Origin: Naegleria gruberi
Lineage: Eukaryota
Direction: 5' to 3' (one strand)
Length of the DNA stretch: 64,000 nt
Assembly (NCBI GenBank): GCA_000004985.1
Contig: GG738872.1
Below the pieces are notes generated by a model that did no database searches, had not been told where the DNA came from, and saw only the letters and a list, made by a program, of their open reading frames with translations. Of the stretch, positions 1 to 64,000 are shown in pieces. How positions within the stretch are numbered: position 1 is the stretch's first letter; every line of letters begins with the position of its first letter. The translations under genes were made by a program, and so were the position numbers.

Positions 1-965
1 AAAGCATAAACTCTCAACATACCAAAGATAATCTCATCACTTCCTGATCTTAATTCGAATTTCAAATGCTTTATAACAAGTCCGTCCCCACCAAAACTCA
101 TGGTATTAATATGGCGATTTGGTTTTGGTGTTGGCAACATATCGATTAACTTCCATCCTTCATAATCCTTTGATTTGTAGAACACATCGATATTTTTCAA
201 ATGAGCAATTTGATTAGAGTCTCCATACTTGATATGTGTCATGTATTCAATATATTTTGCCACATACGGAGCATCAAAACTGAGAATTATATGAGCTTTC
301 ATAGTTCCAGTTGTTGAATAACCATGATTACCGGTATCATCCAGCAAACCTTCAATAGTGTTGGCAATGCCAGACCAACTACCAATCTTTGATCCGCCAA
401 TTTTCACAGGTTCAATTACATTGACATCTGGTCCTGTGTATGCTGGTGTGGAAAGAGCTAGCTCTTGCTCTTTTGTATAAACTTGACCTTTCTTAGTAAT
501 GATTGGAGTAAAAGGAGCAATGGCATAAAATCTGGCCATTCCGATAGCAAAATCATTATTTCCTTTTTTTGATAACCTCCAAAACTTGGCATTGATTCCA
601 TCACCAAATTCATAGATATGAACAAAGTGACCTCCCTTAACATCGTTGATAGTGAGCACAGGAGTCCATTGATCTGTATCGTTCAACTTGTATGAAAGAT
701 CAGTTCCGTTCAATCTGTTTGGGCCATCATAACATGCCATATGACACTTAACTTCAAGCTTGGTAAATACATGTGGATGATCGAAATTAACATTGATAAA
801 TGGATCCATTCCAAAGTATGTAGCAGCACCACATTCTGCACTTTCATCCAACAATCCAGCGACTGTATTGTCACCAATTGAGGAAGATCTACTTATCTTG
901 AGTGATGATGGGGCAACAACATTGCTTTCCAATAATTGACTACAACTGGAAGGAACAAAAACCAT
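1..965 (-). CDS. Partial CDS; the N-terminal 321 aa are in the window and the C-terminus lies beyond the left edge. Two tandem galactose-binding-like (F5/8-type-C/discoidin-like) beta-sandwich repeats.
   Basis: Uninterrupted minus-strand reading frame from ATG at 965..963 to position 1 (MVFVPSSCSQ...GMLRVYA...). It is absent from the ORF track, which appears to drop edge-truncated ORFs. Two ~150-aa repeats each end in a motif like KFWRLS..IGMARFY or KHLKFELRS..FGMLRVY, reminiscent of the C-terminal ARYVRL/LRxE strands of F5/8C domains. Domain call is by pattern only. Confidence 0.45.
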   Translation of the reverse strand, partial: MVFVPSSCSQLLESNVVAPSSLKISRSSSIGDNTVAGLLDESAECGAATYFGMDPFINVNFDHPHVFTKLEVKCHMACYDGPNRLNGTDLSYKLNDTDQWTPVLTINDVKGGHFVHIYEFGDGINAKFWRLSKKGNNDFAIGMARFYAIAPFTPIITKKGQVYTKEQELALSTPAYTGPDVNVIEPVKIGGSKIGSWSGIANTIEGLLDDTGNHGYSTTGTMKAHIILSFDAPYVAKYIEYMTHIKYGDSNQIAHLKNIDVFYKSKDYEGWKLIDMLPTPKPNRHINTMSFGGDGLVIKHLKFELRSGSDEIIFGMLRVYA

Positions 966-1581
966 TTCTCTCTATTTTTTTGTTTTACTTGCTTTTTCAC
1001 CTTAGTCCACATCATCTTCCTTTAAATTGGTCAATAATAACACTAAATAAGTTGGCTTTACGGTTCAAACTGTACAAGAAATGTAGCGCTCCACCTACTG
1101 TGGTAATTAATTTATGCTTTGATCCTTTAATCCCTTAGTAAATTTTCCTCTCCCTGCAGAAATGTAAATAGAAAAGATCATTTCGAAAAGGACTCATCAA
1201 TTGGTGTTACATCAATTCCGTGTTGATTGAGCCATGTAGCACGTTAATTGTTGTAATCATAAATATTATTTGTTAAAGAGAAGCACATTTTTTTCGAAAA
1301 ATAATTAACGGAACTTTTTAGCGTAAATGATTATCATTTACGGAGTTTTGTTATGCATTATGGACGAGATTAGAAAACAACAACACCTCTTTACTTGTTT
1401 ACGCTGTTATGACTTAATTAACAATTGTTTTCCAAATTATACTTTCAGTAAACTTCCCAATTTTAAATAATTTCGAATAGTATGGCAATTAATATTGCAT
1501 CCATTTGTTATTCATCATTAAGGCTTCAACCTATTTTAAAATTTCCCACCAATTTCAATCTACAAATCACAACTCAAAAAA

Positions 1582-2008
1582 ATGGCAGAAGAGACAACTT
1601 CAGCAAATGGCTTTATCACACTCATGACAAATATCCAAGGTAAGAGAAGAAACAAGCCTTTGATAACTTTGATCAAAATTCATCCATTGAACAATAATAA
1701 TAATAGACTTTCTGAGTGAGGCTCATACACTGACTGAAAGGACAACTCGTGAATTGGAGTAAGTTTATTTTAATCAACAGTATTGTTTGATAAAAGGCTT
1801 GGGTTGATTGGTTAATATTAGGGAAATTGAGGAAGACTTTCTCACATTGAAGAGATTTATCCACAACGAATTTGAAAATTGCAATGAAATTCATCAACAA
1901 TTACTACAAGAGACGGAAGTTACTCAATCAAAGATTGCTTGTTTTCTAGAGAATCTTCCCTTGCAAATTACATCTATTGTTTCAATGATGAGTAAGAAAC
2001 AAAGATGA
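1582..2008 (+). CDS. Small (~98 aa) coiled-coil protein in 3 exons (1582..1639, 1707..1758, 1822..2008); function unknown
   Basis: ATG at 1582. Donor CAAG|GTAAGA and acceptor aataatag|AC, then donor GGA|GTAAGT and acceptor atattag|G. The splices restore the frame into track ORF 1808..2008 (EIEEDFLTLKRFIHNEFENCNEIHQQLL...). No family recognised. Confidence 0.4.
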
Positions 2009-2226
2009 TAATTCAACACCTTCATCACAAATAATAAAAACACAAGTCAGACATCTCTTGACTTGACATCGATGCGTCAACCATCAAGTAATATTATTTA
2101 AAAAAATCAACAACAATATTGTCTTGTTGTGATCATCACAGCAAGAAGGAAAAATAACATCATCAAAATATTGGGATTAACATCAAATATTTAAATATTA
2201 TATAATTTGTACAAACAACAATAAGA

Positions 2227-5200
2227 ATGAGTGGTACAAAACAAACGATGAGAAAAGTGAGTGATTCGAATTGGGAAGAAACACAAACACGTGCCTTCAC
2301 AAAGTGGGTCAATTCTCACCTGAAGAAACGTGAAGGTATTGCTCTTGTTGAGAATTTAATCAATGATGTTCAAACTGGTGTTCCAATTTTTGTTCTTTAT
2401 GAAATTATCAGTGGTGAAAAACTTGGTAAAATGTACAACAATCCTGAGAGTAAATTTCACAAGATTGCCAATTTGAATATAGTCATTGATCGTATCAATC
2501 AAGTTGTGGAAACAATGGGTATTAAATTGCAATTCTCAGCTGAACAAGTTTTCAATGGAGAAAAGAGACAAATCTTGGGTTTAATTTGGACTTTAATTTT
2601 GAGATTTCAAATTACAAAAACTTTGGAAATTGGTAAGTTTACAACTTGAGTGTGATATTAATATATCAATTTATTAGAACAACCTATTGTTAAAGTTGAT
2701 ACTCCTCCAGTGAAAGTGGAAAGTAATGAAGAACACAAGGAAGCAGTGCCAGTTGTCGAACCTGTGAAACAACAACATACAACAAAACCTCAAAAGAAGA
2801 CAAATGCTGGTGATAGTGCTAAAATGGAATTATTAAAATGGGTCCAAGAAAAATTGGTTCCATATGCTGGTGAGTTCCTTGTAAAGGATTTCACATCAAG
2901 TTGGCAAGATGGTAAGGCACTTGCTGCTTTGATTAGTACTTTGAAACCAAGAGCACTCAAATATAAAAAGATTGATTTTGTAAATACTACACCATTGGAA
3001 ATTAACAGAGAATCAATTAGAATTGCTGAAGAAGAATTGGATATTCCTGAAATTATTGATCCTGAGGACATTACTGATTCACCAGAAGAACTCTCATTAA
3101 TGACCTATATTTCCTATTTCAGAGATTATGACAGACTTCATCCAGAAGAACAAATTGAAGAAGAGGAAGTTCCTGAGGAACCAGTTGTGGAAATTATTGA
3201 AGATATTCGTCCAGAAATTGATCCATCAAAATGTATTGCTGAAGGTCCAGCTTTTGATGAATCAAATCCACCAATTCCAGGTCAACCAACTCATTTCACA
3301 ATTGTCACCTATGATGAAGAAGGGAACAAATATATTCCAAAGAGTACTGAAGATGATGAAAATCAAATTACTGTCAACTTATTCAGTCCATACGTTTCCG
3401 AAGAAATTCCAGAACCTGACATTAAGAATAATGGTGATGGTACCTATGATGTTTCATTTGTAGTTCCAGTTGGAGCTAAGGATTTGAAGGCACTTATTGT
3501 TGTCAATGGTGAAAGTATTCAAGGTACTCCTCACTCTGTTCCAAATGCTTCAATCTTTGATCCTGCCAAGAGTATTGTTGTTGGTGAAGGCGTTCAACCT
3601 TATAATTTATATGTTGACGAAATTACTGACTTTGTTGTGGAATGTAGAGATACTAATGGAGCTAACATTTTACAAAGTGTTCCAGATTTGCAATTTGATC
3701 TTGTCTTGAAGGATACTGATACTGGTAATGAGTACCCAGTTAAAGCTCAACAAGTTGACAATGCTGATGGTACATATACAATCAGCTATGTTCCTGATTG
3801 CCCATCTGGTTCTTATGAACTCTCTGTTTTGACAAACAAAGGAGAAAAAGTAGGAAATTCTCCATTTGATGTTACCTTCCAACAAAAAGTCATGCCAGCA
3901 CAATGCGTTGCCAAAGGTAATGGTATTTTGCCTTTCGGTTTAAAGACTGGTGTTGCCACTAGTTTCACAATTGAAATTAATGATAAGAATGGTAAAATTA
4001 TTCCATATGCCGATGAAGAAATTTTAGTTGATATTTTGAGTGGAGATGAACTTGTTGAACCAAGTGACTATTTCTTAACTGTTACCAATAATCAAAATGG
4101 TACCTATACTGTTAATTACAAACCAAAGAAAGCTGGAACTCACTTCATTTCTGTAAAGTGTAATGATGAAAATATTTCACAAAGTCCATTCAAGGTAGAA
4201 ATTTCAACTCTTCCTTCTGCTCCAAACTCTAAACTCAAACTTGTTTCAGTTAAATCATTGCCAAACTTGATTGAACAAGAAATTGACCTTAAGGCTCTCG
4301 ACTCATTTGGTGTTAAAACAGCAAAGAATTGCAAGTTGGTTGCCTTAGTTGAAGATGATGATGGAAATCTCATTCCAGCAACTATTGTTCCAGGTGAAGA
4401 TGATAAACTCAAGGTTGTCTTCAAGCCAACCAAAGCTGGACAAAAGTACAAGACCAAGATTCTCATGGATGGCGTTCCAGTTGGTGATAGTTTCACTGTT
4501 CAACACAAACCAATTTTATCTTGTCCTTTGACAAGAGTTTTCGGTCCTGGATTGAATGGAGCTGATTTATTCTCCAAGGATAGCGTTCCTGCCATGTTCA
4601 AGATCAAATCAATTGACAATAATCGTAATCCATACCTTCAATCAAACTTGCAACCAGTCAAGGCCTCAGCAAAGAAACTCAAGAGACTTGCCAAAAGTAT
4701 TTTCAAAGAACCAGATTATTTTACAGATTTGTTGAATCCACAATATGATTTACAATTAGATGATGAATCAGTAGTTGAATCTATTGACTTTTCTAAATCA
4801 GTTGATCTTGATGAAGTTAGACCAGCATTGGAAAGACACATCAAGGCAACACCTTTCAAGGTTATTGTTAAAAATGAAAACACTGGAGAAGATATTCCAG
4901 CTATTGTTTTCAATACAGCCCCAGCCGAATATACAGTCTTTTACAATCCAACTACGGCTGGCCCTATTTCTATTAGTGTTGTTGATAAGAAAGATCAACA
5001 TCCAGTTGCTGACAGCCCATACCAAGCTTTCGTTACTGAAGGAGTCAACCCAATGCTTTGCCAAGTTAAGGGTCCAGCATTGTTGAAGGCTTACAAGGGA
5101 AGACCAACCTATCTCACTATTCTTCCAAGAGATGCCAACAATTCACCAATTTCTGTTGGTGGACACGAATTTTATGCCAATCTTGCTGATAATAATGGAG

Positions 5201-5997
5201 TTTCATGTATTGTACCACTAACAATTGTAGATAATAATAATGGTACCTATGATGTTAAATTCACTCCTCAAGCTAAGGGAAAACATTTGATTTCAATCAA
5301 GCATGATGGCCAAGATCTCAAAGATTCACCATTTCCAATCTTTGTCAGAGATGATGAGTTTGCTCCATATGCCAAGAATTGTCAAGTATTTGACAATCCA
5401 TCCAAGATGAAGACTACCAAACCACGTCACTTCTTTGTACAAATGAAGGATAAGGATAATAATCCAATTCTCTCTGGTGGTGATCCTCTCAAGGCCACGC
5501 TCAAGACACCTGAAGGAAAGCTCGTTCAACACCTTGCAGTCATTGATCCAAACACTGGTAAATATAAGATTCCACTCAATCCTAAGGTTCCAGGTAAATA
5601 TATTGTAACTTGTTCACTGGGTGATGAAGAAGATGGAGGTGAAGTCATTTCAGGTTCTCCATTCCATCTCAATGTTACACCTGGCATTTCACCATTGAAG
5701 ACTGAAATTGGTGATTGGGAATTTGACATTCAAACAGCTCAAGACAATGAACCAGAGGACTTATTCATCAAGATTAAATCACCATCTGGAAAAGTCATCT
5801 CACCAACCATCATCAAGTGTCCAAGACCTGAAAATCATCAACCAAATGATGATGACGAATACTCGAAAGGAGACAGATTCAAACTTATTATCAGAACTAC
5901 AGAAGTTGAAAAGGGAGACTACTTGATCTATGCTAATATTTGTGGATACCCAGTAAAGGGATCACCATTCAAGCAAACTCTAGATGTTAGATGTTAA
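2227..5997 (+). CDS. Filamin/gelation-factor (ABP-120)-like actin crosslinker: tandem CH1+CH2 actin-binding domain followed by multiple filamin-type Ig repeats. 2 exons (2227..2632, 2678..5997), ~1241 aa.
   Basis: Exon 1 encodes CH1 (WEETQTRAFTKWVNSHL...LGLIWTLILRFQI). A 45-bp intron GTAAGTTT...TTATTAG is phase 1. Exon 2 encodes CH2 (KMELLKWVQEKL...ALAALISTLKP...LMTYISYF), then many ~95-aa repeats with the filamin motif pattern (DNGDGTY.V.F.P...G.H.V.V...G..I..SPF.V). Confidence 0.9.
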
Positions 5998-6266
5998 TAA
6001 ATATGAAATGCTTAATTTAATTCAACAATTCCGAACACTTTCATGGGTTTTACACAATTAAGAACCAATTTTTACACCATTTCATTTTGTATTAAGGTAA
6101 ATTCAAATTTTCATTTTTTTTGAGAAGATTTAATTTTGGCGGCAAACTTTTCTCAATTCTAAATGTGAGATTTGTCCCAACTTGAACCTCATCCTCAGAA
6201 CTGTTGGTTAATTTGCCTGTTTTGATCCTCTTACACCAACTGGTCTGGGATTAAAACTTAAAAAAA

Positions 6267-7328
6267 ATGGCACTATTGCAATCATTATCCACACCACCAG
6301 TATTGTTATCGCTTGGTGTCGTGGGTGCTTCTGCAGTTTATTGGGGTAGAAAATTCTTCCTTGGTACTTACTGCCCCGATCACTTAAAACAAGGAAACTT
6401 GAAAGGACAAGTTGTGCTAGTGACTGGAGCTAGTAAAGGAGGGATTGGATATGAAACTGTCAAGGCATTGTATTTAATGGGAGCTACTGTTGTGATGGCC
6501 GTCAGAGATGTTTCCAGAAGTGAAAAAGAAAAGAAAGAATTAGAAATTGAAAGTGAAAGTTCAACAGTCAAAGGTCAATTAATTGTAATGAAAGTTGAAC
6601 TAGATGATTTGGAATCTGTGAGAGAATTTTCAAAAGAATTCCTATCCAAATTCGATAGATTAGATATTCTAGTCAATAATGCAGGAATTGGTGGAATGAC
6701 AGGTATTTCCAAACAAGGAATTGAAATTGCATTTTCAGTGAACCATCTCTCTCACTTTTTAATAGTTCATTATTTGAGACAACTCATTATTGATACCAGT
6801 ATTAAATATTCAAAGGAATGCAAGATTATTAATGTGAGCAGTATGGCACATGCTTATGCCAAGAGTTTGAAGTTTACAAAAGATGAAATTTCAATGAGTG
6901 ATACTTCAGTGAATGCTTATGGACAATCAAAGCTTTGTAATGTTTTGTTTACAAAGTCATTGGCTAGACAGTTGGAAAATACTAAAATTGGATGCTATTG
7001 TCTTCATCCAGGTAAGTTATTTCATTTTCCATCATTATTCATTTTTGGAAATTATTGAACTGTAGGTGCTGTGAATACCAATGTGTTTAGACATTTACCA
7101 TATTATGTTTCACTTGTGTTGAATGGATTGAAATGGTACTTTTTCAAAACACCTGAAAGTGGAGCCCAAACTCAAATCTATCTTGCTTTGGAAAAGATGG
7201 AAAAACTCTCATCTGGATCTTATTATGATGATTGTAAGAAAGCAAATGAATATGAATTATCAAAGAGTGTTGAACTTCAAGATCAATTGTGGAATTTGAG
7301 TGAAGAATTGATCAAGGATTTTATTTAA
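6267..7328 (+). CDS. Short-chain dehydrogenase/reductase, retinol-dehydrogenase (RDH11/12/WWOX)-like. 2 exons (6267..7011, 7066..7328).
   Basis: N-terminal TM/signal-anchor. Rossmann motif VLVTGASKGGIGYETVKAL, the NNAG motif (VNNAGIGG) and active-site S...YGQSK. A 54-bp phase-1 intron (G|GTAAGTTATT...ctgtag) joins ...CLHPG to AVNTNVF, giving the HPG(A/V)VxT motif typical of this SDR subfamily. Confidence 0.85.
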
Positions 7329-7358
7329 CAGTTTACCTTAAGTAAATATTAAGGTTGA

Positions 7359-8219
7359 TTAGATCTTTAATTTCTTATTTATTGAATTATTAAAAGCATC
7401 CAAGACATCAGTATCATTTCTCAATTCTTCATTCTCAATATGATCATATTCCACTTGATTTCTCCTCACTGCCTTGACAACAATTTCCTTATCATTTCTC
7501 AATGTTTTGTCGATGAATGTTAAAATTGGTGGTACAACACGATTTCTTACTTTGTACCTATCCATTACTTTCAATATCACTTCCTTATCTTTAAAATATC
7601 TTTCATAATATCGACTAAATGACTCATACTTGTAATAAATTAGAATTTGTTTTTCCATTTCTGGATTAGATCTAATACTGTTACATTGATTGTCAAAAGA
7701 TATGAATGATCTAGTAATTAATTGAATATTGAATTCCAAATCCATTTTCAATTCGGTTGGAATCATTTTATAATTCCAATCAGTTACACATTTAAGCATG
7801 AATGAAGTGTCATGTTTCAGCTCTTTACTGACATATCTCATGGCATATGAGTTTACTTTGATAGCTGCCATGACAACCTGTCTATCATTTCTAAGTTCCT
7901 GATTGGCATATTTCAATACATATCCATTTAGTTTACATGCCTTTAGAATAATTTCCTTCATATTTCTGTATTTCATTGGCAATCTTTTAAAATACCAAAT
8001 TTCTTCATTTTCAGCTTCCAATAAATAATAAACAATAGAATAATATGTTAAATATTCGGATGGAATTTGTTGAAATTTAACTTGTTTCGTTTTAATTAGT
8101 TTTATCAAATTTTGTGCTTCGTCAAGTTTATTTCGGAGCAAATTGGTTAGTAGTTGATTAGTATTACTACCATTGCTACTATCCATCCACAAATCAATTA
8201 GAATTACCTTTACACTCAT
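7359..8219 (-). CDS. DUF4116-repeat protein (tandem ~35-aa 'ELRNDKEIVxxAVxxNxxxxxY' repeats); function unknown
   Basis: True ATG (MSVKVILIDLW...) at 8219; the track start at 8318 is a TTG. Repeats visible include LRNDKEIVVKAVRRNQVEYDHIENEELRNDTDVLDAF and LRNDRQVVMAAIKVNSYAMRYVSKELKHDTSFMLKCV, matching the DUF4116 repeat pattern. Family assignment is from memory. Confidence 0.55.
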   Translation of the reverse strand: MSVKVILIDLWMDSSNGSNTNQLLTNLLRNKLDEAQNLIKLIKTKQVKFQQIPSEYLTYYSIVYYLLEAENEEIWYFKRLPMKYRNMKEIILKACKLNGYVLKYANQELRNDRQVVMAAIKVNSYAMRYVSKELKHDTSFMLKCVTDWNYKMIPTELKMDLEFNIQLITRSFISFDNQCNSIRSNPEMEKQILIYYKYESFSRYYERYFKDKEVILKVMDRYKVRNRVVPPILTFIDKTLRNDKEIVVKAVRRNQVEYDHIENEELRNDTDVLDAFNNSINKKLKI

Positions 8220-8681
8220 TTTTTTCTTTTTTAACTTTCGAATAATTTCCAATCCTATTAATTTCTTATCATTTCTCAATTCTTTAATTTTGAATTCAAG
8301 ATTGCATGTAAGTTTCAATTCATTTTTTGCTTTTCCAATTATTCACACTCAAGAAGTGTCAGATCTCAATTCTTTACTGACATATCAAAATTCCTATGAT
8401 GAAGGATTTACTAGTTGATATTATTCTAATCTTAAATACTAATCAATTAGTTCTCTATTTTCGATTAAATAACAAATGATTTCAGTTTGTCAATAGTCGG
8501 TTAAATATTGGAAGGAATTATTTGTTGGAATTTAACTTGATTTACTAGTTTCGTATACTTGTGCAATTCTTAAAGAATAATTAATTGTATAGTTTAGGTC
8601 ATTATACACAACTTCCTAATCAATTTGATCATCACATAAACTTTCGAATAAAAACTTTCTAATAATTTTAATAAATTTAAT

Positions 8682-9041
8682 TTAAAGGAAATTAACAGCA
8701 AGCATTGCTATTACTGCAGGAATTGTTTGTACAAAAAGAATCTTTCTACTGGCAGTTGCAGCTCCAAACAAACCAGCAACTCCAACACATGACAAGAAGA
8801 ACATTTGCAATTCATAATTGAAAGATTTTGAAAATAATGACCAAACTAAACCAGCACCCAAGAATCCATTATAAAGTCCTTGATTGGCAGCCAAAACTTT
8901 AGTTTGTTCTGCAAAGGTTTCGGTTAGATTAAATGCCTTTCGTCCACGAGGAGTATTCCACATGAACATTTCCAAGGCCATAATGTAGAAATGCAACAAG
9001 CCAACACCACCCACTAAACATTGAGGAATCAATGACGACAT
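8682..9041 (-). CDS. Small 4-TM membrane protein of the bacterial-type DUF1304 family; intronless, 119 aa
   Basis: ATG at 9041 (MSSLIPQCLVGGVGLLHFYIMALEMFMWNTPRGRKAFNLT...QGLYNGFLGAGLVW...). The track's longer 8682..9119 version begins at an alternative codon. Family call from the conserved LHF..A.EMF.W / QG.YNGFL.AGL pattern. Confidence 0.55.
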   Translation of the reverse strand: MSSLIPQCLVGGVGLLHFYIMALEMFMWNTPRGRKAFNLTETFAEQTKVLAANQGLYNGFLGAGLVWSLFSKSFNYELQMFFLSCVGVAGLFGAATASRKILFVQTIPAVIAMLAVNFL

Positions 9042-9365
9042 TTTTTTATAATTGTTGTGATTCTTGTTATCGCTTGCAAGTTTTTGAAATTGTTTAGGAG
9101 CGGAAGAATATTTCCGCAATCAAGATTACCATTTTTGATCCTAAGGCATATTCACAGTCCTGCCACAAGAATGCTCCGTAATTACGGTTGTTGCAGTTGT
9201 GGAGTTGAGCTTTTGAATTTTCCTATGTTGTTTTCCTGTGTTATTTGATTTTGTAATATTAAATATTTTCAATAAATAGTTTTAATAATTAGTAATATAG
9301 TTGTTAGAGAATGTTAGAGCTGTTTGTTGTGAATTTGATATTTAAGGGAATTAAAGTGTTAGGAA

Positions 9366-10445
9366 TTATCCTTCTACTTTCCAAACTAAAATATCTTGAT
9401 TATCTTTACAAAGGGAATATACATATTTGTAAACATTTTCAATGGTTTCAATTTCGTATGGTTCTTTTAGTTTACTGTCATGATTGAACCACAATTCTCG
9501 TTCTTCATTGAGAATGATTTTACCAACTGCCCACCAATGTCCAGAAGCAGGTCTCCTCTCTACCTGTCTCTTTGATGCAAAGAATGGCAGACAACCTCCT
9601 CCACCCACCTGTACATAATATTGTTGATTGAAAAGAAGGCCAACCATCTTGGGATCTTTCAAATTCCACAAATCATTTGATAAATTATTCTCATTCAATT
9701 CACTTGGTTTTAAATTGTGTAATTTCATTTGTTTCTGTGTCAGTATACTTTCAACAACTTCATATGAATAATTTCCAAAACTTCCCAATAGTAGAATCTT
9801 CTTTTTATGATAATTTGACATGCTCTTCTTTTTAAACCATCGACTCAATCTACTTGATGAACTATCAAAACTTCCATAATATAATTCTCTCTCAGTATTG
9901 AATATACAATCAGCCACTTTATCAAACTCGTTAGTTTCCAACTTTTGTTGTAATAAATTATTAATTGAATGTTTGGCACATAATTGTCTCTTTTGTTTCT
10001 CGTGAATTAATTCAGTTTTACAGCTAGATCTCGGAGCAATACTTTGTAACAAGTAAGTAGTACTAACACAACAACTACTTCCCAAACCATATTGATTCAT
10101 CAATGGTTTATGCAATGGTAAATTAAATTCCTCCTTACTTTCATCATGACGTTCCGAAATGCTTTCATCATGATGATCATCCTTTCCATGATTAGGTTCC
10201 TCCACAATATTCAATGGTGATGATGATTTAAATTCATAACTAGCACCACCAACACTATCATTATTAGTAGTAGTACCATAGGAAGAAATACCATTCGTGC
10301 GATGAGATTGAACTGTTGATGATGAAGAAGATAAATAATGTTGAGGATCAATTAATTTATCAACCGATGATGCAACCACATTGGATTGTTCATCATCATC
10401 AGCATTGCTAAAATCACTTGTTATGGATGAACGTTGTTTAATCAT
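9366..10445 (-). CDS. Josephin-domain (MJD-type deubiquitinase)-like protein with a ~150-aa S/T/D-rich disordered N-terminus
   Basis: The central and C-terminal part aligns with the Josephin catalytic core: ...HEKQKRQLCAKHSINNLLQ (compare ataxin-3/JOSD 'QEGSLCAQHCLNNLLQ' with the catalytic Cys) ... WFNHDSKLKEPYEI. Single ORF. Confidence 0.5.
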   Translation of the reverse strand: MIKQRSSITSDFSNADDDEQSNVVASSVDKLIDPQHYLSSSSSTVQSHRTNGISSYGTTTNNDSVGGASYEFKSSSPLNIVEEPNHGKDDHHDESISERHDESKEEFNLPLHKPLMNQYGLGSSCCVSTTYLLQSIAPRSSCKTELIHEKQKRQLCAKHSINNLLQQKLETNEFDKVADCIFNTERELYYGSFDSSSSRLSRWFKKKSMSNYHKKKILLLGSFGNYSYEVVESILTQKQMKLHNLKPSELNENNLSNDLWNLKDPKMVGLLFNQQYYVQVGGGGCLPFFASKRQVERRPASGHWWAVGKIILNEERELWFNHDSKLKEPYEIETIENVYKYVYSLCKDNQDILVWKVEG

Positions 10446-10569
10446 TTTTTTATAATTCTAAAGAAAGTTTTCAACGTTTAGAATTTTGAAATACAAAGCT
10501 CTCAATCTAAATATATAATTGGAGAAGGTTTAGTTTGTTGTTTGGATAGTATTTAATGGATAGTAGTAG

Positions 10570-13500
10570 TTAGATATTTTGAAGTGTTTGGAAGTATTTT
10601 ACATAGGATTGGTCAATTGGTGGACATTTGGTTGAGATGGATTGAGAATTGGAATTGTCATATTTGGGAGTTGGTGGGAATGAAGATTTAATGTAAGGAA
10701 GAAGTGGATAAATTGAAATTCTATCATTAATTGAATCAATCCATTCAGAATAATTCATTTTCCTCAAGTTTTCATTGAGAGATTCTTCCAAATATTGAAT
10801 GAATAATTTGAATGGAATTGGATTTGAATTATTGACAATATGATAAATTTGATGAGGTATTTCAGAGTGAGATATTTCAATAATTGATTTGCAGATATAA
10901 TCCACTGGAACTAAACTCACATTCTCATTGGTGGCTGGGTAGGATTTGAGTTGATGAATGGATTGAATGAACTTGGTAAACCAGTCGTTTGGATTAGCAA
11001 TACCTGATGAGGACCAACTAGAAAGACCTAATCTGTATATCTTGAACTTTTTAAATCCAAACTTTTCCTTGCAATTTTGTAATAATTTTTCAGCAACCCA
11101 TTTGGTTTGAGAGTAACCATCTGAGGATTTTACTCCACTTTGTAAAAACGTTTCTCCAATTGAGTCTTTTTCGTAGAGAGTTGGATTTTGTGATAAATTA
11201 TCTCCATAAACACTAATTGTAGAGGCATGATGTAAAAATACAGAGTGTTTGGCCGTGGAAATAAACTTCAAAAGTATTTTCATAGAATTAACATTTGAGC
11301 CCTTTAGAATTGAATAGCTTTGAGAAAATTCAACTCTAGCAGCAATATGATAAATTGATGTTACACTATTCAGTAATGTTTCATAACTATTTGAATCCAA
11401 TCCAAAGTTTTCTTTTGAAACGTCACCAGCCAATACAGTTATTTTGTTGGAATCAAATAAGAGTTTGTAAGTTTCAAATACTTTGGTTAGTCTATCAGTT
11501 GCCTCATTGTCAGATTCTGCTCTGACCAAACAAATTAATTTAGAGAATTTTCCTTGTTTGGCTAACTCTGCAACGAGATGACTTCCAACAAAACCTGTTC
11601 CACCAGTAATGAGGGCAATATGTTCCTTATCATTGGTTTCCTTCTTATCAGAGAATATCAAAGGTTCAGTGAAACGTAAATCCTCTTCAACTTCCTCCAA
11701 TAGTCCTTTCTGTTGTTGAGATATTAGATGATTGACAATTTTCTTTCCAGATCCGAGTGAAATCAGATTGCATACAGAGGACAATGGTTCGTGAATTAAC
11801 AAATTAATTGGAATATTCTCTGTAATTGAAAATACTCGCTGAATAGAAAAGAGTAATCGAACAGCTTTCTTTTCATTGTTAATGAATATTGATATCGCTT
11901 CAACTTACAATTGATGTTCCTCCCATTTCTGTAAAACTTTTGCTCATATCTAACTCTGTTACTTCCAGAATATTTTTGCACATGTTTACAAAATTTGTCT
12001 CAATATTCGCATCTGCGTAATCAGTGAGATCTGATGAGAAATCTGCATAGGCATTTTCTATGTTTTGAGTATGTTTCTTATAAATATTGAATCTGGAAAC
12101 TTTTCCACTAGGTGTTAGCATATTATTTTCAATAGTCCAATCGTCTGTGTCTATAATGATCTCCCTTGGAATTTCAAAATGTCTGAGTCCATGAATTTTT
12201 CCTAAATTCCTCATAGATTTCAAGATTTGTTTTGATTCCACATCTTGAGAAACTGTACGCACAATTGCAATGATATAATCTCTGCTACTGTCTCCATAAA
12301 TACAACAATTCTCGATGAGATCAATTTGTTCAAATAGACCTTCTAGCTGTGAAGGACTAACAAATTCAGAAATAGCCAACTTGAAAATGTTCTTTCTTCT
12401 GTCAATTATCTTGATTGAATTATTGGATGGATCTAATACCACTATGTCTCCAGTTTTATAATATCCATCAGAGGTGAAATTTTCATTAGATTCTTGTTCA
12501 TTCTTATAGTATCCTTGAATAGTATAACTTGTCTATTCATTTGTTATAAAAATCAATTAGAAAATAATTGTTACAAACCTTAACTGCTAATTCACCTCTT
12601 GGAAGAGGTAAATCAGTGCTGAAGAAATTCATTTCAGGAACATCAAGAAGTTTAAATTGAACATCTGAATGAATTATACCATTGGTTGCTATACCTCCAC
12701 ATTCAGAACAGCCAAATCCCTCAACTATTTAAATTTGAATAATAAAACTACATAAGTTCTACTTACTAGTCGCTAATCCAAGAGTGTCTTTCAAAAAGTT
12801 CATTAATTCTGTTGAAACATGGGCACCACCAATTCCAATAAGTGAAATTCTTTTTCCAAAAAGTCTTCTATACTTTTGAACAATTTCACTGTGAGGAATA
12901 TTTGACGATTTCAAATCCATCAAATATTCGTTATATAGCGAGTTAACTATGGAAGGAGCCAATACTAGTCCAGTAGGATTAACAATTGGCAAATCCTCAA
13001 ATAAATTGACTCCCCTTCTACAATATGCTAATCTACCTCCTCTCATAAGAGTTCCATAAACAAGCACTCTGTCAGCCCCAAGAGATTGTGGACTAAATGA
13101 AGCCTCAACTACCAATCTGTCATGAGAAATTTGCTTCTTGATATCAATAATCCAATGATTGTTCTCAATAATGCATCCTTTAGCTTTTGAAGTTGATCCA
13201 GAAGTGAATATAAGAGCACCACACTTTGAATCTGTGTTCATGTAGAGAAGTTCACTATTGGAATCATCTGATTTCTTGTTGATAACTTGTCCATTACCTG
13301 CAACAGCATATTTGGGAGAGTCCTCTTCAACAACAATTGGAGTATCATATCTAATTCCCATGAGTGTTTGAGCTTGTGAGTTTGATTTGTGCATTTCCTT
13401 TCCCTTCTTGATTAAGGACTCCAAAGTAATAATGTTTACATTAGATCCATTTTCTTTCACACTTGTTGAGTCCATAGAAACAAGAGTGAATTGTGTTCCC

Positions 13501-14798
13501 TTCTTTTCAAGTAAAACGTCTAAAAACTTTCTAATGAGTATTCCCTCACAAACAATTACTTGCATACCAGAAGTATCAATAATTGAGTTCAATTCTGGAG
13601 TGGATCTAGAAGGTTGAAGCCCAACTGTGGTAAATCCATTCCATGAACACATCAAATCAACAAGGGTATATTCAAATCTATTCTCATTTGTTGAAATACC
13701 AATCATTACTTCATTCTGATTTCCTGATAATAACCCTGAAAATCCAAGTGAACAATAGAACAATTCCTCCCTAACATCAGAGTAGGTTCTATACTTGAAT
13801 GTGTTTCCATGTCTAACTCCAACACAAGGTCTGTCATTATAGGTTCTAAACATGTTATTGACAAAAGTGTGAAGATTAGGAGAATTCAAAATATTCAATT
13901 TCATGAATACTACATCATTGTTCTCCAATATATATGGATAACCAAAGAAAGGATCCAATATTTTGATCTTTTCGTATAAATCTCTGTCATTTTCTTCTAA
14001 TTTGATTGTGTCAGTATTAATATCAAACTCTATTTGCTTTTTGAAACAAACTTGTTCAATTGTTTTCATCCAACCATAACAATGTTCACACTTGACAGAA
14101 TTCTTATCATTTGAAGAGATGCACCGATATCTAGGATTTCCCTCTCCAAGACCACCTGATTGAATGACCCAATCGCAAACTCCACATCGATCCTCCCATA
14201 AATTATCTCCAAATCGATCAGTAATTTTCCCAGAGTTGAATTCAACAGTACCTCCTCCGTTTCCCGAATCAAATGAACTACTATAAGTAACTTGCCATGG
14301 TAAATTAATATTCGCACTCTTCAATTCATTCGATAATTCATCCAATTCTCTAACAAACTTTTCATTCAATTTTGCAGATTCAATCATTTTCGGATTTTCC
14401 TCCAAATCATTGATCTTTCCCTGATTTTCAATAATAATAGTCTTGAACTCTCTCAATTCCCTCAAAAACTCATCAATATTCAAACAAGAACTATTATCAT
14501 CATTTTGATCATCATTTTGTAATTTCTTATTAATTTGTTCAATCTTTTCCATTCTCAATTTTACAAACTCTTCCTGAACAATCTTAAAATCAGCCCTCAA
14601 TTTCTCACTCTCCACCACATAGGTCCTTCTCACTAAATTACCCAACCGCAACAATTCAACAATTCTCTCAAAATAATTTTCACTCCTCTCCGGATTTAAA
14701 GATTTTAAATTCTCACAGTCGGCATAACAAGACTTTAAAAAGGGAAATTCTAATAGGATAGCAGTGTCATGATTTTTGATTTCAAGTTCTTGAGACAT
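10570..14798 (-). CDS. NRPS-like carboxylate-reductase-type enzyme: novel N-terminal domain + adenylation (AMP-binding) + PCP + thioester-reductase (R). 4 exons (14798..12767, 12724..12579, 12532..11909, 11817..10570), ~1349 aa.
   Basis: Adenylation core motif IFTSGSTSKAKG. Exon 2 carries ...EGFGCSECGGIATNG... and exon 3 carries YKTGDIV...IIDRRKN (A8 motif-like). PCP motif ...FTEMGGTS|I spans the exon 3/4 junction. R-domain Rossmann motif ITGGTGFVGSHLV plus ...YGDNLS.. follow. Introns of 42, 46 and 91 bp (GTAAGT..atag, GTTTGT..aatag, GTAAGT..cagag) are all frame-preserving and merge three track ORFs. The first ~300 aa contain a coiled coil and a Cys cluster (CGVC...C-x10-CEHC). Confidence 0.8.
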
Positions 14799-15351
14799 TT
14801 TTTTTTGATTTTTTAATAAAATAGCATTTAAATAGTGTTACTTAAATATAATGACAGTATTGAACACTTTACAATGAGAGTTCGACAAACAGTTATTTTA
14901 ATGATCAATTATTTTCAAATTAAACTTACATCTAACAACTTTCCAATAGATCTATTTCACAACATTAGTTGATAAGATGTCAAAAGTCAACTTTGTATCT
15001 GAGAAATTGAATTAATTCTGTCAATTATTTTGTTCTGTTGTTATACATGTATTTGTTGTTGGATTATTGGTCGTATTTATTGTGATATTATTAAGTATTA
15101 TTTCTAATATGATTCAATGGTGAAGATTGGTTGGAATTTGTTTAGACATCTTTCGAATAGAGTTTATACGAAAGTTGAACAACCATTCGAAACTAGTAAT
15201 AACATTCAAACTGTAAAATATCGTAAATTTTTGGAGGTAAAACAGCTTAATTGTTGAATCACTGAAATGAGTTTTTGTTTCTTATTGGAATAGCACCTTG
15301 TTGGTCATTTCTTTGAGTCATTAATCAAATGTCAAACCATCAAATAAAAAA

Positions 15352-15912
15352 ATGCAACATAAATTTCTCCTGGCCGTTGTCCTGCTGGTTTTGTTTGCCA
15401 CAACCATCACTCTGGCTCAAAACATGGGATGTTCATCGGATAGAGATTGTCTTTCTAACTACAAGTGTGTCTCAATTTCAAAACCAAATAGTGAAAAGTA
15501 TAATGCTTGTCTTCCTAACTCTGATGACAGATCAACTATTGTCAGTGCAATGAATGCCAAGGCTTCAAGAATTTCCTCAGCAAAGAATAGTTTGAATGGA
15601 ATTGTATTGGCTGATGATGAACAAGTTGCTTTATCTGCCAAATCGGATATTACAGCAACAACAACGGCAACAACTACCACTGCTGCTCCAACAACTACAA
15701 CATCTTCAATTACATTGGTAGATAAGAATTCTGCTATCAGTAGTGATGTTGGTGGTGGTTCGGCCAATACTGAAAATGAAGAACAAGAGGAAAATACTGA
15801 ACAAGAGGAAGAAGAAAATGATGAAGAGGAAAATGAACAAGAGGAAGAAGAGGAGGAAGAGGATGAAGATGAAGAAGAAGAAGAGGATGATGAAGAGGAT
15901 GAGGAAGAATAG
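15352..15912 (+). CDS. Secreted low-complexity protein: signal peptide, small Cys-rich module, Thr-rich mucin-like linker, poly-acidic (E/D) C-terminal tail
   Basis: MQHKFLLAVVLLVLFATTITLAQN, then CSSDRDCLSNYKCVS...CLPN, then TATTTATTTTAAPTTTTSS, then EEQEENTEQEEEENDEEENEQEEEEEEEDEDEEEEEDDEEDEEE. The antisense poly-Ser ORF 15459..15935 is a compositional artefact of the GAA/GAG tract. Confidence 0.5.
   Translation: MQHKFLLAVVLLVLFATTITLAQNMGCSSDRDCLSNYKCVSISKPNSEKYNACLPNSDDRSTIVSAMNAKASRISSAKNSLNGIVLADDEQVALSAKSDITATTTATTTTAAPTTTTSSITLVDKNSAISSDVGGGSANTENEEQEENTEQEEEENDEEENEQEEEEEEEDEDEEEEEDDEEDEEE
15775..15912. repeat. Imperfect (GAA/GAG/GAT)n trinucleotide tract encoding a poly-E/D tail
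   Basis: ...gaagaacaagaggaaaatactgaacaagaggaagaagaaaatgatgaagaggaaaatgaacaagaggaagaagaggaggaagaggatgaagatgaagaagaagaagaggatgatgaagaggatgaggaagaa. Confidence 0.8.
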
Positions 15913-16039
15913 ATTTTCAGTTTTGAATAAATCATGGAATTGGAAATACTCTACTTCCAACTTGGTGTTTTATTACAAAAATGATTCTCTTAATTTACAA
16001 AATATATTTCCTAGATTTTCCTAGATTAGAGATTTAACC

Positions 16040-17953
16040 TTACAGATATTCATCGTCGTGTTCCTTAGACTTGTCGAGAAATTTCTTAGTCAGTGAAGAT
16101 AAATCCTTCAACTTTTCAGAGAGTGAATTGGGACTGCTCACAACTGGTTCTCTTGGTGCCAATCGTGTTGTGTTTGTTGATACTGTTGGTGGTTTTGGAG
16201 AGCTTTTAGGTGATACTCTAATGTTGGGTGTGGTTAAATTATTGCCAAAGCTCATATATTCGGTGGGTATTATTGAACTTGCCTTAGTATCAACTGTTGG
16301 GTTAAGGGAATTCAAAGGTCGGTCCGATCTTCTCCTATTTTCTAACATTTCTTCTTGGTGTCGTATTGTTAGGAGGAGAGATCCTCGTTCCTTCTTTAAT
16401 TGTTTGATTTCTTCTTCCTTTACAGAGATTTTCATCTCATAGTAATCAAACTTTTCCCTGTCCTCTTTTTGTTTACTCTCCTGCTCTGCTTGTATCAGTC
16501 TCTCGTAATGTTTGAGCTTGTACACGAGTTTGGTGTTTTCACTCTTTGCTTCGTTTAATTCAATTTCAAGTCTCGTTAATTCTTCGTCTTTTAACCTCAC
16601 TGCATGCAAAACAATATCCTTCTTTTCCTTATCATTTTGGTGCTGGTACTCGTTAAGTTTTGATTTGAGTGTTTTGACAACACCCAATTCAGTTGCTATT
16701 GTTTGTTCTGCTCTAGAAAGAGAAAGAGTTAATTGTTCAACTTCAGAACACTTGAGATTATACTCGTTTCTAACTATTTCAACCTCCTTATTAAGACTGT
16801 CGAATTTTCTTTGTATTTCATCCATATGATTTTTCTCTGTATAGGTTAATATTACAGAAAAAGAAAATGAATCAACTTACTTTGCTCCTCTAGCAATGTT
16901 CTATCTTCCTTCAGAATTTTCAAATCTTGTTCGAATTTTCTGCTCATAAATTCCTTTTCTCTATTTAATCGTTCAATCTCTTTTACGTACTTGGTAATAT
17001 CCAATTTTTTGAGTTGTTCTTCTAGATAATTGTTCGATGCCTTAAGATCCTTCTCTTTATGCCTAGCTACCGATAATTCATATTTTAATTGTTTGATTTC
17101 TTTCTGATATTCCAATTCCTTCTTTCTGAATTCTTTGGCCTTATTTTCATCCTCAATATCGGCCATCTTTGATTGAATTAATAATGCATACACTTTCTGT
17201 CTCCACTTGTTTAGAATTGAAACTTGAAGTTGATGTTTTCCTTTTTTAAGAAAATCATCCTTCCCGTCTTGCACCTTGTTGAATTCGTTAATTTCATTAT
17301 TTTGAATTTCAATGATTTCCTCCAGAGCTGCAATTCTTACAGATAAAAATTCAACTGATTGTTCATTTCCTTTCGAGTAGTGATGTTCCTCCTCTTCAAA
17401 GTGATACCTATTTGGCTCTTCATAATAACCAAAGTTTGATCCCTGTTGTTGTCTCTTCTCGTCAAATTGATGTCTCATGTTTGCTGTATGATCTGAATAA
17501 TCAAACTTTTCATTTTGATTTCTATTATTCATAATTGATGAAGGATTAAAAGTTGGATTTTGGTTCATTGCTGATGAAGGTGGAAGTGTTGAAGGATTAA
17601 ACTCTCTTTGTTTTATCTTTTCTCTTGTCTGTTCAATATCTCGAAGCTTTTGTTTTTCATGTTCCACAGAAAATCCCAAATCTCTAATGTAGGAACTAGC
17701 ATCATAAACTCTAGGTGATTGTTCTTCATATTTGAAACCTTGTGTTTCCTCCCTTAAATAAGAAGATTGATGATATAAATTATTATTTGGAGAGTTTGAA
17801 TTTCCTCCAGCTGAATTCAAGAAGGATTGTTGCCCTGCTCCATTCATTCCGAATTCATGATGATAGGATGAAGGTGATTGCCGCGAATGATTGTTTGCTG
17901 ATAATAGAGCACTTGAATTTTGTGGCGAGTATGAGGATCCAAATGCTTTCATT
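16040..17953 (-). CDS. Long coiled-coil protein (N-terminal Q/N/S-rich region, C-terminal heptad-rich region). 2 exons joined by a 44-bp phase-1 intron (16837..16880).
   Basis: Track ORFs 16852..18006 and 16040..16825 are one gene: donor ...CAATCG|GTAAGTTGATTC on the minus strand and acceptor ...CTATACAG|AGAAAAATCATATGGATG restore ...EEQS-K-KNHMDEIQRKF. The likely true ATG is MKAFGSS at 17953; the track start 18006 is TTG. Confidence 0.6.
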
Positions 17954-18158
17954 TTCTTTTTGGTGTAAAATTTGGGCGGGAAAAATTCAAAGCAAATTGT
18001 AGTCAAGGTGGAGGTAAACTTTTTCTAATACCAAATCAGATCAATTAATTGTTAATGCATTAATTATTAGCATTGAATAGACACTCTATTGAAAGTAACA
18101 TGTTTATAATAACACACTAGTGGTGTATGGAAAGGATTTATTTAAAATGTACAATTTT

Positions 18159-18740
18159 TTAGTTCTTTTTCTTATTCTTCTTGGCACCCTTTGATTTGGC
18201 CTTGGAAGCTGATGGGCTTGCTGTGGAAGCACTTGAGCTAGTTCCGGTTGATGAAGAAGTGGATGAAGAAGCTTCTTCCTTCTTTTGGTTGACTCTGTTT
18301 TCAAGACGTGGAATTAAAGATGCAATATGTTCCAATAAATCTGCCTTTGTGGTCCATTCTAATTGAGGAACTGACTCCTTCTTTAATAAAACTCTAACTC
18401 TTCCAAATTCAAAAGGTTCTTGTGGGTATCTCTTTGTTTTCTATATTATTCCGATAATAAAATTCCAAAATAAAATCCGATTATTAATATCTTGATAAAT
18501 GATTCCTACCTCTAATTCGTATGGTATTTTTAAATGTTGACAAATATCGGCAATTTCTGTTGCCTTTGGATTTTCCACACATTTTTCCTTTGCGATCTTT
18601 CGTCCTTGGCTTAAAGTTTTATTCTTATCAATATATACAGGGTAAATAATTTGCATTCTGTTTACTTCATCAGGAGGAGTGGATTTTCTCACTCGTGAAC
18701 GGGCAATCTTGGAAGTGGCTGTTGTTGCTGATGTACTCAT
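18159..18740 (-). CDS. SRP19: Signal recognition particle subunit SRP19. 2 exons (18740..18510, 18440..18159), 170 aa.
   Basis: Exon 1 (...NRMQIIYPVYIDKNKTLSQGRKIAKEKCVENPKATEIADICQHLKIPYELE) matches the SRP19 core (human ICIYPAYLNNKKTIAEGRRIPISKAVENPTATEI). A 69-bp intron GTAGGAAT...AATATAG. Exon 2 (KTKRYPQEPFEFGRVRVLLKKE...) matches the human ...YRGRVRVQLKQE. K-rich C-terminal tail. Confidence 0.8.
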
Positions 18741-18954
18741 TTTTTATTCTTCTTCATTAATAATAGTTTTTCGATTTGATTATTTATTAATTTTAATTTG
18801 TTATTTGATGATTCATCATTGCGAATCACAAGTCTCTTTGATGGTTCGATTGAAAAAAATAATGATTTAATTTTTCTTTCATATTGATCAAATCAATAAT
18901 ACTAATATAATACTGATTATCAATCATTTAGAAAATATACTTTTTGGAAAAAGC

Positions 18955-19596
18955 ATGAGTAATAATTTATTATTCAATGAAAATCATGATGTAAAGGCAG
19001 ATTTATCAAATAATTCAAGAAGTATCAAATTTAATGATTCACCTCTAGTATTGTATCATCATAATGACCATTCATCAAATTCTTCTTCTCCTTTAAACAA
19101 CGAACATACATCTCCACAGTGGGAAGAATTTATTGTTCATCTATCCCGATGGAATGTCATTAAAAAGCACTCGGGTTTTCTCATCCTTCTCCTTCTCTTG
19201 CATTATCTAGTATTGGGATGGAGTGGAGTGCAACACTTTAATTCATCCCCTCGATTCATTCTCATTGGATTATGTTGGCTCTATTGGTTCTACTCACTCC
19301 TCTCGAGTACCATCTCGGAGAGTATTGTAGGAATGAAGGGAAAAGGTGTTCAATTGGAAAAGACGACATTCCTCGGCTATAAAACTCATCAACTCTTCAT
19401 TCCAATTGAAAATATCAAACATGTTGTCATAGCAGAGGGCTTTCATATTGATTGTGTGATTTACTATTTGGCCATTATTTTGAAACAAGCCCACAAGAAA
19501 AAGATGGTTATTGTTCCATTCGAAATGTTCAATCCACGATTAAACCTTTTACGAAAGGTCTATCCAAAATTGAAAAGAGTGTTATTTGATGAATAA
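18955..19596 (+). CDS. GPI-GlcNAc transferase complex subunit PIG-H (GPI15)-like membrane protein
   Basis: Two TM helices, then a PIG-H domain: ...GVQLEKTTFLGYKTHQLFIPIENIKHVVIAEGFHIDCVIYYLAIILK...PFEMFNPRLNLLRKVY (compare human ...IYMQKVIYYLCILLK...PVFQSAKPRLDCLIEVY). Confidence 0.65.
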   Translation: MSNNLLFNENHDVKADLSNNSRSIKFNDSPLVLYHHNDHSSNSSSPLNNEHTSPQWEEFIVHLSRWNVIKKHSGFLILLLLLHYLVLGWSGVQHFNSSPRFILIGLCWLYWFYSLLSSTISESIVGMKGKGVQLEKTTFLGYKTHQLFIPIENIKHVVIAEGFHIDCVIYYLAIILKQAHKKKMVIVPFEMFNPRLNLLRKVYPKLKRVLFDE

Positions 19597-19616
19597 TAAA
19601 TAAACAAAGAGTTCGT

Positions 19617-20633
19617 TTAATTGAAAATGTGAGACCACAGGAAATCATCCAAACAGTGCATATTATCAACACCAATTCCAGAATTGATATCCTTACTGTG
19701 TTTTTTCAATTTAAAAAATAATATCCATTTAAATGATTTTAAATTATTATTATTATTAATAACAATCAATATTCCATCACCATAAATGATATATTAATAT
19801 TATTATTATACATTTCATAAATTATAAATATACAATTAATTCCATTATGTTCAAAATAAATACACATACATTTCAGTAGCAGTCATTTTAGTAAAACCAA
19901 CACCAATAGCATTTTCCTTTCCTTCAACCATGATGGCAACAGCTTTATCCTTTCCTACAGACATATCCATACTAGCTCCTGGTGATGTTAATCCTCTACA
20001 CATAATATTGGCTCCACTCAAAATGAATTTAACAGCTCCTCTATCAACTTGGAAGAGTGGCAACATTTGTGGATCTATTTAACCATTCCGATCGTTGAAA
20101 AATTTGAATAGAATATATAACGTACATTGATGTAAAACTTTAAGATGTGGGAAGAATGGTCCATCGTGAACAGAGAAGAATTTGGCTTCATTATTCACAA
20201 CAACAATATTGATTTGTCCGGAACTATTTTCATCAATATAATCAATTTGTAATATTATATCAATAGATACGAGATTATTTCAAAATGGTGATTTTAAATG
20301 TTAGAGTTTGAATTGTTTAAATATTGTTGTTATTGTAATTGTTAATATTATTAAGATAAAAATTGTAATAAAAAAACAATGTAAAAGAATACTCGTGAGT
20401 GAATATAAACATACCATTTGATCAACAATAATGGAACCTTTTTTGGAAGAATTTCTTCCTCCAAAGTTTCACCCAACATTGGATATTGTTCACTGATCGA
20501 TCTTCTGATACCTCTTTCGACAGAGCTCTTTAATTTTGTGGCGCTTCCGACATCCTCCTTGGTCCACCTGTATTTAATTCCGAGAGTGGTTAATCTCGGT
20601 GTTGAAATGATTGCTTACATACTTTTTGAACAT
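19617..20633 (-). CDS. MCTS1: MCTS1/Tma20 (PUA-domain translation re-initiation factor). 5 exons (20633..20623, 20567..20415, 20223..20126, 20074..19870, 19695..19617), 181 aa.
   Basis: Assembled protein MFKKWTKEDVGSATKLKSSVERGIRRSISEQYPMLGETLEEEILPKKVPLLLIKCSGQINIVVVNNEAKFFSVHDGPFFPHLKVLHQYPQMLPLFQVDRGAVKFILSGANIMCRGLTSPGASMDMSVGKDKAVAIMVEGKENAIGVGFTKMTATEIKDINSGIGVDNMHCLDDFLWSHIFN is collinear with human MCTS1 and the same length (181 aa). Introns of 55, 191, 51 and 174 bp have GTATGT/GTACGT donors. The exon 1/2 boundary has an alternative in-frame choice (GTAAGC..accaag). Confidence 0.8.
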
Positions 20634-21027
20634 TTTTTTTCAATTATTTTTTTTTAAATTTTTAAAAATTATTGAAATTAAATATCGAAATTGGTGTCAA
20701 GAGGATTGAAATGTCGTAATTTCATAATTTTTATGTTTTATTTAATAACAGCTAAGCAGACCTAATTTCTTGGTTTTCCCTTTCTCTTATAGCAATGAAC
20801 TGGAGCATTTTTTAAAGTAAAAAAAATTCACAGTCTGTTTTATTAATTTCTTGGCTCTTGCTTCTTCATCGTTCCTTTTTATTTCCACTAATTATGAGAT
20901 GAAGCGGAATGGCTTTTTTACAACATTTTACATTTTTTTATTTTTGGCGGGTTGAATGAGTTTAAAAAGATCATGAAAATCACACTTGTACCTTATTGAA
21001 ATCAAAAAAATTAAAATTGTTATCATC

Positions 21028-22263
21028 ATGGAATATGAAGAAGGCAAAGTTGACATCTTTGCCACCACTGAAGAGGTATCTGATGTGCACTCATTCTTAG
21101 ACTTGTTAGGTTACTCAAATCTAGACTTGCAACAGGCTAACACCCTACCACTAGTAGAACACAACCTCAATGGTCCACCTACCAACCAACCTCAACCAGC
21201 CAACCAAGGCTTTGATAACCTTGTTCAATCATCTGATCCGAACTCTCTTTTGCATCAAGCAAATGATACCAACATGAATCAACATTTGAATTATCAATCC
21301 AACTATCCTTCACTCAATCAAACTCCATCTCTTAATTTCAATCAAGGCCTTCAACAACCAAACAATTCCTTCCAACACTGCTATCCATTATTTAATGAAT
21401 CTCCTCCAGCACTATTCAATCAAGGCTTCCATCCTCCAATAATGACCAATCCTTTCATGGAAGAACACAATGTTGAACATATCATCATCATGTTGACACA
21501 ATTGAATTCTCTTATTGATAGTTGTAAGAATGCTCCTATTAATCAATCCATGAAGGAAAGACTTTGTTATCAATTAGAAATCATCCAAAATAATTCTAAG
21601 GATATGTTGCTTAAACTTAATTCTCAACCAATCATTGATATAGAGGCTCTAACAAAGAATTGGAAACTCAGAGAAGCCACTGGAAATATTCCTGCTGGAC
21701 CAAAGAGAAAACAATACGATGAAATAATGGAGAGTCATAGCAAGACTCTGTCTACACTCCAAAGACAAGAGAAGGCACAGGCCATAGCCAAGATCTGGAA
21801 GGAGGTGAAGTACCATATTGCTCTCTCTGAAAAAACCTTACTCTCTCCTGAAAGTGGTATTATAAATTATTTAGGCTATTGTAAATCCGAATCATTCGAT
21901 CCGTTTACTAAAAGAATTGATGGCGTTCATGTCAATCCTGACACCTACAATTCCTGGTTGATTTGGCTTGTAGAATCCCACATTAATAATAAGACTTACA
22001 AGTTCGGCTCTGTACAAAGATATTATACTGCAGCAAAGGCATGGTGTACTAGACATAACATTAAATGGCCAACCGATACTAAGAGTTACGACTCAATCAT
22101 GACACTCAAGGCTTCTTCAAATCTGTTAGAAACTGAAGAATCAAGAACATCAATTCTCCCACCTGTAGATATTTATACCGAGGTCAATAAGGAAAGAAAA
22201 GAGGGTAATGAGGTAAAGAGAAAGAGAAATGATGAGGAATTTGTTGTTTCAAAAAAGAAATAA
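21028..22263 (+). CDS. Hypothetical Q/N/P-rich protein with a conserved-looking ~130-aa C-terminal globular domain
   Basis: Probable ATG at 21028 (MEYEEGKVDIF...); the track start 20986 is TTG. The N-terminal half is Q/N/P low complexity. The C-terminal region ...YLGYCKSESFDPFTKRIDGVHVNPDTYNSWLIWLVESHINNKTYKFGSVQRYYTAAKAWCTRHNIKW... has the feel of an integrase-type core-binding/SAM-like fold, which is speculative. Ends in a K/R-rich tail. Confidence 0.45.
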   Translation: MEYEEGKVDIFATTEEVSDVHSFLDLLGYSNLDLQQANTLPLVEHNLNGPPTNQPQPANQGFDNLVQSSDPNSLLHQANDTNMNQHLNYQSNYPSLNQTPSLNFNQGLQQPNNSFQHCYPLFNESPPALFNQGFHPPIMTNPFMEEHNVEHIIIMLTQLNSLIDSCKNAPINQSMKERLCYQLEIIQNNSKDMLLKLNSQPIIDIEALTKNWKLREATGNIPAGPKRKQYDEIMESHSKTLSTLQRQEKAQAIAKIWKEVKYHIALSEKTLLSPESGIINYLGYCKSESFDPFTKRIDGVHVNPDTYNSWLIWLVESHINNKTYKFGSVQRYYTAAKAWCTRHNIKWPTDTKSYDSIMTLKASSNLLETEESRTSILPPVDIYTEVNKERKEGNEVKRKRNDEEFVVSKKK

Positions 22264-22487
22264 ATTTATTTGCCAATTAAAAATTACTCTTCAATTTTTA
22301 TGCAATTTTCATCATTAATTAAGGGAGACTTAGATTGCAATTAAATTACTCTTCACAGATAATGTAGTGAAAGATATTAGAAATGTGTCAAATCCATTTA
22401 TAGTAAAATTGACATTTCTTGTCAAGCTGCCATAAAAACCTATATTTGATAATTTTTATGTTTTATTATGATTGCAATGACAGAATT

Positions 22488-22925
22488 TTAATTTCTTGGC
22501 TTTTCCTTCTTTCCTTTGTAAAGGGCCAAGAGGGAGACACCAGCAACTTTGACGACCTTGAAACGGACTCCCGGAATATCACCAACAGAGTGACCAGCTC
22601 TACCGAAACCAGAAACCAAAACTTCATCGTTTTCTTCGAGGAAGAGCAAACAACCGTCGTTTGGAACGAAAGCAGTGATCTTCTTACCATTCTTGACCAA
22701 TTGGACTCTGACACACTTACGAATAGCAGAGTTAGGTTGTTTGGCTTCAACACCGACCTTTTCAAGGATGATACCCTTAGCATGGGAAGCACCAGCGAAT
22801 GGGTTAGACTTGACCAAAGTACCTAAAGCGATCTTCTTATAGTCAATATCAGCCCATCTGGAATCTCTTCTGTTAGCCTTGATCTTTCTAGCGGCTTTAA
22901 TACCTCTTGGTTTACCTGAGCCCAT
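22488..22925 (-). CDS. RPS23: 40S ribosomal protein S23 (uS12), intronless, 145 aa
   Basis: Near-identity to eukaryotic RPS23 along its full length (...[82 protein letters not shown]). Confidence 0.97.
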
Positions 22926-23272
22926 CGTGAATTCTAATATGATTGAAATAAATTGTTATGAAGAGGAAGGCGTCAAGATAAGAAGACTGTATGAGGTTGA
23001 ATGCAAACTTACATTTTTGATATTTTTTTTTCAACAAAATTATTAAAAATTTTATCGGTTGATTGGGGATAATTTGGATTTTACAATGAAAAATTTTAAA
23101 AGGCAAAGCAGTAAATATCGAGATGAACAAGAAAAACCAAGAAATTAAAATGCATTTGATACACCTCTAGATTGAATGTTATTGATACACTCACCAATTA
23201 TTAGTGACTACAGTGTATCACTGAGGATTTCAAAAAACCATGTTATTAGTTTTTGCAACATCAGACCAATTT

Positions 23273-25312
23273 TTAAAAATCATCATCATATTGAATGGTC
23301 TTCTTCTTTGGAGGAGCTTGTTGTTGTGGTTTCTTAAAAGTAGTAGCAACTGTTGAGGTTTGTTTGCTTGGCTTTACGAGTGGAGAATCATTGAAGAGAG
23401 ACTCACCTCCATCACCTAAAATACCTGCCAACAGATCGTCATCATCGTCAATGAGTTGTTTTCTAGTGGTTGTTGTTGAAGACGGAAGATTTGCTTTCTG
23501 CTGCACTTGTTGTTGTGGAGGAGGTGGTTTAAATGTTGTTGTGGATGCAACTGTTGAGGTTTGTTTGTTTGGAATAGTGGTTGGGGCAGTAATATTTCCA
23601 CTACTACTACTGGATAGAGATGATGTCGATTTAGAACTAAGATTGGATGGAAATAAATCCTCTCCGTCCAATATACCTGCCAATGGATCATCATCATCGT
23701 CATGGAAGAGAACAGTCTTTTTCGGAGGATTAGATGTTGCAGCCGTAGTATTGGAGGAAGACGATTTGGTAGACATCTTATTATTATTAGTAAAGGGATT
23801 ACTTGAGGGAACAACTTGCTTAGTATTGGTAACAGACTTTTGAGAGGAGAGATTACTGATACCACTCAGATTAAGACTAGCTAAGTTGTTGGTGGGAGTA
23901 CTGGTTGCAAGAGGTGGAGTCTTGTTAAATATTGGAGGTGTGAAAGGAGGAACAATAATATTACCTGCTGGTTTTGGAGTTTCCAGTTGCTGCTGGTTGT
24001 CTAGTTGATCACTATTATTGATAAGGGGTGGTGAGGATGGAACAGAGAGGGAATGATTAGAACTATCATCAAAGAGTGGATCATTGAAAGAGTCTTTGAG
24101 TAGGGCAGATTCTTCATCGAGTGGTGATTTTCTTCTCTTTCCTCCACTGTCATTGAGTGAGTTTTGTGAGGATATTGAGTCAACTTTACGCTTGTGAGTA
24201 GAGACAACTTCTGGTGATGCAGCATAGTTGGTTCGAGGTGTTGTGAATGGTTGGGATAAATCCAAATTACTATCATCATCCAAAGTAATTTGAGGTGTTT
24301 CAACTGGTTTAAATTTGGAAGAGAATGGATTGTCTTGTTGTTGAGGAGTGGAAAATGTGGGTGGTTTTGGTTTGATAAAGGTGGTTTTTCCAGTTGTTGG
24401 AGGAGGTTGATGTTGTGAAATAGGTTTTGATTGTTGAACTGGTGGTGGATTAAATTGTTTCATTATTACTGGTTGAGAGGATAGAGTTTCCTCTTCTTCC
24501 TCATCTTTGTGCTGATTCAAAAATCTGGTTGGAGTAAATTCATCCAAACTATCAATATTTCTATCAAAAGTAAATTCATCACCATTTCTTTCATGCTTGT
24601 TCGATCTGTTGTTATCAACAAGCATGGAATTTTCCTCATTTTCACTCACCCAAACCTTGGCAGTATTCTTTTCAGAAATAATCAGGTGAAACTTTAAAGG
24701 TTTAGGACAATATATTTGAATCTTTTTCAATAAAACAACAGTTCCAACAGTCAAAATGTTAGTATTCTTTTCAATGGCTTTTTTAGAAATAGTTCCTTCA
24801 ATTTCAGTATCTGATTCCAATTCTCCAAAAAGAACATGGGCTGATTCATTACTATCATAATGTAATATTTGTCTGATAATTACTGGTAAAAGTGGAATCT
24901 TTTCTTTAGAGGTTGTAGAACGATTATTTTGAATCTTTTCCAATGACGTTAGAAACTTGGTTTGTCCTCTCTGTTCCACAATACTTTTCATTTCTTTCCA
25001 ATTTTCCATTTCATGTAATGTTGGTTTTCTTTGTTTTTTAGCATTCAAAGGTTGTCGTTGTTGTGTTGCTGTCAAGGTGTGGTGATGAGTTAAATGGTTG
25101 GATCCAGAATTACTTCCTCTCAAGAGAAAAGAAATCGGACCAGGAATATCATCACGAGGATTATTTTCATAATTTTCCATAGATACCATTCGTTCTTCAT
25201 TTATATCATCTTCAATCATTCCGAATACTGCATCATGATCCAAAAGACAATGATCAGGATTGTATACGTTGGATTCATAACCCTGCTCTTCGTCATCGTC
25301 TCTATGCGCCAT
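23273..25312 (-). CDS. Hypothetical low-complexity (S/T/P/N/Q-rich) protein with a possible N-terminal OB-fold and two C-terminal acidic 'DDDDD-LAGIL-x-LF' motifs
   Basis: ATG at 25312. Residues ~130-210 (IPLLPVIIRQIL...AHVLFGELESDTEIEGTISKKAIEK..ILTVGTVVLLKKIQIY.PKPLKFHLII) show an alternating hydrophobic pattern typical of OB-folds (RMI1-N/HROB-DUF4539-like). Two repeats: KTVLFHDDDDDPLAGILDGEDLFPS and QLIDDDDDLLAGILGDGGESLFNDSP. Confidence 0.5.
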   Translation of the reverse strand: MAHRDDDEEQGYESNVYNPDHCLLDHDAVFGMIEDDINEERMVSMENYENNPRDDIPGPISFLLRGSNSGSNHLTHHHTLTATQQRQPLNAKKQRKPTLHEMENWKEMKSIVEQRGQTKFLTSLEKIQNNRSTTSKEKIPLLPVIIRQILHYDSNESAHVLFGELESDTEIEGTISKKAIEKNTNILTVGTVVLLKKIQIYCPKPLKFHLIISEKNTAKVWVSENEENSMLVDNNRSNKHERNGDEFTFDRNIDSLDEFTPTRFLNQHKDEEEEETLSSQPVIMKQFNPPPVQQSKPISQHQPPPTTGKTTFIKPKPPTFSTPQQQDNPFSSKFKPVETPQITLDDDSNLDLSQPFTTPRTNYAASPEVVSTHKRKVDSISSQNSLNDSGGKRRKSPLDEESALLKDSFNDPLFDDSSNHSLSVPSSPPLINNSDQLDNQQQLETPKPAGNIIVPPFTPPIFNKTPPLATSTPTNNLASLNLSGISNLSSQKSVTNTKQVVPSSNPFTNNNKMSTKSSSSNTTAATSNPPKKTVLFHDDDDDPLAGILDGEDLFPSNLSSKSTSSLSSSSSGNITAPTTIPNKQTSTVASTTTFKPPPPQQQVQQKANLPSSTTTTRKQLIDDDDDLLAGILGDGGESLFNDSPLVKPSKQTSTVATTFKKPQQQAPPKKKTIQYDDDF

Positions 25313-25401
25313 TTTTTTTATGTTGGTAAAAATACATTTCCAATGTTTTTTGGAAATGTAATAATATTGAAATTAAATAATTTGAAAACAAAGTAATTTA
25401 T

Positions 25402-26835
25402 TTACTCATTACAATTTGAATAATACTCCTTAACTGAAGAGTGGCTGATAGAACCAGCAAAACATCTTTCTTTGCAATTGTTGTAAAAATTTTCCATCAA
25501 TTCTAGTTCACCATCAATCCATCTAGTATCTATGGTATTGTAAATAATTAACAATTGCATGCAATTATCACTACCTTCTTTGAAATAGGTATCATTAAGC
25601 ATCTGCATAACTTGACCATCTTTCCAAACAAAGATCTGCTCCTCGTTATAACCCCAATATCCAGAAATGAGTTCCAAGCAGATTAATTGATCTAAAACTT
25701 CAATCTTTGATATTGATTCATAGTCAAAGAATCGTTTCAAACTAAGGTGAATAATTTTGGGAAAGGTAGATTTTTTGATATTTTCCAATAAGTTTTTTTC
25801 TATGAGCATGTATCTTTCTTTATCACGCGAAATATGTTCTTCATCTTCTAGAGCAATTGAAAGAAGTTTTAAATTTGGAAAATGGCACCCTTGTAACATG
25901 TCATTTACTTCATTGTACTCCTGTAAAGTAATAACAAGTGACAGGTATTGGAGAGAATTTGAAAAGTTAACTGAAGTGATGGTTGACCAAATTGTGACTG
26001 CAGTAATCGATAAATATTTTTTACAAATCTCCAAATCTTGTTCATTAAACTCATCCAATATTAATCCTAAACATCCTTCTCCTAATTTTTTAGAGCTAAG
26101 TTGTAATGACAACAATGTGTGTTCGTTGTTGTGATAGGACAGATAGTAGCTTTCAACTCTTTTTTCAGAATCAAAGTTGGGGACCATTTCCAAACTCATA
26201 ATGTGAGCCTTATAAACAAATAGTTCATAAACTGAAATTCCAGTTTTTTCTCTTATTTTGAGATATTTGGATTTTGATGTAATCATGTGAGACATTCTTT
26301 CTTCAAAATCAGTTTCAATATTTGACATTACAGTTTTTGCTTCCATCTCGTAGAGATCATTGTAAATGTCAGCCTTAATACATGTATTAGCCATTGAACT
26401 TGCACTACTTTGAATCCCCATTTCAATATTTTCTAAAGTTGTCTGTATAAGTGCCATATTTAAAGCTTCGTGGTCATAAAGATCTCCATATGTAAGGTAC
26501 AGGCCTGAAAAATCTTCAAATCTGGTGAAATAGTTTGTCAATTCTACTAAATTAGAAACATTTAGCCAGAAATTACCAACAACAGTAAAATCTCCAAGAT
26601 TATCAAAATCGGAAACAAATAGTCGATTACGTAAATCTGAACAAATACAACTCAATGAATTAATTCCTTTCAAATTATCAAAATCAAATTTAAATATTTT
26701 AGCTTGAATTTCTCTAAGAGTACGGATGAATAACCATTTTTCAACTTCGTCTTTGTATTTACTGACCGGTCCGAGCAAGTACTCGAAAATATGTGAAAGC
26801 CACAACTCATCCGGCAGCTGACACAGGTGATTCAT
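25402..26835 (-). CDS. F-box-like protein with a leucine-rich C-terminal region
   Basis: Probable ATG at 26835 (MNHLCQLPDELWLSHIFEYLLG = F-box consensus LP.E.L..IF..L); the track start 26865 is GTG. The remainder is Leu-rich (LRR-like). Confidence 0.55.
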   Translation of the reverse strand: MNHLCQLPDELWLSHIFEYLLGPVSKYKDEVEKWLFIRTLREIQAKIFKFDFDNLKGINSLSCICSDLRNRLFVSDFDNLGDFTVVGNFWLNVSNLVELTNYFTRFEDFSGLYLTYGDLYDHEALNMALIQTTLENIEMGIQSSASSMANTCIKADIYNDLYEMEAKTVMSNIETDFEERMSHMITSKSKYLKIREKTGISVYELFVYKAHIMSLEMVPNFDSEKRVESYYLSYHNNEHTLLSLQLSSKKLGEGCLGLILDEFNEQDLEICKKYLSITAVTIWSTITSVNFSNSLQYLSLVITLQEYNEVNDMLQGCHFPNLKLLSIALEDEEHISRDKERYMLIEKNLLENIKKSTFPKIIHLSLKRFFDYESISKIEVLDQLICLELISGYWGYNEEQIFVWKDGQVMQMLNDTYFKEGSDNCMQLLIIYNTIDTRWIDGELELMENFYNNCKERCFAGSISHSSVKEYYSNCNE

Positions 26836-26988
26836 TTTTTTAAAAGTCTTTTTTTGAAATTGCACATTGTGTCGATGGATGACATATTATACCTTTATCT
26901 CAATACCTCACTCTACTAATGAATGTCAAGTTGAATTTCTGCTCTTAAATATTCCTCCTCCGACTGTTACCATTAAAACCTTAAAAAA

Positions 26989-28056
26989 ATGAGTCTACAT
27001 GATCGATTGGTAATACCCTTAAGATCCTCTCCAACAAAAGACGCCTCCTCACCAGAGAATTCTAAGAAGAATAAGTTGCAACATCTTCGTGTAAATATAG
27101 TGCCAAAAGAAGGTGAGAGGGCCCGATCTTTTTCTCAGAGTTTTTCTGTGAGTAATCCTCCAAAAGCAAAGTCTTTGAGGAAAAGTTTAGGAACTTCATC
27201 AGTTGCGGATTCACCAATCGGATCACCATTGCTTGCATCGACATCATTATTAGAGTGTTCTTCACCAAGGAGAATATCAATGTCATCAATGAATGCTCGA
27301 CATACTCTAATTGGTTCCTCACCTCTCATGGGAAGATTATTGTTTGAGGATTCTTCTCCAACCAGTTCATCGTGCAGTAGCTTTTCGATGAGTGTAAATA
27401 ATAATATTAAGGATACAGGTTTCTTTGCAAATTTTGAAAAGAAGAATATTTCTTTTGTCACCTCAATGCCACTAAGAAAACTTCGATTTGTAAAATATGA
27501 TTCAGAAGATCCACCGAAGAGGGAAGAGCAATCCAAAGAAAAGAGCTATCCAAGCTTTATTCATGAGGTGTACAAATTTAATGATCTAAAGTTGGATGCT
27601 TGTAAAAACCAATTTAAAGTTAGTAATGAAAATGAGGAAATGATCAGAGATTTTATAGATGACATTCACCACTTAAAGGAACGGGAAGGATTTAATACTA
27701 ATATTTTGGACGTATCAGTTACACGAGAATACTTCTCAGAAAAGAAACTGTCCACAATGGAGGAGCAATTACTGAAAAGTATCAATTCCATTCTATTTCC
27801 AAATATTAAGAGTATTGTGGATAACCCTAATAATTTCATGTCCACTTCAAGAGAAATAGTTGCTGAGCTTCCACTAAAAGTTCCACGATTGAGACTAATT
27901 ATGCAATTATATAATACTGACACTGTGAATGCTCTTTTATTACTAATGACCAGTTGGTGTACAGGTTACAAAGTGAGAAGGTGGTACAAACGATTGAGAA
28001 ATTCATGTATTATTATTCAGAGATGGTGGAGAAGTAATAAGAAACGAAAGAACTAG
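26989..28056 (+). CDS. Hypothetical Ser-rich protein with C-terminal IQ-like (calmodulin-binding) motifs
   Basis: ATG at 26989. The C-terminus ...NALLLLMTSWCTGYKVRRWYKRLRNSCIIIQRWWRSNKKRKN has the (I/L)QxxxRGxxxR-like basic-amphipathic IQ pattern. Confidence 0.45.
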   Translation: MSLHDRLVIPLRSSPTKDASSPENSKKNKLQHLRVNIVPKEGERARSFSQSFSVSNPPKAKSLRKSLGTSSVADSPIGSPLLASTSLLECSSPRRISMSSMNARHTLIGSSPLMGRLLFEDSSPTSSSCSSFSMSVNNNIKDTGFFANFEKKNISFVTSMPLRKLRFVKYDSEDPPKREEQSKEKSYPSFIHEVYKFNDLKLDACKNQFKVSNENEEMIRDFIDDIHHLKEREGFNTNILDVSVTREYFSEKKLSTMEEQLLKSINSILFPNIKSIVDNPNNFMSTSREIVAELPLKVPRLRLIMQLYNTDTVNALLLLMTSWCTGYKVRRWYKRLRNSCIIIQRWWRSNKKRKN

Positions 28057-28148
28057 CTACCATCAGCTTATCAGGTAGAATAAATAGTGGTTTTGTTTCA
28101 ACCAACTTATCAATAAAATATTTGATGATGGTGTGAATAATAAAAAAT

Positions 28149-31100
28149 ATGAGCACAACTCCATCACTCCGTGCTAAAATTTCAGCCAAACGAAAAGGAA
28201 GAGCTGCAACATCGGCTTCTTCTGCTGTTAGTAACACAGCCACCAAGCAAGAGTTGGCCTCTAGAGCTGTTATTTCAACATCAGCTCCTCAAGAACAATC
28301 AAGTTATTATCAATTTTCGGAGGCTTTGAAGGCTAATGCCCCTCTTGCTTTTACCATGTTTGAATCTGTTTTAAAGAAGAGAGATGTTAATACAGGAAAT
28401 TGGAAAACAATGTGTATATCTATTGAAGCTATAACGGAAACAATTTACAAACAAAAACAACCACTCCAACCGACATCATTCTATGGAGCAATTCTTAAAA
28501 CACTTGCTTCTTCACAAAGCGATGCTAAAAACTGTGCATCACTTCTTCAACTCTTTTCAATTGTTGTTGAACAGTAAGTTTTTTCAAATTGATACGGATT
28601 TTCTAATAGTTTTAGTATCAAACCTGCTGTTGTACACTCATCATTGGACTTTGTTGGACAAGCAATGACAAATATTCACCAAAGTATGGACAAGTTTGAA
28701 TATGTCACAATTCAACTCGTTCCTCTCCTTCTTCAAATTAATGCAAAATTAGGTGATGTTCCACCACAATCTCCACTTTTCCCAAAGAAACAACAATTAG
28801 AAAAATTAATATTTTCATTCCTTTTTGATACTAGAGTTCAAGTTAGAGAAAAATGTATTCAAACTATCCAACAATTGATGGAAAAGAACCAATTATTCTT
28901 AACTGAGGACGAAATGGTTTCAGTTTATCTTATTGAACAATACCAAACATCAAGTAAGACTAGAAATGCTGAAATTGCAATGTCAGTCATTAAAGGAATT
29001 GGATGTTTGAGTGAAAAATTAGGCGAGAAGAATATAGTAGTAGTATTACAAAAAACTTTGGACATTTTATTGAAGGGAAATTCAAACAATTTACCTGCCA
29101 ATATTTGTGCTGAAATTTATAGAACACTTAAAAACATTTTTGATAACAATAAGAATATTGCCGCCCCTAGTATTGCTAAAGTGATAGATTTCCTTACTGA
29201 AAAAGTTTGTCCAACATTGAAGAGTGATGATCCAAAGAAGGTTATTGCCTACATTGTAATGATGACTCACGCCCACAAATGTCTTCATAGACTTGATAAG
29301 GAACTTTCTGCTAGTAGAGTTCACAAGTTTTTCAAATTAATTTTTGAATCACTTATTTTAGCAAAGAATGAATCAGAAGAAACCAGCTCTGCTGCATTCA
29401 CAAATCTTCAAAACTTGATTTGGAATTGTTTTGATGCTGAACTTTTTAGAGAAAGAAACAAGAATAGCTCAATGGATGATGATGAAGAATCTCCAATGTT
29501 GGCTATTGCTAACACATTGCAAACTGGATTGGATAATACTCATTATGCTAAATATGACTTGATTTCTCAACTTACCTTGGATACTATTTTGAAGATTGGT
29601 TTAGTTAGATCAAGAGGTATCAAAGTTTCATCAATCAACAATTGTGTTTTGGACTTTTTACTCTTTACTAGTGACGTCTTGCAAGATTTACTCAAGAGAG
29701 AATCTGATAAGAAGAAAGAAGGAGCCAGTGCACTTGAACAAACCACACTCAAAAATGCTAGATCTGTCTATTATTTGGAAAAGATTGTTGGATACTGTAT
29801 TCGTGTTTTGGGACCAGCCGAAGCATTCAAGGAAGGAGGTATTACATTTGATGGTTGGGTTTTGAGTATTTTGATCAATCATAAAGTTGATTACTCAAAT
29901 GTTCCTAACATGAAGATTGGACAAAATGATGAACAAGATCTTTCTAAACTTACTGGTATTTGTGTTAATGGACAACTTGCTTATTGGGTTAACGTTCTCT
30001 TACCAATGGCCAAGTCATTCTACGATAAGAGCAAGACTACTGAAGTTGATAGACATGGAAATAATTCCTTCTTGACTTTATATGAAAAGATTTGGGCATT
30101 GTTACCACAATTCTGTAGTTATCCAATCGATTTAGAATCACAATTTTCCACTATTGCTCCACTTTTGGGTGAAATGATCAATAGCAGTGCAAAGGAAGGT
30201 GTTGATTATCAAATCAAGATTGCTTGTTGTAACAGTTTGGCATTGACTATTAACACTTATCACAATATTGCAACAACTGGCAAAATTCCTGACAATATCT
30301 TTGGTTTGAATAAGAATATTTGTGAAAAGGGTCTTCGTGCTGTTGCTAACTTTAACAAACAATTTATTCCAATCCTCTTCAACTTGTATGTCGAACAAAA
30401 CTCTAAAGCCACAACAGCTGATCTTCAAAATGCTGTCGGTAAGGCCATTACTGCCTTCTTCTCAGTTTGTGATCATGCAACTGTTACTGACTACTTCAAG
30501 TTGGTTCTTAAGAAGATTTTAGAAATTAACTCCGAGTCTGATGAAGAGAAATTCTTTGGTTTCTTTGATTTATCTATTACAATGCTTAATTCTGTACCTA
30601 ATTCCTGTCTTGAAATTTATTACAAGTTCCTCATCCCATACCTTAAAATTACTACCAGTACCACACCTAAATTGCAAAAGAAAGCATACAAGGGATTATA
30701 CATTTTACTTTCATCATGGAAGAGAGATTCTGGTGTTGCAATGAAGAGGGAAACTATCGATGAAATTTTAACAATTTTCCAATCTATTGCTGAAATTACC
30801 ATGTCAAAGAAATTCAGAGTCAAGTGTTTCAACCTCTTGGTCACTAAATACCATGACTTGATTTTCAATAATCCACTTTCTACAATAATTATTGGTGAAT
30901 GTATTTTCAATATTGATAACACTGAAAATCAAAAGAGTAGAGATTTATCCATTTCCACTTTGAAGGCCTTTATTGATCCACTCATTGATAACAAATATAC
31001 ACAAGAACAAAAACAATCTAATGTGATAGATTTTGTTGTTAGAAGAGTTTTACCAGGTTTGTGTGGTAAATCAAATTCCATGATTGCTTCTACAATCAAC

Positions 31101-31916
31101 GCATTGTCTGAACTTCTTCCTTCTTACTCTAAATATTTACAACCAATTTTGAAGGATGTTTTCGACTCTGTGACAATTGTTTTACAAGATGAAAATGTTA
31201 AGGTTGTTTCATCATTGATGCAATTCTTCAAGAGATGTGTAACCTTATTCGATAAGGAAACACTCAAACCATACGTATCTCTTTATTTGAATACATTCTT
31301 TAACCATTCTAACGAGAAATCAGGAGGAACCAGTTTGAGAGTACAACTCAGATTCCTTGTCACTAAGCTTTTCAAAAAGTTCAGTTTTGATGAACTGAAG
31401 GATACTGTTACTGAAAAGGAACGTCATCACTTTTTGAAGAATACTTTCAAGAGTATGCACAGAGTAAAGAAGACAAAGAAGGATGGAGAAAAGGAAGAAG
31501 AAATGTCTGATGAAGAACCAGAAAAGAAGGAAGATTCTGAATTTGCTGTCAATAAGGGTAAATTGGTTATTAACGATCTACCAGAAGATGAAGATAAGGA
31601 CTCTGAAGAATCAAAGAAGTTCACCGAAAAGCAAAGAACTGTTGATCTCATTAAGCAATCTATTGCTAGAGGTGCACCAGTTTCAAAGAAGAAGGAACAA
31701 GAACTGAATGCTGACCAACTTTTCTTAGCCAAACTGGAAAAGAGAAAACACAAGAGAGAGACAAAGATTGTCTTTGGTGGAGCCAAAGTGAAAGGTCAAG
31801 GAGCTGTTGATCCTTATGCTTACATTCCACTCGATCCAAGAAGACTTAACAAGAGAGAAAGAAATAAGGAAAGTAATTTCCAAAAATTCGAAAGAATTAC
31901 CAAGAAGAAGAAATAA
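28149..31916 (+). CDS. RRP12: RRP12-like nucleolar HEAT-repeat pre-ribosome export factor. 2 exons (28149..28573, ~28616..31916), ~1241 aa.
   Basis: N-terminus (AFTMFESVLKKRDVNTGNWKTMCISIEAITETI) parallels human RRP12 ([29 protein letters not shown]). Internal FNKQFIPILFNLYVEQ parallels FAKNFLPILFNLYGQP. The C-terminal tail [24 protein letters not shown] parallels [23 protein letters not shown]. A 42-bp intron (CA|GTAAGTTTTTT...ttttag) restores the frame; an alternative acceptor 6 nt upstream is equally in-frame. Confidence 0.85.
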
Positions 31917-31975
31917 ATTATTACACACACAAATATTTTCAATTGTTTAGTGATCCAATTCTTCTTTATAAATTG

Positions 31976-32476
31976 TTAAAAACCCAAAATGTCATCTGCA
32001 GAGTTTCCAAATACTTGTGAATAGTCATACTTTGTTCTCAAATCTTTGTCACGAAGATGTCTCAATTCTACCTCACCCTTCCTATCTCGAATAAGCACAA
32101 ATGTTTCCTTCTGTGAATCTTGGGTGAGAAAAGGTGAGTCAAAAGTCCACATCCTCTCCTCCTTTCCCTCACCTAGAAAGACTTGAATTTTATCAATGTA
32201 ATATCTGGATTCTTCCTTTTCAGCTTCTTCATCATTCATTTGATTATCTGTAGAAGAAGCAGATGATGATGACGGTTGTAGAGGAGGTGATACAGTACTA
32301 TTCGATTGTAATTCATTCACCTCTTCAATTTTTTCAAACAAGTGAGCATGATTGATTTTTACTTGAAATTCTTCATAGATTGGAAGAGTTTCGTTTGGCT
32401 TGGCATAAAACACCCGAATAGCAACAACACCTTCTAATTCATTGATGATTCGAACACTGAATAATTTGGGAAACAT
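31976..32476 (-). CDS. Hypothetical 166-aa protein with an acidic/Ser-rich centre; no family recognised
   Basis: Single ORF MFPKLFSVRIINELEGVVAIRVFYAKPNETLPIYEEFQ...RMWTFDSPFLTQDSQKETFVLIRDRKGEVELRHL...; good coding bias. Confidence 0.4.
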   Translation of the reverse strand: MFPKLFSVRIINELEGVVAIRVFYAKPNETLPIYEEFQVKINHAHLFEKIEEVNELQSNSTVSPPLQPSSSSASSTDNQMNDEEAEKEESRYYIDKIQVFLGEGKEERMWTFDSPFLTQDSQKETFVLIRDRKGEVELRHLRDKDLRTKYDYSQVFGNSADDILGF

Positions 32477-32711
32477 TTCAAGCTTTGAGTTGATTCACTT
32501 TTTTAAAGATGTTATAAAATCATGATGATCAATTATTAGATTTGGAGAGTTTCCAATTTTGAAAATAAACCTTCATCATTATTAATTATTATTTTAAGGA
32601 AAATTGTAATTATTAATCAATACTCAACCAGAAATTAATCGGACACAATTTACAATCTCCTTGTCCTTCGTCGAAACTTTCAAAGGACGCACAAAACCCA
32701 ACACAATAAAA

Positions 32712-33425
32712 ATGTCTGCACGAAAGTGTTATTGTCAGAGATGTGGTACCGAGATGAATGAAAAGACAATCCCAAAGATTGCTTCTTCTTCATCTAGTTT
32801 AGAAAATGAGGAATTAAACAAGTTAATTGAAAAGTTGCCAAATCACCAACAACCATCCTCTCCTAGAGGTAGTAAACCATCGGAAGTGTTTAAAAGAATG
32901 GTTTGTCCATCATGTGGCTACACTTTCTATAATAATCCAATTCCAGTGGTGGCAGCTATTGTCGAGTGGAGAGATCATGAACATGTTGTTTTAATTCAGA
33001 ATAAGACTTGGCCTGAAAATTGGTATGGCTTGGTTTCTGGTTTTATTGAAGCTAAGGAGGCTCCACTTGATGCTTGTAAGAGAGAAATTAAAGAAGAATT
33101 GGGTTTGTCAAATATTGAAGTATCTGAAAAGGATTTGATTGGAGTTTACAATTTTCCATTGAGAAATGAGCTAATTATTGTTTATCATGTTCAAGTGCTT
33201 TCTAATGGAACAGATAAAGATGAGCAAATTTGTATTGATAAGGATGAATTGAGTGATTATCAAATGGTTAAAATTGATAAATTACGACCATGGAAGGCAG
33301 CTACAGGCTATGGACTTAGAGATTGGTTGATAAAAATTGGAGTGACACATAATGCTGATAACTTTGTAGATCCATTCAAGAAGGGAGAAAGTGTTGTTGA
33401 TAAAGCAACAGCAAGTAAACTCTAA
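32712..33425 (+). CDS. Nudix hydrolase of the NADH-pyrophosphatase (NudC/NUDT12) type, with a preceding C4 zinc ribbon
   Basis: ATG at 32712 (MSARKCYCQRCG...MVCPSCGYTFYNNP = zf-NADH-PPase). Nudix box GFIEAKEAPLDACKREIKEELGL (GX5EX7REUXEEXGU). Confidence 0.8.
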   Translation: MSARKCYCQRCGTEMNEKTIPKIASSSSSLENEELNKLIEKLPNHQQPSSPRGSKPSEVFKRMVCPSCGYTFYNNPIPVVAAIVEWRDHEHVVLIQNKTWPENWYGLVSGFIEAKEAPLDACKREIKEELGLSNIEVSEKDLIGVYNFPLRNELIIVYHVQVLSNGTDKDEQICIDKDELSDYQMVKIDKLRPWKAATGYGLRDWLIKIGVTHNADNFVDPFKKGESVVDKATASKL

Positions 33426-33475
33426 AATATATAGCTCAGGAAAGATTTAGCTATTTAAATAAATAAATTAATAAT

Positions 33476-36400
33476 TTAATCAGAATCTAAGTTTCTATAT
33501 TCCTCATCAGAAAGTGGTTGACTATGGATTGGAGAACTTTCATTATTCGCATTTCCTTTTCCAACTGAAAAAACACGTCTTGATCTAGGTCCAGGTTTTG
33601 GCATCTTAGGTTGAGCTGCAACTTCTTGTTCCTCATTGTGGTTAGAGTCCTCTTCAGCGTTTTTTTGACCTCCAATCTTAAAAACCCTCTTGCTCTTCTT
33701 AGAAGCAGAAGGAGGTCCTTCTTCTTGATTAGATCTGCTGGATGATTTTGGTTCTTCAAATTCTTCCTCTAGCGAAGGCTTCAGCTTCCTCCTTCTTCTT
33801 ATTGGAGCAGCTTCTGGTTCTTTCTTTGGAATGACAGCCTCATCATGATCTGAACGTTCTTCTTGCTCAACTTTCTTTGGTTTTCTTCGAATAGGTCTTT
33901 CTTCGATTGAAACTTCTTTTTCAAGAGTAACAGGTTTTACTGGGTTTGAGAGGCTTCTTGATCTTGCACTCACAGGCTCTGGTTTATCATCTTCCTGTGA
34001 ATTACTCGAAATATTAAGGGAAGGAACCTGAGGGTGTAGTTGTGGTGTTTGTTGAAACTGTTGAAATTGAGCTTGTTGAGGAGGAACCATGCCATTATTT
34101 TGTTGCATTAATTGAGTCAATAAATAGGAAATGAGATTCTTATCTAACCTTGCATCTATCATAGATTGCATATTTGCCATTTGATATTGAAACATCATAT
34201 CTGTTTGTTTCATCTGATTCATCATTTGAGCTACCATAGGATTGCTATTATCCATCATTTGCATTTGACTCATCTGAGGACTTTGGTAGATATTAGGAAG
34301 CATACCACCTCCCATATGGTTATTGAAATTATTTAAATTAGGCATGTTTGGAAGGGGAGGTTCAGCTATTGCAGAATTCACCTCAACTGGATTGAGTGGT
34401 GGAGGGACACTATCTTCTATAACAATTGTATCCCTTTGTCTTCTGGATCTTCTGGCTTCAGATGGGTTTCCAAATAAATCATTTTTAACATCTGGTACAA
34501 TCGGCATTGGTACTGGATCTATTACTGCACTTCTATTGGACGTCACATCACCTACAGCAACTGGAGGATTATTTTTTGACTCTTTCTCTCTTCGCTCCTT
34601 TTCCACTTGCAATCTTTCTTTTTCTGCATTAATCCTGATATTTTCTTCAATTTTTCTATCCATTTCCTCTTCTTTTCTCTTTCTTTCCTCTTCAGCCCTT
34701 TTCTTTGCTTCTAACTGTTTTTGAAGCTCTGCTTGGTATTCCATCTGTTTTTGTAGCTTTTGCTTAGATACATCTGTACTACCAATGTTTGATATGGCTG
34801 AAGCAGGCTTATTTGGAGATATTGGTTTTCCATCACCAGAACCAAAAGGAAGATTACTTTCTAATTGGTGGAAATGTTGATTGGAGAATTTTGATGAGGG
34901 AGATCTCATTTCATCTTCTTGTGATTTTTGAGACGGCAGCAAGACATCCTCTTGAAACTCTTTCTTTTTACTATTTGAATTTCCTCGTTGTTCCATTTGT
35001 TGCACTGTTACAATATTAGGTATCTTGAATCGAAAAAATACTTACTTAGTTGCATTCTATATTCAGCTTGTTGCTGCTGTTTCTTTGAATTCTCATCTTT
35101 TCCATACAGCTCACTTTTAAACACTTGTTTTCTGGTGTGTGAAATAGGAGAGCTGCTATAGGTAGAGTTTGATGAAGATCCAATATAAAAATCATTTTCT
35201 GGACTTTTAGCAACAGCAGTTTGGTGTCTAGAGCTATTATTCGATACCGATCGATGGTAATTATCATCATAGGACCTAGGTGTTTGTAAAGCATTATTGT
35301 TATATCCGCTCTGTGATTGGGGAGGTAATTGTTGGAATGGTGTTGAGTTTTGAGAAACTTGACTATTGTTACTAGGGGAAGGTGGGTAATCATTATAAAG
35401 CCTATTGAGTCCTCTCCTTCTTGGAATTGGAGGATCATTTGATCCCATTTTATCAAAAATGTTACCACCCTTAGATGCAAAATCATAATCTCTACTAGTG
35501 TTATTCGAATTAGCCCTTTTTGATTCATTTTTTGGTGTTACGACTGTGCTTGCTGGTTGGGAATGAGATATTCCTCCATTTCTTGAGAGTCTTTTTGGAT
35601 CCATATGAGATCCTCCTTGGAATTGATACTTATCTTGTTCGTTTTCATAATCAGATTCAGGATCGTGAGTTACTTCATTCTTCTTTATCCTTAAAGGTCT
35701 TGGTTTTCCTTGAATTTGATTTCTGTTTTGCTCTGTATATTTTTCTTGTTCGTGTTCATAATCTGATTCAGGGTCATGAGTAATATCTTGATTCTTTTTC
35801 CTCGTTGGTTTAGCATAGTTAGGCTTATTATTATCCACATATTTCATTTGGTCATTCTCATAATCTGACTCGGGATCATTGGTAATTTCCTGAGGCTTTC
35901 TTCTTTGAATTATTGGGTTTTTCTCTCGTAATGCCTGTCTTTTTTGTTCGTAAACTAAATCTCGTTGACTAATGTTTTTAGGAGTACTTTTAGATCTAGG
36001 TTCAGATCCAAATAAATTTTGTTGTTGTTGATTGGAAGATGTTGAACTAACGTCATCATCAAACAAGCCAACATCTCCATTCTTCTTCATCATTCTCATC
36101 ATTTTCTTCTTTTCATAAGCTTCCTCTCTTTTTCCTTTTGGTTGAGATCCTTGTGAAAGTTTACTCGAGAGTTGAGACATACCATCCTCCTCAATAATAT
36201 TCTTATTATTTAATTGTTCCAAACGTCTTGGTCTATGCCTGTTAAAACTATATGATTCTTGAGCCTCATTAGTTTTTCCTCCAAATCTGTTTTCGGTTAC
36301 AACATTAAAAGACTATTCCACAACAACAACTTACAAATCCTCACGTATTGTGTTTGTATTTACAGCTGTATGGGTTGGTTCTTTGTACAATTCCGCTTCA

Positions 36401-36746
36401 TCTTCCTCGTTCCATAAATCCTTCGACCTTTCCCTATTATATTTTCATCATACAACATAAAACATTAATTCCAACATATTTCAATAATCCGAACATTTGA
36501 ATATTAAACATACGATGTACCTAAAGAATAATTCTTATAGTGTTGGAAAATTTCCTCCTTATCTCTTCTTGCATCCTCCTCTTGTTGCTTCCGCTTTTCC
36601 TTTGCTTGTTGTGCTAATTCATCCAAATATTCTTGATCATTTGTAACTGGAATAGGTCCAGCTCCTCTGCCCCATTTCCTAACTTTTCTCTGTTGTTGGG
36701 CATTGATTTTCTTCGATAGTGAATTATTATCGCTACCAAACATCAT
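33476..36746 (-). CDS. Large (~1033 aa) charged low-complexity/coiled-coil protein in 4 exons (36746..36514, 36433..36335, 36286..35046, 35004..33476); contains three tandem ~35-aa 'THDPESDYE[NH]EQ[DE]KY' repeats
   Basis: Introns: 80 bp (TC|GTATGTTTAAT...aatataatag), 48 bp (TT|GTAAGTTGTTG...aaaacag) and 41 bp (A|GTAAGTATTTTTT...gtaacag). Each restores the frame between track ORFs 36504..36746, 35008..36222 and 33476..35005. The second half contains the coiled-coil stretch QKQMEYQAELQKQLEAKKRAEEERKRKEEEMDRK and a Met/Gln-rich region. Confidence 0.6.
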
Positions 36747-36968
36747 TTTTTAAGGGTAATAACCCGTCCCTTCACTTTCTTGTTTTTTATTTTAAGAACA
36801 AAAACTGTAAGAGGATTTTTCAAAATTTGCGCGCCAACATACAACCGCTTTGAACTTGACCTCAGTTCACCAAAGTGCCGATTCTTGAAGAGAGATTAAA
36901 TAGTGAATTATTTTTCTTTTCTCAATATATTCATCATCGGTATTGAAAACAATTGAATGGAAAAAACA

Positions 36969-38276
36969 TTATTTGTTTGCCTTGTTCATGGCCGATTCCA
37001 TTGCCTCTTGTTTCATTAATTTCCAATTTTCTTCATGTTTGGAAATAATCTCTTGTTGTTCTTTGATTTTCTTTTTAAGCAATTCTATTTCTTTGTCTTT
37101 TTTGCTAACAGAGTTAGTAAGGCGAGTAACCTTATCGGCATTGAGACTGTAGCTTAATGAGAGCAACTTTTTAGAAATATCAGTATGCATAGCTGTACTG
37201 CTGGCCATAGGATGAAGAGGTGAAGACATTCCACTCATACTACCAAATTGTGAATTAGCCATATCAGTCTCATCTGCAGATTGAGTTTTCTGCATGACCT
37301 GGTTCAGCTTTTGTTGAGTGGAAAGAAGAGTCTTATTGAAGAGCTTTCTCAATTGTTCATTTTCGGTTGCCTCTTCCAAATTTTTCTGGTATTGAATCCA
37401 AGGATATATAAACAAATTATACAATTCTGAATAGAGTGTAACTCCTGGGGTTGTTGGAGTTGATTGTGAAGGAGTATCACCTCCATTATGACCTATTGGA
37501 GATAGGCATTGTCCATTAAAATCATTCATAGTCAATAAATTATGATTATTAGTTGATTGAGTTGCTGAAAGTCCAATCATAGATTCACTAAGATCATATT
37601 GTTTTGGCATAATCATCTCTCTGTCTCCGTATTGTTCCATCACAATTGGTCCATTATTAATTCTCGATCTATTATTCAGTATTGTCGATCCATTCATATT
37701 ATTTGTAATTGTGGTTGCTTCATCCAAATTTCTTTGGAATCTATATTCAGATTTATAATGAGAAATCAAATGATTAATTGAGTCAAGAGCACTCTTGTCA
37801 CAAGTTAAGTTTTTTGATCTTTCCAATATTGACATTCCCTTTCTGTTCAATTGTGCTGCTTTTCCATGATCTCCAATTGAATGTAAATATTCAGATTGTC
37901 TATTTAAACGGTTAGATTTTTGAATAGGATGATTTAAAACTTGTTGAGTAATAACAATTTGTTTGCTATTATTATTACTAGAAGATTTATGTGTTGCCTT
38001 GTGAATGCCATTATTTGTGCTCAGAAGATTTGTATTTTGTTTTTCCAAAGTTAATGAGTTTGTACTGGCAACTTGTGTTGTTACATGATTGTCATTGGTT
38101 TTAATGGGAGGAGTGATGATGGTAGTTATGGATACATTGTTATTGGTGGGAGTTGAAAGAGGAGTGAGATGTTTTCTAGGTGTGGTTACGATATTACTAT
38201 TACTAGAGGTTGATGTTGTAGATGATGGAGAAGAGGCCGGAGAAGATAAATTTGATATTGTGGAGGCCATTAGCAA
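36969..38276 (-). CDS. Hypothetical S/T/N-rich protein with a C-terminal coiled coil
   Basis: Single ORF. N-terminal poly-S/T/N low complexity; C-terminal ...KKDKEIELLKKKIKEQQEIISKHEENWKLMKQE. Confidence 0.45.
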   Translation of the reverse strand: MLMASTISNLSSPASSPSSTTSTSSNSNIVTTPRKHLTPLSTPTNNNVSITTIITPPIKTNDNHVTTQVASTNSLTLEKQNTNLLSTNNGIHKATHKSSSNNNSKQIVITQQVLNHPIQKSNRLNRQSEYLHSIGDHGKAAQLNRKGMSILERSKNLTCDKSALDSINHLISHYKSEYRFQRNLDEATTITNNMNGSTILNNRSRINNGPIVMEQYGDREMIMPKQYDLSESMIGLSATQSTNNHNLLTMNDFNGQCLSPIGHNGGDTPSQSTPTTPGVTLYSELYNLFIYPWIQYQKNLEEATENEQLRKLFNKTLLSTQQKLNQVMQKTQSADETDMANSQFGSMSGMSSPLHPMASSTAMHTDISKKLLSLSYSLNADKVTRLTNSVSKKDKEIELLKKKIKEQQEIISKHEENWKLMKQEAMESAMNKANK

Positions 38277-38434
38277 ATGATCGTTTTTTTGTTGTTCTTT
38301 TTAAATTTAGAAAAGAGAGATGAAGAAGAAAAACGTGACTGAATTCATTAACGGAGAAGATTAATAAGATTATGTAAATCATACAATTGAATAAATAATA
38401 CATTTTAATAATGGTAATGTAATTAATACTACTA

Positions 38435-39072
38435 CTACCATTCTGATTGTCCAAATCCACCATAATCTCCTATTTCAAGTAAACCTAAAAAGAATAAATA
38501 ATTTAAATCTTGATATTGAAATCTTACCTCTATTTCTTAAATGTAATTGTTTCAATTTGGATCTTTCTTCTTCTTTTTCTTGTTCTAATTTACTTAACAT
38601 TAAAATTTCATCAACTGGAACTTGTTTTAAAGATAAGTCTCGTGATTCATCAACTTCTCCCATTAATACTACATTTTCACCTCTAACGATATATAAACCA
38701 ACATCCAAATCACCATATTTATCTTCTACTACTATCCGTTCAACAGTTTTCTCTAGAGTCATATTTACAAATTGGTCATAACAACGAAGAATTCCGATTA
38801 GTTTTTTACCATCTCTCAAAATTACCATCACTTTTTCTATTTAATTTGATGAAATGTTATTTAAAATTAATTAAGTGATATTTACTATCTAATTGATCCG
38901 AAAGACTGGCTGCTCCTGGAAAGTAAAAATCCACTTTTAATTCATCATTTTCTTCGTCGTCTTCTTGAGGAGACATTGCAAAAGATCTAGATATTGGAGT
39001 GTTTGCTGATGGTGAAGCGGAATAAAAGTGATGACTACCTCCTCCTCCTATCGATGCATGTTGATTTGGCAT
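38435..39072 (-). CDS. LSM1: Sm-like protein LSm1 (decapping/Lsm1-7 complex). 3 exons (39072..38886, 38830..38528, 38484..38435), ~179 aa.
   Basis: Exon 1 ends ...YFPGAASLSDQLD (human LSM1 YMPGTASLIEDID). Exon 2 [52 protein letters not shown] parallels human [51 protein letters not shown]. Introns of 55 bp (A|GTAAATATCAC...aaaaag) and 43 bp (G|GTAAGATTTC...tttttag). Confidence 0.85.
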
Positions 39073-39228
39073 TGTTCAATATTATGTGAGTAGCAACAAG
39101 GAGCTTGTTGATGTGCTCTCAATTTTTTAGAGTTTTTATTAAATTTTATTGTTTTATTTTGGATTTTTGTTTTTATTAAAGTTCAAGTAATAATATTTAT
39201 TGTATTACTATTATTAATAATATAAATA

Positions 39229-39250
39229 TTACTAATAATATTATTAGTAA
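39229..39250. repeat. Perfect 22-bp palindrome TTACTAATAATATTATTAGTAA in an AT-rich intergenic region upstream of LSM1
   Basis: The sequence equals its own reverse complement. It sits inside a larger block of TAATAATA-type AT repeats (39190..39290). Confidence 0.7.
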
Positions 39251-39332
39251 AATCATAAATTTTGTATATTTTTTAATATTTTATTGAAAATTTGGTTAGA
39301 AAATTGGTGTGAAATCACTTGATATTATGATT

Positions 39333-39861
39333 CTATTCAGAACTACTAATGTCATCTCTCATTGCACAACCTCGTACATCTGTAATTTGATCTGTCAAAA
39401 TCATAATCCAATCTATTAACCACCAAATTAAACATCCTCCTAATGTTAACAATTTAATAACACCCATCTATTTCAGAAATACTTAATTGAATTCTATTAT
39501 TAAAATTAATACTAACCAAATAAAAACCAAGATAAAATCTGTCAACTCCAATAATACCTAAAAAGAAAGATAATAAGAAGGCGGTCAATTTTGATTTTCT
39601 AGCTTCACTTTGATAAGGTGCAGGACAACAATATTGAGTATTGTTAGTTATTGATTCAAGACAGGTTGTACTACTATCTTGTGCCATCACAAATAAATAA
39701 TTTTCTGATAATATTTGATGATCGGAATGATGAGAGAAGGATGTGATCGTTTGTTCTTGATGATATTCACTAATGAATAAATACAATTGATAGCCAAGTG
39801 CTGCTATCCATGTTATGTAAAGAAGATAATGTAAAATTTTCTTGGGCAGACTTTGAGACAT
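39333..39861 (-). CDS. TM2-domain membrane protein (TM2D family). 2 exons (39861..39517, 39467..39333), ~159 aa.
   Basis: Hallmark TM2 motif ...GIIGVDRFYLGFYL|MGVIKLLTLGGCLIWWLIDWIMIL spans a 49-bp intron (TTG|GTTAGTATTAAT...gaaatag). N-terminal TM helix plus a Cys-containing ectodomain. Confidence 0.8.
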
Positions 39862-39964
39862 TTTTTGACAAGTGAAGTTGATGGATCATCTATGGTTCAG
39901 TGATAGAGAAATACTTTAATTGTATGCCGAAAACAATTTCATGTGATGAAACTTTAGTATGAAT

Positions 39965-42900
39965 TTATTCGGATAAGAAGTGTGAAATTTCTTCACCAGT
40001 CTTTTGTTCAATAGTCAAGACAATGTTACGAGTATCCTTCAAAACTTCTTCATCTTCGCTTTCTAATAATTCAGCAACGTATGGCATCATTTCAGGTAAC
40101 ATGATAATAAATTCCTTTCCTACGTATTCATAGAATGAAGCAATGCAACCAATTGCAGTTCTCTTACAAATAGTTGATTCATTCTTAGTTTTTTGTAAAA
40201 CTTGGTATTGGAGTGGTTTCCATTGTTGTTGAGTAACAACACTAGCAAGGGAACCAAATGTCTTGGTAATGAGTTCATAATTGTGTTCACAGACTTCTTC
40301 AACTCCAAGAATCTTGGCAAGTGGTTCAACTAATTGTTCAAATCTATCATTTGAACTAACAAATGATTCTCTATCATTGAGGAAACAGAGTGTTAAGGCG
40401 TTGAGAATCAAATAGGCAAGTTGATTTCTTTCTTCAGATGACGAAATAATACAGAGCTTTGGTTGCTTCTTGGTTGTTAATTCCTTCAACTTTCTCTTCT
40501 TTGAATTTTCCTTTGTTTCTTCTTCTTCGTCAGATTCTTCATCTTCTTCACCACAAACAGCCTTGATATCTCTAATAATATTTTGCCATAAATATCCAAA
40601 GTATGGAATGAAAAGGAAACCCAATTTGATGTTCATACTAATAACAATCTTATAGAAAGCAATCAATCTAGCAGCATCTGGTGGTGCAAACTTGTGATCA
40701 CCATAATCCAAATAGTTACTGGCAGAGTCTTCCTTTGCAGAGACAGGTTCTCTTGCCCAATCAAGCATCTTCTTAATGGATGGCTTGAGTAAATCTTCAT
40801 TAAGCTTCAAAACGAATGCTTCGAATGAAGAACAAATTGCCTTTTCAACTGTTTCAAGAGCCTTTCCTTCGAACTTGCCCTTTCTTCTCAAGTCCAAAGC
40901 TTCCAAGAAGAAATCAATAATATTCAAATGGAATGATTCAACTGATTTGGCATCCATAACATTGACAATTTCATAAACAACAGTCATGAGTTTAACCACT
41001 GATTCGTGACCAAAAGCAACTGAAGCTTCCAAAGAGGCAAATACTGGTTCAAGGATATGTCTGGTTTCAGCATTGGTGGCCAAGAAGAATAAAATGTCAG
41101 AAGCCTTTTGAGCAATCTTCTTAGAAGTAGAATGGATAATTCTAGTGCTCAACAAGATATTCATGATGCTCTTCAAGTATGGACTCATAAACTTGAGATG
41201 AACTCTAGAAATTAATTCCAAAGCAGAGAGAATACCAAAAACTAAGAGTTGCTTAGAATCAGCATCATCCTTTTCATCTTCGTCTTCCAAAATGTCTTCT
41301 TCCTTGGCAATAACAGCAGAAATGTGTTCAGTGAAAGTTGGACAGATTTGTGGTAAGAATTCCAATGAATCACTACCCAATTCAAAACATAAAGTTGAAA
41401 GGCATAAAGCAGCAGAAGAGATAATAGCAGCAGACTTGTGTTGCAAATGAGCAATGACAGCTGGTGTGATAGCTACGAAACGTTTTGGTTTGTTCTTAGC
41501 AAATCTTCTGGCCATAAGTTCAACTGAAATGATTGATCCTTGGACGAGGAAGTTGCTTGATTTGGCATCACTAAGAATAGCCTTCAATCTCTTGAGAAGT
41601 GTAATGAAAACATCTTCGTCTTCAATCAACTTGGAGACCATTCTAGATGCTTCATCTGTAAGTCTAGTGTTTAAAATGAAGAGAGCTCTTTCTCTCATAG
41701 TAACAGAACTACTGTCTAAGAGAGCCTTAATCATAGCAACAAAGCTTTGAGAGCTCAACAATTGTTGACTCTTAGCATAAACTTCATCAACCAAATCAAC
41801 AACAGTTGGTTCCTTGATGTTGTCTCTGATTTGATTCAAGTTTTCAGCAACAGTTAACAAATAACTTTGAGATGATTCCTTATCCTTTTCTTCTTCCAAA
41901 ATGAGCATTCTCAAGAATTCCATTGATGATAAGTGTTCAGAAATGAATTCGAGAATAAAGACGAGCAAAGCAAGACGTTCTTCATCAGAATATTCTGAAG
42001 GAGTATAGAAAGAGTTCTTTGGATCATCATCCTTTGAGATTGATAAACCAATGTTGACCAACTTAACCAAAGCAACAAGTTGCTTGCTAACTTGGAAATA
42101 TTCGACGAGTTCGTGGCAGAAAGCAGTAATCATTGCACTGTCTTCTTGATCACCATTTTTAACACATTGGGTCAACATGAGAAGTACGAAACCATAAATG
42201 TTCTTTCTTGATGTTCCCTTAACAAGTGATGAGAAGAATGAAAGACGTTTTTCCTTTGGAATATACTTCATAGAGTTGACAAATACGTTGACAATAAACT
42301 TAATGTCCATATTTTGTTCAACGAGCTTTGGAACAATTTGAAGGACGGTCTTTTGAATGGCATCAAAAGCAAAACCTTCCTTTTCCTTCAAACTTCCTTC
42401 AACAGCCTTCATAACAGCCAAAATTTGTTCAATAATTTGAAGAGGGAAGATTGAGGCAAGTTCACCCAACAAAAGAATAGCATGATTTCTGATTTGAGAT
42501 GAATCACTTTCAGTAAGACACTTGAGAATGAGATCAACATCGAAAGTCTTTTCAACCTTCTTGGCGAGGACGTTTCTTTCTTCTCCTTCTTCATCAAGCT
42601 TGGTACTAATTGAATACAACACGGATAAGATCATAGTAATTGGGTATTCAACTCTGTACTTGTTGGTATCCAACTCTACTCTCAATTCCTTCAAAAGAGA
42701 GAATAAGCGTGGAGCCAATGATTCTCTCTTTGGAACAGATTTCATGATTTGAACAAGTTCAAGAATATTTGATAATTCTGACAAGTTATCAGTTGAATCA
42801 TCACTGGTATCCATTCCCTTTGTGGTGGTAGGAATATAATTCTTAAGGATTTCTGGATTCAATGGCAATTGTTTGAGAATTTGTTGATAAACTTGAGTCA

Positions 42901-45900
42901 ACTTGGTGTTAGTGGATGAGCGCAAAACTTTTGCAATAGTATCAAAGAGAGCCTTTTGGTTCTTTTCACTAATATTCTTCAAGAGATGGCTTGTGATATT
43001 GTTGACAACTTCAATAGATGGGATGAAAGTAATGGCAGAAGTTGTTGTGGCTGGCTTAGCAATAGAAATAGCTTTAAGTAAACCTTCTTCAAAGTACTTT
43101 TGTGGATTTTGGCTAGTGAGAAGATCAATATCTACGAGCTTGATCAATTTTGAAACCAATAAAATTTCCAATCTTGACAATGTTTCTCCAGATTCAATCT
43201 TCTTGAGGTAGGTTGTGAAGAGAGAGAACAATGAAGACATAACCTTAGTAGATGGAAGTTGAGAAAGCGATGAAAGTAATGAAACCTTTTCAAAAGTTGT
43301 TTCGCTAACTGTAATGACTTTCAAAATCATATCAGCAACTTCAGTTGGTAATTCAGTAATAATTTGTTGGATATGGGAACTATCTGCAGACAAATCAAAA
43401 CTTCTTGATTCGATTGTAGTGGCAATCTTTTTCAAGGTATCCTTAGATAATGGCTTGAGATGACTCTTCAAATCGTGTTCATAAAGCTTGGCTCCTGGAA
43501 CTCTCTTGATGCAAGAAATAATTGCAGAGCACATATCCTTTGACAAATTATTTTGCAAAGCAATAAAGAGACCTGGAAGTAAGAATTGGTAGTCAACATC
43601 ATCTTCCATCATCATAACACCAATCAACAAGCTTCTCATCTTTGGCTTATATGAAACAAATTCAGAATCAGAAGCCCAGAATACTGATAAGAATTGCAAG
43701 GATTGTTTCTTCAAATGCTTTTCAATCAAAACCTTAATATGAGAAGTGAATTGGTCGAAGAGTCTTGATTCAGAGATTGTAAGGAAGAATTCAGCCAAGA
43801 GAGTGGTATATTCAAACTTGGATTCACTCTTTCCATTGAAGTGGTTAATCATTTGCTTAACATTCAATGATTCGGCTTCCAAGTTTTCGAGCATTGAGTA
43901 GGCAGCATAGAACATTAAATTAATAACTGATAGGCCAGTGTCAACATTAGCTGATTGATTTGGATGGAAAACGTCCTTAGCAGAAATAGCAAGACCAGAC
44001 TTTAAGCTGAACTTCTTGACCAATCTGAGAATGGAGGAAGCAATCAAAAGTTTGGCATCCTTTTTGGTGGCTTGCTTCATTGCAGAAGCCAACAAGAGTA
44101 AAACTGCCTTGGTTCCCAAACCTTCCTTAACAGCAGTATTTTCACAAATTAATGCGAGGTCTGGTTGAGATCCAATATTCTTAGCTATAGCGTTGATAAT
44201 TTGAGTATTTGTTGAGGCAGCATCCTTGATGGTGACACTAGAAAGATTCTTGAACAATGGATGGCTCAATTTTTGCAAAGATTTGATAACCTTAACATTG
44301 GTTTCTTTGAAATCAGCAGTGAGTAAGAGGAATCTGAAAACAAAGGTTAACATCTTTTCAACACTTCCAGCAGAGAATATCTTGTCAATCAAAAACTTTT
44401 CAGCAATAGTTTGAGAAAGAACCTTTGATGACTCATCTGCCTTATTATCTTCAATTTGTTTGACAATGTGGGCAATCTTATCAACAATCTTTTCAGGTGT
44501 AAGATAAATCAAAACTTCTGGTAAATTGAGGACAAAATTCAAAATTGTTGGATCTTCATCATTAAGTCTTTCCAACAAAGACTCTGTAATAAATGACTTA
44601 GTTTGTTCATCAACTGTTGTCTTGGCAATCTTTCCTAAATGTTTCAACCCAAGAATACGAACTGTCTTTTCGTGATGTTGAAGAGAGAGGTAGAGGGTAG
44701 TACTAATTTCTGGAATAATTTCATGTTGAGATCCCTTAAAAACAGATGAATAAAATTCAAGAGCTTTTCCATGTTGTTCTTCATCAAGAGTACGAAGTCC
44801 CAACTCTAACCCTCTATCAGTTTCCGAGCTATATCTTCTTTCGAATGTAAGCAATACCTTCTTGATAATTTCTGAGAATGAAGCATCAGAAATAAATAAA
44901 TTAAGTAAAACGGCAATAACCTTTGGTACAGTATTTGTGAAATCAATCTTAGTAACCATTTCTTCGAGAAGGGTAACACTATTTTGTTCGAAACTGTATT
45001 CAAGGAGAGTATTCAAAAAGGCATTCAAAAAGTTATCAATATTGTTAAGAGCAACCAATCTATTGACAGAATCCACAAAACCTTCAATTTCTGATAATGA
45101 TTTAACAAATGAAGTTCTCATCTTTGAAATAGGTTGACTTTGGAACAAGAAAACTAAACACATCAAAACACTATCCGTATCACTCTTTGTCATTACTGGA
45201 ATTAAAACTTCAATGAGGGCATCCACAACAGAAACAGAAAGAGTAACACTTGAGGAAATTTGAGTTGTAATCATCAATGAACCTGCAACCAAATCTGGAT
45301 CAAAAGACTTTAAACCATAGAATACATATGATAAAATTCTCTTCAAAGCAATTTCTTGTAATTTGTTTCCAGAAACATATTCAACAGTGAGAACAACATA
45401 AAAGTTGATGAATGACTTGTTATCAATAGATCTTTCAATATAAGCCTTCATAGCATCACAAATGAAAATGAATACTGAAAAATCTGTATAACAACGTTGT
45501 AACAAAGTAGATCTACTCATAACAACACCACTACTTTGAATAGGTTCCAAAAAGTGCCATTTAGTTGGAGTAATATTTAAAAGTTGGACAAAACGAGCAA
45601 AGAAAGTTGTTTCATGATAAGGTATAATCGAAGCCATAATAGCATCAACGTTATATATATGAATCTTGTATCTTCTGACTAAATATTCAATAGCCTTGTG
45701 TGATGCTTTTAATAAAAAGTATGGTGACAAAAGTAACATGAAAGTTTCAACTTGCTTATCCAATTTCTCGTTTTCAGACTTGGTTTCCATCTCTCTATTT
45801 CTATCCACAGAAGAAGGGTGAAAGAGTGATTCTTGGAAAGGTCCGAATCTTTGATCCAAACGAATTAATTCCTTCAACCCGTCAGCACCAATAACATGAA

Positions 45901-46033
45901 CATCCTCATAGGTTAATCTAGCAGCCTTCTCAGCAGTGAATAAGAAGGATTCCTTTCCCTTCTTTAATTTGGTGGCAGTAGTCTGAGGAAAGACTGTCTG
46001 CAAAAAGGAAAGTTGTCTTTGCAATTCGGTCAT
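39965..46033 (-). CDS. UTP10: HEATR1/UTP10 (BAP28) small-subunit processome HEAT-repeat protein, 2022 aa, single exon
   Basis: N-terminus ...LLLSPYFLLKASHKAIEYLVRRYKIHIYNVDAIMASIIPYHETTFFARFVQLL matches human HEATR1 ...LIHLSPYFLLKPAQKCLEWLIHRFHIHLYNQDSLIACVLPYHETRIFVRVIQLL. C-terminus ...ELLESEDEEVLKDTRNIVLTIEQKTGEEISHFL matches ...ELMEDECEEVEHQCQKTIQQLETVLGEPLQSYF. Confidence 0.9.
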   Translation of the reverse strand: MTELQRQLSFLQTVFPQTTATKLKKGKESFLFTAEKAARLTYEDVHVIGADGLKELIRLDQRFGPFQESLFHPSSVDRNREMETKSENEKLDKQVETFMLLLSPYFLLKASHKAIEYLVRRYKIHIYNVDAIMASIIPYHETTFFARFVQLLNITPTKWHFLEPIQSSGVVMSRSTLLQRCYTDFSVFIFICDAMKAYIERSIDNKSFINFYVVLTVEYVSGNKLQEIALKRILSYVFYGLKSFDPDLVAGSLMITTQISSSVTLSVSVVDALIEVLIPVMTKSDTDSVLMCLVFLFQSQPISKMRTSFVKSLSEIEGFVDSVNRLVALNNIDNFLNAFLNTLLEYSFEQNSVTLLEEMVTKIDFTNTVPKVIAVLLNLFISDASFSEIIKKVLLTFERRYSSETDRGLELGLRTLDEEQHGKALEFYSSVFKGSQHEIIPEISTTLYLSLQHHEKTVRILGLKHLGKIAKTTVDEQTKSFITESLLERLNDEDPTILNFVLNLPEVLIYLTPEKIVDKIAHIVKQIEDNKADESSKVLSQTIAEKFLIDKIFSAGSVEKMLTFVFRFLLLTADFKETNVKVIKSLQKLSHPLFKNLSSVTIKDAASTNTQIINAIAKNIGSQPDLALICENTAVKEGLGTKAVLLLLASAMKQATKKDAKLLIASSILRLVKKFSLKSGLAISAKDVFHPNQSANVDTGLSVINLMFYAAYSMLENLEAESLNVKQMINHFNGKSESKFEYTTLLAEFFLTISESRLFDQFTSHIKVLIEKHLKKQSLQFLSVFWASDSEFVSYKPKMRSLLIGVMMMEDDVDYQFLLPGLFIALQNNLSKDMCSAIISCIKRVPGAKLYEHDLKSHLKPLSKDTLKKIATTIESRSFDLSADSSHIQQIITELPTEVADMILKVITVSETTFEKVSLLSSLSQLPSTKVMSSLFSLFTTYLKKIESGETLSRLEILLVSKLIKLVDIDLLTSQNPQKYFEEGLLKAISIAKPATTTSAITFIPSIEVVNNITSHLLKNISEKNQKALFDTIAKVLRSSTNTKLTQVYQQILKQLPLNPEILKNYIPTTTKGMDTSDDSTDNLSELSNILELVQIMKSVPKRESLAPRLFSLLKELRVELDTNKYRVEYPITMILSVLYSISTKLDEEGEERNVLAKKVEKTFDVDLILKCLTESDSSQIRNHAILLLGELASIFPLQIIEQILAVMKAVEGSLKEKEGFAFDAIQKTVLQIVPKLVEQNMDIKFIVNVFVNSMKYIPKEKRLSFFSSLVKGTSRKNIYGFVLLMLTQCVKNGDQEDSAMITAFCHELVEYFQVSKQLVALVKLVNIGLSISKDDDPKNSFYTPSEYSDEERLALLVFILEFISEHLSSMEFLRMLILEEEKDKESSQSYLLTVAENLNQIRDNIKEPTVVDLVDEVYAKSQQLLSSQSFVAMIKALLDSSSVTMRERALFILNTRLTDEASRMVSKLIEDEDVFITLLKRLKAILSDAKSSNFLVQGSIISVELMARRFAKNKPKRFVAITPAVIAHLQHKSAAIISSAALCLSTLCFELGSDSLEFLPQICPTFTEHISAVIAKEEDILEDEDEKDDADSKQLLVFGILSALELISRVHLKFMSPYLKSIMNILLSTRIIHSTSKKIAQKASDILFFLATNAETRHILEPVFASLEASVAFGHESVVKLMTVVYEIVNVMDAKSVESFHLNIIDFFLEALDLRRKGKFEGKALETVEKAICSSFEAFVLKLNEDLLKPSIKKMLDWAREPVSAKEDSASNYLDYGDHKFAPPDAARLIAFYKIVISMNIKLGFLFIPYFGYLWQNIIRDIKAVCGEEDEESDEEEETKENSKKRKLKELTTKKQPKLCIISSSEERNQLAYLILNALTLCFLNDRESFVSSNDRFEQLVEPLAKILGVEEVCEHNYELITKTFGSLASVVTQQQWKPLQYQVLQKTKNESTICKRTAIGCIASFYEYVGKEFIIMLPEMMPYVAELLESEDEEVLKDTRNIVLTIEQKTGEEISHFLSE

Positions 46034-46233
46034 TTTTTATCTTCAAATTTTTTTAATTTCAGCAGAATTTTTGAATCATCTTTTTGAAAGGTTTTTCATG
46101 ATGATAAATAAACGGTGAGGAATAATTTTTCCATTAACATGAAGATATAATTGTTGTAATTCAGTGGGTGCCTTTTTGAAAATCCATAGATCTGTTTTGC
46201 AATACACAACAAGGTAATTAAATAATTAAAAAA

Positions 46234-47814
46234 ATGAAAAGACTCGGAACTATGAAATGGCTCAAGCCTTCCTCTTCTCCATCATGGATCAAGAGTAGAA
46301 ACGCTCAAACTCCTTTGAAAAACGTATCGGATTGTTGGAGAAATTATTCTTCATTGATTGAAAAGATGAGGTAAATTTTCATCATCATCAAAATTTAATA
46401 TAAAATTGTGTAGTGTTAAACAAGCTCGTTTGGAACAAAATATTGATAAGAAAGTACTTGTAGAAGGATGGGTTCGTACATCAAGAATTCAAAAGGATGT
46501 TTGCTTTGTGGAAGTCAATGACGGATCTTGCAATCCAAATTTACAAATTGTTTTTGATAAGAATTCAATGTAAGTGGAATAACACACAAATGATTTACAC
46601 AATCAAGTCCTGCTGAAGAACTTTCTAAAATTCAAAATGGTGCCAGTGTTAGAATTACTGGTCAATTAATTAAATCACCTGGTAAGGGACAAACTACTGA
46701 ACTCGCCAACCCAACTGAAGTTACAGTTCTTGGTGCTTGTCCTCAAGATGTTTATCCATTACAAAAGAAGGGTCACTCTGTGGAATTTTTGAGAGAAATC
46801 TCACATTTGAGAAGTAGAACCAATACTGGTGCTGCTGTTCTCAGAGTTAGAAATGCTGCCATGATGGCCATTCATGAATATTTCCAAAACCTTGATTTTA
46901 TACAAATTCATACCCCAATTTTGACCAGTAGTGACTGTGAAGGAGCTGGTGAGCAATTCAAAGTAATTTCCGAACAACACAAAGATTTCTTTGGAGAAAA
47001 TGTCAATGCTTATTTGACGGTCAGTGGTCAATTAGAAGCTGAAATTTTTGCCTCCTCAATGTCAAAGGTTTATACTTTCGGACCAACATTCAGAGCTGAA
47101 GATTCTAGAACATCTAGACATCTTGCTGAATTCTGGATGGTTGAGATGGAACAAGCATTTATTGGTTTACCTCAAATTGTAGAACACTCTGAAAATATGG
47201 TTAGACATGCTGTTTCAAGAGTTTTGGAAAGATGCGAAGAGGATATTCACTTCTTCAATAAGTGGTACAAGAATACGCTCATGGAAGATTTGACTAAGGT
47301 TGCTGATAAGCGAACAAAGTTTGTTTCTCTCACATATACAGATGCTGTTGAATTATTACAAAAGGATGCTATCCAAAAGAATGGAATTAAATTTGAATAT
47401 CCAGTTGAGTGGGGTGTTAATTTACATAGTGAACATGAAGTTTATTTGTGCAAATACTTTAATAGTCCAGTATTTGTAACAAATTATCCAAAAGAAATCA
47501 AGCCATTCTATGCTAGAGTTGATGATAATGGAAAGACCATGTCTGCCGTTGATTTGCTCGTTCCTGATTTGGGTGAATTGATTGGCGGCTCAGTAAGAGA
47601 AGAAAGATACGATATTTTAATACAAAACATGAAGGACAAGGGAATGAAGGATACTAAAGATTATGAATGGTATTTAGATTTGAGAAAGTATGGTACTGTT
47701 CCTCATGGTGGATTTGGTCTTGGCTTTGAAAGATTAATTCTCTTCTTGACAGGTATTCCAAATATTAGAGAAACCATTCCAATTTATCGTGCTCCTGGTT
47801 TTTGTAAATTTTAA
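46234..47814 (+). CDS. Asparaginyl-tRNA synthetase (class IIb), probably organellar/mitochondrial type. 3 exons (46234..46370, 46414..46569, 46608..47814), ~499 aa.
   Basis: N-terminal presequence-like MKRLGTMKWLKPSSSPSWIKSRN. Motif 2 TFGPTFRAEDSRTSRHLAEFWMVEMEQAF is AsnRS-specific FRAE.S.T.RHL.EF. Motif 3 ...YGTVPHGGFGLGFERLILFLTGIPNIRETIPIYRAPG. Introns of 43 bp (AG|GTAAATTTTC...tgtgtag) and 38 bp (AT|GTAAGTGGAA...aatcaag). Confidence 0.9.
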
Positions 47815-47941
47815 ATTATTTCATTATCTTCTTCTTTTTGAATTTAATATTAAATCTTATTTTTTAAATTAATTTTTAATTCATTTTACAGAGAATTATC
47901 AAATCATCCATCAAATTCTAGCATCACACAACAATAAAAAA

Positions 47942-50900
47942 ATGAGCGTCAAATCACCCAAGCTTACACCAGAGCAAATCAAGGGCTTGGATCCAACAGC
48001 ACCACCTATTGTTGATGTACTGAACAATGGTCAGGCATTCTTCTCTTCAATGAAGGTACACTATTGCGATGTACATCCGGTAAAATCGTGGGTTGTTTTT
48101 GCTGATAAGAGAGGATCTGTTTATTTATTTGATTATATTCAAAATGACTTGTTACATACCTTCTCATTAAATTCAATGTTTGAAAGTAAGAAGGAAGAAA
48201 CAAATTTGTATAAAACACTTGATAAGAATTTTAAGAATGTTCAACTTCCGTACTGGTATGATGAAGAATTATTATCATCAAAGAATGAAAAGTTTGGAGA
48301 TTTAAAATCTGTTAAATTCTATGATGAACATGTTCAATATTGGAAACTTAGGCAATTAAATAACATGAGTGGATCGGATCAAATTCAAAATGTTCAATCT
48401 CCAGTCATGAGAGTTGGAGGTGTTGATAATGATGATGAATCAAGATCGAGAATGGTAGGAGTGAATGGTGCTGTTGGTTTTGCAAATGCTGACAGACCAC
48501 CAAAATGTATTGTATTACATACTGAGAGTAGAATTATCATGTTGAGATATGATGAAGTTAGTTCCCTTCTCTTCTTTTTCGATGATGTTAAATCAAGTCA
48601 ATTGGATGGAAAGTCTATTGTTTGTTTCGATTTCCTTTACAAACAACCAATTGTAGCACTTGGATGTAGTGATGGATCTATTAGATTCTGGGACTTCCAA
48701 CAACGTAAAGTTCTCAATAAGATTATCCCTAATGTTCACTCAAAAGGTATTTCACAATTATTAACAGTTCCGAGGGATGATCCTCTGAGTAGATATCCAG
48801 GAATTGTCACCACATCATCTGATGGTAGTTTAGCATTATGGAATTTGGATACTGAAAAAGCTGAATATACAGAAGCTAAATGCCAAGGTGGAGGTATTTC
48901 AAGCATGTTCATAGATACAAATTCTGGATACTTGATCACAGCAGGTATTGATAAAAGTATTGCAGTGAGAAGTCTCAACTCAGGAAGAATAATCAAACAA
49001 ACTAAAACAAAGGTACCAATGAAAAGTTTATCTATGGTGACAACTTGCAATTGTTCACCATCCTGGCTACTAATGCTTGAAAATAAGAAACAAAAGAGAC
49101 AAATCTTTAGAATGCCATCCCATTTAAACTTTGAACCAGCATTTGTTGACAATAATATTATTGATGTTACCAGTTATGCTCCTCCAAATAACAAAGATCC
49201 AAAGTTTTATACTATCCACCAACATCCACTTCAACAAGATTTAATATTTATTGGTACAAGCTTTGGTTTAATGTTAGCCAAGATGACTTACAATAGAAAA
49301 CCAGCAATTTGTTCTGGATTTTTAAGAGCTGATGCTCTCTTAGGTCAATCAAGTGAACCTGAAATGCCTTCATTTGATACACCAATCGATCCAAAGGTTT
49401 CACAAGGTAGTAACGATCAAGAAAAGAAAAAATATTGTATATATGTAAGAGAGAAGAACGTTTATCAAAGATTTGTAGAAACCAATTCAGAAGGAAAGAA
49501 AGAATTTTCATCAGAAAAAGTTGTCTATAATATGGGTAAACTTTCTAATGTGAAACTGGACGTAAGCTATAGTGGTAGATATGTTTCTATTTTATGGGAA
49601 AGCGAGAGAGAATATTTTGTGTTTGATATTTCTAAAGATACATGGAGAAATATTGCCTCTGAAAGAGAATGCTCAAATATTGTGTGGAGTTCTTCTAGTG
49701 ATACCTTTGCCATTCTCAAGGGCAATTTTACTTCCAAAAAGGTGTCTGTTAAAAAGATTGAAAATTCAAGTGTAAAGTTAGTATGTGAAAATGTATCTAT
49801 CAATGGAGGAAGTATCGATGATATTTATGGAGGAGTTTTACTTGGTGTAAAGTACTCTAATTTTACTGATGAAAGTGGATTCCAACTTTATAATTGGAGT
49901 GGTGTTGATGCATTTGGTTCCTCAACGGAACCATACCTTCCAAAACCTCAATTCGTTGTTTGGGATAATTTGAGTGGAAAGTGTTTGATGGCCTATCAGG
50001 ATTCATATGCTATCTTTAATTCAAAACCATCATTCAAAATGGAGTACTATGTAGAAGAAAAGATTCAATCAGCTTTCTGGTGGAATTCAACCCTCCTCAT
50101 CTCTACCGAGACTGAAATCAAATGTGTTTTCGTTACAACTGGAAAAATATTCTCAACTGTACTGGCCAGTACTGATGTTGCATTCTATTCACAAATATCT
50201 CAAAAGACACCATTGGATGAACAAAGTAGTTTAGACCCTATTCCATTACCTAAACCTAAAGGTGACATTTCTTTCATGGATGTTGTTGGTGATAATTTGT
50301 ATGTCATTGATGGTTTGTCACAAATCCATACTATCAATAATATTTCAATTACTCCAAGTATCAAGTTTAGAATGCTTGTTGCTGCAGGGCTAACTAAGAA
50401 AGCCATGGAATGGATCCCTTTCATTGCTCAAGAAATTCATGATTACTTGGCTGACTTTTTGTGCGCCTTTGGATACACCAGAGAAGCATGTTCTATTGAT
50501 TCCCTTTCCTCATATAAGAGATTACAATTATGTTTCGAACATGAACACATCAAGTATGGTATTGATGCTCTAACTTATTTGGATGAAAATAGATATTTCT
50601 ACAAACAAGATAATTCTCGATCTTCAAACAAGAAAGAAGAGGATAATTTAGAATTGAGTCGTTTGTTTGTACGTTTGGGATCTGTTGGAGAAAAGAAGTT
50701 GAACAAAATTGCTTCTCATAAGGTAGCTGTATCCCCTCGTTCTAACAATCATTTCATTACTCAATCAGAGAATACTAATGGAATTGAAGGAGAGTTATCT
50801 ACAGAAGAGATTTTACAAATTATTGAACAAAGCTACAGAAGAGCAGCTGAACTCGAGCCAAGTACCTATTCTCACCTCATTATATTTTGTGCTAAACACT

Positions 50901-51157
50901 TCCCAGAAAAGTTGCAAGATATTAGATCAGACATTTATACTAAAATGGAAACCTCTTGTGAAGACGATCATGTAATGTTCAACCAATCATTGACTATGCT
51001 TGCTCTCGTTTCTAAGGACTTTGCTCTTGCTTCAACACTTTTCCAACAAGCCAACAAATGGAGTCAAGCTGCTACATTGGATAACTCTAAAGTTGATTCT
51101 TGGAATGGTTTCCTCAACTCTAAACCAAACTCTTTACCTGTAAACATTGGAAATTAA
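47942..51157 (+). CDS. Large (1071 aa) WD40/beta-propeller protein with an alpha-solenoid-like C-terminal half; family unassigned (WDR11-like is one possibility)
   Basis: Single ORF. The N-terminal ~450 aa show WD-repeat-like periodicity (...VKSWVVFADKRGSVYLFD...; ...ALGCSDGSIRFWDF...; ...TTSSDGSLALWNL...; ...ITAGIDKSIAVRSL...). The C-terminal half is helical. Confidence 0.55.
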   Translation: MSVKSPKLTPEQIKGLDPTAPPIVDVLNNGQAFFSSMKVHYCDVHPVKSWVVFADKRGSVYLFDYIQNDLLHTFSLNSMFESKKEETNLYKTLDKNFKNVQLPYWYDEELLSSKNEKFGDLKSVKFYDEHVQYWKLRQLNNMSGSDQIQNVQSPVMRVGGVDNDDESRSRMVGVNGAVGFANADRPPKCIVLHTESRIIMLRYDEVSSLLFFFDDVKSSQLDGKSIVCFDFLYKQPIVALGCSDGSIRFWDFQQRKVLNKIIPNVHSKGISQLLTVPRDDPLSRYPGIVTTSSDGSLALWNLDTEKAEYTEAKCQGGGISSMFIDTNSGYLITAGIDKSIAVRSLNSGRIIKQTKTKVPMKSLSMVTTCNCSPSWLLMLENKKQKRQIFRMPSHLNFEPAFVDNNIIDVTSYAPPNNKDPKFYTIHQHPLQQDLIFIGTSFGLMLAKMTYNRKPAICSGFLRADALLGQSSEPEMPSFDTPIDPKVSQGSNDQEKKKYCIYVREKNVYQRFVETNSEGKKEFSSEKVVYNMGKLSNVKLDVSYSGRYVSILWESEREYFVFDISKDTWRNIASERECSNIVWSSSSDTFAILKGNFTSKKVSVKKIENSSVKLVCENVSINGGSIDDIYGGVLLGVKYSNFTDESGFQLYNWSGVDAFGSSTEPYLPKPQFVVWDNLSGKCLMAYQDSYAIFNSKPSFKMEYYVEEKIQSAFWWNSTLLISTETEIKCVFVTTGKIFSTVLASTDVAFYSQISQKTPLDEQSSLDPIPLPKPKGDISFMDVVGDNLYVIDGLSQIHTINNISITPSIKFRMLVAAGLTKKAMEWIPFIAQEIHDYLADFLCAFGYTREACSIDSLSSYKRLQLCFEHEHIKYGIDALTYLDENRYFYKQDNSRSSNKKEEDNLELSRLFVRLGSVGEKKLNKIASHKVAVSPRSNNHFITQSENTNGIEGELSTEEILQIIEQSYRRAAELEPSTYSHLIIFCAKHFPEKLQDIRSDIYTKMETSCEDDHVMFNQSLTMLALVSKDFALASTLFQQANKWSQAATLDNSKVDSWNGFLNSKPNSLPVNIGN

Positions 51158-51407
51158 AAGCAGTGCTAATTTATTAACAAAATAAAGTGTATAAAAGACC
51201 TCATTCTTATTGGTATGCTTTTATTAATCAATCAACATATTCCTTAATATTGAAGACAGATCCAATTTTCTTTATTTGATCTTGGAGGTGGATAACCTTA
51301 TCGATTCAAACTTAAAATGGGCAAAATACGGTCTTATCCTGGCAATATACTAGGTGCCCCTTAACACCTCGATGCAAAAACAAAAGAGGAAATCAATGAA
51401 TGAAAAT

Positions 51408-53321
51408 TTAATTGAATGACACATTTGGTAATTTCAAATCCTTTCCTTCTACGCTATGGTTTTGATTAGTTGTGTAAATGAAGAAGGCACGAGTTTGCAA
51501 GTGTTCTTCATTTGGAATGACAAAGTAAGGATTTGGAGTCATCTTGTCACCATATTTTTGAATTAGCTCTGGAGCTTTCAAAATTTCACACAATGCCAAA
51601 CATCCAATTTGATTGGATTTGAAGGTGATGGAATTGTTCCAACCTGATTGATATCTCATATAACCAAAGGAAACATTTGCATTTCCTGCCAAATATACTC
51701 CTGCTCCATAAGCTGCTCCATTAACCATCCCACCTGTATTTGACAAGTTCAACAATCCTTTTCTCATGATTGAGTGCCAGTTACCCAAGGCAGAGCCATG
51801 GAATGCAAGAATTGACCCATATTTCTTCTTCAATTCTTGGAATCTTCTTTCCTTGTCAGGAGTACTGCTCAACAAGATGTATTGATGGTCTGTTTTCATT
51901 TCAGAAAGTTGTTCCTTGCCTACAAGTTTCTTCATGTGAACACGAGCAGAAGCCAAAATCCAACGCAAAAGTGGGTAAACCAATGGATGCTTTTCATCAC
52001 ATCTTTCTTTAAGTTTACCTTCGTCAACCCATTCTTCTAAAATTTTAAGGTTTGGTACCTTGTCAAGAACTTCTCTAACCTTTGCATTGTCATCTTTACC
52101 ATCATTTGTCAAAAAGTTATATGTCTTCACTTGTCCAGAGGTCTTATCTCTGAGTTTGATTTCCAAATTGCTTGGGAATGGTTGGAATGGATTGAATCCT
52201 CTATTCACATATGATACAGAAGCAGCATAACACACGCTAACGAATAAATCTACAACATCTGGATTCTTCTTAATAGCTGATTCCAGATCGATACCCAAAC
52301 CATATTGTTCATGAGAAAATATACAAAGAGGACTTTCACAACACATTGGTTTGATACCTTCAAGTGGTAACTTATTTCCACAAATCAAACATTTTGAAGG
52401 ACTTGTTTTGATTATAGATTCAGTATACTCTAACAAGTATTCCATATAATTCTTTCCAGTCTTTGGTTGAAGAGTGTTTCTGTATTGTTCAATTGGCCAA
52501 TAAATTGCAAAGAAATCTCTTTCAAGTCTTTGTTGAACTGTCCAATAAAGACCAAATTTAACCTTTCCATTATCGATCAAAGAATATGCGTCCCTAATTG
52601 AAACATCACCACATTGGAATGCTTCAACAACTGGTTTAGTTGCAGATTCAGTGTAATAATTTGAAAAAGTAATAGTAATACAAATCCACTTTTCCAAATC
52701 AAGTTGCCAAGCTTCAGCAAGAAGTGGAGTAATATTCAAACGATTTGGATTTGTAAATAAATATACTTTGATTTGATCCATTCCTGATGCACCTCTACAA
52801 CCGAGCCATCCTTTTGTTTTTCTAACAACGGTCAAATCATGTTCAATAGACTCAAATCTCTTACGTTTTTCATCATCTTCCATTGATGAGTCATCAATAA
52901 ATACTGCCTCTTCATCGGCCATATCATCATCTCCACCAAATATATGATCACCATGACCATGTGATGTTCCTGGTGTAGGAGTAGGAATCTCTTCCAAAAA
53001 CTTTTCTCTCTGCACTTTCATCATGTGGAATACTTGAGAGAGAACCTCTTGAATATTTTCTCCAGGAATATCATGACTCTCCTCTGCAACTATACAAATA
53101 TGTTCACCTGTTGGATATGATTTTGGAATTGTGATGGAAACCTTTGTTTCATAACTTTCAGAATAGTCGAGATCAGCCTGGCAAGTAACAATCCACTCAT
53201 CATCAGATTTAAAATTAAATCTTCTCACCCACGGATCATCTAGATTGAAATAATCATCTTGGAAAGCTTCCTTCCACTCATTAATTTCTCTCTGAATCTT
53301 GTTTGCCAATTCGGATGACAT
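51408..53321 (-). CDS. PARP6/PARP8-like mono-ADP-ribosyltransferase: N-terminal UBC/RWD-like fold, Cys-rich region, C-terminal PARP catalytic (H-Y-[I/hydrophobic]) domain; 637 aa, single exon
   Basis: Catalytic region ILAFHGSALGNWHSIMRKGLLNLSNTGGMVNGAAYGAGVYLAGNANVSFGY closely parallels human PARP6 FAFHGSHIENWHSILRNGLVNASYTKLQLHGAAYGKGIYLSPISSISFGY. Cys-rich segment CLICGNKLPLEGIKPMCCESPLCIFSHEQYGLG. N-terminus ELANKIQREINEWKEAFQDDYF...WIVTC...SITIPKSYP is UEV/RWD-like. Confidence 0.75.
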   Translation of the reverse strand: MSSELANKIQREINEWKEAFQDDYFNLDDPWVRRFNFKSDDEWIVTCQADLDYSESYETKVSITIPKSYPTGEHICIVAEESHDIPGENIQEVLSQVFHMMKVQREKFLEEIPTPTPGTSHGHGDHIFGGDDDMADEEAVFIDDSSMEDDEKRKRFESIEHDLTVVRKTKGWLGCRGASGMDQIKVYLFTNPNRLNITPLLAEAWQLDLEKWICITITFSNYYTESATKPVVEAFQCGDVSIRDAYSLIDNGKVKFGLYWTVQQRLERDFFAIYWPIEQYRNTLQPKTGKNYMEYLLEYTESIIKTSPSKCLICGNKLPLEGIKPMCCESPLCIFSHEQYGLGIDLESAIKKNPDVVDLFVSVCYAASVSYVNRGFNPFQPFPSNLEIKLRDKTSGQVKTYNFLTNDGKDDNAKVREVLDKVPNLKILEEWVDEGKLKERCDEKHPLVYPLLRWILASARVHMKKLVGKEQLSEMKTDHQYILLSSTPDKERRFQELKKKYGSILAFHGSALGNWHSIMRKGLLNLSNTGGMVNGAAYGAGVYLAGNANVSFGYMRYQSGWNNSITFKSNQIGCLALCEILKAPELIQKYGDKMTPNPYFVIPNEEHLQTRAFFIYTTNQNHSVEGKDLKLPNVSFN

Positions 53322-53568
53322 GATGATGAAGGGTAATGAATTTGTTTTTTTTGATTTTGAAAAATCAGTGATATTAATAGCACTAACTGAGAAGAACTCC
53401 AGGTTACCAGTTTGTTATTATCGCTCTGTAGTTCAATTAATTTATTGTAACAGGTTAGTATCTTCATTGTTCCACCAATAGGATCAGGACGTGCTAATGT
53501 GGAATTAACACATATTTAAAATAATATTAATAATATATTAGTTTGATTTGATTCAACGAAGAGAAAAA

Positions 53569-54057
53569 ATGTTCAAATCATCATCGTTGAAATGTTGTGT
53601 TTTATCCTCATCACACTTTGCAAAAAGACAACAACTTTTTAAAATAATTCAAAATCGAGTAGTATCACACGAAAACTTTTCTACGTCATGTCTGAATAGA
53701 AATGAAAAGGATGAACAACCACCATCATCATACTCGGAACAAATAACAAAATTAGTATTGGAAAAGTATCAAGAAATGATTAAAAGTGGAGATCCAAGAG
53801 CATTTGACCAAATAAAAGAAGAATTAGATAAGGAGGAAAACGAACAAAGTATTCAAACAATAATTAGAAATGTTAGAATGGGATTAATTTCAGAACCATC
53901 GGAGGAAATTAAACAAAAACAAGAGGAAAAATTGGATGAGAGACGTAAAAAACAATTTGAATTGAGAAAACAACAAGAAATTGAAAGGAGAAAGAATGCA
54001 GGAAAGGAAGAGCCAAAGAGAGGAGGAATTGAATATCGAGTTGTAGAAAGAAGTTAA
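53569..54057 (+). CDS. Hypothetical small (~162 aa) charged protein with a basic, presequence-like N-terminus (possibly mitochondrial)
   Basis: ATG at 53569 (MFKSSSLKCCVLSSSHFAKRQQLFKII...); the track start 53548 is an alternative codon. KE-rich C-terminal half. The stop lies 6 nt from the stop of the convergent HEI10-like gene. Confidence 0.4.
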   Translation: MFKSSSLKCCVLSSSHFAKRQQLFKIIQNRVVSHENFSTSCLNRNEKDEQPPSSYSEQITKLVLEKYQEMIKSGDPRAFDQIKEELDKEENEQSIQTIIRNVRMGLISEPSEEIKQKQEEKLDERRKKQFELRKQQEIERRKNAGKEEPKRGGIEYRVVERS

Positions 54058-54062
54058 TAAAT

Positions 54063-55289
54063 TTATTTTGGTGAAGGACTTCGTCTTGAGGGAAGAAGAG
54101 GATTGAGTTGGAAGTTATTACCTCCTTTTGGGGAACATGGACGAGCTCTCTTGAGTGGTGTGTACAATAGCTTTTGAGCTTCATTTCTATTGAATAAAAA
54201 TCCACTAGCTCCACTTGGTCTTTGATTTGATGATGCTGAGGAATTATTATTACTAGTTGAGTTGCCTAGAATACCATTTCTTTGGATATTGTTATGAGAT
54301 TGAGTAAGGGTAAATAATGGTGATCCTAAACATACATTTAGAGAAATGAAATCAATTTGAATACTTACTTGAAGGAACAGAGTTTGATTTACCCAACAAA
54401 TTGCTACCTATTGTTGTTCTATTTTCCTTACTATTGTTACTGTTGTTGGTAGGTGATTTGGACAATCTGAAATCCAAAACATTGGAAGGTCTTCCTGCAG
54501 AACTCTCCTTTCTGAACAATAAAGATACAGGTGGATTTTCTTGATTCTCTTTGAATGAAGGAGAAACTGAAGGATCTAAATCAACTGGAGAAGGTGCTCT
54601 TCCTGATGAATCCCGAGTTTGATCATATCTTCGTTTAAGGGAATTGTACAATTCTTGGAGTTTGTTTCTTTCTCTGACCTTTTCAGAGTACTTTTCTTGA
54701 ATGGTTTGAAATTCCCTCTTGGTAATTTCTTGTTGTTCCTCACTGTGTTGTAGCTTTTCGGCAATTGATTGATACTTTTGCTTGGTTTCATTCAGTTTAT
54801 CAGAGTAAGATCTTGATCATCAATTATATGTTGAAAGAGTTGAAATCATTTATACCTACTTTTCCATTTGTGATGCTTTGGATATTGTTTCCTTGTGAAG
54901 ATACTCTTGGTATTTAATTTCAACTTGTCGTTGGTTGTCCCAGAATTTTAAGGCTGATTGTGCAGCCTCAAGAACAACTTCAGGTGGGAATCCACAAAGG
55001 CACATCTAGATGAATTTAAATTATTCCTCAAATGATGAAGATGATTTAACTTACAGTTTTTTCTTCAATATTAGCCTTACTCAACTCCACTTGCCGAATG
55101 TCCCTTGAAGAAAGGGGTTTCTCGCAAGCAGGACAACTCATATCCTTTGAGAAATGTTTGATAGCATCATCCTTACCTTCATTAATCAAGGTTAAATCTT
55201 CATCAATGAAACAACTTACAAAATACATGATTACAACTGGTGATAAAGTAAACCTCCTCAACAGATTTCCAGCAAGCATTGCATTTCAT
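54063..55289 (-). CDS. HEI10/CCNB1IP1-family RING E3 ligase (meiotic pro-crossover factor homologue). 5 exons (55289..55220, 55176..55055, 55005..54860, 54811..54369, 54325..54063), ~347 aa.
   Basis: Assembled N-terminus MKCNACWKSVEEVYFITSCNHVFC|KDDAIKHFSKDMSCPACEKPLSSRDIRQVELSKANIEEKTV|MCLCGFPPEVVLEAAQSALKFWDNQRQVEIKYQEYLHKETISKASQMEK|K... is collinear with human CCNB1IP1 (LLCNYRKCRIKLSGYAWVTACSHIFCDQHGSGEFSRSPAICPACNSTLSGKLDIVRTELSPSEEYKAMVLAGLRPEIVLDISSRALAFWTYQVHQERLYQEYNFSKAEGHLKQMEK). A coiled-coil segment ...RERNKLQELYNSLKRRYD parallels NRQYQKLQGLYDSLR. Ser/Pro-rich tail. Introns of 43, 49, 48 and 43 bp, all GTAAGT or GTAGGT donors. Confidence 0.75.
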
Positions 55290-55339
55290 TTTTTTTGGCG
55301 GTTTTTAAAAATTGTTCAAACCATAACAAAGCGTTTTAT

Positions 55340-55710
55340 TTGCTCACATTAATTACCTGGCCCTACTATTAACACCATTAATGTTTCGTAGCACTGGTCA
55401 GTGTTATCCAATAGAAGCAAACATACGAGAGAGTACAAGCTCTCTTCCAACTAAATACAAGCTTCTGGGAAAGTCTCTGGATACTACAGATTTACATCTG
55501 TGCAGGTAGAAAGTACCGACTCGAATGAGTGCACGCCAAGAGGAAACTCGGACTTTGGTCTCACTGGTTTCTATCAATTCTATATAGGCATGAAAACACA
55601 ATGTCATTGGCATTGAACCAAATAGAGCTTACTGACCTGTGTTACTTTTTCTATTATTTGGCCAAAGTGACAAAATTAAATGGAATGTTATTGAGATTCC
55701 ATTTTTGTGC
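55340..55710 (+). ncRNA. Candidate structured small RNA (snRNA-like) in a GC-richer island between two minus-strand genes; identity unresolved and strand uncertain
   Basis: About 180 bp at ~45% GC versus ~30% in flanking intergenic DNA. Several perfect local hairpins (ACAGAU-UUAC-AUCUGU; GAGAGAG-UACAAGC-UCUCUUC). Plus-strand 5' motif AUUAAUUACCUGGCC resembles the U1 snRNA 5' end (AUACUUACCUGGC). A downstream Sm-like site AUUAUUUGG is followed by the 8-bp terminal hairpin AAUGGAAU-guuauugag-AUUCCAUU plus a U-run; this hairpin overlaps the stop codon of the convergent 55688..58820 gene. Confidence 0.25.
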
Positions 55711-58700
55711 AATTTCCATGTAATACACTTTCCCAGAACTTTCTTACTAGGTTCTTGTCCTCTGTTCTCTCACTGAAATAGTAACATCTGTACTTGAGAT
55801 TTTTCATATCTTGTGATTGACAAAGCTCTTCGTCCAGTTTCATATCTTCCTCATCACCAAATATACAACATAGTTTTTTTGACATGGCATTTGATTTCAA
55901 CCTGATAGTGGCTGGTTGATTGAACTCTCTTCTATCCATTCTTTCAACAAAGAGTACAATCTTGTCTGTATAAGTTAGAATTTCCTGAATGAATCTAGAA
56001 TAAACTCCATTCTCTCCAGTGATGAGTATTCTGCCAGATAACTCCAAACAAAGAACTACTACGTCACCCTTTTGTATAGGATAGCATGATGTCTTCTTTT
56101 CATTATTTACGTTTTGTTTCAGATTAATATCTTCTGGCTTTTTATCCTCCTCTTCCGAATCATTCTTCACAAGGACAATTGCATTTTCATCAAATTCATC
56201 ATCACTGCTCTCAAGGTTTTGAGTAAATGAGGCTGAAGTGTTGCTTATTGTACTAGTCTCTGTATCTGATTCACTGTCATCATTATTTTGAATTTCAAAT
56301 ATTCCCTTATCATTGGGTAATGGCAATAGTTGAGGAGCCTCTACTGATGTTCTGAAAATTTTCAATTTTTTAGCCCTTTCTTTCCTTCTACAATTGTAAA
56401 ATGTAAAAAACTAGCCAATAAGAATCGATTACTTACGATAAAGATTGAAGGGTTCCATAGCTCTGGGACTTTTTCATAGATGATTGATTGCTATCTGTGC
56501 TTCTTCTTCTTTTTGTTGGAGCATTCATTCCTGTCCAAAGATCTGTGATGGTCCTTCTGACTACAACATAATTGTTAACGGATTGAATTTTCTTTTCTGG
56601 TATAATATCTTTTCCATTCATGAATTGCTCTCTATTTCTCACACAAATTAGAATATTGTTGGTTTGTTTTTGATTCTTTTTGGCCTTCGACTCTAGATAT
56701 GACTTGGCAGAATAAAAGCTATTGACTGCAACTGATACTGTTTCTCTTTCGTTATCCAAACCAAAGAACCAAATATTTCTTTTTTGTTCATACTCCTGAA
56801 GATCCTTAATTTCAATCTTGACTTCAGAATTGGAAAAAAGTTTCATTACAGTATTAATAGAGGTCGACGAATCTTGTTTTGGATGTTGGACTGTAACCCG
56901 TTCTAAAGCCACATCAATGACCTCTCTAAAGAATTGAGAAAGTATAAGTTCTGTGGAAGCTGTTTGAGATTTTGTCATTCCTGATTTGTGTTGAACTATG
57001 AATGGTTTAGAGTTTGAGTAGAGGCTTGAAATTTCTATTTCAGCATCTTCTTTTCGTTTGATGGCATCATAAATATCGGTGCATTTATCAAGACCATGCA
57101 AAACAAAGAGTGTTGGAAAACCTTCCAAAAGCTTTAGCTTGTCCTTCAATCCTTTTTCCATCTTGTTACCAACAGTGGATAAAACTATTACCCCATCTAC
57201 ATTTGAGTGAGGTTCTATCGTTTGTTTTAATAACTCTTCATCTTCTTCATTCTTGAAAAAGTCTTCTGTTTCGGTACTAGTTTCTTTGAATTTATACATG
57301 CTGAAAGATCGGCAGCATACATCATCTCTTCTGAATAAAACATATCTATTTTCTTCATCCACTCGCTCAATATTATATCCTATCAATTTCACACAAGATT
57401 GAAACCATTGAATAAGATATCCTTTTTGACTTTCTGTGTGAGCAATAGTAGTTGAACCAATGAGGAATTTCATAAGATATTCCATCAAATTTCCTCCCAA
57501 GTACTGATCATTTTGTTCTATTTCAGAAATATCCAGCAACAGTAAAATGTTCAATCTTTCGTCCAACTTTCTTAAAAAAAGGAAGAAGAATAAAATACTT
57601 TCACGGAGTGTGTTTGTTGATTCGTCTTCATACATTTGAAGACCATGAAATTGGAGGGCATTTCTCGAACTTGCCTCACTAACCTTTTTCTTGTGGCCCT
57701 TCCTAATGGATATTTCTCTAATTTCATCATAATAAATATTGTTCGAAAGTTTGATAGCATCAATTGATGTGTTTTCGCATGGTCTATAATTTGGGAAAAA
57801 TCTGTAAGTAATTGGTTCCAATGTAAATGTAGAATAATCACTAAAAAGAAAGAGTGACTTGTTTACATTAGCTCCGAGAATAACATCCTTATTGTGAAAA
57901 TGCTCAATAAAATAGGCCTTACAGTGAAATGGTGATTGTTTCCTTTTTGTTGTCTTGTCTTGTTTTTCCTTATTTTTATCAGAAGATTCCTCATTCTCGT
58001 CAAACAGTTCCACTGAAGTTTGTGTTTTGGGTAAATTATTTCCATTGTATGAATTTCTTGCATTTCCAAAATATTTAGAGAATATAGTCTCTTGTTTGTC
58101 ATTTGTAGGAGGTGTAGTATTTGTAGAAGAGTTCATTTCTGAATCATACAACCCAACAACTAGAATAAAGTAGTCTGAATATGTATGAAAAGGAAATCGT
58201 CCCAAACAAAATGTGTTTGGTTCTATTTTGTACTTGATAATATTATTCCAATCAGGGAGACCTTCATTTGTTAGGTCAACCGTGTGACATGAGGAAAAGC
58301 AAAAGTGTCTATGACTTTTAAATTTCGAGTTTTGTGATTGTTTTTCAGTAGGTTGATTATAGAAATAGTAGGCAGGAGGGTAATCACATGGAGCACTAGT
58401 TTTGCTATTCAAAATAAGCGGGCTATTTTCCTTTTTCCAGTGAATGTGAAGACCTTTAACACCCCAATAAATTGGTTTATCGGTTTTGTTTTCCATACAG
58501 AATATTCCCCATTCTCTTTCCTTCTCAAAACTATTCAAAACAGAGGATGCTACCTTCTCTGGACCATTCTTGTTTTTGTTTTCGTTCCTTCCAGCTGAAA
58601 ACATGGAAGAGAAGAACCTGCTACTACTGCCTGTTCTTGTTGATGATGATGCAGTATTGTTGTCAACACCTTCTACTATTTCCTCCTCCTTCTCATCAAA

Positions 58701-58820
58701 TACAAAATTCGCATCAACATCCTCGCTCGATTTACTTTTCATGTGTTTTGTTTGTCTCTCGGAAGTAATATCAGACGTGTTGATCAACAAGTTTAAATTA
58801 TTGTTGTCTGAATTATCCAT
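55688..58820 (-). CDS. Large (~1015 aa) uncharacterised protein in 2 exons (58820..56437, 56351..55688); possible DENN/longin-like architecture
   Basis: Track ORFs 56433..58820 and 55688..56365 are one gene: donor ...TTATC|GTAAGTAATCG, an 85-bp intron and acceptor ...aaattttcag|AACATCA restore ...YGTLQSL-S-TSVEAPQLLPLPNDKGIF.... N-terminal S/N-rich region, a central alpha/beta region and a C-terminal region (YPIQKGDVVVLCLELSGRILITGENGVYSRFIQEIL...IVLFVERMD) that could be a longin/roadblock-type fold (speculative). Confidence 0.55.
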
Positions 58821-59216
58821 ATTTACAAAAATATGATAGGTTAGTACTAGTTGTACACAATTTGATCCGATATATTAACTTGTATTTTCCTTCACGCAGT
58901 GGTCATACCTCCACACACAATAAACTATGATGAAGAAGAACAAGTTTGCTGGTGATGATTTCAACTAACAGTTGAGATAAGCGATTGTTGCTATTTTTTT
59001 ATGGTTTGTGAAGCTTCACATGACTTGCCAATAAGCCATTCAGAGTTTTATTCATAGAGCAATTGTTCTCATGTTTTTCAAAGCTAATAGTACGAATACA
59101 ACAATGAACCACATTAAAATCATCAAACAAGGAAAAAACTGTAAATTGCCAATTTTAATATTTTGAACGAAGGCAAAAAAGCGCTCCATTATTAAATAAA
59201 AATCAAATAGAAAAAA

Positions 59217-59972
59217 ATGAGTAGAATTGTTAAGGCTATCGGAGATGCTGTTTTATCGCCATCGATAAGCAAACCTCTTTATTCAACTCATTATCCAACA
59301 TCATTTCTTGAAAAAACCTTCATCACTGCTGGATCAACATTAATTTCAGCATTTTATCCATTGAGAACAGACATGGTTGGAGCTTTGGGAGAAACAACAG
59401 GAACACCAGCATTGGAATATGTTAGAAGCCAAATGGTTTTAACAAAGGAAGGAAATGAAATTCTTAAAGAAAGACCAAATATTGATGAAAGAGTAAATCC
59501 AAAATTTTGGGAATATATTAGCACACTTCCACCAGATACTTTCGGAGGAGCCTATTACAAGTTCATGTCAACTAATGGATTTGTTGCTAGTGAAAGACCT
59601 CCAGTTAGATTTATTGATGACGAAGAATTGGCCTTTATTATGTTCCGATACAGACAATGTCACGACTATTTCCATGTGTTGGCTGATTTACCACCATCTG
59701 TTTATGCTGAAATTATTGTGAAATGGATTGAATTTTTCCAAACTAGATTACCGATGACTTTATTGTCAGGTGCTGCTGCACCTCTCACTCAACTAACTTT
59801 TGAACAACAAAAAGAGTTAGCTACTGTATTTTTGCCATGGGCTTTGGATGCTGGAAGAAATTGCAAATTCTTGATGGGAGTTTATTTTGAAAAGTATCAT
59901 TTGGAAAAACCTGTAGAACAAGTTAGAAAGGAACTCAATTTTAGAATTGCTCCTAGAAGTAACCTTGTGTAA
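59217..59972 (+). CDS. COQ4: Ubiquinone biosynthesis protein COQ4, 251 aa, intronless
   Basis: The zinc-ligand motif HDxxH-x10-E (FRYRQCHDYFHVLADLPPSVYAEIIVKWIEFFQTRLPM) and overall collinearity with COQ4 (human ...[37 protein letters not shown]). N-terminal mitochondrial-type leader. Confidence 0.9.
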   Translation: MSRIVKAIGDAVLSPSISKPLYSTHYPTSFLEKTFITAGSTLISAFYPLRTDMVGALGETTGTPALEYVRSQMVLTKEGNEILKERPNIDERVNPKFWEYISTLPPDTFGGAYYKFMSTNGFVASERPPVRFIDDEELAFIMFRYRQCHDYFHVLADLPPSVYAEIIVKWIEFFQTRLPMTLLSGAAAPLTQLTFEQQKELATVFLPWALDAGRNCKFLMGVYFEKYHLEKPVEQVRKELNFRIAPRSNLV

Positions 59973-60128
59973 AATTGAAAAAGTTTCTGTAAATTGTTTT
60001 CAGAACATGAATGATTGTTCATTTACAAAAAATCGGAATGTTGCATGAATTGACCAAATAAATGCTGATGTAATCACATTCAGAATGATGATTGGTCGAG
60101 TACACAATGGATTTCTCACAACAAAAAA

Positions 60129-62496
60129 ATGAAACTCTACATCCATGATGAAATCTCGGAAGATACCAGAGTCATTATCTATGATTCTGCAGCCTCCGAT
60201 TTTAATGCTCTTATCAACTTGATTCAAGAAGAGTTTGGTTTGAAAAACAAGGGTAAAAAGGTGGAACAAATACGTGATGAAAGGAATAAAACAATCACAA
60301 AGAAGGAACAATTAAAGGAAAAGATGGATCTTTACATTCAAATCTCTGAGCAACAAAAACAACAACCACAAACAGAGAAGGCAATAGAAAAGCCTAATAC
60401 CATTGCTACCAGTAGTAGCATCAATGCTAATAGTAATAATAGCACAAAGCCTTCAGAAGTTCCATCTGCTACTATGCAAAAAGAGTTGAATGCTCTTGCT
60501 GATAGTGCTGTTAAACATTTTCAGGCTAGAGAATATAGAGTAAGTTATTTTGTTCATGATGTGAATTTTAACATTGTTATCAGAAAGCTGTAAAGGCTTA
60601 CAAATTATTACAAGCATCAAATGTTGATTCCATGGGATGTATGTCAAATATTGCCACCGTTTACATTGCAGCTTCAAAGTTTGATAGAGCTCTCAAATAC
60701 CTATTGAAATGTCTTGAAATGGACAAGTATAATCAGAATATTTACAAATTACTTGGAAAGTGTTATTTTGGATTGAAGAATTACAAAGAGTCTCTTCAAA
60801 ACTTTTATCATCAAGTGACAATCTTGGAGAAATATCAAAAGGAGATTAAGGACGAAAGTAAATTGAAGGATATCACTGAATTGATTCAAGATGGATATGT
60901 GGATATGGCCAAGTGTTTAACACTTATAGGTGAGAAACAACAAGGTTTTTCCTTTATTGCCAGTGTTTTAAAGAAAAACGATGCTCATAAGGTTGCTTTA
61001 TTGGAATACGCCAAATATGTATTGTATGAGACAAAGGATGCTTCAGATAGTATTACGGCAACTTTGAGAATTCTTGTTGCTGATCAAAATAATGTTGATG
61101 CAAAGGATATTTTGTCTGAAATTGTTGAAACCTTTGGTGTTGAACCTCTCCTAAACCATATTTCTCAAGGTTCTGAAAAGTTAGATACTTCTGCTGCTCC
61201 TGGTCTTGCTTGGATGGCTCTCATTTTGAAAGAACATTCTTGTATTAATGAGGCTGTAGTACTCTACAAAACAGCTTTAAAGTTGGCTCCAAGTAACTTT
61301 GCTTATTTGCTTAATTTGGTTCACACTTTAGAAATTGATGTAAGATTCAAGGATGCACTCTGTGAAATCAAAGAATTCTGTAAGAATAACCCAACAGTTG
61401 CAAGTGGAACATTCACCACAAAAGTTTTACTTGAGGTTAGTAATTTTGCATTTAGTTTTCTAACATAGTTTAGTTCTTGGAAAAACTTGACCTTGATAGT
61501 TTATCCGATCCAATCCAAAATACTTGTGCATATTCTCAAAATTACTATGTTGGAGAGCATGCAGCTGAGTTTTCAAGAACAATGGACGCTGAACGACTTG
61601 AAGATGGTACAATATTCTACAGAAAAGGAGAGAAGTATGATGTAGATGAACTTATGAGAAGAATAGAAAAGCGAAAGTCAAAGGATGATAATTCTACACT
61701 TGATTTCTTGGCTATTGGATTCACAGTTGTCAAGATTTGTTATGTTAGTGGATTTTTAACATTTTTACCTGAATTAATTCAAGCATTAGAATTTGAGAGA
61801 ATGGGAAGAGATTTACATAGCACCCAAATTAGAAATGAGAATGCTTACTTTTGTACTATTAGTCAACTTTTATCTCAATTTATCTACAAAACCTTACCTA
61901 TTGAAAATGTAGATGTGGAGAAGAATCATATTTATCTTGTTGGTGAGTCTCACTCAATGACATCATCCTATCAAGCTATCAATTGGAGACAAAGTAGATA
62001 TGTCCTCCTTCCTAAACTTGTAACAGGATGTAAATGTTTCCACTTGAGAGACAATACCAAGTTTTACCCAAAGAGAAACTATTTCAGTGTTTTGAATTCA
62101 ATTCCAAAAGGATCAACTGTTATCTTTATGTTTGGTGAAATTGACTGCAGGGAAGGTATTTGGGTTTCTGTTGAAAGATTCAGATACAAGAATATTCAAG
62201 AAGGAATTGAAACAACAATTTCTTATTATATGAAGGAATTACTTAAGGTAAATAAGGAGTATGACTTGTTCATCCATCCTGCACCACCTGTATTAGACTT
62301 TACAAGAGAAACTGTAAAGTTATTTAACATTCACCTCAAGAAGGAATGTATCAAGAATGGACTCAGATATTTGGACTTTATGGATGAAATGTTAACTGAT
62401 AATGGTAAGAACCTTAAAAAAGAATTGGTATTAGATGGTACTCATTGCTCTCCAAATGTTACTAAATATTTAGAAAAGGAATTGAATAAATATTAA
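60129..62496 (+). CDS. Three-module protein: N-terminal ubiquitin-like/PB1-like domain, central TPR repeats, C-terminal SGNH-hydrolase-like domain. 3 exons (60129..60539, 60584..61435, 61474..62496), ~761 aa.
   Basis: Introns of 44 bp (AGA|GTAAGTTATT...tatcag) and 38 bp (GAG|GTTAGTAATT...gtttag) join three track ORFs in frame. TPR consensus repeats (CMSNIATVYIAASKFDRALKYLLKCLEMDKYNQNIYKLLGKCYFGLKNYKESLQNF). The C-terminal domain has SGNH-like blocks: I YLVGESHSM (GDSx-like with E for D), III FMFGEIDC, V LDGTHCS (DxxH). Confidence 0.65.
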
Positions 62497-62510
62497 TCAA
62501 TTGAAATGAT

Positions 62511-64000
62511 TTAATTAAGTTGTGTGCCTACTTGATTTTGGTCTGCTTCGATTTCATTCACGAAATATTTGAATGGTGGTTCATAAGCTCTATTCATTCT
62601 TTCAATAACTTCTTGAGAATTTGGACCTTCTACTTTGAATGATGACATAACGTTGCTACTAGTTCCGTAATAAATAGCCTCAGATTTACCAAACTCTTGG
62701 TATTCTTCTGCCTCTTTTTCCTCTTCTCTTGAGATAATTCTATCTCTATTGGTTTTTGAAATGAACAGGTTCTTGATTGGTTTGAAAATTCTTTGTTTGA
62801 TGAAAGTCTTGGCAGTAGTATTCTTTGTAAAGTACATAAACCATACACCCATAATTCCCATAAATGCCAATCCACTAAATACAGTGTGCATTATAAACCA
62901 TGCATTAGCTTTGATTCTAATACCAAAGAATAAGGTCATACTTCCATGATAAATTGCCATGATTGACATTACAAGGGAACAAATAAGAGTAACAAGTTTT
63001 CTGTGAGATTTGAAATTACTAGTTAGCACTCCCTTACAAGCTCCTTCTGAAACATGTCCATAGATATACATAATAACGTATCTATCAACAAGATGTTTGA
63101 AAATCATGTAAAATAAGCAACACAATAGAATCAATGGTGAAAACAAAGAGTTTGTGATACAAATGGCTAGAATGGTTAACATGTATGAATACTCATATTC
63201 AAAGTAAAAAAGAGATAATTCACAAGCTTTCAACTTTTCCAATGGACTTGTCTTTGGAAGACTCTTAGTTCCCCACAAGTAATAGATCAAGTTGTAAATT
63301 CTTAAAATATCTTCACAGTTTTTGAGAATTGCTGTTTGTAAAACAAAGTTAAAAAAGTAAGAACCAGCACCTGGTAAAAACATATTACTCAACATTTGTG
63401 AAATATTGCCCTGTTGTTGAATCAAGTTAATGAAGGCATCGAAACTGGTAAGAGATAACATTGGCATAATTAATGTTGATAGTACGAGATACATGAACAA
63501 TCTAGCAATAATCTTTCTCATATATCTGGATTTGGATCTGAATTTGGAAAAATCTTGAGCATACCAAACACCATACGGAAGGAAAATAGAGAACAAGTGA
63601 AGGGCTAAAGTTGGAGCATATTGGAAAACAATTGAACCAAATTCACCAGCACTTTCTAATGGAATTGTTAATAAAATAAATAAATGAATAACAACGTACC
63701 CTTAATTCTAAACAATGAGATGTGAACTATTGGAATTCTTGTAAGTGATTCAAGAGATGAGAACAAAGCCATAGGAGTTGTCAAGAAAACAAATATTAAA
63801 ATGACAATGAATTGCATCAAAATATTTCTAAATGAATCGAAAAAGCCAGTATATGTTAACATATTTTCCCAGTTGATATCATCAGGTTCATATGCCTGCT
63901 TGATTTGGAATGTAATATTTCTAACAGTTGAGACAGATAAAACATCTCCTTCACTTTGAATATCACTTAATGTGGAAACTTTGATTGGCATTTTGATGTC
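62511..64000 (-). CDS. OSCA/TMEM63/CSC1-family (DUF221, RSN1_7TM) calcium-permeable mechanosensitive cation channel; partial, N-terminus beyond the right edge. At least 2 exons in the window (64000..63700, 63655..62511).
   Basis: Hallmark cytosolic motif ...YEPDDINWENM (family consensus P.DI.W.NL) followed by the 7-TM block. A 44-bp intron (G|GTACGTTGTT...ccattag) restores ...ISLFRIK-E-SAGEFGSIVFQYAPTLALHLFSIFLPYGVWYAQ. The track ORFs 63668..63991 and 62511..63596 are its pieces. The family has an additional N-terminal TM segment, so the true start is probably upstream of 64000. Confidence 0.8.

What the first reader, a model, noticed from the sequence alone, without database searches (positions are those of the whole stretch)
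10570..14798. Intron-containing NRPS-like A-T-R (adenylation-PCP-reductase) gene with an unrecognised N-terminal Cys4/coiled-coil domain
A-T-R enzymes (carboxylic-acid reductases, Lys2-type alpha-aminoadipate reductases, reductase-terminated NRPS modules) are normally bacterial or fungal. This one carries three GT..AG micro-introns of host type (42, 46 and 91 bp, phases checked), so it is a genuine nuclear gene and not contamination. The PCP phosphopantetheine site (MGGTS|I) is split across an exon junction. The ~300-aa N-terminal extension contains a coiled coil and a C-x2-C...C-x10-C-x2-C cluster, and it resembles nothing I know in A-T-R enzymes. It could be a substrate-delivery, regulatory or localisation module. 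The enzyme would reduce an activated carboxylate to an aldehyde or alcohol; the substrate is unknown. This could be an undescribed specialised-metabolism system.
Basis: partly seen in the sequence, partly recalled or inferred. Interest (0 to 1): 0.65.

Follow-up and report, generated by a model that had tools for sequence, protein, structure and literature searches.

The report
Naegleria carboxylic-acid reductase with ZZ-finger head
This is a real, intron-containing gene of the amoeba Naegleria gruberi that encodes an uncharacterised carboxylic-acid-reductase-type enzyme (acid to aldehyde), whose unexplained N-terminal part turns out to be a helical stalk plus a ZZ-type zinc finger that many protists attach to their fatty-acid-activating enzymes.

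Summary
A minus-strand gene (14798 to 10570) has four exons and encodes a 1366-aa protein. That protein is 100% identical to the public Naegleria gruberi model XP_002676473.1 (NAEGRDRAFT_68436, "predicted protein"). Introns 1 and 2 are 42 and 46 nt as stated. Intron 3 is 40 nt, not 91. The 91-nt version deletes carrier-domain helix 2 and abolishes the PP-binding match.

The enzyme is CAR-like rather than NRPS- or Lys2-like. Bacterial carboxylic acid reductases are its best solved relatives (E 3e-83, one alignment spanning A, T and R). All adenylation, phosphopantetheine and reductase motifs are intact.

This module is not special to A-T-R enzymes. It sits in front of ACSL-like adenylation domains in Willaertia, kinetoplastids, Chromera, Anaeramoeba, Tritrichomonas and metagenomic protists, with or without T-R.

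I found no biosynthetic cluster and no literature on the gene. My verdict is a new variant of a known kind, of moderate interest. Substrate and the role of the ZZ module remain inferred.

The parts
10570..14798 (-). Whole gene (ATG 14798 to stop TAA 10570-10572). It equals N. gruberi NAEGRDRAFT_68436 / XP_002676473.1, 1366 aa.
   Evidence: 100% identity, 1366/1366
12767..14798 (-). Exon 1 (aa 1-677 plus the first base of codon 678)
12725..12766 (-). Intron 1: 42 nt, GTAAGT..TAG, phase 1, between LAT and IEGFG. It is specific to N. gruberi; N. lovaniensis and the third species lack it.
12579..12724 (-). Exon 2 (aa 678-726)
12533..12578 (-). Intron 2: 46 nt, GTTTGT..TAG, phase 0, after GELAVK. 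The position is shared with N. lovaniensis and the third Naegleria species.
11909..12532 (-). Exon 3 (aa 727-934), ending ...MGGTSI
11869..11908 (-). Intron 3: 40 nt, GTAAGT..AAAAG, phase 0, after I934. The position is shared by all three Naegleria species.
10570..11868 (-). Exon 4 (aa 935-1366 plus the stop codon)
14304..14798 (-). N-terminal helical region (aa 1-165). The model shows long antiparallel helices 36-95, 108-134 and 139-161.
   Evidence: AlphaFold model, mean pLDDT 86.4, pTM 0.77. Only generic helical-bundle matches. 35% identical to N. lovaniensis.
14244..14303 (-). Conserved 'PWQ..Y' segment (aa 166-185) that precedes the finger in the whole family
   Evidence: P167 and W168 are nearly invariant in alignments A1 and A2
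14049..14243 (-). ZZ-type zinc-finger-like domain (aa 186-250). It contains the conserved GGKITD..G.N.WED hairpin and Zn-site-1 ligands C205, C208, C237, C240. C226 is a remnant of site 2, whose partners have become S229, F284 and Y287.
12026..13928 (-). Adenylation domain, CAR/ACSL type (aa 291-895; the span includes introns 1 and 2). Motifs: TSGSTSKAKG 532, EGFGCSE 679, YKTGD 751, IDRRK 769, PSGK 867.
11746..12025 (-). Carrier (T/PCP) domain (aa 896-975; the span includes intron 3). Phosphopantetheine Ser933 is at 11914..11912.
10573..11625 (-). Thioester reductase (R) domain (aa 1016-1366). Motifs: TGGTGFVG 1022, YSQTK 1186.
   Evidence: NAD_binding_4 E 2e-51. TIGR01746 209 bits..

Best explanation
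The gene encodes a CAR-type carboxylic-acid reductase of Naegleria gruberi. I infer the following mechanism from the family. The ACSL/CAR-type adenylation domain activates a carboxylic acid with ATP, most likely a medium- or long-chain fatty acid. The acyl group is transferred to the phosphopantetheine arm on Ser933 of the carrier domain. The C-terminal SDR-type thioester reductase then uses NAD(P)H to release it as an aldehyde, possibly reduced further to the alcohol.

The first ~290 residues form one module: a long antiparallel helical hairpin followed by a ZZ-type zinc finger that retains one zinc site in Naegleria. This module is an ancient partner of this class of adenylation domain in many protists. 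It most likely mediates a protein-protein contact (partner, localisation or regulation) rather than catalysis.

Shown here: the gene structure, domain order, intact catalytic motifs, CAR as the closest solved relative, the ZZ-like fold, and the taxonomic spread of the module. Inferred: the substrate class, the product, zinc binding, and the role of the N-terminal module.
For: Gene model: it is identical to the public N. gruberi protein. Intron positions 2 and 3 and the synteny (PIG-H ... HCR-like ... gene ... Josephin ... filamin) are conserved in N. lovaniensis and a third species.

Enzyme class:
- Pfam finds AMP-binding, PP-binding and NAD_binding_4.
- The best NCBIfam model is carboxylic acid reductase, at 382 bits covering A through R.
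- The A domain alone scores 272 bits on the CAR model against 76 bits for the next family.
- The best solved structures are the CARs 5mso, 5msc and 5msp (E 3e-83 to 5e-73), each aligned in one piece from residue 523 to 1322.
- Motifs A3, A7, A8 and A10, GGTS, TGxxGxxG and YxxxK are all present.

N-terminal module:
- The AlphaFold models are confident (pLDDT 86.4 and 83.6).
- Homologues carry the complete ZZ ligand pattern C-x2-C..RYxC-x2-C..C-x2-C..PH-x2-H.
- The finger region is the most conserved part of the N-terminus between Naegleria species: 69% identity against 53% overall.
- The module sits in front of AMP-binding domains in 25 representative proteins from distant protists. A metagenomic clade (P0020) also carries T-R.
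Against: The score on the CAR equivalog model is far below its cutoff (382 against 1300 bits), and identity to bacterial CARs is only about 30%. Orthology to characterised CARs is therefore not established and substrate range cannot be transferred.

The PP-binding match is marginal: 18 bits in the whole protein and 22.6 bits in isolation, against a cutoff of 20.8.

No phosphopantetheinyl transferase, expression data or biochemical data were available. The fatty-acid assignment rests only on A-domain family resemblance and on source annotations of homologues as 'long-chain acyl-CoA synthetase'.
Confidence: 0.65

Rival explanations
1. This is an NRPS-like or Lys2-type enzyme of specialised or amino-acid metabolism. 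The A domain would activate an amino acid or similar polar acid, for example alpha-aminoadipate, and the gene would mark an undescribed natural-product pathway.
For: The A-T-R order is shared with Lys2 and reductase-terminated NRPS modules. TIGR03443 (Lys2) and MxcG models hit at E about 1e-47. NRPS R domains are among the PDB hits.
Against: Those hits cover only T-R (residues about 861-1327) and lie far below their cutoffs (161 against 1030 bits). For the A domain alone, the amino-acid-adenylation model TIGR01733 is not among the families listed at E <= 1e-10, whereas CAR scores 272 bits. There is no condensation domain. Neighbouring genes are filamin, an SDR, DUF4116, Josephin and PIG-H, which is ordinary housekeeping context conserved across species.
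Confidence: 0.08
2. The gene is a recent horizontal acquisition of a bacterial CAR/FadD9 gene, later given introns and a host-derived N-terminus.
For: CARs are mainly actinobacterial and fungal. The closest solved structures are bacterial CARs. A published survey proposes HGT for related fatty-acyl-AMP ligases in Naegleria (PMC12820801), although that paper does not name this gene.
Against: Identity to bacterial proteins is only 23-30%. The same N-terminal module plus the same type of A domain occurs in Heterolobosea, kinetoplastids, chromerids, Anaeramoeba and parabasalids. A-only members also match the CAR A-domain model best, at 202-207 bits. A second, very distant lineage (P0020, 24% identical over N-module, A, T and R) has the full architecture. 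These points argue for an old eukaryotic family rather than a recent transfer.
Confidence: 0.1
3. The T-R part is vestigial or non-reductive. The protein would then act as an ordinary acyl-CoA synthetase, like its A-only relatives, or release its product by a non-redox route.
For: Most family members lack T-R. The PP-binding score is marginal.
Against: The phosphopantetheine Ser, the Rossmann motif TGGTGFVG and the catalytic YSQTK are intact. T and R are 55-57% identical between N. gruberi and N. lovaniensis, as conserved as the A core. NAD_binding_4 scores E 2e-51 over the full model length.
Confidence: 0.07
4. The N-terminal module is only a structural or dimerisation extension (a coiled coil), and the Cys cluster is a chance or purely structural feature with no ZZ-like ligand-binding role.
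For: The helical part gives only generic bundle matches. Pfam ZZ is not significant. Several homologues have lost the cysteines.
Confidence: 0.1

Closest known systems
Bacterial carboxylic acid reductases (CAR, EC 1.2.1.30; Nocardia iowensis, Mycobacterium marinum, Segniliparus rugosus; PDB 5msc/5mso/5msp; mycobacterial FadD9 type; NCBIfam NF041592)
   Same: The A-T-R order is the same, and a single collinear alignment covers A core, A sub, T and R (query 523-1322 against CAR 244-1106, E 3e-83). The A domain is of the ACSL-like type. The Ppant serine, the NADPH motif and the YxxxK catalytic pair are all present.
   Different: Identity is only about 30%, and the score is 382 bits against a 1300-bit cutoff. 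The first ~230 residues of the A domain are much more divergent. The gene is eukaryotic, nuclear and contains introns. It carries a ~290-aa helical + ZZ-like module that the CAR alignments do not cover: the matched CAR chains are 1174-1188 aa long, and the match begins only at query residue ~523 and CAR residue ~244.
Protist 'long-chain acyl-CoA synthetase' proteins with the same N-terminal module (e.g. Anaeramoeba flamelloides KAJ6232560.1, Papus ankaliazontas EP00760_P008318, Tritrichomonas musculus KAK8854377.1, Chromera velia Cvel_24842, Willaertia magna KAL9645163.1)
   Same: They share the helical + PWQ + GGKITD..WE + ZZ-like finger module, directly followed by the same type of AMP-binding domain.
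   Different: Most end after the A domain, with no T-R, so they presumably make acyl-CoA. Many keep both zinc sites of the finger, whereas Naegleria keeps one. All are uncharacterised.
ZZ-type zinc fingers (Pfam PF00569; CBP/p300, p62, Nbr1, Ada2, HERC2, KCMF1, PRT1, BIG, dystrophin)
   Different: No significant sequence match to Pfam ZZ. There is a longer loop (IQxGAxGxG) between the first two ligand pairs. In complete family members the two His ligands lie 25-35 residues downstream. The domain is fused to a metabolic enzyme rather than to ubiquitin or chromatin machinery. The known role of ZZ domains in reading protein N-termini comes from my own knowledge of the family and was not tested here.
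Fungal Lys2 alpha-aminoadipate reductase and fungal CARs / A-T-R(-R) enzymes (e.g. NcCAR, PMC10168641; glycine betaine reductase ATRR, bioRxiv 10.1101/559534)
   Same: These are eukaryotic A-T-R enzymes that reduce a tethered acyl thioester with NADPH.
   Different: The Lys2 model matches only T-R and lies far below its cutoff. These fungal enzymes have NRPS-type A domains (my own knowledge, not tested here). I am not aware of a helical/ZZ head in them, and this too was not tested here.

Membership tests
Carboxylic acid reductase (CAR, NF041592) | Domain order: adenylation, then phosphopantetheine carrier, then thioester reductase, in one polypeptide | tested here: met
   Pfam AMP-binding 320-735, PP-binding 910-950, NAD_binding_4 1021-1263. 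Collinear alignment to CAR structures.
Carboxylic acid reductase (CAR, NF041592) | A domain of the CAR/ACSL type with intact ATP and adenylate motifs | tested here: met
   The A domain alone scores 272 bits on the CAR model against 76 bits for the next family. Motifs TSGSTSKAKG, YKTGD, IDRRK and PSGK are present.
Carboxylic acid reductase (CAR, NF041592) | Conserved Ser for phosphopantetheinylation, plus R-domain TGxxGxxG and YxxxK | tested here: met
   GGTS with Ser933; TGGTGFVG at 1022; YSQTK at 1186.
Carboxylic acid reductase (CAR, NF041592) | Score at or above the curated equivalog cutoff (1300 bits) | tested here: not met
   382.3 bits. It is therefore CAR-like in architecture and mechanism, but not a member of the curated bacterial equivalog.
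Carboxylic acid reductase (CAR, NF041592) | ATP- and NADPH-dependent reduction of free carboxylic acids to aldehydes; requires a PPTase | not testable with these tools
   Needs enzyme assays. No PPTase gene could be searched for outside the 64-kb window.
Lys2-type alpha-aminoadipate reductase (TIGR03443) | Full-length match above the cutoff (1030 bits), including an amino-acid-type A domain | tested here: not met
   161 bits, and the match covers residues 863-1327 only (T-R). TIGR01733 is not among the families listed for the A domain at E <= 1e-10.
Non-ribosomal peptide synthetase module | Condensation domain and/or NRPS-type amino-acid adenylation domain | tested here: not met
   No Condensation (PF00668) hit at E <= 1. 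The A domain is closest to CAR/fatty-acid ligases.
ZZ-type zinc finger (PF00569) | Cross-brace fold of about 50 residues | tested here: met
ZZ-type zinc finger (PF00569) | Eight zinc ligands: C-x2-C, C-x2-C, C-x2-C, H-x(2-4)-H | tested here: inconclusive
   The full set is present in homologues P0009, P0010, P0012, P0013, P0020, P0024 and P0029. N. gruberi keeps C205, C208, C237 and C240 (site 1) and only C226 of site 2 (S229, F284, Y287 replace the others).
ZZ-type zinc finger (PF00569) | Significant match to the Pfam model | tested here: not met
   No hit for the N. gruberi sequence. The best values among 23 family members are E 0.067 (ZZ_ADA2) and 1.1 (ZZ). The profile against PDB sequences gives only E 0.3-2 for ZZ chains.
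Long-chain acyl-CoA synthetase (ACSL, K01897) | ACSL-type AMP-binding domain with the fatty-acyl-CoA-synthetase signature around TGD...IIDRKK | tested here: met
   The sequence DGYYKTGDIVVLDPSNNSIKIIDRRKNIFKL is read directly. Homologues are annotated K01897/ACSL by their sources. The signature definition comes from my own knowledge.
Long-chain acyl-CoA synthetase (ACSL, K01897) | Stand-alone enzyme that transfers the acyl group to free CoA | tested here: not met
   Here the A domain is fused to its own carrier and reductase domains, which predicts transfer to the tethered phosphopantetheine instead.

The most novel reading that the evidence does not exclude
The helical-hairpin + ZZ-finger head may define an undescribed, ancient protist family of acyl-activating enzymes. 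In this reading the ZZ finger, which in other proteins reads protein N-termini, docks the enzyme onto a specific protein or organelle contact site, or even presents a protein or peptide amine as the acyl acceptor. In Naegleria and one other lineage the family would have recruited T-R domains to become a targeted fatty-aldehyde or fatty-alcohol generator, for example for ether-lipid, wax or signalling-lipid synthesis.
Probability: 0.12. Interest if true: 0.7.

Novelty: new variant of a known kind. Interest (0 to 1): 0.42.

Why it matters
CAR-type enzymes are valued biocatalysts and have been described mainly from actinobacteria and fungi. A clearly eukaryotic, protist-encoded one broadens the known range and may have a different substrate scope.

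More generally, the work gives an identity to an unannotated ~290-aa region: a helical hairpin plus a ZZ-like finger. It also shows that this region is a conserved head of ACSL-like enzymes across at least five distant protist lineages, including relatives of pathogens (Naegleria, kinetoplastids, parabasalids). I found no description of a ZZ finger attached to a lipid-activating enzyme. If it directs localisation or partner choice, it could point to how these cells channel activated fatty acids.

The gene itself is already in public databases as a 'predicted protein', so the finding is a functional annotation and a domain discovery, not a new gene.

Tried and rejected
1. An 89-nt alternative is out of frame. 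A 70-nt alternative is in frame but shortens carrier helix 2 and disagrees with the orthologues.
2. The Lys2 and NRPS assignments are rejected on A-domain type and model scores.
3. Profile searches of the word-indexed protein database with alignments A1 and A2 returned only the near-identical fragment P0007. They added nothing.
4. A metagenome scan with a heterolobosean alignment (A3) gave one partial locus at a contig end (L006).
6. The AlphaFold database library (afdb50) was not available.
7. Literature searches found nothing on this gene or on a ZZ-ACSL fusion. I searched the locus tag and accessions, Naegleria + CAR, Naegleria + NRPS terms, fatty alcohol/wax terms, and ZZ + ACSL. A FAAL survey mentions FAALs in two Naegleria species without naming this gene. 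The Giardia LACS4 paper gives no domain information.
8. I considered predicting aldehyde versus alcohol release from a single R-domain residue (the CAR 'Asp' switch recalled from memory; N. gruberi has YRLG where CARs have FRCD). I did not use it. I could not verify the residue mapping, and published data show that CAR R domains over-reduce in a substrate-dependent way anyway (PMC10168641).


Full report
**1. What is in the sequence**

The region 10570-14798 carries a minus-strand gene that is broken into long ORFs. I joined the ORFs at GT..AG sites that preserve the frame. This gives four exons and a 1366-aa product ending in TAA at 10570-10572.

- Intron 1 is 42 nt (12766..12725, phase 1, between ...GLAT and IEGFG...).
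- Intron 2 is 46 nt (12578..12533, phase 0, after ...GELAVK).

Introns 1 and 2 are 17-19% GC, against about 33% GC for the window, and carry stop codons in every frame.

The third intron does not match. A 91-nt intron (11908..11818) is in frame, but it removes 17 residues (KAVRLLFSIQRVFSITE). A 40-nt intron (11908..11869, GTAAGT...AAAAG, phase 0) keeps them.

Four independent results favour the 40-nt version:
- The resulting protein is 100% identical, 1366 of 1366 residues, to the public Naegleria gruberi protein XP_002676473.1 / EFC43729.1 / NAEGRDRAFT_68436 / UniProt D2VHT2, named only 'predicted protein'.
- The annotated N. lovaniensis orthologue has an intron at the same codon boundary, GGSSM|KAVKLLF.
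- A third Naegleria species, assembled from public reads, has the same junction.
- The isolated carrier region scores 22.6 bits for Pfam PP-binding (cutoff 20.8) with the 40-nt intron. With the 91-nt intron it gives no hit at all.

The phosphopantetheine serine (Ser933, codon 11914..11912) is therefore not split. The exon ends one residue later.

**2. It is a genuine Naegleria nuclear gene**

The window is N. gruberi. N. lovaniensis has a 1381-aa orthologue that is 53% identical over 99% of the length. A third species has the same gene.

Gene order is conserved in all three: PIG-H, an HCR-like coiled-coil gene, this gene, Josephin, then filamin.

Two intron positions are shared by the three species. 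N. gruberi intron 1 and one N. lovaniensis intron (IIDRR|KNIFKL) are each specific to one species. Contamination is excluded.

**3. What kind of enzyme**

Pfam finds AMP-binding (320-735), a weak AMP-binding_C_3, PP-binding (910-950) and NAD_binding_4 (1021-1263, E 2e-51).

Among NCBIfam models the best by far is carboxylic acid reductase: NF041592, 382 bits, with profile positions 212-1092 aligned to residues 504-1322. That score is well below the 1300-bit equivalog cutoff. The thioester-reductase domain model TIGR01746 scores 209 bits against a cutoff of 213.

The Lys2 and MxcG models match only the T-R part.

When the A domain is scanned alone, the CAR model gives 272 bits and the next family, a long-chain fatty-acid CoA ligase, gives 76 bits.

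In the PDB the three best hits are the CARs of Mycobacterium marinum, Nocardia iowensis and Segniliparus rugosus (E 3e-83 to 5e-73). Each aligns as one collinear stretch through A core, A sub, T and R.

All catalytic landmarks are present:
- TSGSTSKAKG (A3)
- EGFGCSE
- YKTGD (A7)
- IDRRK (A8)
- PSGK (A10 lysine)
- GGTS (carrier serine)
- TGGTGFVG (Rossmann motif)
- YSQTK (catalytic Tyr/Lys)

The protein is therefore CAR-like in architecture and, by inference, in mechanism. It is not an NRPS module or a Lys2 homologue. The substrate is not established. The A-domain family and the ACSL annotations of its relatives make a fatty acid the most likely class. CAR-type R domains can also carry reduction on to the alcohol in a substrate-dependent way (PMC10168641), so I leave the product as aldehyde, possibly alcohol.

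**4. The N-terminal 290 residues**

No Pfam family matches. An exhaustive phmmer search of 1.84 billion representative proteins with residues 1-290 found 25 proteins at E <= 1e-3.

Apart from Naegleria fragments, the sources name the following:
- Willaertia magna
- the kinetoplastids Papus ankaliazontas and Apiculatamorpha spiralis
- Chromera velia
- Anaeramoeba flamelloides
- Tritrichomonas musculus
- several metagenomic protists

Where the proteins are long enough, the module is followed by an AMP-binding domain, usually with nothing after it. Sources call these proteins 'long-chain acyl-CoA synthetase' or 'hypothetical'.

One metagenomic clade (P0020, 1484 aa, intronless contigs L004/L005) has the full arrangement: N-module, A, T and R. 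It aligns with the N. gruberi protein over residues 65-1263 at 24% identity.

The A-only members also match the CAR A-domain model best, at 202-207 bits.

The alignment shows three features:
- a variable helical part;
- a conserved PWQ..Y segment;
- a conserved V.F.GG[KR]ITD..G.N[IL]WE hairpin leading into the pattern C-x2-C ... IQ.GA.G.G..RY.C-x2-C ... C-x2-C ... PH-x2-H.

That ligand order, and the R-Y-x-C signature, are those of a ZZ-type zinc finger.

N. gruberi retains the four ligands of the first site (C205, C208, C237, C240). Of the second site it keeps only C226; the other positions are S229, F284 and Y287. Some kinetoplastid-like members have lost most cysteines.

**5. Structure**

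AlphaFold2 with the 23-sequence alignment gives a confident model of residues 1-330 (mean pLDDT 86.4, pTM 0.77). It shows long antiparallel helices (36-95, 108-134, 139-161), then a small beta-rich domain with a helix at 238-251, then the first elements of the A domain.

Fold searches with the whole model return only generic helical bundles.

- HERC2 ZZ, RSC8 ZZ, KCMF1 ZZ, MIB1 ZZ, CBP ZZ and dystrophin ZZ
- further down, p300, ZZZ3 and PRT1 ZZ domains
- after those, RING, U-box and B-box fingers

A profile of the alignment searched against PDB sequences gives only weak hits (E 0.2-2), but 8 of the 10 are ZZ domains.

Together these results support a ZZ-like cross-brace finger. Sequence-level membership of Pfam ZZ is not met.

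Between N. gruberi and N. lovaniensis, the finger region is 69% identical, the helical part 35% and the whole protein 53%. The finger is therefore under strong constraint even though one zinc site has gone.

**6. Most likely mechanism**

Shown here: an intact A-T-R enzyme of CAR type, preceded by a helical hairpin and a ZZ-like finger that is an old companion of this A-domain type in protists.

Inferred:
- ATP-dependent adenylation of a carboxylic acid, probably a fatty acid;
- thioesterification to the phosphopantetheine on Ser933;
- NAD(P)H-dependent reductive release as aldehyde, possibly alcohol;
- the N-terminal module acting as a protein-interaction, localisation or regulatory device.

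ZZ fingers in other proteins are interaction modules, often for protein N-termini. That statement rests on my own knowledge and was not tested here.

**7. Context**

The neighbours are filamin (2710-5997 +), a short-chain dehydrogenase (6267-7058 +), a DUF4116 protein (7359-8318 -), Josephin (9366-10445 -), an acidic low-complexity ORF (15352-15912 +), an HCR-like coiled-coil ORF (16852-18006 -) and PIG-H (18955-19596 +). This is not a biosynthetic cluster. There is no second copy of the gene in the window.

**8. Novelty and verdict**

The gene is already deposited, but as an uncharacterised 'predicted protein'. No paper in the searchable library mentions it, a Naegleria CAR, or a ZZ-ACSL fusion.

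The enzyme belongs to a known kind (CAR-type A-T-R). Two things are new: the identification of its N-terminal head as a helical + ZZ-like module, and the recognition that this head defines a protist-wide family of ACSL-like enzymes, two lineages of which carry T-R.

I rate it a new variant of a known kind and of moderate interest (0.42).
- the 'specialised metabolism system' reading has no support;
- the N-terminal domain is not unique to A-T-R enzymes;
- the function of the module remains conjecture.

Noticed in passing
window 12725-12766; L001 (N. lovaniensis) gene coordinates 2404-2460: Intron turnover between Naegleria species. N. gruberi has a private phase-1 intron at LAT|IEGFG. N. lovaniensis has a private intron at IIDRR|KNIFKL. 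The other two positions are shared by three species.
   Followed up: partly
window 6267-7058 (+): A short-chain dehydrogenase/reductase ORF (adh_short, E 2e-26) lies two genes downstream of the reductase gene. The corresponding position in N. lovaniensis and the third species holds a DUF4419 gene instead. It is probably unrelated, but an SDR could in principle act on an aldehyde product.
   Followed up: no
window 15352-15935 (both strands): A 186-aa ORF has a signal-peptide-like start, a Thr/Ala-rich middle and a long Glu/Asp tail. It is overlapped on the opposite strand by a poly-Ser ORF. This is a low-complexity region directly upstream of the gene's start.
   Followed up: no
P0025 / P0049 (Tritrichomonas musculus KAK8854377.1 cluster): Here the helical + ZZ-like module lies C-terminal to one AMP-binding domain (residues about 625-806) and is followed by the start of another ACSL-like domain. 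This suggests tandem genes that are fused or merged in the model.
   Followed up: no
alignment A2, profile positions 8-40, against PDB 8wql chain CD: The conserved PWQ..Y...GG.IT.A.G.N segment gives a weak match (E 0.22) to a stretch of photosystem II CP43 (PWQVRRAAEYM...GGIITEAQGFN). This is most likely chance.
   Followed up: no
L004/L005 (JGI metagenome contigs carrying P0020/P0035): An intronless 1484-aa gene with the full N-module-A-T-R architecture sits next to PIG-L and Methyltransf_16 genes. The organism is unidentified. The intronless gene and its neighbours suggest a protist with few introns.
   Followed up: partly
P0007 (Logan assembly, 208 aa): A fragment 97% identical to the N. 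gruberi N-terminus ends abruptly after ...LWEDR. It probably comes from another N. gruberi strain or a sibling species in public read data.
   Followed up: no

What the first reader, a model, noticed from the sequence alone, without database searches (positions are those of the whole stretch)
55340..55710. GC-rich structured island with snRNA-like hallmarks between convergent and divergent protein genes
In a genome whose intergenic DNA is ~70% AT, a ~180-bp stretch at ~45% GC with multiple perfect short hairpins is unexpected for a promoter. On the plus strand it contains UUACCUGGCC (compare the invariant U1 5' end ACUUACCUGGC), an Sm-like AUUAUUUGG, and a terminal 8-bp hairpin followed by UUUUU, the classic snRNA 3' organisation. 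Two things count against a canonical U1. The motif reads AAUUACCUG, which would mis-pair with the +5 G of this genome's dominant GTAAGT donors. The candidate would also be ~370 nt, long for a U1. It may therefore be a divergent U1 or another Sm-class or structured RNA. The 3' hairpin overlaps the stop codon of the minus-strand gene ending at 55688, so it might instead be that mRNA's 3'-end element. The whole island also doubles as the promoter of the HEI10-like gene.
Basis: seen in the sequence. Interest (0 to 1): 0.55.

Follow-up and report, generated by a model that had tools for sequence, protein, structure and literature searches.

The report
Naegleria RNase MRP RNA gene
The GC-rich, hairpin-rich island is the gene for the RNA subunit of RNase MRP, a ribozyme found in all eukaryotes that cuts ribosomal RNA precursors; it is not a spliceosomal snRNA, so it is an ordinary housekeeping gene.

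Summary
The island is real. It is 41.6% GC against 28-31% in the flanks and contains several perfect short hairpins. The snRNA reading is wrong. Rfam gives one hit in the whole 64-kb window: RNase_MRP (RF00030) at 55388-55644 (+), full length, 61.1 bits (gathering score 50), E=1e-14. No U1, U2, U4 or U5 match appears even at E<=10.

The organism is Naegleria gruberi. Orthologues sit in the same head-to-head arrangement with the HEI10-like gene in N. fowleri, N. lovaniensis and an environmental relative. Over the four sequences, 97% of the proposed pairs form, and 10 pairs carry compensatory changes.

All diagnostic MRP features are present:
- a P4 pseudoknot with a bulged U
- a P3 helix-loop-helix
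- a P8 GAAAG (GARAR) pentaloop
- a six-nucleotide CR-IV

Two smaller points are of modest interest. An invariant AACCATAAC sits at exactly -69 in all four taxa, and a T5-6 run follows the 3' end, which suggests an external promoter and Pol III. The N. fowleri orthologue scores below Rfam's gathering score. The kind is already known, so interest is low.

The parts
55319..55327 (+). Conserved upstream element AACCATAAC at -69..-61 relative to the RNA 5' end; candidate external promoter element
   Evidence: It sits at an identical position, -69, in N. gruberi, N. fowleri (L001 5740-5748), N. lovaniensis (L127 3652-3644) and metagenome contig L131 (670-662). It accounts for 9 of only 12 invariant columns in -110..-1. 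Its distance to the HEI10-like ATG varies (30 to about 349 nt), while its distance to the MRP +1 is fixed.
55388..55644 (+). RNase MRP RNA (predicted mature RNA, 257 nt; probably extends into the following C and U-tract)
   Evidence: Rfam RF00030, full-length model 1-266, 61.1 bits against a gathering score of 50, E=1.3e-14. It is the only hit in the window. Orthologues in three other Naegleria-type genomes show 10 compensatory pairs.
55389..55401 (+). P1 5' strand; pairs with 55632-55644
   Evidence: 12 pairs with a conserved 1x1 mismatch. Column 10/268 covaries as G-C, A-U and G-U.
55403..55408 (+). P2 5' strand (GUUAUC); pairs with 55592-55597 (GAAAAC)
   Evidence: Placed by the Rfam alignment. 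The helix is weak: 79% of cells are paired and an A.A mismatch is conserved.
55412..55467 (+). P3 domain: P3a (55412-55418 / 55461-55467), an internal loop whose 5' side is AAACAUACG, and a P3b hairpin (55427-55446)
   Evidence: Matches the Rfam P3 consensus uACAuACGG. One P3a pair covaries between G-C and A-U. Folds of each species show a helix-loop-helix.
55467..55483 (+). CR-I (GGGAAAGUCUCUGGAUA), containing the P4 5' strand 55471-55478 with bulged U55474, then GGA (55479-55481), the candidate P5 5' strand
   Evidence: Read from the sequence and the Rfam alignment. P4 is 100% paired in all four taxa. CUCU/AGAG differs from the family consensus CCCC/GGGG by two doubly compensated changes.
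55485..55502 (+). Lineage-specific hairpin inserted between P5 5' and P8
   Evidence: All 6 pairs covary across the four taxa: ACAGAU/AUCUGU, CCAUG/CAUGG and CUGGG/CCCAG. The Rfam alignment treats it as an insertion.
55505..55517 (+). P8 hairpin GGUA-GAAAG-UACC with a GARAR pentaloop (55509-55513)
   Evidence: The GARAR loop is a defining MRP feature according to PMC1796607 and PMC13184271.
55519..55530 (+). P9-like hairpin (ACUC-GAAU-GAGU)
   Evidence: The closing pair covaries between A-U and C-G. The loop is GAAA in the other taxa.
55540..55549 (+). Short distal hairpin of the variable domain (P10/P12 region)
   Evidence: One pair covaries between A-U and G-C. Stem length and loop differ between taxa.
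55586..55591 (+). CR-IV, six nucleotides (AGGCAU), directly followed by the P2 3' strand
   Evidence: The six-nucleotide AGNNAN is MRP-specific; RNase P has eight nucleotides (PMC13184271).
55599..55615 (+). eP19 hairpin (CAAUGUC-AUU-GGCAUUG)
   Evidence: 7 bp, invariant in the four taxa. Aligned to the Rfam P19 helix.
55616..55631 (+). CR-V (AACCAAAUAGAGCUUA), containing the P4 3' strand 55624-55630
55645..55650 (+). C followed by T5: probable Pol III terminator and 3' end
   Evidence: GUGUUAC followed by T5-6 is conserved in all four taxa, and similarity stops right after the T run. The chance of a T5+ run starting within 3 nt of a random position in this window is 0.9%.

Best explanation
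Window 55388-55644 (+) encodes the RNA subunit of nucleolar RNase MRP of Naegleria gruberi.

Shown here: the RNA has the RNase P/MRP catalytic core, with P1, P2 and P3 and a P4 pseudoknot between CR-I and CR-V carrying the universal bulged U. It also has the MRP-specific signatures: a P8 GARAR pentaloop and a six-nucleotide CR-IV directly before the P2 3' strand. It is conserved, with compensatory changes, in three further Naegleria-type genomes at the same locus.

Inferred from established knowledge of the family: the RNA assembles with the Pop/Rpp proteins, and P3 binds the Pop6/Pop7-type dimer. The P8 loop docks on P4, and CR-IV acts as the -2 anchor for a single-stranded substrate. The RNP cleaves pre-rRNA in ITS1.

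Inferred from footprints: transcription is driven by an external element, AACCATAAC, fixed at -69. It ends at the T5-6 run immediately after P1, so RNA polymerase III is the likely enzyme.
For: - Rfam RF00030 is the only hit in the 64-kb window: 61.1 bits against a gathering score of 50, full model, E=1.3e-14, and E=1.3e-16 in the local scan, where it out-competes the other clan member.
- The organism is N. gruberi; Coq4 at 59217-59972 is 100% identical.
- Orthologues: N. fowleri L001 5809-6079, 46.2 bits; N. lovaniensis L127 3583-3313, 56.2 bits; metagenome contig L131 601-342, 253 bits with my model R1. All lie head-to-head with the HEI10-like gene.
- Structure over four taxa: 97.0% of cells are paired, with 10 pairs and 13 cells carrying changes on both sides. 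Slid controls give 35-43% paired and 0-3 such pairs.
- P4 CUCU/AGAG is doubly compensated relative to the family consensus CCCC/GGGG, and Rfam's model does not include the P4 pairing.
- P8 loop GAAAG and CR-IV AGGCAU match the criteria in PMC1796607 and PMC13184271.
- The Naegleria-built model R1 reciprocally hits Rfam-confirmed MRP RNAs of unrelated eukaryotes (33.5, 24.6, 18.7 and 13.8 bits). It does not hit the RNase P RNA on L117.
- Promoter and terminator footprints are shown.
Against: - There is no expression data, so the 5' and 3' ends are predicted only.
- P2 is weak: 79% of cells are paired and an A.A mismatch is conserved.
- P4, P5, P8 and P19 are invariant within the genus, so their support comes from family-level comparison rather than from covariation within Naegleria.
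- The score is at the low end of true hits, which ranged from 62 to 157 bits in 15 metagenomic MRP RNAs.
- The N. fowleri orthologue is below the gathering score.
- No MRP RNA was found next to the HEI10-like or Coq4 genes of Willaertia magna.
- No conserved TATA box lies at -30, so the polymerase assignment rests on the T run alone.
Confidence: 0.96

Rival explanations
1. It is a divergent U1 or another Sm-class spliceosomal snRNA of about 370 nt spanning 55340-55710.
For: The N. gruberi sequence contains AAUUACCUGGCC (55350-55362), AUUAUUUGG (55655-55663) and a 9-bp hairpin followed by UUUUU (55678-55709).
Against: No snRNA family matches at E<=10 on either strand of 55200-55800. All three motifs lie outside the block that is conserved between species, and they are absent from the three orthologous loci. 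A T5 terminator conserved in four taxa separates the RNA body from the 'Sm site' and the hairpin. The interior is fully accounted for by RNase MRP helices.
Confidence: 0.005
2. It is the nuclear RNase P RNA, the sister family in Rfam clan CL00002, rather than MRP RNA.
For: The two families share the P1-P4 core, CR-I, CR-IV and CR-V. A lower-scoring overlapping match from the same clan was reported and suppressed.
Against: Clan competition selects RNase_MRP. CR-IV has six nucleotides (AGGCAU), not the eight of RNase P. The P8 loop is the MRP-specific GARAR. Model R1 hits MRP RNAs and not the RNase P RNA on contig L117. The domain after P4 is a short P8/P9/P10 set without a recognisable CR-II/CR-III specificity domain; this last point is by inspection only.
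Confidence: 0.02
3. It is not an independent gene. The structured island would be a cis-element of a neighbouring gene, either the 3'-end element of the convergent mRNA that stops at 55688 or the promoter of the HEI10-like gene.
For: The 9-bp hairpin 55678-55704 does enclose the stop codon of the minus-strand ORF. The region 55290-55387 must contain the HEI10-like promoter.
Against: The conserved block (55388-55650) is strand-specific in its structure and covaries as RNA helices. The hairpin at the stop codon is not conserved. The AACCATAAC element keeps a fixed distance to the RNA while its distance to the HEI10 ATG varies. This reading also cannot explain a full-length match to a 266-position covariance model.
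Confidence: 0.015

Closest known systems
RNase MRP RNA (Rfam RF00030; human RMRP, yeast NME1)
   Same: Full-length covariance-model match above the gathering score. It has P1, P2, P3a/loop/P3b, a P4 pseudoknot with bulged U, CR-I/CR-IV/CR-V, a P8 GARAR pentaloop, P9, eP19 and a six-nucleotide CR-IV directly before the P2 3' strand.
   Different: - P4 reads CUCU/AGAG instead of CCCC/GGGG.
- CR-IV N3 and N6 are G and C (AGGCAU) rather than U and U.
- An extra covarying hairpin sits between P5 5' and P8. Similar insertions occur in some metagenomic MRP RNAs such as L069 and L124.
- P2 is weak, and the variable domain is short.
- The environmental relative has a GCAAG P8 loop.
Nuclear RNase P RNA (Rfam RF00009)
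   Same: A homologous catalytic core (P1-P4, CR-I, CR-IV, CR-V) in the same Rfam clan.
   Different: RNase P RNA has an eight-nucleotide CR-IV, P7 instead of P5, a CR-II/CR-III specificity domain and no GARAR P8 loop. None of these P-type features is seen here.
Upstream promoter elements of small-RNA genes: Dictyostelium DUSE (~-60), plant USE, metazoan PSE
   Same: A short C-rich/CCA-type element at a fixed distance of about 60-70 nt upstream of a small non-coding RNA gene that ends in a T run. DUSE is described as lying ~60 nt upstream and as serving both Pol II and Pol III genes (PMC7919456).
   Different: The link is by analogy of position only, and the sequence resemblance to DUSE is recalled from my own memory. 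The Naegleria element has been seen at one gene in four taxa. No other Naegleria small-RNA genes could be examined. No conserved TATA box lies at -30, and no binding factor has been identified.
U1 snRNA (Rfam RF00003)
   Same: Only a 9-10-nt resemblance (UUACCUGGC) to the U1 5' end, in N. gruberi alone.
   Different: There is no model match. The motif is upstream of the RNA and is not conserved. There is no conserved Sm site.

Membership tests
RNase MRP RNA (RF00030) | Full-length match to the curated covariance model at or above the gathering score | tested here: met
   61.1 bits against 50, model positions 1-266, E=1.3e-14. N. lovaniensis scores 56.2. N. fowleri scores 46.2, which is below the gathering score.
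RNase MRP RNA (RF00030) | P4 pseudoknot between CR-I (GNAAAGUC...) and CR-V (...GCUUA) with a bulged U | tested here: met
   AAG(U)CUCU at 55471-55478 pairs with AGAGCUU at 55624-55630, giving 7 bp plus a bulged U. All cells are paired in four taxa. Two doubly compensated differences separate it from the family consensus.
RNase MRP RNA (RF00030) | P8 hairpin with a 5'-GARAR-3' pentaloop (PMC1796607, PMC13184271) | tested here: met
   GGUA-GAAAG-UACC at 55505-55517. The environmental relative has the variant GCAAG.
RNase MRP RNA (RF00030) | Six-nucleotide CR-IV (AGNNAN) located 0-3 nt before the P2 3' strand; RNase P has eight | tested here: met
   AGGCAU at 55586-55591 is followed directly by GAAAAC, the P2 3' strand.
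RNase MRP RNA (RF00030) | P3 helix / internal loop / helix domain | tested here: met
   P3a has 7 bp with one covarying pair. The loop AAACAUACG matches the consensus ACAuACG. A P3b hairpin is present in every taxon.
RNase MRP RNA (RF00030) | Three-base-pair P5 immediately adjacent to CR-I (PMC13184271) | tested here: inconclusive
   GGA (55479-55481) can pair with UUC (55569-55571) in all four taxa. The pairs never vary, so the pairing is neither supported nor contradicted.
RNase MRP RNA (RF00030) | Terminal helices P1 and P2 enclosing the core | tested here: met
   P1 is 98% paired with one covarying pair. P2 is only 79% paired with a conserved A.A mismatch.
RNase MRP RNA (RF00030) | Stable ~260-nt transcript assembled with Pop/Rpp proteins; endonucleolytic cleavage of pre-rRNA ITS1 | not testable with these tools
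   No RNA-seq or biochemical data are accessible here.
U1 / Sm-class snRNA | Match to an snRNA covariance model (U1, U2, U4, U5 and others) | tested here: not met
   The only match at E<=10 in 55200-55800 on either strand is RNase_MRP. No snRNA hit occurs anywhere in the window at the gathering score.
U1 / Sm-class snRNA | Conserved 5' splice-site-pairing sequence at the RNA 5' end, and a conserved Sm site before a 3' hairpin | tested here: not met
   UUACCUGGCC (55353-55362), AUUAUUUGG (55655-55663) and the hairpin 55678-55704 occur only in N. gruberi. The orthologous positions in three other taxa are unrelated sequence.
Nuclear RNase P RNA (RF00009) | Eight-nucleotide CR-IV (AGNNNNAU) and best score within clan CL00002 | tested here: not met
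   CR-IV has six nucleotides. Clan competition keeps RNase_MRP. Model R1 does not hit the RNase P RNA of L117.

The most novel reading that the evidence does not exclude
The invariant AACCATAAC at exactly -69..-61 is the external promoter element of Naegleria small-RNA genes, a counterpart of the PSE, USE or DUSE elements. It would drive TATA-less, probably Pol III, transcription of MRP RNA from a shared bidirectional region with the meiotic HEI10-like gene. If it recurs upstream of U6, 7SL, RNase P and snRNA genes, it would define the first described small-RNA promoter code in Heterolobosea. It would also give a handle for finding ncRNAs that covariance models miss; the N. fowleri MRP RNA already falls below Rfam's gathering score.
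Probability: 0.45. Interest if true: 0.3.

Novelty: already known. Interest (0 to 1): 0.12.

Why it matters
The main value is correct annotation. An apparently odd GC-rich 'snRNA-like' island is a universal housekeeping ribozyme gene. The ORFs that overlap it (55404-55613 minus strand, 55529-55723 plus strand) are spurious.

Some secondary points are useful:
- The work gives a four-taxon, covariation-supported structure for a heterolobosean (Discoba) MRP RNA.
- The MRP-specific P8 GARAR loop and six-nucleotide CR-IV hold in this deep-branching lineage.
- The human pathogen N. fowleri's orthologue would be missed at Rfam's gathering score.
- A strictly positioned upstream motif is a testable candidate for the Naegleria small-RNA promoter.

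Tried and rejected
- Exact-product look-ups for three window proteins and for the N. gruberi Coq4 cluster representative P0001 found nothing. The organism was identified through Coq4 homology instead.
- The gathering-score Rfam scan of the N. fowleri and Willaertia Coq4 loci found nothing. The N. fowleri gene appeared only in the E-value scan.
- The N. lovaniensis homologue of the 225-aa neighbour (L004) is not adjacent to MRP RNA.
- Willaertia magna has no MRP RNA near Coq4 (L003) or near the HEI10-like gene (L128), either by model R1 with filters off or by the Rfam E-value scan. Synteny therefore does not extend beyond Naegleria-type genomes.
- A metagenome scan with a Naegleria-specific CR-I...CR-V pattern gave 0 hits.
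- A general CR-I...P8 pattern gave 120 hits, most of them chance matches, as expected from the pattern's information content. Fifteen were Rfam-confirmed MRP RNAs, none a close relative. I did not use these for P4 covariation, because I had preselected them for CR-I/CR-V complementarity, which would make the argument circular.
- The bacterial-type promoter and terminator scan was uninformative.
- The nested minimum-free-energy and RNAalifold folds pair part of CR-IV with CACGCC. I rejected this pairing in favour of the family architecture.
- Literature searches found no paper in the library describing Naegleria MRP RNA. Davila Lopez et al. 2009 is not held.

Full report
**Observation**

- The stretch 55388-55644 is 41.6% GC. 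The window as a whole is 33.6%, and the adjacent intergenic DNA is 28-31%. Individual 100-nt windows reach 44-45%.
- Perfect short inverted repeats lie at 55428-55445, 55486-55501 and 55678-55704.
- TTACCTGGCC (55353-55362), ATTATTTGG (55655-55663) and the terminal hairpin followed by TTTTT are all present.
- The flanking genes are also as described. A RING/HEI10-like gene starts at 55289 on the minus strand. A convergent minus-strand ORF stops at 55688.

**Identification**

A gathering-score Rfam scan of the whole window returns a single hit. It is RNase_MRP (RF00030) at 55388-55644 on the plus strand, covering model positions 1-266, at 61.1 bits against a gathering score of 50, E=1.3e-14. 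A permissive scan (E<=10) of 55200-55800 on both strands returns only this family. One lower-scoring match from the same clan is suppressed, and no U1, U2, U4 or U5 match appears.

The window comes from Naegleria gruberi. Its Coq4 (59217-59972) is 100% identical to the NCBI N. gruberi protein, 86% to N. fowleri and 77% to Willaertia magna.

**Orthologues**

- In N. fowleri the locus is syntenic: PARP-like gene, HEI10-like gene, a gap, two further genes, then Coq4. The gap contains an RNase_MRP match at L001 5809-6079 (46.2 bits, E=1.5e-11 locally). This is below the gathering score, so the gathering-score scan missed it.
- Using the HEI10-like protein as a handle, I recovered the N. lovaniensis gene at L127 3583-3313 (56.2 bits).
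- The same handle recovered a fourth, environmental relative on JGI metagenome contig L131 at 601-342 (253 bits with my model R1).
- In all four taxa the RNA gene is head-to-head with the HEI10-like gene.
- Pairwise RNA identity is 79-81% between lineages, and 92% between N. fowleri and N. lovaniensis.
- Willaertia has no copy next to either marker gene.

**Structure**

I laid the family architecture on the alignment: P1, P2, P3a, the P4 pseudoknot, P5, an inserted hairpin, P8, P9, a distal hairpin and eP19.
- Over four taxa, 97.0% of 236 cells form standard pairs. Ten pairs (13 cells) have changes on both sides. When the 3' partners are slid by 1-3 columns, only 35-43% of cells pair and 0-3 pairs show such changes.
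- Compensatory changes fall in P1 (1 pair), P3a (1), P9 (1), the distal hairpin (1) and the inserted hairpin (6 of 6 pairs).
- P4, P5, P8 and eP19 are invariant within the genus.
- P4 nevertheless carries family-level support. Naegleria has AAG(U)CUCU/AGAGCUU where the Rfam consensus has AAG(U)CCCC/GGGGCUU. That is two doubly compensated substitutions in a helix that the Rfam model does not encode.
- P2 is weak: 79% of cells are paired and an A.A mismatch is conserved.
- The plus strand folds better than shuffled sequences (z = -2.46), and the minus strand less so (z = -1.26).

**Membership**

Published diagnostic features of MRP RNA, as opposed to RNase P RNA, are a P8 pentaloop GARAR, a six-nucleotide CR-IV lying 0-3 nt before the P2 3' strand, and a 3-bp P5 next to CR-I. 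These come from PMC1796607 and PMC13184271.
- The P8 hairpin is GGUA-GAAAG-UACC (55505-55517).
- CR-IV is AGGCAU (55586-55591), directly followed by GAAAAC, the P2 3' strand.
- GGA (55479-55481) can pair with UUC (55569-55571) to form P5, but these pairs never vary, so P5 remains inconclusive.
- As a reciprocal check, the Naegleria-built model R1 finds Rfam-confirmed MRP RNAs of unrelated eukaryotes full-length (L038 33.5, L071 24.6, L105 18.7, L121 13.8 bits). It does not find the RNase P RNA on contig L117.
- Naegleria's 61 bits sits at the low end of the 62-157 bits seen for 15 metagenomic MRP RNAs, which fits a divergent lineage.

With the upstream regions anchored on the RNA 5' end, the UUACCUGGCC motif lies at -35..-26. 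That is outside the RNA, and the other three taxa have unrelated sequence there. The Sm-like site and the 9-bp hairpin lie beyond a conserved T5-6 run, and they too have no counterpart elsewhere. They are N. gruberi-specific coincidences. The hairpin encloses the stop codon of the convergent ORF and may or may not matter for that mRNA.

**Expression signals (inferred)**

- In -110..-1 only 12 columns are invariant among the four taxa. Nine of them are the contiguous block AACCATAAC at -69..-61 (window 55319-55327; L001 5740-5748; L127 3652-3644; L131 670-662).
- Its distance to the RNA is fixed. Its distance to the HEI10-like ATG varies from about 30 to about 349 nt. This ties it to the RNA gene.
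- A T/A-rich TTTAT-like stretch follows a few nucleotides downstream of the motif. No TATA box is conserved at -30.
- At the 3' end, GUGUUAC followed by T5-6 is conserved, and similarity ends right after the T run. A T5+ run starting within 3 nt of a random position has a chance of 0.9% in this window.
- Together these suggest an external promoter element and Pol III termination. The element resembles in position the ~-60 DUSE of Dictyostelium small-RNA genes (PMC7919456). The polymerase assignment and the promoter function have not been tested.

**Mechanism**

By homology, which is established family knowledge and is not tested here, the RNA is the catalytic subunit of the nucleolar RNase MRP ribonucleoprotein.
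- P4, CR-I, CR-IV and CR-V form the active site.
- P3 recruits the Pop6/Pop7-type proteins.
- The GARAR loop docks on the P4 minor groove.
- The six-nucleotide CR-IV anchors the -2 nucleotide of a single-stranded substrate (PMC13184271).
- The enzyme cleaves ITS1 of pre-rRNA.

**Verdict**

This is a real feature, identified with high confidence (0.96) as the RNase MRP RNA gene. It belongs to a universally known family and is detectable with a standard Rfam scan, so I rate it already known and of low interest. I found no paper in the searchable library that describes the Naegleria gene itself. The only modestly new points are the candidate promoter element at -69, the covarying inserted hairpin, and the N. 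fowleri orthologue scoring below the gathering score.

Noticed in passing
L001 5809-6079 (N. fowleri VFQX01000029.1): The N. fowleri RNase MRP RNA scores 46.2 bits, below Rfam's gathering score of 50. Routine Rfam-based annotation of this pathogen would therefore miss it. N. lovaniensis scores 56.2 and N. gruberi 61.1.
   Followed up: yes
L001 5228-5541 and 6077-6079: There are two probable annotation problems in N. fowleri. The HEI10-like CDS is called from 5228 and omits the RING-finger exons visible at about 5300-5541. The neighbouring CDS 6077-7455 (-) ends 3 nt inside the MRP RNA 3' end.
   Followed up: partly
L117 424-2451 (metagenome contig): U1 snRNA (2345-2451, cut by the contig end), nuclear RNase P RNA (1514-1822) and RNase MRP RNA (424-677) all lie on the same strand within 2.4 kb. 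This is a small-RNA gene cluster in an unidentified eukaryote.
   Followed up: no
window 55331-55342 (about -57..-46) and the equivalent positions in L001, L127 and L131: A T/A-rich TTTAT-like stretch follows AACCATAAC by a few nucleotides in all four taxa, with small shifts in register. No TATA box is conserved at -30. It could be a displaced TATA-like element, or it could mean the primary transcript starts upstream of the mature 5' end.
   Followed up: no
L005 and L006 (run ERR1078381, labelled a metagenome): Two contigs are 100% identical to N. gruberi. They carry the 225-aa neighbour gene, and both end at window position 55566, inside the MRP gene. The reason for the shared break point is unknown.
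   Followed up: no
window 55678-55704: A perfect 9-bp inverted repeat (AAATGGAAT/ATTCCATTT) encloses the stop codon (55688-55690) of the convergent minus-strand ORF. It is found only in N. gruberi. It may be an mRNA 3'-end feature or a coincidence.
   Followed up: partly
window 55404-55613 (-) and 55529-55723 (+): Two mechanical ORFs of 69 and 64 aa overlap the MRP RNA gene. They are almost certainly spurious.
   Followed up: partly
window 14072-14080: The only other AACCATAAC in the window lies inside the AMP-binding-domain ORF. This is at chance level: 0.65 expected per window, and 14 of 100 shuffles give at least 2 matches.
   Followed up: partly
L131 463-475 (minus strand): The environmental Naegleria-like MRP RNA has a P8 loop of GCAAG instead of GAAAG, CR-I GGUAAAG instead of GGGAAAG, and CR-IV AGGAAU. 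These are natural variants at positions that are otherwise highly conserved.
   Followed up: partly
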